Virus record (IMG/VR): IMGVR_UViG_3300042196_000036
Location: 1 to 45,564 of that record
Length of the DNA: 45,564 nt
Reading direction: 5' to 3' (one strand)
Origin: a virus
Taxonomy: Duplodnaviria; Caudoviricetes
Shown: positions 1-45,564 of the stretch, one piece after another
Position numbering within the stretch: position 1 is the stretch's first letter
Layout of the letters: every line of letters begins with the position of its first letter
Made by a program: the position numbers and the translations under genes
The notes under the pieces: generated by a model
What the model was told of the DNA's origin: nothing
The model's input: the letters and a program-made list of their open reading frames with translations, nothing else
Database searches by the model: none

Positions 1-127
1 GTGGTCGCCTTCGTGGAGCGGTATTGCCTCACACCGGAAGGGCAGCACGTCGGGAAGCCGATCAAGCTGGTGCCGTTTCAGAAGCGGTTTATCAAGGCGA
101 TTTACGACAACAAGCGAGGGACGCACA
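1..127 (+). repeat. Terminal direct repeat (identical to 45438-45564), probable circular-assembly overlap
   Basis: GTGGTCGCCTTCGTGGAG...GGGACGCACA at both ends, inside the terL reading frame. Confidence 0.95.
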
Positions 128-1512
128 CCGCTTACCTGTCGATCGCTCGCAAGAACGGCAAAACCGCATTGATCGCCGGGATGATGCTGGCGCATCTGGT
201 CGGCCCGGAAGCGAAGCTGAACAGCCAGATCGTCAGTGGCGCCCGCAGCCGGGAACAGGCCGCGCAGGTCTTCAACTACGCCGCGAAGATGGTGCAACTG
301 TCACCGGTGCTGTCCGGGCTGGTGAAGATCATCCCATCCGGTAAGCGCCTGATCGGGCTACCGCTGAACGTCGAGTACCGCGCGCTATCGGCAGAAGGCC
401 AGACGGCGCATGGCCTGAGCCCGATCCTCGCCATCCTGGATGAGGTCGGGCAGGTACGCGGCACGCAGGACGATTTCATCGACGCGATCACGACCGCACA
501 GGGCGCGCACGAATCGCCTTTGCTGGTGGCAATCAGCACGCAGGCCGCGAATGACGCCGACCTGTTTAGCACTTGGATCGACGACGCGAAGCAGTCGAAA
601 GACCCGCGCATCGTCTGTCACACCTACGAAGCGCCGGCCGGGTGCAGTTTGCTGGACGCGAAGGCATGGAAGGCGGCGAACCCTGCGCTCGGACTTTTCC
701 GGTCTCTTGACGATCTGGCGGAGCAGGCGAAAAAGGCCGCGCGCATGCCGAGCGCGGAGAACACCTTCCGCAACCTGATCCTGAATCAGCGGGTCTCGAC
801 GGTCTGTCCGTTCATTTCGGTGGACGTGTGGAAGTCGTGTGGCGGCGTAGTCCTACCGTTCGGCGACTCGCCGGTGTGGGCCGGGTTGGATCTGTCCGGG
901 CGCACCGACCTGACCGCACTGGTGATGATCGCCAAGCTGGCCGGCGTGTGGCATGTGATGCCGCACTTCTGGACGCCGGAAGTAGGCCTATCTGAGAGAG
1001 CAAAGCGGGACCGGGCGCCTTACGACGTATGGGCGAGGCAGGGGTATATGCACACCACGCCTGGCGCGACGGTCGATTATGAATACGTGGCTCAGGACAT
1101 CGCGGCAATCCTCGGTCCGCTGAATGTGCAGTCCGTTGCGTATGACCGCTGGCGGATCGACCTGCTGAAAAAAGAGTTCGAGAAGATCGGCGCGGATATC
1201 CCGCTCGTCGAATTCGGGCAGGGGTTCAAGGACATGAGCCCGGCGATCGAATCGCTTGAGGCTGAGATGGTAAATGCTCGAGTCGCGCACGGCGCGCACC
1301 CGGTGCTGACGATGTGCGCATCAAACGCAGTGGTGACATCGGACCCTGCCGGCAATCGGAAGCTCGACAAACACAAGGCCACGGGCCGCATTGACGGACT
1401 CGTTGGGATGGCAATGGCGTTCGGGTGCGCTTCGGCGCAGGAAGAGGAAGCCGAATCCGTTTATGAAGCGTTGGCGCGCAAGACAAGGGAAACGCTGAAT
1501 GAACATTCTTGA
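1..1512 (+). CDS. terL: Terminase large subunit (true start at ATG 45408, across the origin)
   Basis: Walker A-like IARKNGKT, Walker B ILDE, nuclease GLDLS and RIDG motifs; precedes the portal. Confidence 0.95.
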   Translation: MVAFVERYCLTPEGQHVGKPIKLVPFQKRFIKAIYDNKRGTHTAYLSIARKNGKTALIAGMMLAHLVGPEAKLNSQIVSGARSREQAAQVFNYAAKMVQLSPVLSGLVKIIPSGKRLIGLPLNVEYRALSAEGQTAHGLSPILAILDEVGQVRGTQDDFIDAITTAQGAHESPLLVAISTQAANDADLFSTWIDDAKQSKDPRIVCHTYEAPAGCSLLDAKAWKAANPALGLFRSLDDLAEQAKKAARMPSAENTFRNLILNQRVSTVCPFISVDVWKSCGGVVLPFGDSPVWAGLDLSGRTDLTALVMIAKLAGVWHVMPHFWTPEVGLSERAKRDRAPYDVWARQGYMHTTPGATVDYEYVAQDIAAILGPLNVQSVAYDRWRIDLLKKEFEKIGADIPLVEFGQGFKDMSPAIESLEAEMVNARVAHGAHPVLTMCASNAVVTSDPAGNRKLDKHKATGRIDGLVGMAMAFGCASAQEEEAESVYEALARKTRETLNEHS

Positions 1513-2821
1513 ACGCATCAAAAACCGCCTTACGTTCTGGCGTGTATCTCATCCACGATTCTTCGTCGGCCAGAACCAAGCCGGCGTAACGGTCACTGAA
1601 GACACCGCGCTCGCGTATTCGGCCGTGGCAGCCTGCGTGCGGGTGGTCTCGGAAACGCTGGCCTCTTTGCCGTGGCAGGTCTATCGCCGCATTGATGGTG
1701 GCGGCCGCGAGGCGATGGGGAACAACTCCATTCAGTGGCTACTGAACATACAAGCTAATCCGGAAATGACGGCGTATGTGTTCCGCCGGACGATGATCGC
1801 GCATCAGCTGACGTGGGGAAATGCCTACGCGGAGATCGAGCGGAGCACAGGCGGCCGGGCCACTTGGCTGTGGCCTTTGCCGCCTGATCGGTGCTGCCTC
1901 GAGCGAGATCAGGACGGCGCGCTGTGGCTGAAAGTGACCGGAGAAACCCGAACGTACTACATCAGCCGGGACAATTTCCTGCACTTCTCGGACGGCGGAT
2001 TCGATGGAATCGTCGGAATGTCTCGCGTGCAAGCAGCGCGCCGGGCAATCGGCGCTGGAATCGCGCAGGACGTGTTCGCTGTTCACTATTATGCAAACGG
2101 CGCATCGATTGGCGGCGTGATTGAGAACAAGACGGCCAAGCTGAGCATCGAGGGCCGCGAAGCTTTGCTTGCGGACTTCAACGAAAAGCACGGCGGCCCT
2201 ACAAAGGTAGCGAAGACGCTCTATCTCGACAACGGCATGGAATACAAGCAGTTCAGCTTGCCTCTGACGGATGCGCAATTCCTTGAAACGCGCCGGTTCC
2301 AGGTCGAGGAAATCGCCCGCTGGTACGGCGTGCCGCTCCATCTGCTGCAGGATCTGACCAACTCGAACTATGCCGTCAGTTATGAGGCGTCGAAAAACTT
2401 CGTTGAATACACCCTGCGCCCGCTTTGTGTCCAGCACGAGCAGGAGGCCAACATCCGTCTGTTCGGCACTCGCTCGATGGGGTCCGTGTATTCGCGCGTG
2501 AATCTTTCCGGGCTGCTTCGCGGCGATCCGAAGACGCGAGGCGAGTATTACAAAGCCATGATCAATGCGGGCGTGATGAACATCAACGAAATCCGCGAGC
2601 TTGAGGAACTGAACTCGATCGGGTCGGACGGTGATGAGCATTACATGCAACTGAACATGACCACGATCGCCCGGATCGCGTCCGGTGATGCGCAGGCAGA
2701 ATCCGCAGAGCCGGAAGCGCCGGAGCCCGAGCCGGAGCCTGAACCACAACCCGAGAACGTAGTCCGCAGCATCGCCAAGGCGTGGCGGCGTGAGCAGAAA
2801 CAGGAGCAGCGCAATGTCTAA
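1499..2821 (+). CDS. HK97-family portal protein
   Basis: YSAVAACVRVVSETLASLP, GNAYAEI, DAQFLETRRFQVEEIARWYGVP, NEIRELE motifs. Confidence 0.95.
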   Translation: MNILERIKNRLTFWRVSHPRFFVGQNQAGVTVTEDTALAYSAVAACVRVVSETLASLPWQVYRRIDGGGREAMGNNSIQWLLNIQANPEMTAYVFRRTMIAHQLTWGNAYAEIERSTGGRATWLWPLPPDRCCLERDQDGALWLKVTGETRTYYISRDNFLHFSDGGFDGIVGMSRVQAARRAIGAGIAQDVFAVHYYANGASIGGVIENKTAKLSIEGREALLADFNEKHGGPTKVAKTLYLDNGMEYKQFSLPLTDAQFLETRRFQVEEIARWYGVPLHLLQDLTNSNYAVSYEASKNFVEYTLRPLCVQHEQEANIRLFGTRSMGSVYSRVNLSGLLRGDPKTRGEYYKAMINAGVMNINEIRELEELNSIGSDGDEHYMQLNMTTIARIASGDAQAESAEPEAPEPEPEPEPQPENVVRSIAKAWRREQKQEQRNV

Positions 2822-3482
2822 TGTACGGTTCGTCAATCGCGGCAACGCCGGGGAAATCTGGCTATACGATCAGGTCGGGGAAGGCATGTTCGGCGGCATG
2901 TCCGCGAAAACCTTCGGCAATGAACTGCGCGCGCTCGGCAAGGTTGGAGAGATCAATCTGCGCATCAACTCCCCGGGCGGATCGGTGTTCGATGGGGTCG
3001 CAATCTACAACCAGCTCAAACAGCACCCTGCCCGGATCGTGGTCGATATCGATGGGGTTGCCGCGTCGATTGCTTCGGTGATCGCAATGGCGGGCGACGA
3101 GATCCGCATGGCAGACAACGCCATGATGATGATCCATGACCCCTACACGATGGCGGCCGGCGGCGCGGAAGAGATGCGCAAGACCGCAGACCTGCTGGAC
3201 CAGATCCGCGACATCATCGCCAGCACCTACGCCAAGCGCACCGCTCGATCCGATTCGGAAATCAAGCAACTGATGGCCGATGAAACCTGGATGTCCGCTG
3301 GCGACGCTGCGGCTCTCGGCTTTATCGATGCCGTCACCGAAGAGCAGCGCATCGCCGCATGCAGCGGGTTCGACTTCTCAAATTTCCGCAAGACGCCGGC
3401 CGCACTGACTGGCGCCACTCAATCCGCACAACACTCGATGGCGCAAGTGAAGCTCGCCGCCATGAGTACCAGATTGCGATAA
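2814..3482 (+). CDS. ClpP-like head maturation protease
   Basis: INSPGGSV, DGVAASIAS, MMMIHDP, ETWMSA motifs; SD CAGGAG upstream of ATG 2814. Confidence 0.93.
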   Translation: MSNVRFVNRGNAGEIWLYDQVGEGMFGGMSAKTFGNELRALGKVGEINLRINSPGGSVFDGVAIYNQLKQHPARIVVDIDGVAASIASVIAMAGDEIRMADNAMMMIHDPYTMAAGGAEEMRKTADLLDQIRDIIASTYAKRTARSDSEIKQLMADETWMSAGDAAALGFIDAVTEEQRIAACSGFDFSNFRKTPAALTGATQSAQHSMAQVKLAAMSTRLR

Positions 3483-3519
3483 ATCAATCGCAAGACAGCC
3501 GGCGCTTTAGCCGCATCAC

Positions 3520-3543
3520 GCCACCTTCGGGTGGCTTTTTTTT
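3520..3543 (+). terminator. Intrinsic terminator-like hairpin
   Basis: GCCACC-TTCG-GGTGGC followed by T8. Confidence 0.8.
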
Positions 3544-3555
3544 CGGAGCAAAGAA

Positions 3556-4944
3556 ATGCAAAACATCGAGCAGATCAAAGCCCGGCTCGTCGAACTGAAC
3601 GAGATCGGGAAGGCCATCCAAGCGAAAGCGGACGCTGAGAAGCGCGAGCTGTCGGCGGATGAACAAAAGGAAGTGGACGCCATTTTCAACGAGTTCGAGG
3701 CCGCCGAGGCAGACATCGCGCGCCGTGAGCGTCTGTCGGCTCAGGAACAGCGCCTCGGCCAAAGCGCCGGCCGCGTCGTCCCGCCCCAGCCGCTTGCCAT
3801 GCAAAACGGCTCGAGCGTCGTCGTCCAGAACGGTGTCGGCGCGGATGGCCTGCGCAATACCCGCCTTTCGACGGTCGAAGAGCGTGCCCGGTGGGGGTTC
3901 CGCGACTTCGGCGAGTTCTGCGCGACCGTGCGTTCCGCCTCGAACAACCCCAGTTCGATCGATCAGCGGCTGATCACGAACGCGCTGTCCACCTACGGGT
4001 CGGAATCCGTCGGCGCCGATGGCGGTTTCGCGGTTCCGCCCGAATGGCGCTCCTCGATCATGGAAGCCGTAGTCGGCGAGGACTCGCTGCTGTCGCGCAC
4101 CGATCAGCAGCAGGCAACCGGCAACAGCATCACGTTCCCGGTCGACGAGACGACCGCATGGCAGACCAGCGGCGGCATCCAGGCCTACTGGGACGGCGAA
4201 GCCGCTGCCATGACGCAATCGAAGCCGGCTCTCAAGGAAGTTACCGTCAAGCTGCACCGTGTGACCGCTCTGGTCCCGGTGACGGACGAGCTTCTGCAGG
4301 ACTCGGCCGCGCTCGGGTCGTATGTCTCCCGCAAGGCAGGCGACAAGATTGCATTCAAGGTCAACGACGCGATCCTGAACGGCACCGGAGCCGGCCAACC
4401 GCTCGGCATCCTGAACGCCCCGGCTACCGTGTCGGTTGCGAAGGAAACCTCGCAGACTGCCGCGACGTTCCACGCCGACAACGCCGTCAAGATGATGGCC
4501 CGCATGCCGGCCGCAAGCTTCGGCCGGTCCGCGTGGATCATCAATCAGGATGTCGTGCCGCAGATCATGAAGCTCGGCTTTGCGGTTACGACCGCCTCCG
4601 GCACTGCGGCCGGCGCTGGACAGCTGTACATGCCCCCGACTGGTCTGGCGAACTCGGGCGCGTATGGCTCGCTGCTCGGCCGGCCGATCATCGTCACCGA
4701 AGCAGCCGCAACGCTCGGCACGGTCGGCGACGTGGTTCTCGCGGATCTGGCTCAGTACCTCGCGGTGATCAAGGCCGGCGGCGTGCGTTCCGACACCTCG
4801 ATCCACCTGTTCTTCGATCAAAACGCGACCGCCTTCCGGTTCGTGCTGAGGATGAACGGTCAGCCGTGGCTGTCGGCGCCGATCGCTCGCAAGAACGGTT
4901 CGAACACCCTCTCGCACTTCATTACCCTCGCGACCCGCGCGTAA
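3556..4944 (+). CDS. Major capsid protein (HK97 fold, N-terminal coiled-coil scaffold domain)
   Basis: DGGFAVPPE, VTDELLQDS, ILNGTGAGQPLGILN, GSLLGRPI motifs; follows the protease. Confidence 0.95.
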   Translation: MQNIEQIKARLVELNEIGKAIQAKADAEKRELSADEQKEVDAIFNEFEAAEADIARRERLSAQEQRLGQSAGRVVPPQPLAMQNGSSVVVQNGVGADGLRNTRLSTVEERARWGFRDFGEFCATVRSASNNPSSIDQRLITNALSTYGSESVGADGGFAVPPEWRSSIMEAVVGEDSLLSRTDQQQATGNSITFPVDETTAWQTSGGIQAYWDGEAAAMTQSKPALKEVTVKLHRVTALVPVTDELLQDSAALGSYVSRKAGDKIAFKVNDAILNGTGAGQPLGILNAPATVSVAKETSQTAATFHADNAVKMMARMPAASFGRSAWIINQDVVPQIMKLGFAVTTASGTAAGAGQLYMPPTGLANSGAYGSLLGRPIIVTEAAATLGTVGDVVLADLAQYLAVIKAGGVRSDTSIHLFFDQNATAFRFVLRMNGQPWLSAPIARKNGSNTLSHFITLATRA

Positions 4945-4989
4945 TTGATCTGAGCCCGGCGTAATGCCGGGCGCAACGGAGAACACGAA

Positions 4990-5481
4990 ATGACCACATC
5001 TTTGAACGGCCGGCTCGACGAGCAGGTTTACATGGTGCAGGCCGCCAGCAATGGCGTTCTGACGACCACCGTTGGCGACTGCGTCTATGTGTCGCTGAAA
5101 AACTACCGCAAGGTGCAGGTTGTCATCGACCTGTTGAATGCAACAACCGTCACCGGCGCGACCGTGACGCTCAAGCAAGCGACCGCGGTTGCCGGCACGA
5201 ACGAAAAGGCGCTTGCCTTCACGCGCATGCTGGCAAACATCGATGTTGCTGCGTCGCAGGCGATGACCGAAACGGCCGTGACCAGCAACACCTTCACGAC
5301 CGACACCACGAACTCGAAGCGCCTGCGCTACGTGCTCGACGTGGACTCCGAGGAGCTTGATGTTGCTGGCGGTTTCGACTGCTTCCGCGTGGACTGCACC
5401 GGCGCTCTTGCCAGCCTCGGCACCGTTACCTATGCGCTGTACGGCGCACGGTATAGCGGTTCCAGCCCGATGGTCGATTGA
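4990..5481 (+). CDS. Hypothetical beta-rich virion protein, possibly capsid decoration
   Basis: SD GGAG; Thr/Val-rich; directly after the capsid gene. Confidence 0.6.
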   Translation: MTTSLNGRLDEQVYMVQAASNGVLTTTVGDCVYVSLKNYRKVQVVIDLLNATTVTGATVTLKQATAVAGTNEKALAFTRMLANIDVAASQAMTETAVTSNTFTTDTTNSKRLRYVLDVDSEELDVAGGFDCFRVDCTGALASLGTVTYALYGARYSGSSPMVD

Positions 5482-5500
5482 TCGATCTGATGATTGAAAG

Positions 5501-5530
5501 AAGCCCGCCATGCGCGGGCTTTTTGCTTTT
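5501..5530 (+). terminator. Intrinsic terminator-like hairpin
   Basis: AAGCCCGC-CATGC-GCGGGCTT followed by a T tract. Confidence 0.75.
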
Positions 5531-5544
5531 CAGGAGCCACACAC

Positions 5545-5928
5545 ATGGCAGTCACCTATAGCACCGCAATGAAAACCCTGCGCATGCAGGCCGTCGCCGA
5601 TGGCATCGACGCCGGAGTCGGCGCCGGTACGCTCGAGATCGGCACGACCGCGATGGGCACCGTCCTCGCCGTGTTCCAGCTCGTCGAGCCCTGCGGCACC
5701 GTGTCGACCGACACCCTCACACTCGACTTCGACCCGGACATCTCGGACACCTCGGCGGACGCGACCGGCACCGCAGCGGCCGCGCAGATCAAGAACGGAG
5801 ACGGCACCGTGGTCATCTCCGGCCTCACCGTCGGCACCTCTGGCACCGACATCATCCTGGACAACGCGAGCATCACGGCGACGCAGACGGTCACGCTCAC
5901 GGCTGGAACTCTGGCGCACGCGGCGTAA
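5545..5928 (+). CDS. Hypothetical small Thr/Gly/Ala-rich virion protein (possible fibre or spike base)
   Basis: SD AGGAG; beta-rich composition, ADATGTAAAAQI segment. Confidence 0.65.
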   Translation: MAVTYSTAMKTLRMQAVADGIDAGVGAGTLEIGTTAMGTVLAVFQLVEPCGTVSTDTLTLDFDPDISDTSADATGTAAAAQIKNGDGTVVISGLTVGTSGTDIILDNASITATQTVTLTAGTLAHAA

Positions 5929-5937
5929 GCCAACCGC

Positions 5938-6369
5938 ATGATCCAGCTCGCACTGTACAAGCACCGCCGGCCGCTCACCACGCTCGCCGGCATCGGTGAT
6001 GCGCTGATCCGATGGTGGACGCGCTCCGAATATTCACACTGCGAGCTCGTGGTCGATGGGATGTGCTTCAGCTCGTCGATCCAGGACGGCGGCGTGCGGG
6101 CGAAGTCGATCGAACTGCGCTCCGACCGGTGGGACTGGATCGATCTTCCGTGGGCGAGCCGCGACGCGATCATCGCGCACTGGGACGAAACGCTCGGCCA
6201 GCCCTATGACTGGTGGGGCTTGATCGGCTCGCAAATCTTTAACCGCCGATCGCACGGCTTGAAAGCCGCGTTTTGCTCCGAGTGGTGCGCCGCCGCGCTC
6301 GAGCTGTCCCACCCACAGACCTACAGCCCGCAGACGCTCGCGGACTATTGCCGGAGCCGCAGAGCATGA
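5938..6369 (+). CDS. Permuted papain-like (NlpC/P60 superfamily, YiiX/YebB-like) hydrolase
   Basis: His motif YSHCELV precedes G-PYDW and Cys motif FCSEW. Confidence 0.7.
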   Translation: MIQLALYKHRRPLTTLAGIGDALIRWWTRSEYSHCELVVDGMCFSSSIQDGGVRAKSIELRSDRWDWIDLPWASRDAIIAHWDETLGQPYDWWGLIGSQIFNRRSHGLKAAFCSEWCAAALELSHPQTYSPQTLADYCRSRRA

Positions 6370-6824
6370 CCCCAACCGAAATACGCGCGGCGATTGCCGC
6401 CGACCCAGCGATGCAGGCGCTCGTGCCCGATACCGTCGCACTTGCCGCCGCGCTGTCGGTCGGGCGGGTGCGCCGAAGGATGTATCCAGCGACCGAGCGC
6501 ACCGTCGTGTCGACGCTCGGGCTGATCGCGGGGGAGGAGTTTTTGTCCGCGCTCGAAGCCATCGCGGTCGCGCCCCTCGCCTCAGATCACCCGCTGCTGC
6601 CGTACCAGCCGGGCATTGCTCGGCAATTGGGCTGGCTCAAACGGGACGGGCTGGACGTGGGCGACCCGCAGACGCTCTCGATGCTCGATACGCTCTCCGC
6701 ACTCGGGCTGCTCGACGCTGGTTCGGTGACGGCGATCAAAGCACTCGGCGTCGATCCGGACCCGGTGCCCGAATACGACGTGCGCGTCGCAATTTACAAC
6801 GATGACGGGAGCCTGTCCCTGTGA
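6366..6824 (+). CDS. Hypothetical helical protein (possible fibre chaperone)
   Basis: ATGA overlap with the previous gene and GTGA overlap with the next. Confidence 0.6.
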   Translation: MTPTEIRAAIAADPAMQALVPDTVALAAALSVGRVRRRMYPATERTVVSTLGLIAGEEFLSALEAIAVAPLASDHPLLPYQPGIARQLGWLKRDGLDVGDPQTLSMLDTLSALGLLDAGSVTAIKALGVDPDPVPEYDVRVAIYNDDGSLSL

Positions 6825-7231
6825 CCACAACGACCCTCACCAAAACGCCACGCACACTCATCGCGGCGGCTACCAGTAACGCCGCCGGCGCGACGACCGA
6901 GGGCACGCCGGTCGATCTGCGCACCAAGCAAGGCGGCATTCTGACCGCGAAGATCACCAACGGCGCCACTGGTCCGACCATTCAGGCGACGATTCAGGTG
7001 CTCATCGCGCACAACTCCGGCGCGACCCCGACTGGCGCGGCCGAGGGCACGGACTGGAAACTGATTCACGAGATCGGCGGCGGCACGACGGCGAACGATA
7101 TCACGCGCATCCGGGGCCTGCCGGTCCCAGCCGGGGCGATGCACCTGCACGTCCGCGTTACCGGCAACACCGGGCAGGCCGTGACGTGCGAGGCGTTCCT
7201 GTCCGAGATCACCGACGCGCAGAGCGCGTAA
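6821..7231 (+). CDS. Hypothetical small beta-sandwich virion protein
   Basis: Translationally coupled; Thr/Gly-rich. Confidence 0.6.
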   Translation: MTTTTLTKTPRTLIAAATSNAAGATTEGTPVDLRTKQGGILTAKITNGATGPTIQATIQVLIAHNSGATPTGAAEGTDWKLIHEIGGGTTANDITRIRGLPVPAGAMHLHVRVTGNTGQAVTCEAFLSEITDAQSA

Positions 7232-8851
7232 ATGTCCCGGCTGATCCTCCCGAGCCGGTTTCTCGACCAGCCGCAGCACCCGGTTGAGCTGTCGAGCGAG
7301 TTCGATGTGCCCGGCGCGCTCGCGTATCTCGGCGGGCAACGTGCGCTGATCGGACGCGGCAACTACGCCGAGGGCGGGACGATCGTTCATGAGCCGTGCA
7401 GGGGGGGCGTCGGATCACGCGGCACCACATCCACGAGCTACATCAACGCCGGCCGGCAGAACTACGCACAGGCCGGCGCCCACGCGATCATGGCGCAGTT
7501 CATCGCGCTCGACACAACATCCCGCCCGATCGCGGGGGAAAACGAAGCGAGCGGTGGCTCGACGTACATCGAGTTTTTGATGCTGAACACGAACTCGGCC
7601 GGCGCTGCCTCGGCCGGGCGAGTTCGGATGCAGTTCCGAAACGAGACCGGCGGCCTGCTACTCGCAGCCGCCACGACAAACGTCGTGTTTTCGGTCGGCG
7701 CCGTGCACACGATGGTGTGGAGCATGCCGAGTGCAACCACGCTCGCTTGCGCAGTGGATGGCCAGCTCGTCCCCCTAACATACAGCCACGCTAGTACGTA
7801 CAACACCGCGCTAAAGTCGATGTTGCACGACTACGACCTGCTCAACTACAGCAACGCCGGTGCTCACCCGCTGGGAACGAACATCCAGTTGTTGATGTTC
7901 GCCCGACTCCCGATCGGCGGGCTCGACATAGAGGCGCTGTCGGCAGAGCCGTACCAGATTTTCCAAGCGCCGGACGATGTTCTGTATTTCGATCTCGGGG
8001 CGGGCGGGGACCCAACCGGGACCCTGGCCGCCACCGAAACCGGGGCGGACGTAGCTGCGCTCGCTGGTGATGTGTATGTCGTCGGCGCATTGGCAGCGAC
8101 CGAAACCGGCGCGGACGCTGCAGCGGTCTCAGGCACGGTTCTCGTCATCGGCTCGCTTTCCGCAGCCGAGTCCGGTTCAGACAGCGCCGCATTCACCGGC
8201 ACCGCGACCGGCGCCATCTCCGGGAGCCTTGTGGCGACGGAATCTGGCGCCGATACGTCCGACATGGCTGGCGTCGTGCTCGTGTCTGGCGCGCTTGCAG
8301 CTGCCGAAATCGGAGCAGACACGGCGAGCTTGTCCGGGTCGGTCCTCGTCACGGGTTCGCTCAGTGCGACCGAGGCGGGCGCCGATACGGCGAGCTTCAC
8401 CAGCTCCACCACTTCGACCGGAGCCCTAGCCGCAACTGAGACTGGCGCTGACAGCGCCGCACTGACGGGCGTTGTCGTCGTTGAAGGCAACCTGGCTGCT
8501 GCGGAGGTCGGCGCAGACGCCGCAGCGATGGCCGGCGATGTGGTGGTGGGAGGATCGCTCGCTGCAACAGAAACCGGCAGCGACACGGCGGCTTTTACCG
8601 GCGACACCCCGGCAGAAATTCTCGGCACGGTGGCCGCGCAGGAAGCCGGCGCAGACAGCGCAAACCTTGTCGGTGCGGTACGGGTGCGCGGTTCGGCCGC
8701 AATCACCGAAACCGGCGCCGACACGGCGATCGTCGTCGGCCCAGTGCTCATTACGGGAGTGCTGTCTGCACCGCGCAAGCGGTACGCGAACGAACTCACG
8801 GCGATCCGCAGCAACCTACAAACGGCGCGGCGCCGGCCTAATCTCAACTGA
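7232..8851 (+). CDS. Putative fibre: N-terminal globular (lectin/LamG-like?) domain plus 11 tandem ~22-aa repeats
   Basis: Repeat GxLxAxExGxDxA seen in translation; HTMVW...AVDG resembles ConA/LamG-like strands (weak). Confidence 0.65.
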   Translation: MSRLILPSRFLDQPQHPVELSSEFDVPGALAYLGGQRALIGRGNYAEGGTIVHEPCRGGVGSRGTTSTSYINAGRQNYAQAGAHAIMAQFIALDTTSRPIAGENEASGGSTYIEFLMLNTNSAGAASAGRVRMQFRNETGGLLLAAATTNVVFSVGAVHTMVWSMPSATTLACAVDGQLVPLTYSHASTYNTALKSMLHDYDLLNYSNAGAHPLGTNIQLLMFARLPIGGLDIEALSAEPYQIFQAPDDVLYFDLGAGGDPTGTLAATETGADVAALAGDVYVVGALAATETGADAAAVSGTVLVIGSLSAAESGSDSAAFTGTATGAISGSLVATESGADTSDMAGVVLVSGALAAAEIGADTASLSGSVLVTGSLSATEAGADTASFTSSTTSTGALAATETGADSAALTGVVVVEGNLAAAEVGADAAAMAGDVVVGGSLAATETGSDTAAFTGDTPAEILGTVAAQEAGADSANLVGAVRVRGSAAITETGADTAIVVGPVLITGVLSAPRKRYANELTAIRSNLQTARRRPNLN

Positions 8852-8861
8852 GCGATACCCG

Positions 8862-9416
8862 ATGACGACAAAACTGGTAAGCGTCGAGACCGAACCGGTC
8901 ACGCTGACCGAGGCAAAGTTGCGCCTGCGTATCGATGGCACGGACGACGATAACGACCTCACGATGCTGATCTCCGCGGCCCGCTCGATGTGCGAGCAGC
9001 AGATCGACGGCTCGGTATCGGCCTGTACGTGGGATCTCAAGGTCGACAAATTCCCGGACGGGGAGATCAAGCTGCTTTGGCCGCCCGTGGCTACCGTTAC
9101 GTCTGTCACCTACATCGATATCAACGGCGATGCGCAGGTCATGGATTCCAGCGCCTATTCGCTGGACTCGCACTCCGAGCCGGCATGGCTGCTGCCTGCA
9201 GTCGATACGGAATGGCCGGAAACCTACGACACCGCGAACGCTGTAACGGTGCGCTACACGGCCGGATACGGCGCTGCTTGCCCTGAACCGCTGAAGATGT
9301 GGATATTGCTTCACGTGGGCAATATGTATCGCAACCGCGAGGCGGTCAATGTCGGGAATATCGTTACAGAAATCCCATACTACAACGGGCTGCTTGATCG
9401 ATATCGGGTGTGGTGA
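8862..9416 (+). CDS. Head-tail connector (gp6-like)
   Basis: EPVTLTEAKLRLRID, LISAAR, VTVRYTAGYG, YRNREA. Confidence 0.9.
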   Translation: MTTKLVSVETEPVTLTEAKLRLRIDGTDDDNDLTMLISAARSMCEQQIDGSVSACTWDLKVDKFPDGEIKLLWPPVATVTSVTYIDINGDAQVMDSSAYSLDSHSEPAWLLPAVDTEWPETYDTANAVTVRYTAGYGAACPEPLKMWILLHVGNMYRNREAVNVGNIVTEIPYYNGLLDRYRVW

Positions 9417-9421
9417 TTGGG

Positions 9422-9748
9422 ATGAAAGCTGGACAGCTAGACCGCCGGGTCAAGTTGCAGACCAAGGGCATCACACAGGATGCCTATGGTGGAGCGGTCG
9501 TTACGTGGTCGGACGCCGCTACCGTATGGGCGGCCGTCGAGCCACTATATGGGCGGGAGTTTTTCGGCGCGCAGCAGATCGATAGCGAGATCACCATCCG
9601 CGTGCGCATCCGCTACCGGGCTGGTGTGGTGCCTGCGATGCGGGTGCTGTACGGATCGCGCGTGCTGGACATCCGCAGCGTGATCGACCCGAAAGACCGG
9701 CACGAGGAATTGCAGCTGATGTGCAGCGAGGGCTTGACCGCCGGGTAA
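9422..9748 (+). CDS. Head closure / head-tail adaptor
   Basis: MKAGQLDRRV, WAAVEPL-GRE, IRYRAGV-PAMRV. Confidence 0.9.
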   Translation: MKAGQLDRRVKLQTKGITQDAYGGAVVTWSDAATVWAAVEPLYGREFFGAQQIDSEITIRVRIRYRAGVVPAMRVLYGSRVLDIRSVIDPKDRHEELQLMCSEGLTAG

Positions 9749-9803
9749 TGCCGCATGACCATTGATCGGCGCCGAATATGCGGCCGGAAAATGGAGCTGG
9801 AAA

Positions 9804-9968
9804 ATGAAAATAATCATCAAGTCGTTTGCCGCAGTGGGGTTCGGGTTGTGCGCGCTGATCGTTGCTCAGGTCGCCATGGGCATGATCGCCGGGCAGCACG
9901 GAATCAGCTTAGTGGCGGTGGTCCTTGGCTTTCTCGGTGCCGCCGTGGGCTGGCATCGCGTCAAGTGA
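9804..9968 (+). CDS. Small two-TM membrane protein
   Basis: SD GGAG; two hydrophobic stretches in 54 aa. Confidence 0.55.
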   Translation: MKIIIKSFAAVGFGLCALIVAQVAMGMIAGQHGISLVAVVLGFLGAAVGWHRVK

Positions 9969-9996
9969 TCGTCGATGTTTCGGAGACTGGATAACG

Positions 9997-10455
9997 ATGG
10001 CGGATGGCGTAACGCTCAGGGTTGATGGGTTGAAAGAGCTTGCGGACAAGCTGCGCGCGATGGGTCCGGACCTGTCGCGCGTCGCGCTTCGCGCAGGCGT
10101 TCGGGACGCGGCAAAATTGGTGCGCGATGATGCAAAGTTGAGAAACCCTGACGACACCAAGCTGACTGAAGAGAACATATACATTCAACATATTGGAAAT
10201 CAGTCGAGCGACACACAGCAAACGTTTTTTGTCGGCGTACGATCGCGCAGAGGAAGATACTCAAAGGGCAAAAAGAAACCTCTTCCATTTTATTGGCGGT
10301 ATATCGAGTTTGGCACATCGAAGGCGGCAGCTAGACCATTCATGCGACCTGCGTTCGAGCAGAATATCAGAGCTTCGATAGATGCAATCGCTGCGCAAAT
10401 TAGTAAGCGCATCAAGTCGTATGACAGAAAACAATCGAAGCTTGCAAACATATGA
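9997..10455 (+). CDS. HK97 gp10-family tail completion protein
   Basis: FYWRYIEFGTSK-AARPFMRPA motif. Confidence 0.9.
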   Translation: MADGVTLRVDGLKELADKLRAMGPDLSRVALRAGVRDAAKLVRDDAKLRNPDDTKLTEENIYIQHIGNQSSDTQQTFFVGVRSRRGRYSKGKKKPLPFYWRYIEFGTSKAAARPFMRPAFEQNIRASIDAIAAQISKRIKSYDRKQSKLANI

Positions 10456-10802
10456 TCGAGACAGCCTTGTATTCCGTGCTTGTTGCGGCGGCAACTGCGG
10501 CGGCAGGACGCGTCTATCCGATGGAGCGGCCCGAGAATTCCGCTCTACCGGCGATCGTCTATCAGCGCGTGAGCACGACGCCGGATGTGACGCTCGCGGG
10601 GGACTCAGGCCTGGACGCGGTGCGGCTGCAGGTTGCGTGTTGGGCCTCGACGTATGCAGCCGCCAAGAGTCTGGCCGCAGCAGCGCGCACCGCAATTACC
10701 GGATCGGCCAGCCTCAAGGCCATTACAGAGATGGAGCTTGACGACCGAGACGAGGATACGCGCGAGTACCGCGTGATCCTGGATTTCCGAATCTGGCAGT
10801 AA
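10452..10802 (+). CDS. Tail terminator (DUF3168-like)
   Basis: RVYP...PAIVYQRVS, RLQV-CWA motifs; synteny. Confidence 0.85.
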   Translation: MIETALYSVLVAAATAAAGRVYPMERPENSALPAIVYQRVSTTPDVTLAGDSGLDAVRLQVACWASTYAAAKSLAAAARTAITGSASLKAITEMELDDRDEDTREYRVILDFRIWQ

Positions 10803-10827
10803 CCACACAACCCGCTTTCACCCACTG

Positions 10828-10849
10828 AACCCGCCCTGTGCGGGTTTTT
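10828..10849 (+). terminator. Intrinsic terminator-like hairpin
   Basis: AACCCGC-CCTGT-GCGGGTT followed by Ts. Confidence 0.7.
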
Positions 10850-10868
10850 GCATTTTAGGAGCAGCAAA

Positions 10869-11507
10869 ATGTCCAACGCAATCAGCGCACAGGGTTCCAC
10901 GCTGGAAATCGAAACCGGCAGCGGTTCCCCGATCACGACCGTCACCGCAGCCGTCGGGTTCCCGACCATCATTACCAGTTCCGCGCACGGCCTCTCAAAC
11001 GGGGACGTTGTGGTCTTGTCCGCATTCGCTGGCGCTTCTGCGGCGCTGATGAATGGGCAAACCGTGGTCGTCCAGAACGTCACTACGAATACGCTCGCAC
11101 TCGACATCGACACCACGGGCGGGACGCTGACTGCTGCGAACGGCACGCTGACGCCCGTCGCGCTGAGCAACATCGCCGAGGTCAAGACTTTCTCCGGGTT
11201 CGACGGGCAGGCGAGCGAAATCGACGTGACGCACCTTCAGAGCACGGCGAAAGAATTCCGCCTCGGACTGGTGGATGAAGGCGGGTTCTCGTTCGAGATG
11301 AACCAGATCAATACGGACGCGGGCCAGACTGCATTGCGCGCAAGCCGCGACGCCGGGACGATCAAACAGTACGTACTGACGTTCCCGAACGCGGAAACGG
11401 CGACCTTCAGCGCGTTCGCGAAGGGCGTTCCGACCGCCGGCGGAGTCGATGGAATCGTTACGTCGTCCGTGTCGCTGCGGATCTCCGGCTCTGTGGTGTG
11501 GGCGTAA
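10869..11507 (+). CDS. Major tail tube protein with an inserted small beta domain
   Basis: AISAQG, SEIDVTHLQSTAKEFRLGL-D-G motifs; SD TAGGAG. Confidence 0.9.
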   Translation: MSNAISAQGSTLEIETGSGSPITTVTAAVGFPTIITSSAHGLSNGDVVVLSAFAGASAALMNGQTVVVQNVTTNTLALDIDTTGGTLTAANGTLTPVALSNIAEVKTFSGFDGQASEIDVTHLQSTAKEFRLGLVDEGGFSFEMNQINTDAGQTALRASRDAGTIKQYVLTFPNAETATFSAFAKGVPTAGGVDGIVTSSVSLRISGSVVWA

Positions 11508-11509
11508 TC

Positions 11510-11866
11510 ATGGCCTTGTCACGCGACCAGATCCTCGAGGCGGACGACGCTACGACGCAAGAAGTCGACGTCCCGGAGTGGGGTGGAACCGTTCGGGTTG
11601 CCAGCATGACCGGTGCTGCCCGCGACGCGTGGGAGAACGCGCTCGTCAAGCGCGAGGGCGGCAAGATCACGCCGAACCTCGATGACGTACGCGCTCGCCT
11701 CGTCGCCGCGACGGTGGTCGACGATGCCGGCAGCCTGCTGTTCTCGGCCGCCGACGTGCGTCGCCTCAGTCTCAAATCCGCCAAGGCGCTCGACCGCGTA
11801 TGCAAGGTCGCGCAGCGCCTGAACGGACTGACGGCCGAGGATCTGGAGGATGCAAAGGGAAACTGA
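11510..11866 (+). CDS. Tail assembly chaperone (G-like)
   Basis: EVDVPEWGG-VRV; ends in AKGN at slippery GGGAAAC. Confidence 0.85.
   Translation: MALSRDQILEADDATTQEVDVPEWGGTVRVASMTGAARDAWENALVKREGGKITPNLDDVRARLVAATVVDDAGSLLFSAADVRRLSLKSAKALDRVCKVAQRLNGLTAEDLEDAKGN
11857..11863 (+). other. Programmed -1 frameshift site G GGA AAC
   Basis: X XXY YYZ heptamer just before the stop; -1 frame stays open to 12081. Confidence 0.85.
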
Positions 11867-12081
11867 AACGGCGCCCCGAGCGCCGGTTTTATTTCCAGCT
11901 CGCCGAACGCCTCGGGATGCCGGTCGGCGAGATGCTGCGCCGCATGTCATCCGCGGAACTGACGGAATGGATGGCGTATTACTCGATTCAGTCCGAACAA
12001 GCGACTGACAGTCCGATCGTTGAAGACGCGGAAGCGCATACACAGAAACTCAAAGCCGCACTGTTCAAAGGGGCGAAGTAA
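11860..12081 (+). CDS. Tail assembly chaperone T-like segment (GT frameshift product)
   Basis: LAERLGM-VGEMLRRMSSAELTEWMAYY. Confidence 0.8.
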   Translation, partial: KLKRRPERRFYFQLAERLGMPVGEMLRRMSSAELTEWMAYYSIQSEQATDSPIVEDAEAHTQKLKAALFKGAK

Positions 12082-14429
12082 TGGCGTCACTCGGATCGCT
12101 GGTCGTCTCGCTCGCCGCGAACACGGCGCAATTTACCAGCGCGATGGACAAGGCCGCGTACCAGCAAGGCAAGCGCATGGAGCAGATGCGCAAGGATGCC
12201 GAGACGGTCGGCAAAGCCATCGGCGCGGCGCTTGTAATCGGCGCTGGAGCGCTTGCGGTGGCGGTCGAGCGCATCACAAAGCACGCCGACACCATGGGGA
12301 AAGAGGCCCAGAAGGTCGGCGAGTCGGTCGAGGAGTTTTCGCGGTTGACGCACGCGGCCGAGATGTCCGGCGCCAGCATGGAAAAGCTGTCGATCGGCAT
12401 GAAAAAACTGAACGTCGGCATGGCCGAGGTTGCATTGACCGGCAAAGGCCCTGCCGCCGAGGCATTCACCGCCCTACGGATCAGCGTCACCAACGCTGAC
12501 GGCTCATTGCGCGCCGGCAGTGCCGTCATGTCGGACGTGGCCGCACGGTTCGCCGCGATGGGCGAGACGGCGCAGAAAACCGCGTTCGCCGTGGATATCT
12601 TCGGCAAGTCCGGAACGGATCTGATCCCGATGCTCAACGCCGGCGCAGAAGGCCTCGCAGCCATGAAGCAGGAGGCCGACGAGCTTGGCATCGTCATCAC
12701 AGAGAGCACGTTCCGCGCAGCCGAAGCGTTTAACGATCAGTTGTCGCGCATTCAGAAAACGCAGGAAGGGGTGATTACGCAGATCACCGCCGAGATGCTG
12801 CCGACCATGAACATGTTGGCCGACGAGTTTCTGGAGGTATCCAAGAATTCCGAGCTCGTCGCGAATGCCGCGGCAGTCGCACGCACCGCGCTCGAGGCGT
12901 TGATCGTCGTCGGCGGGAATGTGGCGTTTGTGTTCCGCGGCGTGGCAACCGAAGCGCAGGGCATTCAGTTACAGATGAAGGCTTTGGCGCGCGCCGACTT
13001 TTCAGGGTTCTCTGAGATCGGAAGGAAGATGAAAGAGGACGCAGCCAAGGCTCGCGCGGAGTTCGACGCGTGGGAGCAGCGCATCCTAAACCCGCCTCCC
13101 GTAGATATGGCAGCGCTCACCGCGGCCGCCGACGCAAAGATGGAGGCTGCGCGCAAAGTTGCGATGGCCGAAGCAAAGGCGCAAGAGGGCGCACGTAAGG
13201 CTGCGGCGGGCTCAGCGGCTCGCCAGAGTAACGCGAAGCGCGCAGCATCGGAAGCGGATCGTGAAGCGAAAAGAGCTGCCGATCTGCGCAGATCCCTCAT
13301 CGCATCGATCGAGCGAGAAGCGGAGACATTTGGGTCTGGCGCACGCAGCGCAAAGCTGTACGAGCTGGCGCTTGCGGGCGCGTCAAAAACGCAGATTGCG
13401 GCAGCCAAGGCGACGATCGACAGTATCGAAGCCATGGAGCGGCAGCGCGATCTCGGCGGACAGTACGGCGCAACAATGGGGCAGATCGCAAGCGCCATCG
13501 AAACGGCCGACAACTCGACCCGGGATCTAGACGCGGCGCAAGCATCACTGCTCGATCTGATGCGCTCCCCGGACTGGGCGAAAATGCCGGAGGCGTGGCA
13601 ACAGACGGCGATCGCTCAGACCGCAGCCGCGTCGTCTGCGATCAAGGCGGCGGAAGCGCAGGCGTGGCTCAAATCCACGATGGCCGCAACGCCGACCGCG
13701 GTGCTCGACATGGCGCGCGAGCGCATGAAGTTCCTGGCGGACGAGTACGAGCGCGGCCGCTTCGGAATCGTTGGGTCTGAGCAGGCCATGCGGAAGTTCG
13801 GGGAGGTCGCGAATACCGCGCTTGGGAATGTCGCCGACGAGGCGCGTAAAACCAACAGCGCAATGGATGAGTTCGCATTGCAGGCCGCAAGAAATACGCA
13901 GGACGTGTTCGCGGATTTTCTGTTCGATCCGTTCAAGGACGGGCTTGACGGCATGCTGTCGAATTTCGGCAGGATGCTGCAGCGGATGATTGCCGAGGCG
14001 GTCGCAGCGGATCTTGCGAACAGGATCTTCGGCGCACCGTCTGGCAATGGCAGTTCGCGATCCGGAGGGTGGATTGATCTTGCCATGACTGCGGCGAGCG
14101 CCTATTTCGGCGGCACGGGAGGCGGCGGCGCGTCGGCGCCGGCAAACATTTCGCGCGGCGGATCGTTCTCGCCATCATTCGCGGGCGGCGGATCGACAGG
14201 CATTGGCCCGCGGGCCGGGGGCATTGACGGGAAAGGCGGGTTCAACGCGGTCCTGCACCCAAACGAGACGGTCATCGACCACTCCAAGAACCAGACCGTC
14301 GGGGCAACGCAAAACGTCAACATCACGATCAACATGCCATCCGGCACGCCGGCCGAGACGCGGCGAGCCGCTGGCGCTGGCGCGCGTGAAGCGCTCGGCG
14401 CGTTCTCCTCGGCTCAACGCTATGCATAG
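12081..14429 (+). CDS. Tape measure protein
   Basis: 782 aa, Ala-rich helical; LGSLVVSLAANTAQF start and FAGGG...LHPNETV C-terminus. Confidence 0.93.
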   Translation: MASLGSLVVSLAANTAQFTSAMDKAAYQQGKRMEQMRKDAETVGKAIGAALVIGAGALAVAVERITKHADTMGKEAQKVGESVEEFSRLTHAAEMSGASMEKLSIGMKKLNVGMAEVALTGKGPAAEAFTALRISVTNADGSLRAGSAVMSDVAARFAAMGETAQKTAFAVDIFGKSGTDLIPMLNAGAEGLAAMKQEADELGIVITESTFRAAEAFNDQLSRIQKTQEGVITQITAEMLPTMNMLADEFLEVSKNSELVANAAAVARTALEALIVVGGNVAFVFRGVATEAQGIQLQMKALARADFSGFSEIGRKMKEDAAKARAEFDAWEQRILNPPPVDMAALTAAADAKMEAARKVAMAEAKAQEGARKAAAGSAARQSNAKRAASEADREAKRAADLRRSLIASIEREAETFGSGARSAKLYELALAGASKTQIAAAKATIDSIEAMERQRDLGGQYGATMGQIASAIETADNSTRDLDAAQASLLDLMRSPDWAKMPEAWQQTAIAQTAAASSAIKAAEAQAWLKSTMAATPTAVLDMARERMKFLADEYERGRFGIVGSEQAMRKFGEVANTALGNVADEARKTNSAMDEFALQAARNTQDVFADFLFDPFKDGLDGMLSNFGRMLQRMIAEAVAADLANRIFGAPSGNGSSRSGGWIDLAMTAASAYFGGTGGGGASAPANISRGGSFSPSFAGGGSTGIGPRAGGIDGKGGFNAVLHPNETVIDHSKNQTVGATQNVNITINMPSGTPAETRRAAGAGAREALGAFSSAQRYA

Positions 14430-14524
14430 AGGCTTGACATGATTACGAAAGAGCAGCTAACGGAATACGCGAAGGTCGCTCGACTCGCTCACGGTGAATT
14501 CTGCAACCTTGGTAGCGGCGCGTA

Positions 14525-15409
14525 ATGCCGAACCCGTTCCTCGAAGAGCGCCTGCCAATCGGCGTGCGATACGGCGCCCGATACACGGACGCATACGCCG
14601 TCGAGATCACCCGCACGGCAGGCGGGCAGGAACATCGTCGCCTCGTGCATGAATTCCCGGAGCGACGGTTTGTTGTGAGCTATGTCCGCGGCAACTCGGA
14701 AACCTGGACCACGATCCAGGCGCTCTACCATCGCGCCTATGGCATGTTCGCCGGGTTCCGGGTGCAGGCGATCGACGACTACTCGACCAACGGGCAAACC
14801 TCGGCGCCGGCCGCGTTCGATCAACTGCTCGATGTCGTCACCGCAGGCACGGTCTATCAGCTCGTCAAGGCGTATGGATCGGGCGGAACTCCGCTGTCGA
14901 TCGGGCTGCCGAGCCGGACGATCTTCAAACCGGTGTCCGGTTCCGTCGTCGCTGGAATCCGCAACACGATCACCGGTGACAGCGAAATCACCGCGTTTTC
15001 CGTGGATACGACGACCGGGCAGGTAACGCTTTCCGCCAACAAGACGCGGTCGATCACCGCAATCACACAGGCCACATCCGCCGTGCTGACAGTCGGGTCG
15101 CATACGTTCGTCGTCGGCGATTCCGTGCATGTGTCCGGCGTGTCCGGCATGACGCAGATCAACGGCAGGCGTGCGGCGGTGACAGGTTTTGACGCGACGA
15201 CGATCACCGTGGCGATCAATTCGACCGGTTTCTCGGCCTATACGTCCGGCGGGACGGCAAACACGATCATCCAGTCCGGCGAAACCATTCACGGCGGGTG
15301 CCTGTTCGATCTGCCTTGTCGATTCGGTTCCGCGTTGGACGTGACACCGGTCTCGAAAGAGTACCGGGAAACCGGAGAGATCGAAATCGTGGAGTTGATC
15401 ACGCCATGA
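14525..15409 (+). CDS. Distal tail protein, DUF2460/TIGR02217-like, with an inserted beta domain
   Basis: FLEERLP, GGQEHR, G-FAGFR, YQLVKAYG, FD-PCRF motifs. Confidence 0.85.
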   Translation: MPNPFLEERLPIGVRYGARYTDAYAVEITRTAGGQEHRRLVHEFPERRFVVSYVRGNSETWTTIQALYHRAYGMFAGFRVQAIDDYSTNGQTSAPAAFDQLLDVVTAGTVYQLVKAYGSGGTPLSIGLPSRTIFKPVSGSVVAGIRNTITGDSEITAFSVDTTTGQVTLSANKTRSITAITQATSAVLTVGSHTFVVGDSVHVSGVSGMTQINGRRAAVTGFDATTITVAINSTGFSAYTSGGTANTIIQSGETIHGGCLFDLPCRFGSALDVTPVSKEYRETGEIEIVELITP

Positions 15410-15579
15410 ATTATCCTGAGAAGTCGGACATGTTCTTTCTGGACACGACCAAACCCATCCAGGTGCAGGACTCATGGGTCACATGGCCGGGCAAGGATAT
15501 TGGTCTGCCTAGGCCAAAAATCGTCTGGTATGGCTTGGAACATGCGGGCGCAAGAACAACGAATAGCGGCATCGGATAA
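15406..15579 (+). CDS. Hypothetical 57-aa protein
   Basis: ATGA overlap with the distal tail gene; followed by a terminator. Confidence 0.4.
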   Translation: MNYPEKSDMFFLDTTKPIQVQDSWVTWPGKDIGLPRPKIVWYGLEHAGARTTNSGIG

Positions 15580-15582
15580 AAC

Positions 15583-15611
15583 AGGCTCGCTCACGCGGGC
15601 CTTTCTTTTTT
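15583..15611 (+). terminator. Intrinsic terminator-like hairpin
   Basis: AGGCTCGC-TCAC-GCGGGCCT followed by TTCTTTTTT. Confidence 0.75.
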
Positions 15612-15659
15612 ATAGCCTCGGATTCGTCCGTGGCTTTTTTACGTCCATACGGAGCGCGG

Positions 15660-16487
15660 ATGAAATCCGTCATCGTCGATTACCGGTATCGGTGCCATTG
15701 CGTACGCATCGAGTGCGCCGGCGGGCTGATTGTGCGCCTGACCGACTACCCGCGCGACATCGTCATGAGCAGCAGCGAAGTCTATCTGACGCAGAGCGGC
15801 TACCAATTTAGCGGCAATCAGGCCGGCACCGGCATGGCAGCGAACGTCATGGACATCGAAGGCGTCGCGAACATCGCTGGCGTCCATCGCGACGCCGTGC
15901 AGTCCGGGGTATTCGATGGCGCGCGGCTCTACGCGTTTGCAACCACGTGGCGCACGCCGGTAGAGGACGAGGAGCCGATCGGCGCGGCGATCCTCGGCAA
16001 GACGACGCTGCTCGATGACCGGTATCGAATCGAGATGATGTCGCTCGTCGACGCGTTCAATCAGTCCGTCGGCGACACCTACACCGCGGCCTGCTCGCAT
16101 GAGTTCGGCGACGCCGAATGCGCGGTTGATCTGGTGCCGATCACCGTGACGGGCACCCTTACCAGCGTCACCAGCAATTCGGTCGTCCGAGACTCCGCTC
16201 GCACAGAGGCGCTTGATTATTTCGGCGCTGGCACGATCGCTTACACCAGTGGCGACAACGCAGGGCTGAAGCCGCTTGAGATCAAGTCGTATGCGGCGGA
16301 CGGGACGGTCACGACCTTCGAACCGGCCTACTACCCTGTCCAGGTTGGGGATGCCTACACGATGATTCCCGGCTGTCGTAAGCGCAGGCCCGAGGACTGC
16401 CGGGACAAGTGGAACAACATCCTCAACCATTTCGGCTTTTCCGATATCCCCACGAGCAGCCAGTATGCACAGGTCGGCACCAAGTGA
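15660..16487 (+). CDS. Baseplate hub-like protein, DUF2163/BR0599 family
   Basis: C-H-FGD-EC and PGC-KR-DC-DKWNN-LN-FGF Cys motifs. Confidence 0.85.
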   Translation: MKSVIVDYRYRCHCVRIECAGGLIVRLTDYPRDIVMSSSEVYLTQSGYQFSGNQAGTGMAANVMDIEGVANIAGVHRDAVQSGVFDGARLYAFATTWRTPVEDEEPIGAAILGKTTLLDDRYRIEMMSLVDAFNQSVGDTYTAACSHEFGDAECAVDLVPITVTGTLTSVTSNSVVRDSARTEALDYFGAGTIAYTSGDNAGLKPLEIKSYAADGTVTTFEPAYYPVQVGDAYTMIPGCRKRRPEDCRDKWNNILNHFGFSDIPTSSQYAQVGTK

Positions 16488-16900
16488 CGCTAGCCGACAA
16501 AATCCTTGCCGCCGCGCGGGCCTGCCTCGGCACTCCGTTTCGCCATCAAGGCCGTCTGCCCGGTATCGCACTCGACTGCGCGGGCCTGATCTGCCACGTA
16601 TGCGAATCCATCGGAGTGCCCTACACGGACGAGCGCGGTTACTCGAGACTGCCGCACCAAGGTCGATTGCAGGCCGCACTCGATGCACAGGAGTCGCTGG
16701 TGCGGGTGAGTGACCCTGCGCCCGGAGATGTGCTGCTGTTCCGGTTCCGCACGGAGCCGATGCACATTGGCATCTATGCCGGCGAGACGATCATCCATGC
16801 CTACGAGCAGGCCGGCAAAGTGTGTGAGCACCGGATGGACGACGCGTGGCGCGCTCGGATCGTGCAGGCGTATCGGATTGTGAGGCCCGATCATGGCTAG
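16484..16900 (+). CDS. Tail-associated NlpC/P60 peptidase
   Basis: GTPFRHQGR...LDCAGL, PGDVLLF, HIGI, IIHA. Confidence 0.92.
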   Translation: MTLADKILAAARACLGTPFRHQGRLPGIALDCAGLICHVCESIGVPYTDERGYSRLPHQGRLQAALDAQESLVRVSDPAPGDVLLFRFRTEPMHIGIYAGETIIHAYEQAGKVCEHRMDDAWRARIVQAYRIVRPDHG

Positions 16901-19900
16901 TGCCGGGCAGGGAGTCGGCGGCGTAATTGGCGCCGTAATCGGGTTCTTTCTCGGCGGTCCGCAAGGCGCAATCGTTGGCGCCCAGATTGGGATGACCATT
17001 GGCGGAATGATCGATCCGCCAAAAGGCCCAACGATCCACGGCCCGAGACTGTCCGATCTCAGGGTCCAGACAGCGACCTATGGCGCAAACATCCCAAGGA
17101 TTTATGGAACAGTCGCGACCTTTGGAAACGTATTCTGGGTTGAGAACAACCAACTAAAGGAAAGCGTAAAGAAGAAGAAATCCGGAGGGAAGGGCGGCGG
17201 CGGCGGATCGACAATCAAGACCTATTCCTATTCGGCCACGTTTGCCGTGGGACTATGCAAGGGCCCGATTGCGGGCGTTCGGCGTATCTGGGTTGGCTCG
17301 AAGTTGATCTATGACGCCGGCGCGTCCGACATCGAGTCCATTATCGCGAGCAATCGAGCGGCCACGGGCTTTGCCATCTACACCGGGACGACGACTCAAG
17401 AGCCGGACCCGAGAATGCAAGCGGCCATTGGCGCGGCCAATTGCCCGGCTTACCGAGGACTTGCTTACATCGTCCTGTACGACTACCCGTTGGCGGACCA
17501 CGGAAACTCGCTGCTTGGGGCTCAGGTTAAGGTCGAGGTAGTCCAGTCTGTGACGCCACTTGGCTACCAACTCAAGCTGCGACAAGTGCTGACCGGATGG
17601 CCACAAAAGTATCACCCGAAAAGCGTCTATTCCGCCGATGAGGGGATCGCCAAAATCTATGGATACGATCCGTTCGCAGGAACCACGACAGTCGATGGAG
17701 TGACAATCGGGAACGATGAGGCGCTTTTGTCGGTTCTGGCGTCCGGGGCCTATGTGGCCCAGGAGCCGGTGCCTATTGATGCGACGAGGACGCGGTTTTT
17801 CTCATCCGGCTCCGCTTCTCATCGAGTCGGCACGGTGGGCGGGGTGGATATATGGGTGCAGGAATATTGGACGGGCACCGCTATTGGTACGGCGGGCCGG
17901 AACATTATCCCGCTCGGTGAGATCACCAATAAGCACACCGTTGATGCGGCTGGTACTGAGGGGTCACTCGAATCGTTGGTGCCGTCCGAGAATGGAAAGT
18001 ATATCAAGGGGATGGCGGTATCGAAGGACGGGCAGAGGATTCTCTTGATTACTGGGGCGTCCGGACCGGATGCCTATTTCTACTTCGACGAAGACCTGAA
18101 TATTGTGGATTCCGGAACCGTCACCGGTTCGGTTAGCACATTAGGCGTGTGCGAGATTGAGGAATTCAACAGCCACACATCATTGGAGCCGGATTACGTT
18201 CATGGGTGGAGCGTGGAGTATGGGGCGGGTGGGGGGAGTAGCGTGGACTTCACGCAATTCACCGTAGAGAGCGGTGTGATGACAGTTTCGTCTGCTCTGA
18301 CTGCTACGTCGTTCGCGTCTTCCCCGAACTCAATGGCAGTCGCGTCAAACGACGGTATCTGTTATGCAATCGTTCGGACGACAACGAACGTCGAGATCCT
18401 TGTGGTATCTCGGGACGAAGTGTCCTTTACGGGCACAACGCTGCTTTCTTCCATCGTCTCTTCCGAATGCCTGCAATCCAACGTCCTGCAATCAGGCGAC
18501 CTGGACGTAACCGCCCTAACGCAACAAGTCCGAGGCTATCGGGTCACGCAAACGGGAGCGATCCGGGGCGCGCTCGAACCTCTGCAAGCGGCTTGGCCCT
18601 TCGACGTGGTCCAGTCCGGATACGAACTAAAGTTCGTGCCGCGTGGCGGGTCTTCCGTCGCAACGATCCCGGCCACCGATCTCGATGCGAGACAGGACAG
18701 CGACGCGCCCGGCGTGCAACTCACGATCGCGCACGAGATGGATACGCAGCTACCGCGAGAGGTCCGGGTTAAGTACCTGGACGTAACGCGTGAATACGAC
18801 GACGGCGATCAGCCCGCGACGCGACAGAACACGGACTCGATCCACATCCGAGACGTGGAACTGCCGATCGTGCTCAACGCGGCCGAGGCTGCTGGCATGG
18901 CCGAAGTCCTGCTCTACCTCTACTGGCTGGAACGCCGAGATGTGCAATTCAAGCTTCCGCCGAGCTACCGCGCATTGGAGCCTGCGGATGTCATCACGAT
19001 CACCGGCGAGTGGGGCGAATACTCGCTGCGGATCACGGGCGTGCATCTGCTGTCAGACGGGCGCCTGGAGTGCTCGGCGAAATACAACTCGCCAGCGATC
19101 TATACGCCGACCGCCGTTGGGGTGGAAGGGCAGAGCACGGGGCAAGTGATCGCGCTCGACGGGCCGAGCCTGTATGTGCTGCTCGACGTGCCGCTGATGC
19201 GCGACGAGGACGACATGCCGGGCTTCCCGGCGGCGATGAGCGGCTACACGAGCGGATGGCCTGGCGGGATCATCTTCCAGTCTCCGGACGACGGGCAGAC
19301 GTGGGAGGACGTTCAGGGTTTTACCGGGCCGGTGCCGATTGGCTACGCGCGCGACACGATCGGCGCAGGTCGGACCGACATCATCGATACCGCAAACACG
19401 CTGCAGGCTGACATGGTGTCGGGCGAACTCGAGAGCGTGGCGCAACTGGCCATGTTTGCCGGCGCGAACCACTTCGCTTATGGGGCACACGGCCGGTGGG
19501 AGATCATCGGCGCAGCAAACTGCGTATTGCAGGGCGACGGGTCTTACATCCTGTCCGACTTCCTGCGCGGCCGATTCGGTACCGAGCAGTACATGACGAC
19601 GCACGCCTCGGGCGATCAGCTAGTACTGCTAACGGACGGTGACATGGGGTTTGTCGCCGTGCAGTCGTCGTCGATCGGATCGGAGCGTAGCTATCGAGGG
19701 ATCACCGCCGGCAGGACCATTGATGACGATGCGGACCGGGCGTTCACCTACGCAGGGGTAAATCTGGAGTGCCTGAGCCCGGTGTATCCAAACGGCAATC
19801 GGCACCCATCGACCAATGACTGGACGCTGACATGGATCCGGCGCGGGCGAGTGTCGCCATCGTGGCGGAACCTGGTTGATGTGCCTCTCGGTGAGACCAT

Positions 19901-20108
19901 CGAGGCGTATGAGGTCGATGTCTACAGCAGCGCGGCATACACGACGCTCAAGCGCACGATCGCCGTGACAGCGCAGAACGCGAGCTACACGTCTAGCGAA
20001 CAAGTCGCAGATTTTGGAAGCAACCAAGCGACCCTGCACCTGAAAATCTACCAGCTCAGTGCGCAGGTCGGACGCGGCTACCCGCTCACAACATCTATCA
20101 CGAGGTAA
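16893..20108 (+). CDS. Central tail tip / host-specificity protein
   Basis: YG-IPRIYG, SATFAVG-C-GPI, PAYRG-AY, LP-EV-V-Y-D, LEP-DV, LRGR-GTE. Confidence 0.9.
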   Translation: MASAGQGVGGVIGAVIGFFLGGPQGAIVGAQIGMTIGGMIDPPKGPTIHGPRLSDLRVQTATYGANIPRIYGTVATFGNVFWVENNQLKESVKKKKSGGKGGGGGSTIKTYSYSATFAVGLCKGPIAGVRRIWVGSKLIYDAGASDIESIIASNRAATGFAIYTGTTTQEPDPRMQAAIGAANCPAYRGLAYIVLYDYPLADHGNSLLGAQVKVEVVQSVTPLGYQLKLRQVLTGWPQKYHPKSVYSADEGIAKIYGYDPFAGTTTVDGVTIGNDEALLSVLASGAYVAQEPVPIDATRTRFFSSGSASHRVGTVGGVDIWVQEYWTGTAIGTAGRNIIPLGEITNKHTVDAAGTEGSLESLVPSENGKYIKGMAVSKDGQRILLITGASGPDAYFYFDEDLNIVDSGTVTGSVSTLGVCEIEEFNSHTSLEPDYVHGWSVEYGAGGGSSVDFTQFTVESGVMTVSSALTATSFASSPNSMAVASNDGICYAIVRTTTNVEILVVSRDEVSFTGTTLLSSIVSSECLQSNVLQSGDLDVTALTQQVRGYRVTQTGAIRGALEPLQAAWPFDVVQSGYELKFVPRGGSSVATIPATDLDARQDSDAPGVQLTIAHEMDTQLPREVRVKYLDVTREYDDGDQPATRQNTDSIHIRDVELPIVLNAAEAAGMAEVLLYLYWLERRDVQFKLPPSYRALEPADVITITGEWGEYSLRITGVHLLSDGRLECSAKYNSPAIYTPTAVGVEGQSTGQVIALDGPSLYVLLDVPLMRDEDDMPGFPAAMSGYTSGWPGGIIFQSPDDGQTWEDVQGFTGPVPIGYARDTIGAGRTDIIDTANTLQADMVSGELESVAQLAMFAGANHFAYGAHGRWEIIGAANCVLQGDGSYILSDFLRGRFGTEQYMTTHASGDQLVLLTDGDMGFVAVQSSSIGSERSYRGITAGRTIDDDADRAFTYAGVNLECLSPVYPNGNRHPSTNDWTLTWIRRGRVSPSWRNLVDVPLGETIEAYEVDVYSSAAYTTLKRTIAVTAQNASYTSSEQVADFGSNQATLHLKIYQLSAQVGRGYPLTTSITR

Positions 20109-20111
20109 CGC

Positions 20112-20771
20112 ATGGCCGACTCTACGACCAATCTAGACCACATCACATCCAGTCAGCCGTTGAAGGAGGTAACGGCCAATGCCTTCTTTGACTCCGCCAG
20201 CCGAGCGGCCGATTTCGGGCGGCGCGCCTCGACCAGCTCCGGACTGACGTGGGGCTACCACGGCACGCCGCGATGGTACGTCAATGCCACGGCAACCGCG
20301 AAGGCAAACACGACGCTCACCCTCACGGCATCTAGTACGCGCTATGTCTCATCCGACCGCGCGCTCGCCGTCACCGAGTCCGCAACGGCATTCCCCGCCG
20401 ACAAACTGGCGCTTTACAAGATCGTCACCGGCACCGCGACCGTCACGAGCTACGAGGATCACCGCGACCTGCATCACAGGATGCGGTTCCTATACGGACG
20501 ATTCACGCTCGCAATGGCGGACGCGAACCAGACGCTCACGTATGAGCAAGCGATGTGCGAATCGATGGAACTGACCGGGGCGCTGACCGCGCTGCGGGAT
20601 GTGACCGTGCCGCTGGTGCCTCGGTCCTGGACGGTGTTCGCGAACGTGACGGGCGGGTTCGGGGTTCGGGTCATCGGTGCGAGCGGGACCGGCATCACAG
20701 TTGCAGATGGGAAACGGGCAATCGTGGAATGCGATGGCGTGAATGTTGTCCGGCTCACTGCCGACGTTTGA
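20112..20771 (+). CDS. Putative tail fibre/adaptor protein
   Basis: Q-KEVTANA-FD start; Thr-rich; follows the tail tip. Confidence 0.65.
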   Translation: MADSTTNLDHITSSQPLKEVTANAFFDSASRAADFGRRASTSSGLTWGYHGTPRWYVNATATAKANTTLTLTASSTRYVSSDRALAVTESATAFPADKLALYKIVTGTATVTSYEDHRDLHHRMRFLYGRFTLAMADANQTLTYEQAMCESMELTGALTALRDVTVPLVPRSWTVFANVTGGFGVRVIGASGTGITVADGKRAIVECDGVNVVRLTADV

Positions 20772-20781
20772 CGGGCGCGAA

Positions 20782-21033
20782 ATGACCGATCACGCAACCG
20801 TGGCGCAGCACGGCGCCGACCTTGCCGTTCGCATCACATCCGTGTCGACCTACGCATCAGCGACCGGAACGATGTATTGCGGGCTGACGCTCAACGAGAT
20901 CGGCGTGCTGTTCGGCATCCTCGCGACCGTGATTACGCTGGCGGCAAACCTGATTTTTCAGCGCAAGCGCGACCGCAGGGAAGAAGAACTACACCGGCGG
21001 AAGATGCATGGCGCGACGGGGGATGAATCGTGA
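20782..21033 (+). CDS. Holin
   Basis: One clear TM (IGVLFGILATVITLAANLIF) with a basic tail; start of the lysis cassette. Confidence 0.75.
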   Translation: MTDHATVAQHGADLAVRITSVSTYASATGTMYCGLTLNEIGVLFGILATVITLAANLIFQRKRDRREEELHRRKMHGATGDES

Positions 21034-21383
21034 GCGCTTACAACTGCCTTGGCGACGCGCTCGACCGATGGCATACCCGGCATGGCTACATCGTGTTCCG
21101 CTGCTCGGAACATGCGTGGAGCGAGGCGCAGCCGCGATGGGTGCTGCCGCATGCGATGCACATCGACACCGCCGGGCGCCTGACAAGCTACGTGCCGCAC
21201 GGAGATTTGCCCCATCCGCTGCATGCACTGTTCCCAGGGTTCGAGGGCAAAGTGCTCGACCATGACCCTGCGCCTGCGGCGCCGATGCCGCTGCGCGGGA
21301 TCCTGATCGGCTCGTGGCTCCTAGCGCTAGGCGCGACGTGCTGGGCGGTGTCGGTGCTGTGGCGACGGTGGAAGGCCAAATGA
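21030..21383 (+). CDS. Hypothetical protein with a C-terminal TM anchor
   Basis: Overlapping start/stop with holin and endolysin. Confidence 0.6.
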   Translation: MSAYNCLGDALDRWHTRHGYIVFRCSEHAWSEAQPRWVLPHAMHIDTAGRLTSYVPHGDLPHPLHALFPGFEGKVLDHDPAPAAPMPLRGILIGSWLLALGATCWAVSVLWRRWKAK

Positions 21384-21886
21384 TCAACCCGCGTGTTGCC
21401 GTAGCCGCGCTCACGCTGTCGGCATCGGCTTTCGTCGGAATCGTCTTGAGCGAGGGCTACACCGAGACGGCGATCATCCCGACCAAAAACGATCGCCCGA
21501 CCGTGGGGCACGGCAGCACGTTCCACGCGGATGGAGCCCCGGTCAAGATGGGCGACAAGACGACGCCGACGCGCGCGCTGGTCACGGCTCGCGCGCACAT
21601 TTCGAAGGAAGAGGCGATCTTTCAGCGGTCCTTGCCGGGGGCATCGCTGCACCAGGCCGAGTATGACCTCTACATGGACTGGGTCTATCAGTACGGCACC
21701 GGGCGATGGTCGGGCTCGAGCATGCGCCGGCACATCCTCGCGGGTGACTACCGGGCCGCTTGCGATGCGCTGCTGCTCTACAAGCTCTCAGGCGGCTACG
21801 ACTGCACGACACCTGGCAACAAGGTTTGCGCGGGCGTCTGGACGCGGCAACTCGAGCGGCACGCGAAGTGCATGAAGGCGCAATGA
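21380..21886 (+). CDS. Endolysin, GH24 lysozyme with a SAR-like N-terminus
   Basis: Ala-rich N-terminal segment, EG...PT-G-GST, YQYG-G, C-GVW-R. Confidence 0.88.
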   Translation: MINPRVAVAALTLSASAFVGIVLSEGYTETAIIPTKNDRPTVGHGSTFHADGAPVKMGDKTTPTRALVTARAHISKEEAIFQRSLPGASLHQAEYDLYMDWVYQYGTGRWSGSSMRRHILAGDYRAACDALLLYKLSGGYDCTTPGNKVCAGVWTRQLERHAKCMKAQ

Positions 21887-22015
21887 TGGATCGCAATGGC
21901 TGTGCGGTGCGGAAGACAAGCCACCATGATCAACGAGGGGCACCCGGCATTCCTGTAACCAGGTGGATCGGGTAAATCCAGTCAGGAGCCCCTCACCCAA
22001 CAAGGAGCACGGAAT

Positions 22016-22417
22016 GTGGGATCAGTATCGATCGGATTGGGAATCGCTGTGCTGGTGGCCGGCCTATCTGCTTGGACTGGCTACGGCCACGGCATCGATG
22101 TGGAGCGCGGCCGTGCTGCCATTGCCCTGCAAGCGGCCATCGTCGTCACTCATCAATCTGCACATCAAGACGCTGAGGCTGAATCCGCGCGCCGGCTTGA
22201 GGCAGCCCTACGAAATGCAGGGCAGGCCGCTGCATCTCGTGCCGCAAAGCTCCGAGGCCAGCTAAATGCCGCGCGCGCCAACGCTCGCCCTGATTGCCGC
22301 TGGCCTGATGACCGGGTGCGCGACATCGCCGCAAGCATTGCCGCCGCAAACGCCGGTGCCGATGCAGCGGCCGACGGAATGCCTCACCCCGTGTCCGCTG
22401 CTGCCGAGCATCACTAA
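22016..22417 (+). CDS. i-spanin (Rz-like)
   Basis: N-terminal TM then Ala-rich coiled coil; SD AAGGAG 8 nt before GTG. Confidence 0.75.
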   Translation: MGSVSIGLGIAVLVAGLSAWTGYGHGIDVERGRAAIALQAAIVVTHQSAHQDAEAESARRLEAALRNAGQAAASRAAKLRGQLNAARANARPDCRWPDDRVRDIAASIAAANAGADAAADGMPHPVSAAAEHH

Positions 22418-22523
22418 TGGCGACGAGATCGCCGTCGTGATCTGGCTGCACGATCTGATCGAGACTGCCGGTCAATGCCGACGGATGCATGATATGTGCA
22501 GGGGCGACCGGATCAGGCGTTGA
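22266..22523 (+). CDS. o-spanin (Rz1-like) lipoprotein, overlapping the i-spanin in another frame
   Basis: Lipobox LMTG-C, Pro-rich, C-terminal C-x-x-x-H. Confidence 0.8.
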   Translation: MPRAPTLALIAAGLMTGCATSPQALPPQTPVPMQRPTECLTPCPLLPSITNGDEIAVVIWLHDLIETAGQCRRMHDMCRGDRIRR

Positions 22524-22935
22524 CCGGATCAGGAGCTCCGTCGATCCGATCCCGCACCCATCCAGCCCCGCCGAGCTGCGCCACCTTCTCCCGCTGTGCT
22601 GGCGTCATCCGGATGGACATGGTGACGGTATCTTCACCGACCTTCACCGGCTTGCGGCCCTGTCCTCGTCCTAGCCCGCCGAGTTTCGGCCTGTCCGCCT
22701 TGTCAATTGGGCTGCCATGGTGCGTGTTGTAAAGAGGCTGCTCCTCTTTGATCGCCGTTTTCTCCGCTTCAAGGGCGCCTTTCAGTGATTCGAACTTCTG
22801 AACTTCCATTCTTTCTATGAGGGCCGACCACCTCGATGCATATCGATGCTTCTTGAGCCTCTTGTCGGGGTTGTCTGAAACGCCGACATAAAGCAGCCTT
22901 CCGTCTTTATCGTAGTGCCTGTACAGATTGCTCAT
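22513..22935 (-). CDS. GIY-YIG nuclease fused to a C-terminal ribbon-helix-helix-like domain
   Basis: LYR...LLYVG...R-KKH...AE-AI-P-YN; C-terminal GRGQGRKP...SIRMTPAQREK...WVR. Confidence 0.8.
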   Translation of the reverse strand: MSNLYRHYDKDGRLLYVGVSDNPDKRLKKHRYASRWSALIERMEVQKFESLKGALEAEKTAIKEEQPLYNTHHGSPIDKADRPKLGGLGRGQGRKPVKVGEDTVTMSIRMTPAQREKVAQLGGAGWVRDRIDGAPDPVNA

Positions 22936-23153
22936 GCCAGAAGTCTCCCAGCCTTTAACTTGAACAGCTCCCACAGCCCCGGGTGCATGCGCGCTTTCCC
23001 TGCTTCCCAATCCTGCCAGGTCCTCATCGTCGAGTAGATCAGCGCTGCGGCTGCGGTCTGCGAGAGTCCGGCCGCGGATCGGGCTGCGCGGATCTGCTCA
23101 GGCGGAGGGTTCGCCGCAGGGCCTTTCGGCCCTCGGTTCGGGTGGTTACTCAC
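22932..23153 (-). CDS. XRE-family helix-turn-helix regulator
   Basis: IRAAR-AAGLSQ-AAA-LI...RTWQDWEAG. Confidence 0.85.
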   Translation of the reverse strand: MSNHPNRGPKGPAANPPPEQIRAARSAAGLSQTAAAALIYSTMRTWQDWEAGKARMHPGLWELFKLKAGRLLA

Positions 23154-23397
23154 CGGCGACCCACTGCGCATTACGCTTCTCGGCTGCCGGCTGCTCGATG
23201 GCATCATATGCTGCGCGGGCGCGATCCAAGAACGCTTGACGCTCTGCAGACACCGGCCCAAGAAGACCGACTCGAGCCGGAGCGCCCTTCATTGCCTCTT
23301 CGTATGCGGCCTCCGCTTTTTCGACCGCGGCGCGGTACTCGTCTTGAGCTTCTTGCGGGACGCTCCCACCATCGCCGAGGAAAAATTCGTTGTTCAT
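23146..23397 (-). CDS. Hypothetical 83-aa helical protein
   Basis: SD GGAG; first gene after the moron promoter. Confidence 0.65.
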   Translation of the reverse strand: MNNEFFLGDGGSVPQEAQDEYRAAVEKAEAAYEEAMKGAPARVGLLGPVSAERQAFLDRARAAYDAIEQPAAEKRNAQWVAGE

Positions 23398-23453
23398 TTT
23401 CTGCTCCAGCCCCTGTTCCCGAGGCGCGGTGTCTGCTGTGTGCTGACAGTTCT

Positions 23454-23481
23454 AATATAGCACGGAATCCGTGCGACGCAA
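23454..23481 (-). promoter_or_regulatory. Sigma70-like promoter with a palindromic operator in the spacer
   Basis: Minus strand TTGCGT-N16-TATATT; palindrome GCACGGA-A-TCCGTGC at 23460-23474. Confidence 0.7.
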
Positions 23482-23560
23482 GGACTATTTGTAGTGCGGA
23501 AACATCAGTCCATCTTGTCCGCAAGGTTGCCAATGCTCACCCGTATGTCATGCAGGAAAC

Positions 23561-23736
23561 CGGTTACAAACGAGAGCCGCAAACCCATCAAACACGCTGG
23601 TTTTAGACTGGTTTTTTTGGAACGGATCGAGGCATAAATATTTGATTGCGAATAGTTTATTCCCTGATTCGTAATCAGGTGATGCTCTAGCAATGGCGCG
23701 GCTTTCGGGGGTAGTGGTTACAAATCGGTTCCAAAC
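23561..23736. other. Putative attP
   Basis: Core CCTGA-TTCGTAA-TCAGG 23663-23679; arm-like GGTTMCAAA at 23562, 23716, 23727 and a degenerate inverted copy near 23616-23624; IHF consensus AATCAAATATTTA (minus) 23635-23647; downstream of int. Confidence 0.75.
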
Positions 23737-23738
23737 TC

Positions 23739-23814
23739 GCCGCTTTAGCTCAGTTGGTAGAGCAGCCGCTTCGTAAGCGGCAGGTCGCCCGTTCGAGTCG
23801 GGCAAGCGGCACCA
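23739..23814 (+). tRNA. tRNA-Thr (anticodon CGT)
   Basis: 76-nt cloverleaf: GCCGCTT/AAGCGGC acceptor, GCTC/GAGC D-stem, GCCGC-TTCGTAA-GCGGC anticodon arm, GCCCG-TTCGAGT-CGGGC T-arm, ACCA end. Confidence 0.96.
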
Positions 23815-24069
23815 TCAGCGCGCCGGCTTTGCCGTCAAAAAAACGGTATTCCTAGCTTCATATTGCCAAAAATCGCCCTTGCCGTTCGTTAGCTCGTGCC
23901 ACACGCCCGGATTCATCCGGCCGGTCCTGCGCACAGTCCGCACGAACATTCCATCCCGTTGCGGGTTGATCCTGCCTGCCCAAACGCCGCGCATCATTTC
24001 TCCGAATCGCGGCGCCCGAGTATCACCCCGTTCGCCGGGGCATTCGTCCCCAAAAAGTTCGTCATCCAT
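23815..24069 (-). CDS. Hypothetical 84-aa protein
   Basis: SD AAGGGG just after the int stop. Confidence 0.6.
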   Translation of the reverse strand: MDDELFGDECPGERGDTRAPRFGEMMRGVWAGRINPQRDGMFVRTVRRTGRMNPGVWHELTNGKGDFWQYEARNTVFLTAKPAR

Positions 24070-24079
24070 CAACATCCCC

Positions 24080-25063
24080 TTATCGAACCGGTTTAGCCGT
24101 CTTCCCGCGCCGTCTGCGGTAGATTCCCGCGGTCGTCGTCTCGCTCGCGTGCCCGAGCAATTCCTGTGCGTCGCGGACGTTGCCGATGTCCGTCGCGGCT
24201 TTCGGGCGCAGGTCTCGGAACTGCCACGTCTCGCCGCTGGCGATGCGAGCAGCATCGAACCGGTCGCGCATCATCGTCTGCGACATCGGTTGTCCGGTGT
24301 CGGTCTGCACGAGATACCGGCCGACGGCAGCCCGGGGGCGCTTGATCATTCGGTCGATGACCGCCGCCAGCTCGCCGGTGATCTGGATGCCGACTTTCGC
24401 GCCGGTCTTTCCCTGGGCGACGAGCAGATGACCGTCGACGATGTGATCCCGCGTCATCTTGCGCACGTCTGCGGGACGCTGGCCGGTGAGGCGGGCGAGG
24501 TCCAGGGCGTCCTGCAGCTCCGGGCAGGCAACGTCCCACAGGGCCTGATACTGGTCGTCCGTCACATAGATGTCGCGCCCGGCTTCTCGGTTCTTGCGGA
24601 CCCCTGCGCACGGGTTCGTCGCGCCGGTGATGCCGCGCTCGCGAGCCCAGTTGAACACCAGCGATAGCGTCGCAATCTCGCGATTGCCGGAGACCTTCGC
24701 GGTGCGCTTGTCCAGGTACTCGCGGATGTGCTGCGGCTCGATCTGGCTGAGCGATGCCATGGCAAACGCCGCGTCGAGCCGGTCGAGCGCCGCTTCATAT
24801 TCGTGCTGCGTCTTCGGGGATTTCCCTGCCAGCCCTTCGCGCCGGTAGCGGGCCGAGACCGACAGCCAAGCATCAGCCTGCGAGATCGTGCCGCGCTTCT
24901 CGAGTTCGGCCCACTTGATCTTTGCCGCGCTCAGGTCCGAGCCGAGCGGGATCGCCCCACCGGTGCGGGTGCGGTAGTAGTAGTGCGTCACGCCGGACTT
25001 CATGACGCGCCGGCTCATGCGCGGCGGCAGGTCGCGATTCTTCGAGGTTTTCGGACGGCCCAT
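24080..25063 (-). CDS. int: Tyrosine integrase
   Basis: LTGQRP-D, Q-KTG, FRDLRPKA, LLGH, terminal catalytic Y; N-terminal LPPRM...YYY arm-binding region. Confidence 0.95.
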   Translation of the reverse strand: MGRPKTSKNRDLPPRMSRRVMKSGVTHYYYRTRTGGAIPLGSDLSAAKIKWAELEKRGTISQADAWLSVSARYRREGLAGKSPKTQHEYEAALDRLDAAFAMASLSQIEPQHIREYLDKRTAKVSGNREIATLSLVFNWARERGITGATNPCAGVRKNREAGRDIYVTDDQYQALWDVACPELQDALDLARLTGQRPADVRKMTRDHIVDGHLLVAQGKTGAKVGIQITGELAAVIDRMIKRPRAAVGRYLVQTDTGQPMSQTMMRDRFDAARIASGETWQFRDLRPKAATDIGNVRDAQELLGHASETTTAGIYRRRRGKTAKPVR

Positions 25064-25064
25064 C

Positions 25065-25259
25065 TCACGCGACCTTGCCAAGCTGGAACCCTCCATCGTT
25101 ATCGCGTTTCGCCGTTCCGTCAATCGCAGATCTCGGGACTACCGGTCTCCCGGTAGCCGCGATCCAATGCCGGATGCCGTTTCGCGTGAGCCATCGAATC
25201 TGAGCACGCGCGACCTTGTACCCGGTCAAATCGCGCATCTCGTCAGGCGTCAGGAACAC
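25065..25259 (-). CDS. Excisionase-like DUF4224 protein
   Basis: FLT-DE-RDLTGY....Q-RWL-NGI......GRPVV; directly upstream of int. Confidence 0.85.
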   Translation of the reverse strand: MFLTPDEMRDLTGYKVARAQIRWLTRNGIRHWIAATGRPVVPRSAIDGTAKRDNDGGFQLGKVA

Positions 25260-25426
25260 GACGCATCCATTCCAACCGCGTCCCGCACGAGATCGAGCTG
25301 CGTGCGGAGATCGACGATCTCGTAGATCTGGTCGCGGTAAATGGCTGTGTGCCTTTCGAGCGCCTCGCGCAGTCGCGTGGTCTCAGCCTCGAGCCGGCGC
25401 ATCTTGTTGGCTTCCTGTTTGGTCAT
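25250..25426 (-). CDS. Hypothetical coiled-coil protein
   Basis: Translationally coupled in the PL operon. Confidence 0.55.
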   Translation of the reverse strand: MTKQEANKMRRLEAETTRLREALERHTAIYRDQIYEIVDLRTQLDLVRDAVGMDASCS

Positions 25427-25719
25427 GCCTTCGCCCACCGCGCCTTTTGCCCCGCGCTCCGGCGGGCAAACGCTATCGCCTTCCGCTCCGCGACCGCCTG
25501 CGGGTCTTTGCAGCCTCTGTACTGCGCGCACCAGATGGTCAGGCCGTCGTAATAGCACTGGACCACGCAGTCCTTCGCAGGCCTCGGCTTGCTGCAGCAG
25601 ACGGGGTAAATCAGCTGCTCGGGCTCGTAGCCCATCTGCATCGGCGCGGCACTGTGCGTGTCCGTCCAGCCTGTCGCGGGCTGCATCTCGGTCGTGTAAA
25701 TGTGGACTTCTGTGGTCAT
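25423..25719 (-). CDS. Hypothetical Cys-rich protein
   Basis: ATGA coupling. Confidence 0.55.
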   Translation of the reverse strand: MTTEVHIYTTEMQPATGWTDTHSAAPMQMGYEPEQLIYPVCCSKPRPAKDCVVQCYYDGLTIWCAQYRGCKDPQAVAERKAIAFARRSAGQKARWAKA

Positions 25720-25928
25720 GTTGGCGCGAGGCTTTTCTGCCACGCCTCGAAAGCCCGCCACGTCTTGCGCGACGGGGTATTGATCGGACTGATCGCCGAC
25801 GCGGACCGATAGAACGTCGGCCCGAAATAGCTGTGCATCTCGCACCAGACCCGCGAACCGAAAGGCGCCAGCGACACGAGCGCGCTCGGAACGCACATCA
25901 CGCCTCCGGGTATCCGAATGCAGGTCAT
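25716..25928 (-). CDS. Hypothetical protein
   Basis: ATGA coupling. Confidence 0.6.
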   Translation of the reverse strand: MTCIRIPGGVMCVPSALVSLAPFGSRVWCEMHSYFGPTFYRSASAISPINTPSRKTWRAFEAWQKSLAPT

Positions 25929-26218
25929 TCTTCTATTTCTCCCGTCGGGCCTGCGCTGCGGTGAGCGCGCAAGGATTCGATCTCTGCGTCCTTCTCCGCC
26001 AGCGAATCCCGCTGCGCCGCGAGATAGGCGCGGAGATTGTTGTTCTCGCTCACGAGCATCCGCACACGATCCGGCAGATCCCCGGCAGCCCGCATTGCGC
26101 CGTCCATCGCGCCCCGGATACTGGTGAGTTGCGCGGACATTGCCCGGTTCGCGCTGGAGAGCAGGCCGAGGTCTCCGGGCGGGGTCTTGTAATCGCACAT
26201 CATTGGCTGATCATCCAT
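25925..26218 (-). CDS. Hypothetical coiled-coil protein
   Basis: Position in the operon. Confidence 0.5.
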   Translation of the reverse strand: MDDQPMMCDYKTPPGDLGLLSSANRAMSAQLTSIRGAMDGAMRAAGDLPDRVRMLVSENNNLRAYLAAQRDSLAEKDAEIESLRAHRSAGPTGEIEE

Positions 26219-26226
26219 AAATCTGC

Positions 26227-26493
26227 TCAAAAGTCCCGCGTGGCTTCGATCAGCGGGTCGCAAACCCGGGCGACGAGATCGTCCTCGCCGCGCAGCGCGT
26301 AAAGCTCTTGCAGCCCGCCGCGCATCCGAATGACGAGGCCGCGCATATAGTCGATCTCGTCGGCCAGTCGGTCGCGTTCCATTTCCTCGTCTGACGGGGC
26401 TTTTGAACTCGCCGTTCGAGCGGACGATTCGCAGTCGCAGTTGATGCACGGCAGTTCCTGCCTCCGTCCGGCGTTCCCGCATGCGTGGCTCAT
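26227..26493 (-). CDS. Hypothetical protein with an N-terminal Cys cluster
   Basis: ATGA coupling. Confidence 0.55.
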   Translation of the reverse strand: MSHACGNAGRRQELPCINCDCESSARTASSKAPSDEEMERDRLADEIDYMRGLVIRMRGGLQELYALRGEDDLVARVCDPLIEATRDF

Positions 26494-26855
26494 CGCCGCT
26501 CACCTCCGTCGCTGATCCTCCATACCCTCTGTCCGTCCACCGTTACGGATGCCAGGATTCCCCGACTCCGCAGCGACGCGAGATCGCGGTAGGTCCGGTC
26601 AAGCACGCCGCCGAACTGGGCCGCAATCTGCGCCGTGGTCCGCTGCCCTTTCTCGCGCACATACCCGAGCACGGCATCCCGGCGGGCCGCCTGCGCTGCA
26701 CGGCGTTCATCGATATCGGCGATCCGGGCGTCGGACAATTTGAAGCCGATCTCATTCGACCGCAGTTCGTATGCGTACTGCCGGCGGGCAAACCCAAACA
26801 TGCTCGACCACGGCTCGGGGATTTTCGGCACTTCGTGTTGGCTGGCTTGCATCAT
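26490..26855 (-). CDS. Winged-helix DNA-binding protein
   Basis: VL-YV...TTAQIAAQFG....TYRDL-SL--RG. Confidence 0.65.
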   Translation of the reverse strand: MMQASQHEVPKIPEPWSSMFGFARRQYAYELRSNEIGFKLSDARIADIDERRAAQAARRDAVLGYVREKGQRTTAQIAAQFGGVLDRTYRDLASLRSRGILASVTVDGQRVWRISDGGERR

Positions 26856-27190
26856 GACGCGGCCTCCCATTGCCGCGGCGCCTTGCCCGGCAGGCAGCGC
26901 ACGGTTCCGGCCGACTCGAGCAGGCGAAGATCGTTCGTGACGTTCTCTGCGGATATGCCGAACACGTCGGCGAGTTGCGACACGAGCAGCGGGCCGTTCG
27001 CGCGCAGGTAGTCCGCCTCGGCCGCCATGCGCCGATCTCGGGTTGCTCGTCTGTGAGTGGGACTGCCGTTGGTTTTGCACAGTCCATACAGGCTATGCGG
27101 GAGGGCCGGTAAAGAGGTGCCGTCCCGGCTCGGCGGCGTGACGAGTCCGAGCATCAACGCCCACGGGGTCGGATGGTCTGCGGATTTCAT
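26852..27190 (-). CDS. DeoR-like winged-helix protein
   Basis: YLRANGP-LVSQLADVFGIS-ENV-NDL-LLE-AG. Confidence 0.65.
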   Translation of the reverse strand: MKSADHPTPWALMLGLVTPPSRDGTSLPALPHSLYGLCKTNGSPTHRRATRDRRMAAEADYLRANGPLLVSQLADVFGISAENVTNDLRLLESAGTVRCLPGKAPRQWEAAS

Positions 27191-27411
27191 GCGACCTCCC
27201 GTCCAACCCATTGCGCGAAGGACGGCAGGTAGAGGTTTCGTCGCTTGCCGCCCTGCTCATACAGCACGCCCGGCTCGTTCGGCTTCGTCGTAGAGAGTCC
27301 GTTCCACCGTTTCGGCCGGTGCTCGTCACCGATGGCGATTACAGTCCGGCGCGTCTTGCCGGCGCCTCGGTTCGTGTAGGTCTTGCCTGCCTGGATGTCG
27401 TTCGGGCTCAT
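27187..27411 (-). CDS. Hypothetical protein
   Basis: ATGA coupling; SD GGAGG. Confidence 0.65.
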   Translation of the reverse strand: MSPNDIQAGKTYTNRGAGKTRRTVIAIGDEHRPKRWNGLSTTKPNEPGVLYEQGGKRRNLYLPSFAQWVGREVA

Positions 27412-28592
27412 GCCGCCTCCCGTTGCACCATGCCGCGCGAAAAAATGAGCACCTGCATCAGATCGTCGTCACTCATCGCGTCCAAGAGGGCGTCGAGCTC
27501 GCCGCGCAGCGCATTGGTCTTTGCGCGGGCCTCGGAAATCCGCTGGAATTCGGCTTCCTGGATGGCGCGCAAGCGGTCGGCTTCCGCAACCTGCGCGGCC
27601 CAGTCGGCGGCGATTCGTTCCGCCTCTGCCTTGCGGGCTGCCTCGGCGATGCGATCGGCTTCCGCGCGTTCTGCTGCGAGCCGGGTCGCTTCAGCCTCGC
27701 GCGCCTTCTGTAGGATCGCATCGGCTTCGGCGCGGGCAGCAGCAGCCTTACGGTCGGCCTCGGCGCGCTCGGCGAACGCGCGGGCGTCGGCTTCGCGACG
27801 GACCGCTTCGGCCTGGCGGTCGAGTTCGGCCTGCTTCTCTCGGGCGATGCGCTGCTCGGCTTCGAATGCGGCACGTTCCGCGGCGAGGCGTTCGGCTTCG
27901 GCCTTCTGCTCGGCGGCAATGCGGATGCGCTCGGCAGCGTCGCGCGCTTCCTGCTCGGCGCGCTGCTGGGCCAATTCCTCGCGCTCGACCTGCAGGCGGG
28001 CGGCTTCGGCTTCGCGGAAGAGGGCGGCTTCGTGGAGTTCGCGCAAGGCTTGCAAGGTTTCGGACTTGGCCTTGTGGGCGGCCGGTGCGAATTCCTCGAA
28101 GGCCTCGGCGCTTACGCCGATCTCGCCGAGTTGATCGATGAGGTTCTGCACCTTCTCGGCGCACGATCCGGACGCCTCGACGACGTGGAATCGGATCGAC
28201 TCGATGCAGGCGCGGTGCCCGGCAATGCGCGCCTGCTCGGCCTGCAGCTTCGCTTGCCGCTCGGCTTCACGCGCCGTGTCCCACTCGTCCTGCAGGGACT
28301 GCAGCCGGCCTTCCTCGGGGGTGATGAGTGCGACGAGGCGCTTCTGCTCGGCGATCACGGCGGTCGAAAACGCCTGAGCATCCTCGCGCGCAGCCTTGCC
28401 GGTTTTCTCGATCTCGACGCGGGTATTCTTGAGCGTCATCCGGGCGCCGTGCGCTTCCTTGTAGCCGTCGGGGTTCGTGATGGCGACGATGCGGACAGAG
28501 GACGCCACCAGGGCGGACAGCTTCAGCTCATAGTCGGCAGCGCGCAATGCGACGGCTGCGCGTTCGGGCAGGGTAAGGGCGGTAGTGGTCAT
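27408..28592 (-). CDS. Long Ala/Glu/Arg-rich coiled-coil protein
   Basis: 394 aa with AERxAAE-like repeats; SD GAGG. Confidence 0.75.
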   Translation of the reverse strand: MTTTALTLPERAAVALRAADYELKLSALVASSVRIVAITNPDGYKEAHGARMTLKNTRVEIEKTGKAAREDAQAFSTAVIAEQKRLVALITPEEGRLQSLQDEWDTAREAERQAKLQAEQARIAGHRACIESIRFHVVEASGSCAEKVQNLIDQLGEIGVSAEAFEEFAPAAHKAKSETLQALRELHEAALFREAEAARLQVEREELAQQRAEQEARDAAERIRIAAEQKAEAERLAAERAAFEAEQRIAREKQAELDRQAEAVRREADARAFAERAEADRKAAAARAEADAILQKAREAEATRLAAERAEADRIAEAARKAEAERIAADWAAQVAEADRLRAIQEAEFQRISEARAKTNALRGELDALLDAMSDDDLMQVLIFSRGMVQREAA

Positions 28593-28602
28593 GGTCGTTT
28601 CC

Positions 28603-29094
28603 TCAGATCACGCGCCAAGCGGCGCCGGCAGCATGCCGATTGAATGGGACATCATCGGAGAAGTCCCCGAACCCGCTGCCGCCTTCCGCGACGGACTTGG
28701 TGGGCGCTGCCTGCGGGCGCTGCGGGGACGGCTGGCGGGGCTCTTGCTGCGCGCCGTCAGGCTTGCCGCCGAGCATCTTCATCTCGTCGGCGCGGATCTC
28801 GGTCGTGTAGCGGTCAGTGCCGTCCTTGTCCTGCCATTTGCGGGTTTGCAGCCGGCCCTCGATATAGACCTGGCTGCCCTTGTGCAGATACTTCGACGCG
28901 ATCTCTGCGAGCCTCGAGAACATCACGACGCGGTGCCACTCAACGGCCTCTTTCTTCTCGCCGGTGGCCTTGTCCCTCCATTGCTCGCTGGTGGCGATGG
29001 TCAGATTGCAGATCGCGTCGCCGCTCGGGGCGTAGCGCGTTTCCGGGTCTCTCCCGAGATTGCCGACGATGATTACCTTGTTGACGCTTGCCAT
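28603..29094 (-). CDS. ssb: Single-stranded DNA-binding protein
   Basis: [43 protein letters not shown]. Confidence 0.97.
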
Positions 29095-29726
29095 TACGCT
29101 GCCTCCTTTCGCAGTTCAGTCTCAAAGCTCGCCACCAGCGCGGCGAACTTCATCAGGTCGTTTTCCAGTGCTTCGATGCGGTTGTCGTCCCGCTCGATGC
29201 GATGCACGGTGTAGTGCTTGCCGATGGGCTCCAGCGCCGGGCACCACGTCACGAGATCAAGCCACTTGCGCCCGGTCAGCCACATGCCGCCGAGGCACTG
29301 GTCGAGGTAGCCGCTCAGGTCGCGCCGCCCGCACACATTCAGCGCGACTTCGCCGCTCAGGATCGTCTTGATCTCGAGCAGGCCATCGGCGCCGATAAAT
29401 CCGTCGGCGGAATATCCAAAAATTCCGTCGTCAGTGGTGACAAATCCGGTTTCCTCGACGATTGCGCCGGTACTCGCTTCGTAGGCCATGCGCGCGAAGG
29501 CTTCCTGCTCTTGCCCTTCACGCATCTGCCAATTCACGAACGCCTTGTCGACCGGCCGGCGGGCGATGCGCTCCAGTGCGACCTGCGCGGCGTAGCCGGT
29601 GCATTTGCCGGACGGGGCGCCGCTCTTGAGCGTGTCGCGCGCATCCTTGAATCTGGACGCGGTAATCACGCCACTTCTGGCCTGAATCCATGCGTCGCTG
29701 CCTTGCGGGTAATCGTGATGGATCAT
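29094..29726 (-). CDS. YqaJ/lambda-exonuclease-family 5'-3' exonuclease
   Basis: [27 protein letters not shown]. Confidence 0.92.
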
Positions 29727-30601
29727 TGCTGCGACTCCTGCGTCTGGAGTTGTGCGCCGCGCTCGCCGACGGCCGCCTTGAATGCCGCGTATCCGGCCTT
29801 GTCCTTCGCGGCCTGCATCATGGCAACGCCCTCTTTCCATACGGCCTGCAGGGCGCTGGACGACTCGGAGGCATTTGCCTTCGCAACCCACTCGACCATT
29901 AGCGTCACGTCATCTGCGGAGCCCATGTCGATCCCTTCGCCACCGTCCGTGTTCATGTGATGCACGGCATTGTCGAGCCGCTCGCGCCGAGGCCAGTACT
30001 TCGACGCTTGCTTGACGACGGTTTTCTTGACCATCTCGCCGGGATCGGTCGCCCACGGGCCGGACTTGTTTTTCTTCCACGAAGGCGAGCGGTCGCGGAT
30101 CTTGTGGATTGCGCTGATCGGCATGGCGTGCGTGAGGAAGTCGCCTGTATCTGTCTTGACGACCACATAGGCGCCGATCACTTCACCGCGCTCTGTGCTG
30201 AACGGGTTGTATTTGTGGATCGGCGTTTCGTTTATCTCGCGAAGCTGGAACTCGTCCTTGTCGCAGACGATCTTCGCCTGCCCCCACTGGATGGCGCCGC
30301 ACTGCTGCGCGATGTGCATCATTCCCATGTAGGAAATGTCGAGGCACACGCGACCGTCACGCGGCACGAGATAGGCCAGCTTCGATGCAGGGTTCAGGCT
30401 GATTCCGATTGCCGCGACATTGATCACGGCGCTCTGCAGAGACGCCCGATTCTTCATTGCCGTGCCGGCCAGGAAGTCGTTGCCAGTCAATAACTGCAGG
30501 GCGAACGCAGCCTCGCGCTCGAACTCGATCGACGGGTCGGTGCGTACAGAGTCAAACTGACTGCGCTGCGCCTGAACGATTGCTATTAGTTCGTTGCTCA
30601 T
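29723..30601 (-). CDS. recT: RecT-family single-strand annealing recombinase
   Basis: GISLNP...AYLVP, ISY-G, GAY, PW-TD--EM-KKTV-K. Confidence 0.92.
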
Positions 30602-30662
30602 AGCGACACCTCGTACTGACGCAACTCCACGACTTGATTCACGATCTCGACTCCCAGGTTAT

Positions 30663-30869
30663 TCATGACAGCGCCTTCAATGTCCGCTCGATATCCCGCG
30701 CCACTTCCCGCGACGTGCGGCCGTCGTGCGCAGCCTTGAGCCGAGCCAGCTCCGACATCTGCGCGGCGAAATACGCGGCCGCGCGCTTGCGATCGTGGTA
30801 TAGGTCGGACTCCATGCGGCGGATCTTCGCGGCTCGAAGGTGGTGCCGGACTAGCTTGATCAGGCTCAT
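30663..30869 (-). CDS. Hypothetical protein
   Basis: ATGA coupling; SD GGAGG. Confidence 0.55.
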   Translation of the reverse strand: MSLIKLVRHHLRAAKIRRMESDLYHDRKRAAAYFAAQMSELARLKAAHDGRTSREVARDIERTLKALS

Positions 30870-31180
30870 GGCCGCCCCTCCGCGCCTGAGATCGCCCGGC
30901 GCAGCATCCGCAGCGCGACCGCCTCCGGGTCGGTCGAGTCCTCGCGCCACTTCTGCCGGGCGAAGATGGCCTCTGCAGCTCTGGCGGCGCAGAGCAGTCC
31001 GAAGTGGCTGCCCACAAGCCTTGAGTGCTGCCGCTCGCTCATCACGCCACGAGCCAGATCCTCATCGCTGATCCCGGCGCACGCTTTGATGCAGGCGCTG
31101 ATCCGGTCGGCGGTGTCGGCGTCGGCCGTGTCGACGTTCAGATAGACCGTGCGCATGGCGGGGCGTGTCGAGCCGTTCAT
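30866..31180 (-). CDS. Hypothetical protein
   Basis: ATGA coupling; SD GGAGG. Confidence 0.6.
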   Translation of the reverse strand: MNGSTRPAMRTVYLNVDTADADTADRISACIKACAGISDEDLARGVMSERQHSRLVGSHFGLLCAARAAEAIFARQKWREDSTDPEAVALRMLRRAISGAEGRP

Positions 31181-31542
31181 CGCCGATCCTCCATCCGATC
31201 ACGCGCTGCGTCTTCCTCGTTCTCGAGGATGAGCCGATCCATTCGGACGCGCGCTTCCAGCAGAGCATCCAACCTGATGATCCGTGCGACGGAATCTCGC
31301 AGCAGTTCGCCGGCGCGATGCGGGTTGCTGTCGGCAAGGGCCGCGGCGATCAGCTGATAGTCCTCATGCGTCAGTTCGCCGAACGCATCCTCGATCCATA
31401 CCGCGGACGACAGCCGCTCTTCCTCGATCGACCCGGCGATGACCTCGACCGCATCGGACTCGTCGTCCGTCCTCGGGTCGTGCGGGTGATTCGAGCACGG
31501 CGGGAGGCAATCGCCCGGTCCGCCAATTATCATCGTCAGCAT
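31177..31542 (-). CDS. Hypothetical acidic protein
   Basis: SD AAGGGGG before ATG 31542. Confidence 0.6.
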   Translation of the reverse strand: MLTMIIGGPGDCLPPCSNHPHDPRTDDESDAVEVIAGSIEEERLSSAVWIEDAFGELTHEDYQLIAAALADSNPHRAGELLRDSVARIIRLDALLEARVRMDRLILENEEDAARDRMEDRR

Positions 31543-31953
31543 GTCATCCCCCTTGGTTGCGCCCGCTGCTCTCCCGGGCTGGTCCCGCACTGAGTAGGCG
31601 GCTACTACCGCGTATTGCCCGCGGCGGGCTGGTGCAGACGTTTTTGGCGGTCTGCCAGCGCAACAGCCCTCGCGGTGGGCTGCCGACCTTTGGTGTCATC
31701 ACCCGGACACGGACTCTCGCGAATCCGCTACCGGCTGATTCCTCAGCGTGCCTCTTTCGCCCCGCGCCAACGCGGCTCAGAGATTCCGTCGTCACCATCC
31801 GCCGATCGCCTGTCGATCTGTCACCCGTCTCCGGGCTGGTGTCGCGCGTCCCTCGGTCCCATCCATTTCCGATGCCGAGTCATCGGGTAAATCCCAGTCA
31901 CTTGCCCCTGACCGGCGCCGCGGAGGGAGCGGCGATGTTTGGGGTTCCGCCTA

Positions 31954-32046
31954 TTACTCGTTTGCCACGTCCATCCCGATCGCCGATCCGATGGCGACGA
32001 ACGCCGCCATCACGACGCCCATGAGCAGGTCGGTCAGTGCGCGCAT
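31954..32046 (-). CDS. 30-aa single-TM peptide (MRALTDLLMGVVMAAFVAIGSAIGMDVANE)
   Basis: TGATG coupling to the upstream peptide; hydrophobic core. Confidence 0.5.
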   Translation of the reverse strand: MRALTDLLMGVVMAAFVAIGSAIGMDVANE

Positions 32047-32165
32047 CACGACCGCTTCGGTGCGGCGGCGAACGCTGCAGCAAGGCTGCCGTACTGCAGG
32101 AGCATCATCGCGGCGATGGCTGCGTCAAAGCCCGTCGGGGCGGGGCGGGGTGCGGGGATTTGCAT
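32046..32165 (-). CDS. 39-aa hydrophobic peptide, first ORF after PL
   Basis: SD GGAG before ATG 32165. Confidence 0.5.
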   Translation of the reverse strand: MQIPAPRPAPTGFDAAIAAMMLLQYGSLAAAFAAAPKRS

Positions 32166-32201
32166 GTCGGGTCTCCGGGTTCGTTATCGGTAGCGCTTGA
32201 T

Positions 32202-32243
32202 GTAAGTATGCTTACCCTGATACGCGCTGTCAAGCATGCTTAC
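32202..32243 (-). promoter_or_regulatory. PL promoter with two OL operators
   Basis: Minus strand TTGACA(32233-32228)-N17-CATACT; operators GTAAGTATGCTTAC (32202-32215) and TCAAGCATGCTTAC (32230-32243). Confidence 0.88.
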
Positions 32244-32254
32244 GCAAATAGTCG

Positions 32255-32277
32255 AAAAAAATCCCGCACTAGGCGGG
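32255..32277 (-). terminator. Terminator of the immunity (cI) operon
   Basis: Minus strand CCCGC-CTAGT-GCGGG-A-T7. Confidence 0.75.
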
Positions 32278-32385
32278 CGAGTTCGTTCGGCGAACGGTTG
32301 CGCTTACATGAAGCTGTGCGGAGATGCCGTGAGCGGTGCGCCGCGCCTCATTATCATCCTCTTGCAGTATCCCTGCGAAGTCGCC

Positions 32386-32429
32386 GCGTGATGTGTGTCA
32401 CGCTCAGGTCCGGCGGCGGCCGGTAAAGT
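32386..32429 (+). promoter_or_regulatory. CRP-like palindrome plus -10 element (putative class II activated promoter)
   Basis: GCGTGA-N6-TCACGC centred at 32394.5; TAAAGT at 32424-32429. Confidence 0.5.
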
Positions 32430-32461
32430 CTATGGCTTCCCAGGAGAAAAGCAGATGACGA

Positions 32462-32716
32462 TCACGATTTTCGAGTTTTCGGCGGCGGAACGTCTGGGGG
32501 CGGCGGTGACAGCATATCGTCCTCAACGTACCGAGACATCAGCCGCACAACACCCAGCGTCAGCACCGGTTCGCGGCTGCACGAGCCTAATACAAATACC
32601 TGAACGAATTTCGCCGGTGTGATGATCCCGAGCGCCAGCCCAGCGATCTCCCCCCGCTCGACTTGCTCAGAGAGCGACACCAGAAGATCATACATTTCCA
32701 GCTGATCGTCCGTCAT
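32462..32716 (-). CDS. Hypothetical protein, paralogue B in the cI operon
   Basis: ATGA coupling; aligns by eye with 32713-32952. Confidence 0.7.
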   Translation of the reverse strand: MTDDQLEMYDLLVSLSEQVERGEIAGLALGIITPAKFVQVFVLGSCSREPVLTLGVVRLMSRYVEDDMLSPPPPDVPPPKTRKS

Positions 32717-32952
32717 GCCTCATCCAGATGATGCAGTAAGTTTTGCTCAAGGATTCGAACAGCCCCAAGGGTGAAAACCGGGCTACGACTGGCCTCGCCG
32801 GTGGCGCCGGTCTGCACCCTGCGGCGCCTGTACAGGGACACGAACGCAAACCCGATCAGCTCTCCAGTTTTGGCAAGCTCCATTAGCTCGGAGAGTACCT
32901 GGGCAGTGTCGGATGACGGGTTTTCCGCGACGACCCGGAAAGGCGGTTTCAT
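32713..32952 (-). CDS. Hypothetical protein, paralogue A in the cI operon
   Basis: ATGA overlap with the cI stop. Confidence 0.7.
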   Translation of the reverse strand: MKPPFRVVAENPSSDTAQVLSELMELAKTGELIGFAFVSLYRRRRVQTGATGEASRSPVFTLGAVRILEQNLLHHLDEA

Positions 32953-33566
32953 TTTCCGTCCCCGCCCGTTTCATCGAGCTCGCTTGGACCTATAGACCGC
33001 TCTCCGAGTATCCCGGAGTGAACCCCGCGACCTTCATAGACGAACCGCGGGGTCAAGGTGCGCCGCGTTTCCATGGATTGCATCCGAGACTCGATGCGTC
33101 TATCAACGCCGTCGAAAGAGACCACGCGGCCGCGCCGATCTCCGCTCATGGCCTTGTACGCCCGAGCCTCGTCGGCGTCTCGACGGATCGCCTTGGCGTG
33201 AGGATCGCGCTTCTCCGGCAGCAGCTCGCGCCAGTCCCGCAGCAGTGCGATTTCTTCCTCTGAAAGTTGGTGGAGATTGGCGGAAGTCTCGGTTTGCGTC
33301 TCAGCATAGTCCGCCGCGCTGACCGGGCTCGCAGAAGCAGACTTCTCTCCCTTCTCGAACACGACCCACCTCGGCTCGATCCCCATCACATCGGCCGCGG
33401 CAAAAACGTTTTCAGGCCGTAGCCCGCCGCCGCCCTCCCATTGGGCGATAGACGCGCGCGAGATTTTGCCGCCGATGATTTTTGCGATCTTGTCGGCAAG
33501 CTCTTGCTGAGTCCAGCCCCTGGCTAGCCTCTCGTCTCGAATGCGCTCGCCTGTAGTTCGCTTCAT
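32949..33566 (-). CDS. cI: CI-like repressor (XRE HTH, no S24 peptidase domain)
   Basis: GERIR-ER-ARGWTQQELA...SRASIAQWE; divergent from cro across three operators. Confidence 0.88.
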   Translation of the reverse strand: MKRTTGERIRDERLARGWTQQELADKIAKIIGGKISRASIAQWEGGGGLRPENVFAAADVMGIEPRWVVFEKGEKSASASPVSAADYAETQTETSANLHQLSEEEIALLRDWRELLPEKRDPHAKAIRRDADEARAYKAMSGDRRGRVVSFDGVDRRIESRMQSMETRRTLTPRFVYEGRGVHSGILGERSIGPSELDETGGDGK

Positions 33567-33631
33567 GTAAGAAATCTTACCCGCACGTTTGGCAGGTATG
33601 CTTGCGTTCGGCGAGTAAGCATGCTTACAAT
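33567..33631. promoter_or_regulatory. OR region: three operators, PR and PRM
   Basis: GTAAGAAATCTTAC 33567-33580, GCAGGTATGCTTGC 33592-33605, GTAAGCATGCTTAC 33615-33628; PR TTGCGT-N18-TACAAT; PRM -10 TAAGAT (minus, 33579-33574). Confidence 0.88.
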
Positions 33632-33641
33632 GATGCCAATC

Positions 33642-33851
33642 ATGGAAAAACACCCCGACAGCACTCTTATCGACAGGCTCGGCGGAACCGCGAAGGTCGC
33701 CGGAATGTGCGAAGTCTCGCCGCAGGCGGTCTCCCAATGGCGCAACAACGGGATCCCGCGGCCCTGGCTGAAAGCTTTGCGCCTTGAAAGGCCCGACGCG
33801 TTCATGCCAGCCGCCGGGAAAAGTCGTCGCCACGCTGAAAAGGTCGCCTGA
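33642..33851 (+). CDS. cro: Cro-like repressor
   Basis: LIDRLGGTAKVA-MC-VS-QAVSQWR-NGIP. Confidence 0.9.
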   Translation: MEKHPDSTLIDRLGGTAKVAGMCEVSPQAVSQWRNNGIPRPWLKALRLERPDAFMPAAGKSRRHAEKVA

Positions 33852-33897
33852 AATCATGAGTTCCATCGCTGTCTCCTCCTCTCGGTCCGCCGAGTTC

Positions 33898-33931
33898 GCG
33901 CCGGCCTCTAACGGGGTCGGCGCATCTTTTT
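33898..33931 (+). terminator. tR1-like terminator
   Basis: GCGCCGGCCTC-TAAC-GGGGTCGGCGC followed by ATCTTTTT. Confidence 0.7.
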
Positions 33932-34029
33932 GCATCGACGATTCAAGGATGGCACCGGAAGTGGGGAATTTCACGCAGTTTCGGGTGCGACATTTTGCAC
34001 CATCTTGCATACCCGAAAACGGGTAGCCG

Positions 34030-34305
34030 ATGGGAACCGTGAATTCGACGCACAGCTTGATCCTGCGCCGACTGGCGACGCTGAAAAACGAGACCGTTGC
34101 ACGCGAGATCGGGCACGACGGCGGGCACGTGAGCCGCATCGCCTCGGGCGAGCGCGGGGTTCGGCTTCCGGAGCTTGAGTCGTTCTTGACCGCGCTTGGC
34201 TTGGCGGTCGTCGAGATGGACGGCCCGGCGGTGACGATGAGCATGGAGCGAGCGAAGGCAATCGAACTGCTCGCAATGGAAGCGCTACGACGGGAGGCGA
34301 AATGA
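34030..34305 (+). CDS. CII-like transcriptional activator
   Basis: IL-RLA.....VA-EIG-D---VSR...FL-ALGL; position after cro/tR1. Confidence 0.75.
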   Translation: MGTVNSTHSLILRRLATLKNETVAREIGHDGGHVSRIASGERGVRLPELESFLTALGLAVVEMDGPAVTMSMERAKAIELLAMEALRREAK

Positions 34306-34430
34306 GCAAACCCCACACCGAAGACCGCGCGCTCAGGGTAATCGCCGTGCTGCTGATGGTCTGCATGGGCGGGGCGATCGGCTTCGGGGCCTGGGTGGTC
34401 TGGACCGGGCTGACGATGGCGGCGGCGTGA
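34302..34430 (+). CDS. 42-aa membrane peptide
   Basis: ATGA coupling; hydrophobic. Confidence 0.5.
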   Translation: MSKPHTEDRALRVIAVLLMVCMGGAIGFGAWVVWTGLTMAAA

Positions 34431-35131
34431 TGACAAAGCCCGTAATCATCGGAAATGCCGAACTTTGGCTCGGGGATTGTGCGGACATCCTTCCGAGGCT
34501 GCCGAGGGTTGATGCTGTGATCACTGATCCGCCTTATGGGATCAATAAAGACGGTCAGACGCGCACGACAGGAGGTCATGGCGGTCGCAAGGAATATGAA
34601 TTTCTTGGGTGGGACGGGGATCGCCCATCCATTGACGTGTTCGAGGCTTTACTCGCTTCGGCAGACGAGCATGTCATATGGGGCGGCAACTACTTTGCAG
34701 ACCTTCTTCCTCCGACGATGCGGTGGCTCGTGTGGGATAAGGGCCAGCGGATCAATCAAAGCGACGGCGAGCTTGCGTGGACGTCGATGCAATCCGCTCT
34801 CCGTATTTGCACGATGAACCGCGTTGAACTGCTGAAGGACGGTGCACAGCACCCGACTCAAAAGCCGTTGCGGTTGATGAAGTGGACCATTGCTCAGTGC
34901 GTCAAGAGCCCGCAAACGATCCTCGACCCATTCATGGGCTCCGGCACAACAGGCGTCGCAGCCGTTCAGATGGGCCGCAAGTTCATCGGCATCGAGCGCG
35001 AGCCGAGCTACTTCGAGATCGCCTGTCGTCGCATCGAGGACGCACAGCGAACGGTCGACATGTTCGGCCATGACGTGCGCGACGCCTATGAGATCACCGA
35101 ACAGCAAGCCAGTCTGCTGGAGGGGGCGTGA
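34430..35131 (+). CDS. Orphan N6-adenine/N4-cytosine DNA methyltransferase (beta class)
   Basis: TDPPY precedes HPTQKP and LDPFMGSGTT. Confidence 0.93.
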   Translation: MTKPVIIGNAELWLGDCADILPRLPRVDAVITDPPYGINKDGQTRTTGGHGGRKEYEFLGWDGDRPSIDVFEALLASADEHVIWGGNYFADLLPPTMRWLVWDKGQRINQSDGELAWTSMQSALRICTMNRVELLKDGAQHPTQKPLRLMKWTIAQCVKSPQTILDPFMGSGTTGVAAVQMGRKFIGIEREPSYFEIACRRIEDAQRTVDMFGHDVRDAYEITEQQASLLEGA

Positions 35132-35382
35132 TGATCGAACTCGCCAGCAAGCAAAACCCGCGCTACACGATCTGGCGCTCCCTGAATCCGGACGCGAAGC
35201 TCTACGAGATATTCGGATGGATTCGCGAGCAGTGGTCGGAGTGCCGGAAAGAGCACGGCATCCGCGCAGAGCATCCGTCAGGACATCAATCGGAATTCAC
35301 AGCGTGGCTGTGCAAGCGGCATGGCGCGGCATACGGCTCGGCTGGTCAGGCTGTTCTGTTTCAGACGGCAGATCGCGCCTGA
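35128..35382 (+). CDS. Hypothetical protein
   Basis: GTGA coupling. Confidence 0.6.
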   Translation: MMIELASKQNPRYTIWRSLNPDAKLYEIFGWIREQWSECRKEHGIRAEHPSGHQSEFTAWLCKRHGAAYGSAGQAVLFQTADRA

Positions 35383-35449
35383 TGGATGACAAAACAAAGC
35401 CCGCGTCATCGTGGCTGTAACCACTCGGCGGGCTTCAAGGAACGGAGGA

Positions 35450-36121
35450 ATGATGCAACGACAGAGCAGGGAAATGCAAGCGTTACAAGACATGGAGGAG
35501 ATGAACAGCCTCCCGTTCGACGCCATCCCGCCATGCAAGGACGGGTTTCGAAAGACGCTCGACTTCATCCGCGACAGCTACGCAAAGTACGCGGAGGTTG
35601 GCATTCGGCCGTCCGCGTATTTCATCGACTGGGTTCCTCTCTTCACTCCAATCGAGAGCGCTGCATGGGGGGCAATCCGATACACGGGCCTGCCGATGCT
35701 TCCGCAGTACCCGATCGGACCGTATTTCGCTGATTTTGCAGACCCTGATGCAAAGATCGTTCTTGAGTGCGACGGTCGACAGTTCCATCAAGACAAGGAC
35801 CGCGACGCAGCCAGGGATCGATTCATGGTGGCGCGTGGGTGGTCCGTCTACCGCGTCACCGGACGAGAGTGCATGGCCGAAGAGATTGACTGGGAAGCGA
35901 TCTCGTATCTTCGCGCAGACCATGAGCCTGACGAGGCCGGACGCATCGTCATGAACTGGCTTCTGGGGTCAGTAGAGGGCGTTATTTCCGCGATCGGCGT
36001 GGCGCACTACGGGAAGGAGATCAAGTCGGCAGATCCGTTAATCATCGAGGAAACATTGCGTCGACATGCCTCGACCGGAAGGCCATCGAGCCGCGACTGC
36101 CTTGGGTTCGGGGGAGCGTGA
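35450..36121 (+). CDS. DUF559/Vsr-like endonuclease domain protein
   Basis: TPIE--AW, QYPIGPY-ADF, VLECDG-QFH, D--RD-----GW-VYR-TG. Confidence 0.85.
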   Translation: MMQRQSREMQALQDMEEMNSLPFDAIPPCKDGFRKTLDFIRDSYAKYAEVGIRPSAYFIDWVPLFTPIESAAWGAIRYTGLPMLPQYPIGPYFADFADPDAKIVLECDGRQFHQDKDRDAARDRFMVARGWSVYRVTGRECMAEEIDWEAISYLRADHEPDEAGRIVMNWLLGSVEGVISAIGVAHYGKEIKSADPLIIEETLRRHASTGRPSSRDCLGFGGA

Positions 36122-37113
36122 TGGCAGCCCAAGCAAAGGTAATCCGCATGGACGAACACAGAGCACCCGGACCGCAGCTGGAGGACGGGCACGTCAGGAT
36201 AGCCAACGAGCTGTACGACGCAATCCTGGCCAAGGTCCATTCCCTGCGCCACCTAAAGGTCGCGCTCGCCATCATCCGCAAGACCTACGGCTATAGCAAA
36301 AAAGAGGACGACATCACGATCTCGCAGATCGCCGAAGTCTCTGGAATCCACCGCAACAACGTCGGCACGGCGCTGCGCGAACTAGAGGAAATGCGGATCG
36401 TTAACCCGGTTCGAGCGGGCCGCCACGGGCTGATGATCGGGATCAACAAGCACCATAGCCAGTGGCTCTCTGATGTCGTGAAGCCTAGGGGGCCGGGGCG
36501 CAAGGCAATCAAATTGATTGAGGAGAGCACAGGCAATCAAACCGTTGCGCAAGGGCAATCAAAACGTTGCATTGAGGCTATCAATTTGATTGAAACCAGC
36601 AATCAACTTGTTGCACACAATAACCAACCCCAACAACCAACCCCAACAGACAACTCCAACAGTTGCGCTGTCGCTTCACTTCCTGCTGTCGCTGACGCGC
36701 CAGCCGCCCCTGCAAAACGCGCCACCGGGAAGGCGCATAGCGACGATGCAGACACCGCCCTGCAGCTCGCATGCCGTGAGACGTGGGGCGCGTACTGCAG
36801 CGCCTACGCTACCCGCTACGGAGTCGATCCGATCCGCAATGCGCGAGTGAGCGGCCAGGTCAAGCAGTTCGTGAAGCGCATCGGGCACGACGAGTCGCCG
36901 CAGATTTCAGCGTGGTTCGTGGGGCACCCTGGCAGGTACTACGTGCAAGAGATGCACAGCGTCGGGGCGCTGCTGAAGGACGCCGAAAAGCTGCGAACCG
37001 AATGGGCGACGGGACGGATCGTGACGTCCACCGCGGCAGGGCAGTCCGATCGCCGCTGCGCGATGGCGTCTGCGGTTCATAGCCTGCTCGCCGAGTGCGG
37101 GGGTGAGGCATGA
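36121..37113 (+). CDS. Replication initiator (lambda O-like)
   Basis: LEDG--RIANEL, AI-RKTYG--KK-D-I---Q, INK---QW; internal iterons. Confidence 0.9.
   Translation: MAAQAKVIRMDEHRAPGPQLEDGHVRIANELYDAILAKVHSLRHLKVALAIIRKTYGYSKKEDDITISQIAEVSGIHRNNVGTALRELEEMRIVNPVRAGRHGLMIGINKHHSQWLSDVVKPRGPGRKAIKLIEESTGNQTVAQGQSKRCIEAINLIETSNQLVAHNNQPQQPTPTDNSNSCAVASLPAVADAPAAPAKRATGKAHSDDADTALQLACRETWGAYCSAYATRYGVDPIRNARVSGQVKQFVKRIGHDESPQISAWFVGHPGRYYVQEMHSVGALLKDAEKLRTEWATGRIVTSTAAGQSDRRCAMASAVHSLLAECGGEA
36505..36660 (+). repeat. Replication origin: five iterons plus a downstream A/C-rich tract
   Basis: GCWATCAA at 36505, 36533, 36555, 36577, 36599 (spacing 28, 22, 22, 22). Confidence 0.85.
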
Positions 37114-37907
37114 ACCCAAGGGTCATCAAAGCCATTGCTGTAACCGCTGAGCTGACTGGCTCGGAACTCTCGGAGACGGCGATCCGGGTAATGGAATCGG
37201 ATCTGTCTGCTTACCCTGAGGATGCTTCGCTTCGCGCGCTGGACCGCTGCCGAAAGGAATTGAAAGGCCGGCTGACGCTCGCCGCAGTGCTCGAGCGCGT
37301 GACCGAGTGCGACGGAAGGCCGGGCAAGGAAGAGGCTTGGTCGATTGCGCTGGCATCGAGCGACGAGGCGGAAACCGTCGTCTGGACCGACGAGATTGCG
37401 CAGGCGATGGCTGTTGCTCAGCCGCTGCTCGATGTCCGGGACAAAGTTGCTGCGCGGATGTCGTTCTGCGAGAAGTATGAAGCACTGGTGCGTGATGCGC
37501 GCGAGGCTAAGACTGCGTGCCGATGGAGTGCGTCCATTGGCACGGATTCTGATCGCCGATCTGTTGCGCTGTCGGTCGCCGTCGCGATCGGACGCATTGA
37601 GCACAAGTCGGTTGCGCGCCTGCTGCCAGGCCCTGAATCGGCGAATGTTGTTGCCGGCCTGATCGGTCGGCAGGACGTAAGGCTTCTCGCCGATATCCCG
37701 GAAGACTACAAGTCCGCTGCCGAGCGGGGCATTCGCGCCTTGCGTGAGCACCTTTCGAAGAGCGATCAGGCGGCACAGCGCGTGCGCACCGAGTGGCAGA
37801 AGGCGGAGAGTCTGAGAGAAGCCGAAATCGAGCAACGCAGGGCGGAGGCGCGCCGGATTCTTGAGGAGGCCCGAAAATGCAATGCGGAATCTGCGGGGGA
37901 TCGATGA
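37110..37907 (+). CDS. Replication protein P-like / helicase-loader candidate
   Basis: Directly after O; AL-RCR-E--GRLT-A, GRPG-EEAW. Confidence 0.65.
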   Translation: MNPRVIKAIAVTAELTGSELSETAIRVMESDLSAYPEDASLRALDRCRKELKGRLTLAAVLERVTECDGRPGKEEAWSIALASSDEAETVVWTDEIAQAMAVAQPLLDVRDKVAARMSFCEKYEALVRDAREAKTACRWSASIGTDSDRRSVALSVAVAIGRIEHKSVARLLPGPESANVVAGLIGRQDVRLLADIPEDYKSAAERGIRALREHLSKSDQAAQRVRTEWQKAESLREAEIEQRRAEARRILEEARKCNAESAGDR

Positions 37908-38068
37908 AGGTGACGAAGGTGGCGCACACGCCGGGCTTTGTCCGCCGTCGCCGCAAGTGCCAGTCGTGCGGGAAGGCATGGACGACGCGAGAATTCTTCG
38001 ACGGCGCATGGCTGCAAGAGGGTGGCGTCGTAATGCCGAACAGCGGGGGCGTTGATGCGAATGGATGA
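37877..38068 (+). CDS. Small zinc-ribbon protein
   Basis: CxxC...RRRxCxxC..WTT-E; SD GAGGAGG. Confidence 0.65.
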   Translation: MQCGICGGSMKVTKVAHTPGFVRRRRKCQSCGKAWTTREFFDGAWLQEGGVVMPNSGGVDANG

Positions 38069-38252
38069 CCAGCACCGACACGACTGCGAGACACGCTGGT
38101 GCGTGCAGAGCTTCTACCCGGACGGCGTTCGCATGGCGGCGCATCTGTCACGAGTCGAGACGCGCAGAGGAAAGCCGGCAGCCGAGAGGTTGAGGGCGGA
38201 CGTGCGGGAAGCATGGCGCGCGGAGATGGCATCGGCAAAGGAGGCGTCGTGA
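38061..38252 (+). CDS. Hypothetical phage protein
   Basis: RH-CE-R...VE--RG--AA--LR-D. Confidence 0.6.
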   Translation: MDDQHRHDCETRWCVQSFYPDGVRMAAHLSRVETRRGKPAAERLRADVREAWRAEMASAKEAS

Positions 38253-38461
38253 GCAAAATCATCATCCAGAACGACTCGTCACGCAGCGACATCCAGGCGC
38301 TGCAGTACGTGATTTCTGTAATCCGACCGGGAAGGATCAGCGACGACGGGAAGGCGTACCCGTTCGCGAACACGTTCCTCGATGGCGTGGTCGTCTATGC
38401 CACTCGGAATTACAAGTCCGACAAGTTCGTGGTGCAGGACTGCATAGCGGTGCCGACATGA
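38249..38461 (+). CDS. Hypothetical protein
   Basis: SD AAGGAGG; GTGA coupling. Confidence 0.6.
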   Translation: MSKIIIQNDSSRSDIQALQYVISVIRPGRISDDGKAYPFANTFLDGVVVYATRNYKSDKFVVQDCIAVPT

Positions 38462-39033
38462 CGATCTCCGCCGAACGACAGCCACGGCCGCGCAAGTGCA
38501 AGTCGCCTGCGTGCCGCGCTGCGTTCGTGCCTGCTCGGCCGCTGCAGGCCGCATGCAGCCCGCAATGTGCATTGGACATGGCACGGCATAGGCGAGAGAA
38601 AGAAACGGCGCTGGTGGCCCGCAAAGAGCGCGCAGAGGCCAAGCAGAAACTGAAGCGCCGGGCCGATTACGTGCGCGAGGCGCAGCAGGCCGTGAATGCC
38701 TACGTGCGGGCGCGCGATGCGGATCTTCCGTGCATCTCGTGCGGACGTTGGCACGACGGGCAATGGCACGCCGGACACTACCTCTCGACCGGCGCGCGGC
38801 CGAACCTGCGCTTCGACGAGCAGAACATCCACAAGCAGTGCCAGCCGTGCAATACGCACCTGTCGGGGAATCTGGTGAATTACCGGCGCCGGCTTATCGA
38901 GAAGATCGGGATTGACGCGGTGGAGGGGTTGGAGGCGGACCAAACCTCGCGCAAATGGTCGATCGATGATCTGGTCGATATCCGCCGGCAGTACGTCGAG
39001 AAGAGAAAGACGATTATGGGGGGATCGGCATGA
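38458..39033 (+). CDS. ninG: NinG/Rap-family recombination endonuclease
   Basis: AQ-A-N-Y-R-RD-D-PCISCG, WHAGHY, LRF-E-N-H-QC--CN-HLSGN. Confidence 0.93.
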   Translation: MTISAERQPRPRKCKSPACRAAFVPARPLQAACSPQCALDMARHRREKETALVARKERAEAKQKLKRRADYVREAQQAVNAYVRARDADLPCISCGRWHDGQWHAGHYLSTGARPNLRFDEQNIHKQCQPCNTHLSGNLVNYRRRLIEKIGIDAVEGLEADQTSRKWSIDDLVDIRRQYVEKRKTIMGGSA

Positions 39034-42000
39034 GCACGCACACCGTGAAAATCGAGGTCGTCGGCATGTACCCGCACGGCGAGAAGCAGCACGCGTCCGT
39101 ATCGGTGTCTGGATGCGGGGACCTTGATCACATGCTCGACACCTTCGCGGCCGCGCTGGTCGCCGCAGGGTTCTCGGCGGACACGGCATCACGGTTGGGG
39201 TTGATCGAGCAATGACCGACGACGACATCATCGAGTGGTTCGAGGAGCTCGCGGCCGTCCGCGAACACGATCACCGGATTCCGCGGCGCAATGCCGAGTC
39301 GATCGCACTACGGATCATCAGCGAGAAGTACGGACAAGGCGCGGCGAAGGTCGCACACCGGCACGCGGAAGTGCGGCGCGCAAAAGGGGAAGGCGAATGA
39401 GAAAAGTGATCGTAAGCAAGCTCGTGAAAATAGACATCCCACACTCGTGCAGGTTTGAGTGGGTACAGGAGCAAAAAGGGGAGGCCCTGTTCCACCAGTT
39501 CGGCGTCGCCTTCGAGGAATTCGATACATGGGGAGGGAACTACTCTACGGCGATTGTCGAGTGGCCTGACGGACAACTGGAAAACGTGCCGGTAGAGCGC
39601 GTGAAGTTTGTCGATCCAATCGGCAGAGGGGACGACGAATGAGCGGCTTTACACGCGAACAGAGGTACGTCGTTCTCAAGGTCAAGGACATCCGCGCATA
39701 CCTGAGCGATGACCAGATCGGGGCTTTGCAAAAGGCCGGAGAAGCCATCGAAGCAGGCCGAGAGATTGACGGTAAGGCGCCGTTTCGCGCTGTCGTGGTC
39801 GAGCAGGACTGGCCCGAGTTCGTTGATACCTGGGCAGCGATCGAGGCGCGAGATCCGCGAGGATGTTGTTACGCGCGGACCACTGCAGAGCAAGAAGTTC
39901 GGACGTGCGGACGCGCGCGAGTGGCGGTTGATGGGGCGATTGCCATCCTGACGCCTGTGCGGGACTGCTGCGGAACGTTCCCCGGCAGTCATCACCGGAG
40001 CACATGTCCGAAGTATCGCGGGAAGTTTAAGCCGAAATAATAGTCATTGTTTGGGGGATGCCATGAGCGCACTAGTGTTGCACGTAAATCTTGATTCTGG
40101 TGGGCGGCACTCTGTGTCGCTCGGCGGACACCCTGCCTTCACGACGCGGATCGCTGGACCGAAGGCATCAGGTCTCACCAAATCAATATTGACGTTTTAC
40201 CCGGATATCGAGGAAATGAAGAAGGTCATTGACGATCACGACGGGTGGTCATCGTACCGCGCTGAGATTGATCGGCTGAACGCGGTAATGCTTGCGACGG
40301 CGGAGATCCTCGAACGCGACGGAGATAAGAATCACCTCGGCGGAATGCTTCGGTGTGCGATGACGCAACAAGTGCCCAATCTAGAGCAGGCAACGGATGA
40401 TCAATGACGTGAAGCCCGATGTAATCAACGTGGCCTGCATCGTCCTACCCGATGGCCAGACGATATGGATAGAAGACCCGACGAGTGAGCACGTTAATGC
40501 CCATGTCCGGCTGTGGCGGGGATTGCTGCCGCAGTTTCTGAAGGACAGATACGAGGCCGCAAAGGTGGATTGTGGTGTCGTCAGTCTCCGGATGCTGCGC
40601 GACGATTATTTACGGGTGCTGAAGGAACAACCATGAACCGTGATCGACCGGAGTGGGTCCGTTGCGTAGGGTTCGGAGACGCAAAAATAACGGACGAAAA
40701 AAAGACATGGTGCGGTCGACCTGAAGAACCGTTTTTCATAGACCCGCTCCACGCTGCGTTAACCGGACGAAACGAAGGCCGGATTGTCGCCTGCCGTGAA
40801 TGCGTAGAAGCGATATGCCGCGCGCTGTGGAATGGGCATGACGACCCGGAATATCTACAGCAGGAGAAAGGCGAATGACGGACGACGAATTTATCTCGCA
40901 CATGCGAGCCCGGATCAACATGGCCTATGCGGACCAGATCGGAACCGAGTCATGGGAGCGCAAGAGGGTGTTGGCGATCATTGATCGCCTACATGGCGAG
41001 ACCGCTCAACTGAAGTCGTTGCTGGCTTGCGGAAAGGAAAACGGAAATGACTGACACGAATGCACGGGTCTCCAATGAGCACGGTTCTTCAAACGATGAA
41101 TATTCAGATGACAACTGGGCTCACCTGGCGCTTTTGCTGATGGACGAAGCGGACGCATTGGTGCGGTTTGCTTCTGTGTGCATGCCTGATGGGGCTAAGT
41201 ACTCTAAGGCCGCAAATGCGTTTTGGGACGTGTGCAAGCTGCTGGCAGAAGAACGGGAACGACTCCACACCCCATTGCGTAGCGAGGAAAACGGAAATGA
41301 CTGACACCAATTCACGGCTCGCGGAACTCGAGCAGAAGATCCGATCCATCGAGGAACTCGCGGCGTACTGCCTGCGGGGCAACGAGCAGTACCACACGAC
41401 GATGGTCAAGATTCATGCGCTGGTGGGCGACGGACGGAAATGATCAACGCCATCCTATTGCTGAAAATGGAGGCGCAGTGCAGGAGACGCATGACGACGC
41501 CGAACGCGCACACCATCACTGAGCATGCCGCCAAGGAAAATGCCAAGCTGGCCGACGAGTACGAGTTCGCAGCCGAGGCCCTGCGCAAGCTGCACAACGA
41601 GGGATTCGGCGAAGGGGTAATGGCTGGGCTGAAATCGCTCGCGGAAAGCTGCAAGGCACGACGCGAAGCGAAATCCGAGACGCTGGAACGGATCGACGGG
41701 GCGACGAGATGAGTGGATCCGATATGGAGGCCGTCATCGACACGATACGCAATGCAGCCCGACTGCAACGCGAGAACGTCGAATTGCGCGATGCGCTCGA
41801 TTGGTACGCACAGTCCTCGAACTGGCGTCGCGAGGTACGCGCCGTCGGCGGAAAACGCGTGAAGTGGGTCAAAAGTCCGGCCGCATTCGACCGTGGGGCG
41901 CGCGCGAAATTCGTGATTCTGACGCTGGAAGGCGCTAGATGACCCCGACCTGGCAAGGCGAGATGCAGCTAGCCGGGTGGGCCGAGTCCCACACGTCCGG

Positions 42001-42409
42001 CGCGAAGCTGACTTTCTGGCTGCCGGAATCCGCCGACCTGGAAGTTTTCCGGGGCATGACCGCGCGCAAGGGGCATCGGGCCGGGCAGCGGTTCGCGGTG
42101 GTGCTGGTCGAGATAGGCGAGGATGAGTTACCGGTTCCGACGCCGGTCGTTCAGGAGCCGACAGCTCCCGCGCCAAAGCCCAAGGGCGGCGAACTCGCGC
42201 GCCTCGCCGGCCGATGGTGCGGTGACGAGATGTTCCGGCACTGGATCGATTCAGATAACGCGGAAACGGCAGCGCAGTACATTCGGACGATGTGCGGGGT
42301 GAAGAGCCGAGCCGAACTGGATCACAACGCCGAGGCCGCGCAGAACTTTCACCGGTATTTCAGGGAGCCATTCATCCGTTACTGCAGAGACGCGGGGATT
42401 GAGCTGTGA
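39030..42409 (+). other. nin-like region: run of about 13 small, mostly coupled hypothetical ORFs (39030, 39212, 39397, 39639, ~40063, 40397, 40633, 40875, 41047, 41297, 41440, 41709, 41939)
   Basis: Successive ATGA-type overlaps with SD sequences; no family recognised. Confidence 0.65.
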
Positions 42410-42566
42410 ATGATTTCTACAAGCGACTGATGGCCTCTAGGCTCGCGAACGATACGCGCTACTGCACGCAGTGCCGATGCCAGCGGCCGAGGAAGGGCGG
42501 GCGGGAGATTGCGTTCAACGACGGACGGAACGCGAGATGGGTGTGCGGACTTCACAGGGGCATGGC

Positions 42567-42932
42567 ATGACACTAGACGAACTGCTGTCCGATTATTGGG
42601 ACGCCGCCTACGCGGAGGGGGTGGAAGGCCGCGCCCACGACACGCCAGATGGGGTGGCGCAGAAGACGCTCAATGCAATCCATGAAGAGGTTCGAAGATT
42701 GGTCGCTGAAGGGCGCGAACATACATGGCAGCCGATTGAGACGGCACCAAGAGACGAGTCCGTAATTCTGCTTGGCTACATCCCGCATCCGCGCATTGAA
42801 GGATCTCGCCGTGTCTATGAGGGCCGATGGAACGATGAGCAGCAGACGTGGACCAGCGTCAATGGGTTTCTTCTTCACACGGAAGCAACGCACTGGATGC
42901 CGCTGCCCGATCCGCCCAAGGATTGCGAATGA
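42567..42932 (+). CDS. DUF551-like (Ea/Eaa-type) protein
   Basis: WQPIETAPRD...THWMPLP-PP. Confidence 0.85.
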   Translation: MTLDELLSDYWDAAYAEGVEGRAHDTPDGVAQKTLNAIHEEVRRLVAEGREHTWQPIETAPRDESVILLGYIPHPRIEGSRRVYEGRWNDEQQTWTSVNGFLLHTEATHWMPLPDPPKDCE

Positions 42933-43594
42933 CCTACGGCTGCCCTACTGATGACCCGACCGCATGGCGCGGCAGGCCGACCGAGCAGTGGATGCAGAAA
43001 GGGTGGAGGTATCTGCATCGCGGCGACGTCGTCACGCGCGAGCCGGTGATGGTCAGGATCCGCACGGACTGGAATCTGATCAGGTGCGGGCGGCTTGAGC
43101 AGCCTGGATATACGGACACAGGGTGCGCAGGGTGTGCGCTCGATAACAAGGAGGATTCGAAATGAGAGACGAAAACGGAACGAAGTGGCTGCCGCCGGCA
43201 AGACTGATCGAGTTTCTGGGCATGCTGCCGGCGGACAGCCGGGTAATGACGAACGCGGTTGGGAGCCTGACCGTGCTTTGTTCGAACGGCCAGAGATACC
43301 TTGCATACATCGACTTTGGAGGGAATGGCGAGATTGCGCTTGTTTCGGATGTGCCGACGTCGATCAAAAAGGACGACGATGGCATTGCCAGCTGAGCAAT
43401 ACCAAGACCCTGCCAAATGGCTAGTCATCAAGGGACAGGATTGCACGCACTGCCGCAGTATCGATGTCATCGAGTGGTGCGGCGTCCGGGTGGTCTCGTG
43501 CGGCAACGAGCAGGCGCCGAGATCGCGCAGGAGCCATGCGCCTGCGTGTCGATGCCATCTCTACCGACACAAAGGGGCGCCGGATGCAACGTGA
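42929..43594 (+). other. Three small hypothetical ORFs (42929-43165, 43162-43395, 43379-43594), two of them Cys-rich
   Basis: Overlapping start/stop coupling. Confidence 0.55.
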
Positions 43595-43946
43595 GGACAT
43601 CGATGCACTGAAGCGGCGTGTGGATGCGCTTGTCCAGATCATGCAGGAGTGGGCAAGATGGCAGGCCGGATACAGGATGCAACTCGGCTACCCGTCGCAT
43701 AGTGCAGGCATGGGTGGAGGCGGTGTGCGATCGTTCGATGACATGTGCGACAGCGTGGACGCGGAGACCATGCGGACTGTCGATGGCGTCATCCAGGAAG
43801 ACCTGACGCCGATCGAGCGGGCGGCTATCCTGCGCAGGTACGGGGTCGCGGCCGTGTTCCGGTTCCGGGACTACGAGGGAGTGCTTGCTCAGGCGCATGA
43901 TCGGCTGTTCGTGATCCTGCCGCGCAAGGGCGTGATGATTTTTTAG
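43584..43946 (+). CDS. Q-like late antiterminator/activator
   Basis: L--W-RW...LGYP, then VD-VI--L---ERAAI-RRY; position at the end of nin, upstream of a pR'-like promoter. Confidence 0.7.
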   Translation: MQREDIDALKRRVDALVQIMQEWARWQAGYRMQLGYPSHSAGMGGGGVRSFDDMCDSVDAETMRTVDGVIQEDLTPIERAAILRRYGVAAVFRFRDYEGVLAQAHDRLFVILPRKGVMIF

Positions 43947-43952
43947 GAGCTG

Positions 43953-44291
43953 GTGGAGACGATGCCAAAGCCGGATAATTTCTTTGAAAGACTGACTTCT
44001 TTTAGCGGTCCTGTGTGCTTTACGGCGGAGACGCTGAAAGAACGCACGTTCCTGATAGACGGCCTGCGACTGCAGGGCGACGGCATCGGGGTGGAGCTGC
44101 TAGATGAAGGCGGCGCAGAATGCGAATTCTTCGTGAGCATTGACGATCTGGTAGATGGCTTCGAAGGCTGCATTATTTATTCAGACCCTAAGTCCGCTGC
44201 GGAATATAAGGACGAAACGCTTGATGCGCTAAGAAAGGCGATTGAGCGCATAGAGCGGATGGAGCCGGGGAAATGCAGCAAAATATATTGA
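43953..44291 (+). CDS. Hypothetical acidic protein
   Basis: SD AGGAG/GGAG; visibly lower GC. Confidence 0.6.
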   Translation: METMPKPDNFFERLTSFSGPVCFTAETLKERTFLIDGLRLQGDGIGVELLDEGGAECEFFVSIDDLVDGFEGCIIYSDPKSAAEYKDETLDALRKAIERIERMEPGKCSKIY

Positions 44292-44317
44292 CAGTTGATA
44301 TCAAGATGAGCTAACGT
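44288..44317 (+). promoter_or_regulatory. pR'-like late promoter
   Basis: TTGACA-N18-TAACGT; palindrome TTGATATCAA in the spacer; terminator ~35 nt downstream. Confidence 0.7.
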
Positions 44318-44351
44318 CCAGCGCGTGGGGGAAGTTGCCTCCAAAATTATT

Positions 44352-44385
44352 CGGTCACTCGAAAGAGTCGCCGGCTTTTTGCTTT
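44352..44385 (+). terminator. tR'-like terminator
   Basis: CGGT-C-ACTC-GAAA-GAGT-C-GCCG then GCTTTTTGCTTT. Confidence 0.6.
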
Positions 44386-44390
44386 AAGTT

Positions 44391-44517
44391 GGTGAGTGCG
44401 CAGAGTGCACGCCGTGGTTCAGCGTGCGCGACGGGAGTTGATAGCCCTATAAAGCGCAGTCTTGCTCGGCCCGCTGAGGCATACAGGACGCTGGTTCGAA
44501 TCCAGATCGCACCGCCA
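44391..44517 (+). ncRNA. tRNA-like structured RNA without a canonical anticodon arm
   Basis: GGTG...CACC-G-CCA ends, T-arm CTGG-TTCGAAT-CCAG, additional internal helices. Confidence 0.6.
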
Positions 44518-44578
44518 ACGCCTATAAGCGCCTCGCCATCTCCGGATCGCGGGGCGCGTTGCTTTGTGCGTGAGGCAG

Positions 44579-44875
44579 ATGACAGAGCGCAAACGATCCG
44601 GGCACGCGTGGCAGAAGATCCGGAGCCGCATCCTGTACAGGGATAGCGGGCTGTGCCAAGAGTGTCTGCGCCGGGGCCTCGTGACAGCGGGCGTTGAAGT
44701 CGATCACATCCTGCCAGTCCATAAGGGCGGCACGGATGAGGATGACAACCTGCAAGCGCTCTGCCGCGAGTGCCATGAGAGCAAGACCCGCACGGACCTC
44801 GGGCAGCGCGACAGGCCTGACACGGGGCTGGATGGGTGGCCTGTGACGCACACGGGGGGCGGGCGGAATCTCTGA
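44579..44875 (+). CDS. HNH endonuclease (packaging-associated, HK97 gp74-like)
   Basis: W-KIR--IL-RD-GLCQEC, VDHI-P--KGG, NLQ-LC--CH--KT; adjacent to terS. Confidence 0.93.
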   Translation: MTERKRSGHAWQKIRSRILYRDSGLCQECLRRGLVTAGVEVDHILPVHKGGTDEDDNLQALCRECHESKTRTDLGQRDRPDTGLDGWPVTHTGGGRNL

Positions 44876-44934
44876 AGGCTTCGACCACAGAACCGTTCGC
44901 CAAGAGTCTTTTTAACGCTAACCGATAAAACGCC

Positions 44935-45408
44935 ATGAAACGCACGCGCTCCGATTCCGCTGCTGCAGCGATTCGGGCCGCCCAAGTTGCGTCCTCTGCG
45001 CCGATCGACCCGCCCGCTCACGTGAATCTCCGAGATGGCGATCGACCGTTTTGGGATGCCGTCATTTGTGCGCGCGCGCGGGATTCATGGAACGATTCTG
45101 ACCTTGCGACTGCTGCAAATCTGGCGCGGTGTAAAGCAGATATCGAGAGAGTACAGCGGGAAATTGACGAGGAAGGCGACACGCTCGTCAATGATCGCGG
45201 GACGGTCGTTCTGAACCCGAAGCACTCCTTGATCGAGGTTCTATCCCGCAGGGCAATGGCGCTATCCCGCATGCTGCACGTCCACGCCGAGGCCACGGTC
45301 GGCAAGAGCGAGGACTCGAGCAAGTCGCTTGGCGCGGAGAAGAAGGCCAAGGCCGCGCAGTCTGCTGCGGATGACGATCTGATCCCGCGACTGTACGCGG
45401 CGAAATAA
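44935..45408 (+). CDS. terS: Terminase small subunit
   Basis: PP-H--L...FW, EG----N-RG----NP motifs; TAATG overlap with terL. Confidence 0.85.
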   Translation: MKRTRSDSAAAAIRAAQVASSAPIDPPAHVNLRDGDRPFWDAVICARARDSWNDSDLATAANLARCKADIERVQREIDEEGDTLVNDRGTVVLNPKHSLIEVLSRRAMALSRMLHVHAEATVGKSEDSSKSLGAEKKAKAAQSAADDDLIPRLYAAK

Positions 45409-45564
45409 TGGCGCGTGCGGCGTCACGCGGCGATCGAGTGGTCGCCTTCGTGGAGCGGTATTGCCTCACACCGGAAGGGCAGCACGTCGGGAAGCCGATC
45501 AAGCTGGTGCCGTTTCAGAAGCGGTTTATCAAGGCGATTTACGACAACAAGCGAGGGACGCACA
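45408..45564 (+). CDS. terL: 5' end of the terminase large subunit (continues at position 1)
   Basis: ATG 45408 is in frame with GTG 45438, which equals position 1. Confidence 0.9.
   Translation, partial: MARAASRGDRVVAFVERYCLTPEGQHVGKPIKLVPFQKRFIKAIYDNKRGTH

Follow-up and report, generated by a model that had tools for sequence, protein, structure and literature searches.

The stretch of DNA analysed here (the window, 45,564 nucleotides) is the circular record of a temperate phage, 45.6 kb with a 127-bp terminal repeat, and carries genes for terminase, portal, capsid, lysozyme, RecT, a tyrosine integrase and a DUF4224 protein. No close DNA relative of it was found in the phage collection, where all 47 integrases are less than 60% identical to that of the window. 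The nearest named match of the integrase (74% identity) belongs to Pseudazoarcus pumilus, and the nearest genome match (75%) to a genome titled uncultured Azoarcus sp. (L028, genome G001 below); judged by the integrase alone, the host is likely an Azoarcus-like betaproteobacterium (family Rhodocyclaceae). Small accessory open reading frames lie on the minus strand between the lysis genes and the attachment site (22513-22938 and 22932-23397); by eye, one is nuclease-like and one helix-turn-helix-like, and no Pfam match was found in the part that was scanned (23146-23397).

The region 23561-23814 is the attP of the phage (Table 1). Its left arm has a GC content of 36%, against 62% overall, and contains a perfect match to the IHF consensus. 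All three window copies of GGTT[AC]CAAA fall inside the region (starting at 23562, 23716 and 23727) and a fourth, inverted copy lies in the left arm; the IHF site and GGTTMCAAA arms originally described as flanking the core are indeed present. The core is a hairpin (stems 23663-23667 and 23675-23679) whose loop, TTCGTAA, is the anticodon loop of tRNA-Thr(CGT); a search of the window allowing up to three mismatches returned only the hairpin itself and its own reverse reading (shuffle mean 0.01). After a gap of 59 nt follows the sole tRNA of the window, with a loop identical to that of the core and a different stem (GCCGC/GCGGC), and the original observation of a bare anticodon arm beside an intact tRNA is correct in this respect. 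Both the sequence and the alignments described below confirm that the core is not continued by a tRNA 3' half, and no tRNA 5' half precedes 23663. Folding of the leader between core and tRNA showed nothing special (z 0.07). The hairpin stem is best read as a pair of inverted integrase core sites and not as a tRNA relic, because the host stem most often found has another outer pair; the attP of element G029 (see below), reconstructed from its junctions, likewise appears to contain a perfect hairpin unlike its own host stem.

Table 1. Features of the attP region and the adjacent integration genes (G001 and G050, gene-repairing prophages)
Feature	Position	Strand	Basis
Putative arm-type integrase site, left (P) arm	23562..23570	+	Repeat family D2; place and spacing as in attR of G001/G050
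Inverted arm-type site, left arm	23616..23623	-	Aligns with inverted site of G001/G050 attR
IHF consensus site in AT-rich stretch	23635..23647	-	0 mismatches; one of four such matches in the window
attP core; 7-nt TTCGTAA overlap (23668-23674) between inverted core sites	23663..23679	+	Aligns with crossover point of G001/G050
Left half of tRNA terminator, overlapping likely IHF site	23695..23706	+	12-nt exact match to P' of G050
Two tandem arm-type sites, right (P') arm	23716..23735	+	Same pair adjoins integrase stop codon in G001/G050
Whole tRNA-Thr(CGT) with CCA end, replacement gene	23739..23814	+	Cloverleaf fold, z -4.2
265-bp insert with duplicated integrase 3' end	23822..24086	.	Repeat D1; joint 23821>24087
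Tyrosine integrase, 327 aa, convergent with tRNA	24080..25063	-	PF00589, E 1e-15; relatives 74-79%
DUF4224 protein, likely excisionase by position	25065..25259	-	PF13986, E 1e-17

The same attP layout occurs in a sister phage (L001, integrase 94% identical) and in a contig from a second study (X2). Both are free of the 265-bp insert, and in the sister phage the tRNA adjoins the integrase gene. In the window, the interval around the insert (23812-24101) holds a small minus-strand open reading frame. The end of the X2 contig at 23662, considered as a possible host junction, proved to be a strain bubble in the left arm.

Two prophages with integrases 74-75% identical to that of the window (G001 and G050) sit in tRNA-Thr(CGT) genes, which they repair: the duplicated 3' half at their far ends starts at TTCGTAA. 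Their left arms align with that of the window at equal spacing. These junctions and this spacing fix the core, orientation and target of the window site; the nearest prophage integrases act at the anticodon loop of a host tRNA-Thr(CGT) gene, the crossover point predicted for this phage, and the window enzyme itself likely crosses over there as well. The two prophages have little in common with the window beyond int and xis, and therefore give the type of att site, not the phage host. The Thr(CGT) 5'-half pattern is present, mostly once, in 270 of the 301 genomes of the family of G001. Among the intact native tRNA-Thr(CGT) genes sampled, 28 from 30 fetched loci in the likely host family, 19 have the stem ACTGA/TCAGT and share 15 bp with the core, which is the 15-mer expected from the original prediction. 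An array of 21 tRNA genes (G038:C21:25000-31000, L149) includes a Thr(CGT) gene with the exact 17-mer of the window; large tRNA gene arrays also occur on contigs C5 and C16 of G090. At L029 (G002:C162:10242) a degenerate second Thr(CGT) anticodon arm, a remnant, lies about 180 bp upstream of an intact gene with promoter.

In the ordinary prophages the core is followed by the tRNA 3' half, the terminator, two arm sites and the integrase stop codon; terminator and host promoter were both called in G050, and neither was called in the window attP. Aligned with G001 and G050, the right arm of the window has two gaps, one corresponding to the T-arm and the other to the second terminator half with its U-tract. 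The alignment score of the window P' arm exceeds all 2000 shuffles for three of three relatives, partly owing to the arm repeats. The whole tRNA is placed between the last arm site and the integrase stop codon. These remnants suggest that an ordinary gene-repairing attP came first and that the window site is derived from it. The remaining 12-nt terminator half may have been kept as an IHF site, which would leave the homology unchanged and weaken a claim of selection for read-through.

In an integrase tree of 24 rows, which replaced a quick 38-row tree with long branches and in which most gene-repairing labels are drawn from a single junction, the G001 and G050 prophages form the sister clade of the window integrase (support 99/98). 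Placing all six replacement-type rows in a single clade was rejected (p-AU 2e-6), and a single clade of the three Thr replacement rows was not (p-AU 0.07). On these sequences, the tests show at least two origins of whole-gene replacement, not three.

A split host gene with an adjacent whole replacement was found, with both ends mapped, in four elements (G029, G117, G090 and G303). The first two are 11-kb Prim-Pol elements in tRNA-Thr(CGT) whose P4-like integrase is unrelated to that of the window. In them the host promoter is followed by the broken 5' half of Thr(CGT), about 115 nt, and a whole Thr(CGT); the orphan 3' half lies 11 kb away, and its acceptor strand pairs with the broken half. 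The other two occupy tRNA-Ser(TGA) and belong to the integrase family of the window: G090 is a 27-kb BREX island and G303 a prophage of about 41 kb. A further Ser(TGA) element, G238, has only its left end mapped, and the integrases of these three Ser elements are 41-43% identical to that of the window over their full length. Single junctions are not tRNAs, whereas joining the two halves computationally restores a whole tRNA in three of four cases (G117 was not callable); the common cores of split elements measure 7-9 bp. In the attL and attR of relatives the predicted split gene exists in four elements, with the whole replacement placed just inside attL, and G001 and G050 instead have a repaired gene; the claim that the phage breaks a host tRNA and supplies a complete copy holds for these split relatives and is likely for the window phage. 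No integrated copy of the window phage and no replacement-type member of its sub-clade was found: the three close integrases in 301 and 251 overlapping genomes are all gene-repairing, the double-Thr pattern occurs in one of 401 order-level genomes, which is G029 again, and contigs of two DNA runs, one of which (X1) may be the source of the window, contained no host junctions and neither joints nor loose ends where the core lies.

The 5'-half pattern for Thr finds nothing in G029 and G117 beyond the broken half and the replacement. By a D-arm/loop pattern, the replacement is the only Ser(TGA) tRNA in G238, G090 and G303, a soft count given that the genomes are drafts and that four pattern matches away from the loci lie outside the ARAGORN calls. 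In G303 (C7:152800-152885) the replacement is preceded by a tandem of two different broken Ser(TGA) 5' halves, which suggests that elements integrated here one after another. Along with its BREX defence system, the island of G090 that replaces Ser(TGA) (C20, ~290000-316700) carries ArdC.

Free and integrated forms can be compared in the Ser(TGA) branch of the integrase family, where 15 of the 18 pattern matches in viral contigs were retained; L205 and L221 were dropped as tRNA arrays, and L213 for its own promoter and distant integrase. Nine of these loci are free attP sites (five distinct) and six are split left junctions (five distinct), with right arm and replacement near-identical between the two forms; within one Ser lineage, the attP anatomy is tied to the split state. 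A Thr(CGT) core with arms and a whole tRNA was found in seven of 13 viral matches, beside an integrase in 7/7, and such Thr-type attP sites involve at least three integrase groups. At L041 (3200-3490; integrase 59% identical) the core, arm and whole-tRNA cassette is inverted relative to int. Among the Thr matches dropped, L106 has a native-looking promoter and an intact gene without arm repeats, and presumably resembles enterobacterial thrW. L104, L107, L109, L111 and L114 were dropped for their AT-rich hosts and different break point: here Thr(CGT) is cut in the T-arm and a whole copy follows about 45 nt later, which may be a T-loop version of the same strategy.

A -10 box (at least 5/6 positions within 60 nt) precedes 25 of 28 native Thr genes, four of five broken halves and one of 12 replacements by a crude 6-mer score, whose best value for the window replacement is 3/6. 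At the L108 replacement TACAAT adjoins the core, and the score of the G090 broken half is no more than 3. Read-through from the host promoter into the phage tRNA is likely, because replacements lack a -10 box and the terminator has been lost. Processing of tRNA precursors by RNase P and RNase E is well known and would be expected of this transcript. As for the predicted reading of the tRNA from the host promoter, the missing box, the halved terminator and the position all agree with it, and the read-through itself we infer.

The proposal that an altered stem protects the phage tRNA from its own integrase fits the clade of the window, where Thr att sites near it in the tree have TCAG to the right of the loop, a motif that the phage tRNA lacks at this place. 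It fails for G029 and G117, whose replacements have the same stem as the target; the split target of G117 matches the replacement of G029, and some Ser replacements keep host-like flanks. Moreover, the phage tRNA stem is one base pair from the natural host stem class ACCGC, so the alteration may be simple capture. Dependence of the lysogen on the phage tRNA, also proposed originally, is doubtful, as thrW can be deleted in E. coli and the knockouts grow, according to the available text of the source (PMC6599085). Given these viable knockouts and the redundant reading of ACG, loss of Thr(CGT) is more likely to affect fitness than to be lethal. Dependence is more plausible in the relatives that target Ser(TGA); by wobble rules, tRNA-Ser(TGA) is the sole reader of UCA.

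Taken together, the data make it quite probable that the phage integrates by a crossover within the anticodon loop of the tRNA-Thr(CGT) gene of its host and leaves that gene split, with its own whole tRNA likely read from the host promoter. The left junction would then consist of the host promoter, a dead 5' half, the core, the terminator-less right arm of 59 nt, the phage tRNA and the convergent integrase gene, and the right junction of the left arm, the core and the orphan host 3' half. Such a site would likely have arisen from a gene-repairing attP that acquired a tRNA next to the integrase stop codon, just past the last arm site, and lost the T-arm together with half of the terminator. The likely role of the extra tRNA would be to keep ACG decoding efficient, without being strictly needed for survival. 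More tentatively, at a little under an even chance, the attP may be a promoter-hijacking cassette: its deleted terminator would let the host promoter express the phage tRNA allele only upon integration, the changed stem would block re-targeting, and the family would have switched between 3' repair, 5' repair and replacement more than once. On this reading the switch also occurred at a dispensable tRNA, and the driver would thus not be host survival only.

Several other explanations were weighed. The phage might split and replace the gene in the same way and express its tRNA from a weak or non-sigma70 promoter of its own or from phage transcripts. A tRNA with a strong promoter of its own is described for phage Fionnbharth in the available text of PMC10865867, and consensus scans do miss real promoters, none having been called at the G029 host promoter either; against this stand the -10 box missing from 11 of 12 replacement leaders and present in 25 of 28 natives, the constant orientation and position of the tRNA downstream of the host promoter and the deletion of half the terminator, and we consider such expression unlikely. 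Alternatively, the tRNA could serve lytic translation or counter a host anticodon nuclease, its place in attP being a by-product of capture and the broken host tRNA a dispensable one. ACG is the commonest threonine codon in ten long phage genes (152/340), thrW is dispensable in E. coli (PMC6599085, available text), and a 49-kb record with terminal repeats (G008, L042) contains no tRNA at all, although it has at 3950-4200 an attP-like region whose short core looks like a CAT-anticodon loop. Yet the anticodon always matches the core in both the Thr and the Ser lineages, the same cassette occurs in non-phage islands that have no lytic cycle, and the tRNA lacks a promoter that the free phage could use; a lytic role, which is not mutually exclusive with the split-and-replace reading, seems quite improbable as the explanation of the locus.

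Ordinary integration through the whole tRNA, by its 3' end or its own loop, would make the hairpin a relic. Most relatives in the integrase family do repair the gene with a 3' half, and the multiple alignment is also readable as an insertion between core and T-arm, but the arm sites flank the hairpin and none lies beyond the tRNA, which in the sister phage adjoins int. Crossover in the loop of the phage tRNA would, in addition, leave anticodon stems whose strands do not pair if the host gene has the common stem, and two X2 variants that differ in the left arm agree in hairpin and right arm; we regard this course as very improbable. Finally, the minus strand of the hairpin can be read as the anticodon arm of tRNA-Arg(ACG), with which the reversed 17-mer is identical in 7 of 24 viral loci. 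An Arg target is scarcely credible when the nearest integrases, with an identical arrangement of arms, act at Thr(CGT) in plus orientation and the cargo tRNA is Thr.

The split-and-replace reading places the phage close to tRNA-dependent lysogeny, described in 2024 for actinobacteriophages (Fionnbharth/K4, cluster L, Cain, BrutonGaster, OneUp, Mollymur and Gaia), in which, as the available text has it, a short core without repair is combined with a cognate phage tRNA (PMC10865867). Judging from the same text, the window shares with these phages a tyrosine integrase, a core of 8-17 bp in a host tRNA, lack of repair and a tRNA of the same anticodon. It differs in having the tRNA inside attP, no -10 box, a likely betaproteobacterial host and a type of target that E. 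coli can dispense with, whereas in the actinobacteriophages the tRNA tested has its own promoter and usually lies away from attP, and the gene replaced is essential. Of the four features of tRNA-dependent lysogeny given in the text available, three are found in the window: a tyrosine integrase with attB inside a host tRNA, the presumed target being that of the sister clade; a short core without rebuilding, at most 15 bp in common with host arms, with the split state seen in relatives; and a phage tRNA of the target's anticodon. The fourth, a requirement for the phage tRNA, is doubtful for Thr(CGT). In the Gaia record int is followed by 286 bp and tRNA-Leu(CAA) on the same strand, much like L041, the position of the core in the Gaia record being our inference; a tRNA just past attP is already found in this published example. 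L042 resembles the tRNA-less clear-plaque phages of the same paper, as far as its available text describes them, or has a different target.

A proteobacterial case is provided by Lo5R7ANS-like prophages of Sinorhizobium meliloti, which, from the available texts, interrupt tRNA-Leu(UAG) in its middle and bring along a tRNA of that type from elsewhere (PMC11476347, PMC12429752); they are alphaproteobacterial, unlike the likely host of the window (PMC11476347). The principle is thus already published (PMC10865867, available text), with the relation to ordinary tRNA repair and the extent beyond Actinobacteria left open there and host-promoter read-through not among the proposals of that text. The open-access literature, in the text available, gave no match for host-promoter capture or for derivation from an ordinary attP. 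New here are the betaproteobacterial integrase family and the visible route from an ordinary attP: ordinary and replacement attP sites whose integrases are 75% identical can be compared in a nucleotide-level alignment. If the reading is true, the window and its ordinary relatives form a before-and-after pair for the origin of tRNA-dependent lysogeny. The cassette, 255 bp long, lends itself to a direct test of host-promoter capture and of the non-substrate stem.

Phage P22 integrates at thrW and restores the tRNA. Ordinary integrators of this kind, the class A anticodon-loop sites of Islander in its available text (PMC4383910), share crossover subsite and arm layout with the window but have the 3' half, directly after the core, and the terminator in attP, both of which the window has lost. 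Elements restoring a 5' fragment make up 159 of 3919 Islander islands in the text available. They resemble the window model in leaving a dead host 5' half at one junction and differ in providing a 5' half with its own promoter at the far junction, where the window has a whole gene; no 5' half with promoter precedes the window core. Replacement elements exchange one tRNA allele of the host for another, and programs for finding islands that look for a repaired gene likely map them wrongly; the Islander signature, a whole gene plus one end fragment, would mis-map or miss them.

The 5'-half strategy occurs within the integrase family of the window. In G004 (integrase 56% identical), which integrates at tRNA-Ser(CGA) and has both ends checked, the host 5' half is dead at C11:1044383 and the far end, at ~1057050, is rebuilt with the 5' half and promoter of the element (L062, L182); the common core is 42 bp. 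The 5'-half pattern with the same integrase family at Ser(CGA) was also observed at L030, L054, L058, L059 and L056/L057. In Deefgea, 15-16 kb elements (L088/L093 in G311, L089/L094 in G310) have a whole Ser(TGA) at both ends, with arm-like repeats and a stretch resembling a promoter in front of the far copy, a layout that is a possible fourth strategy.
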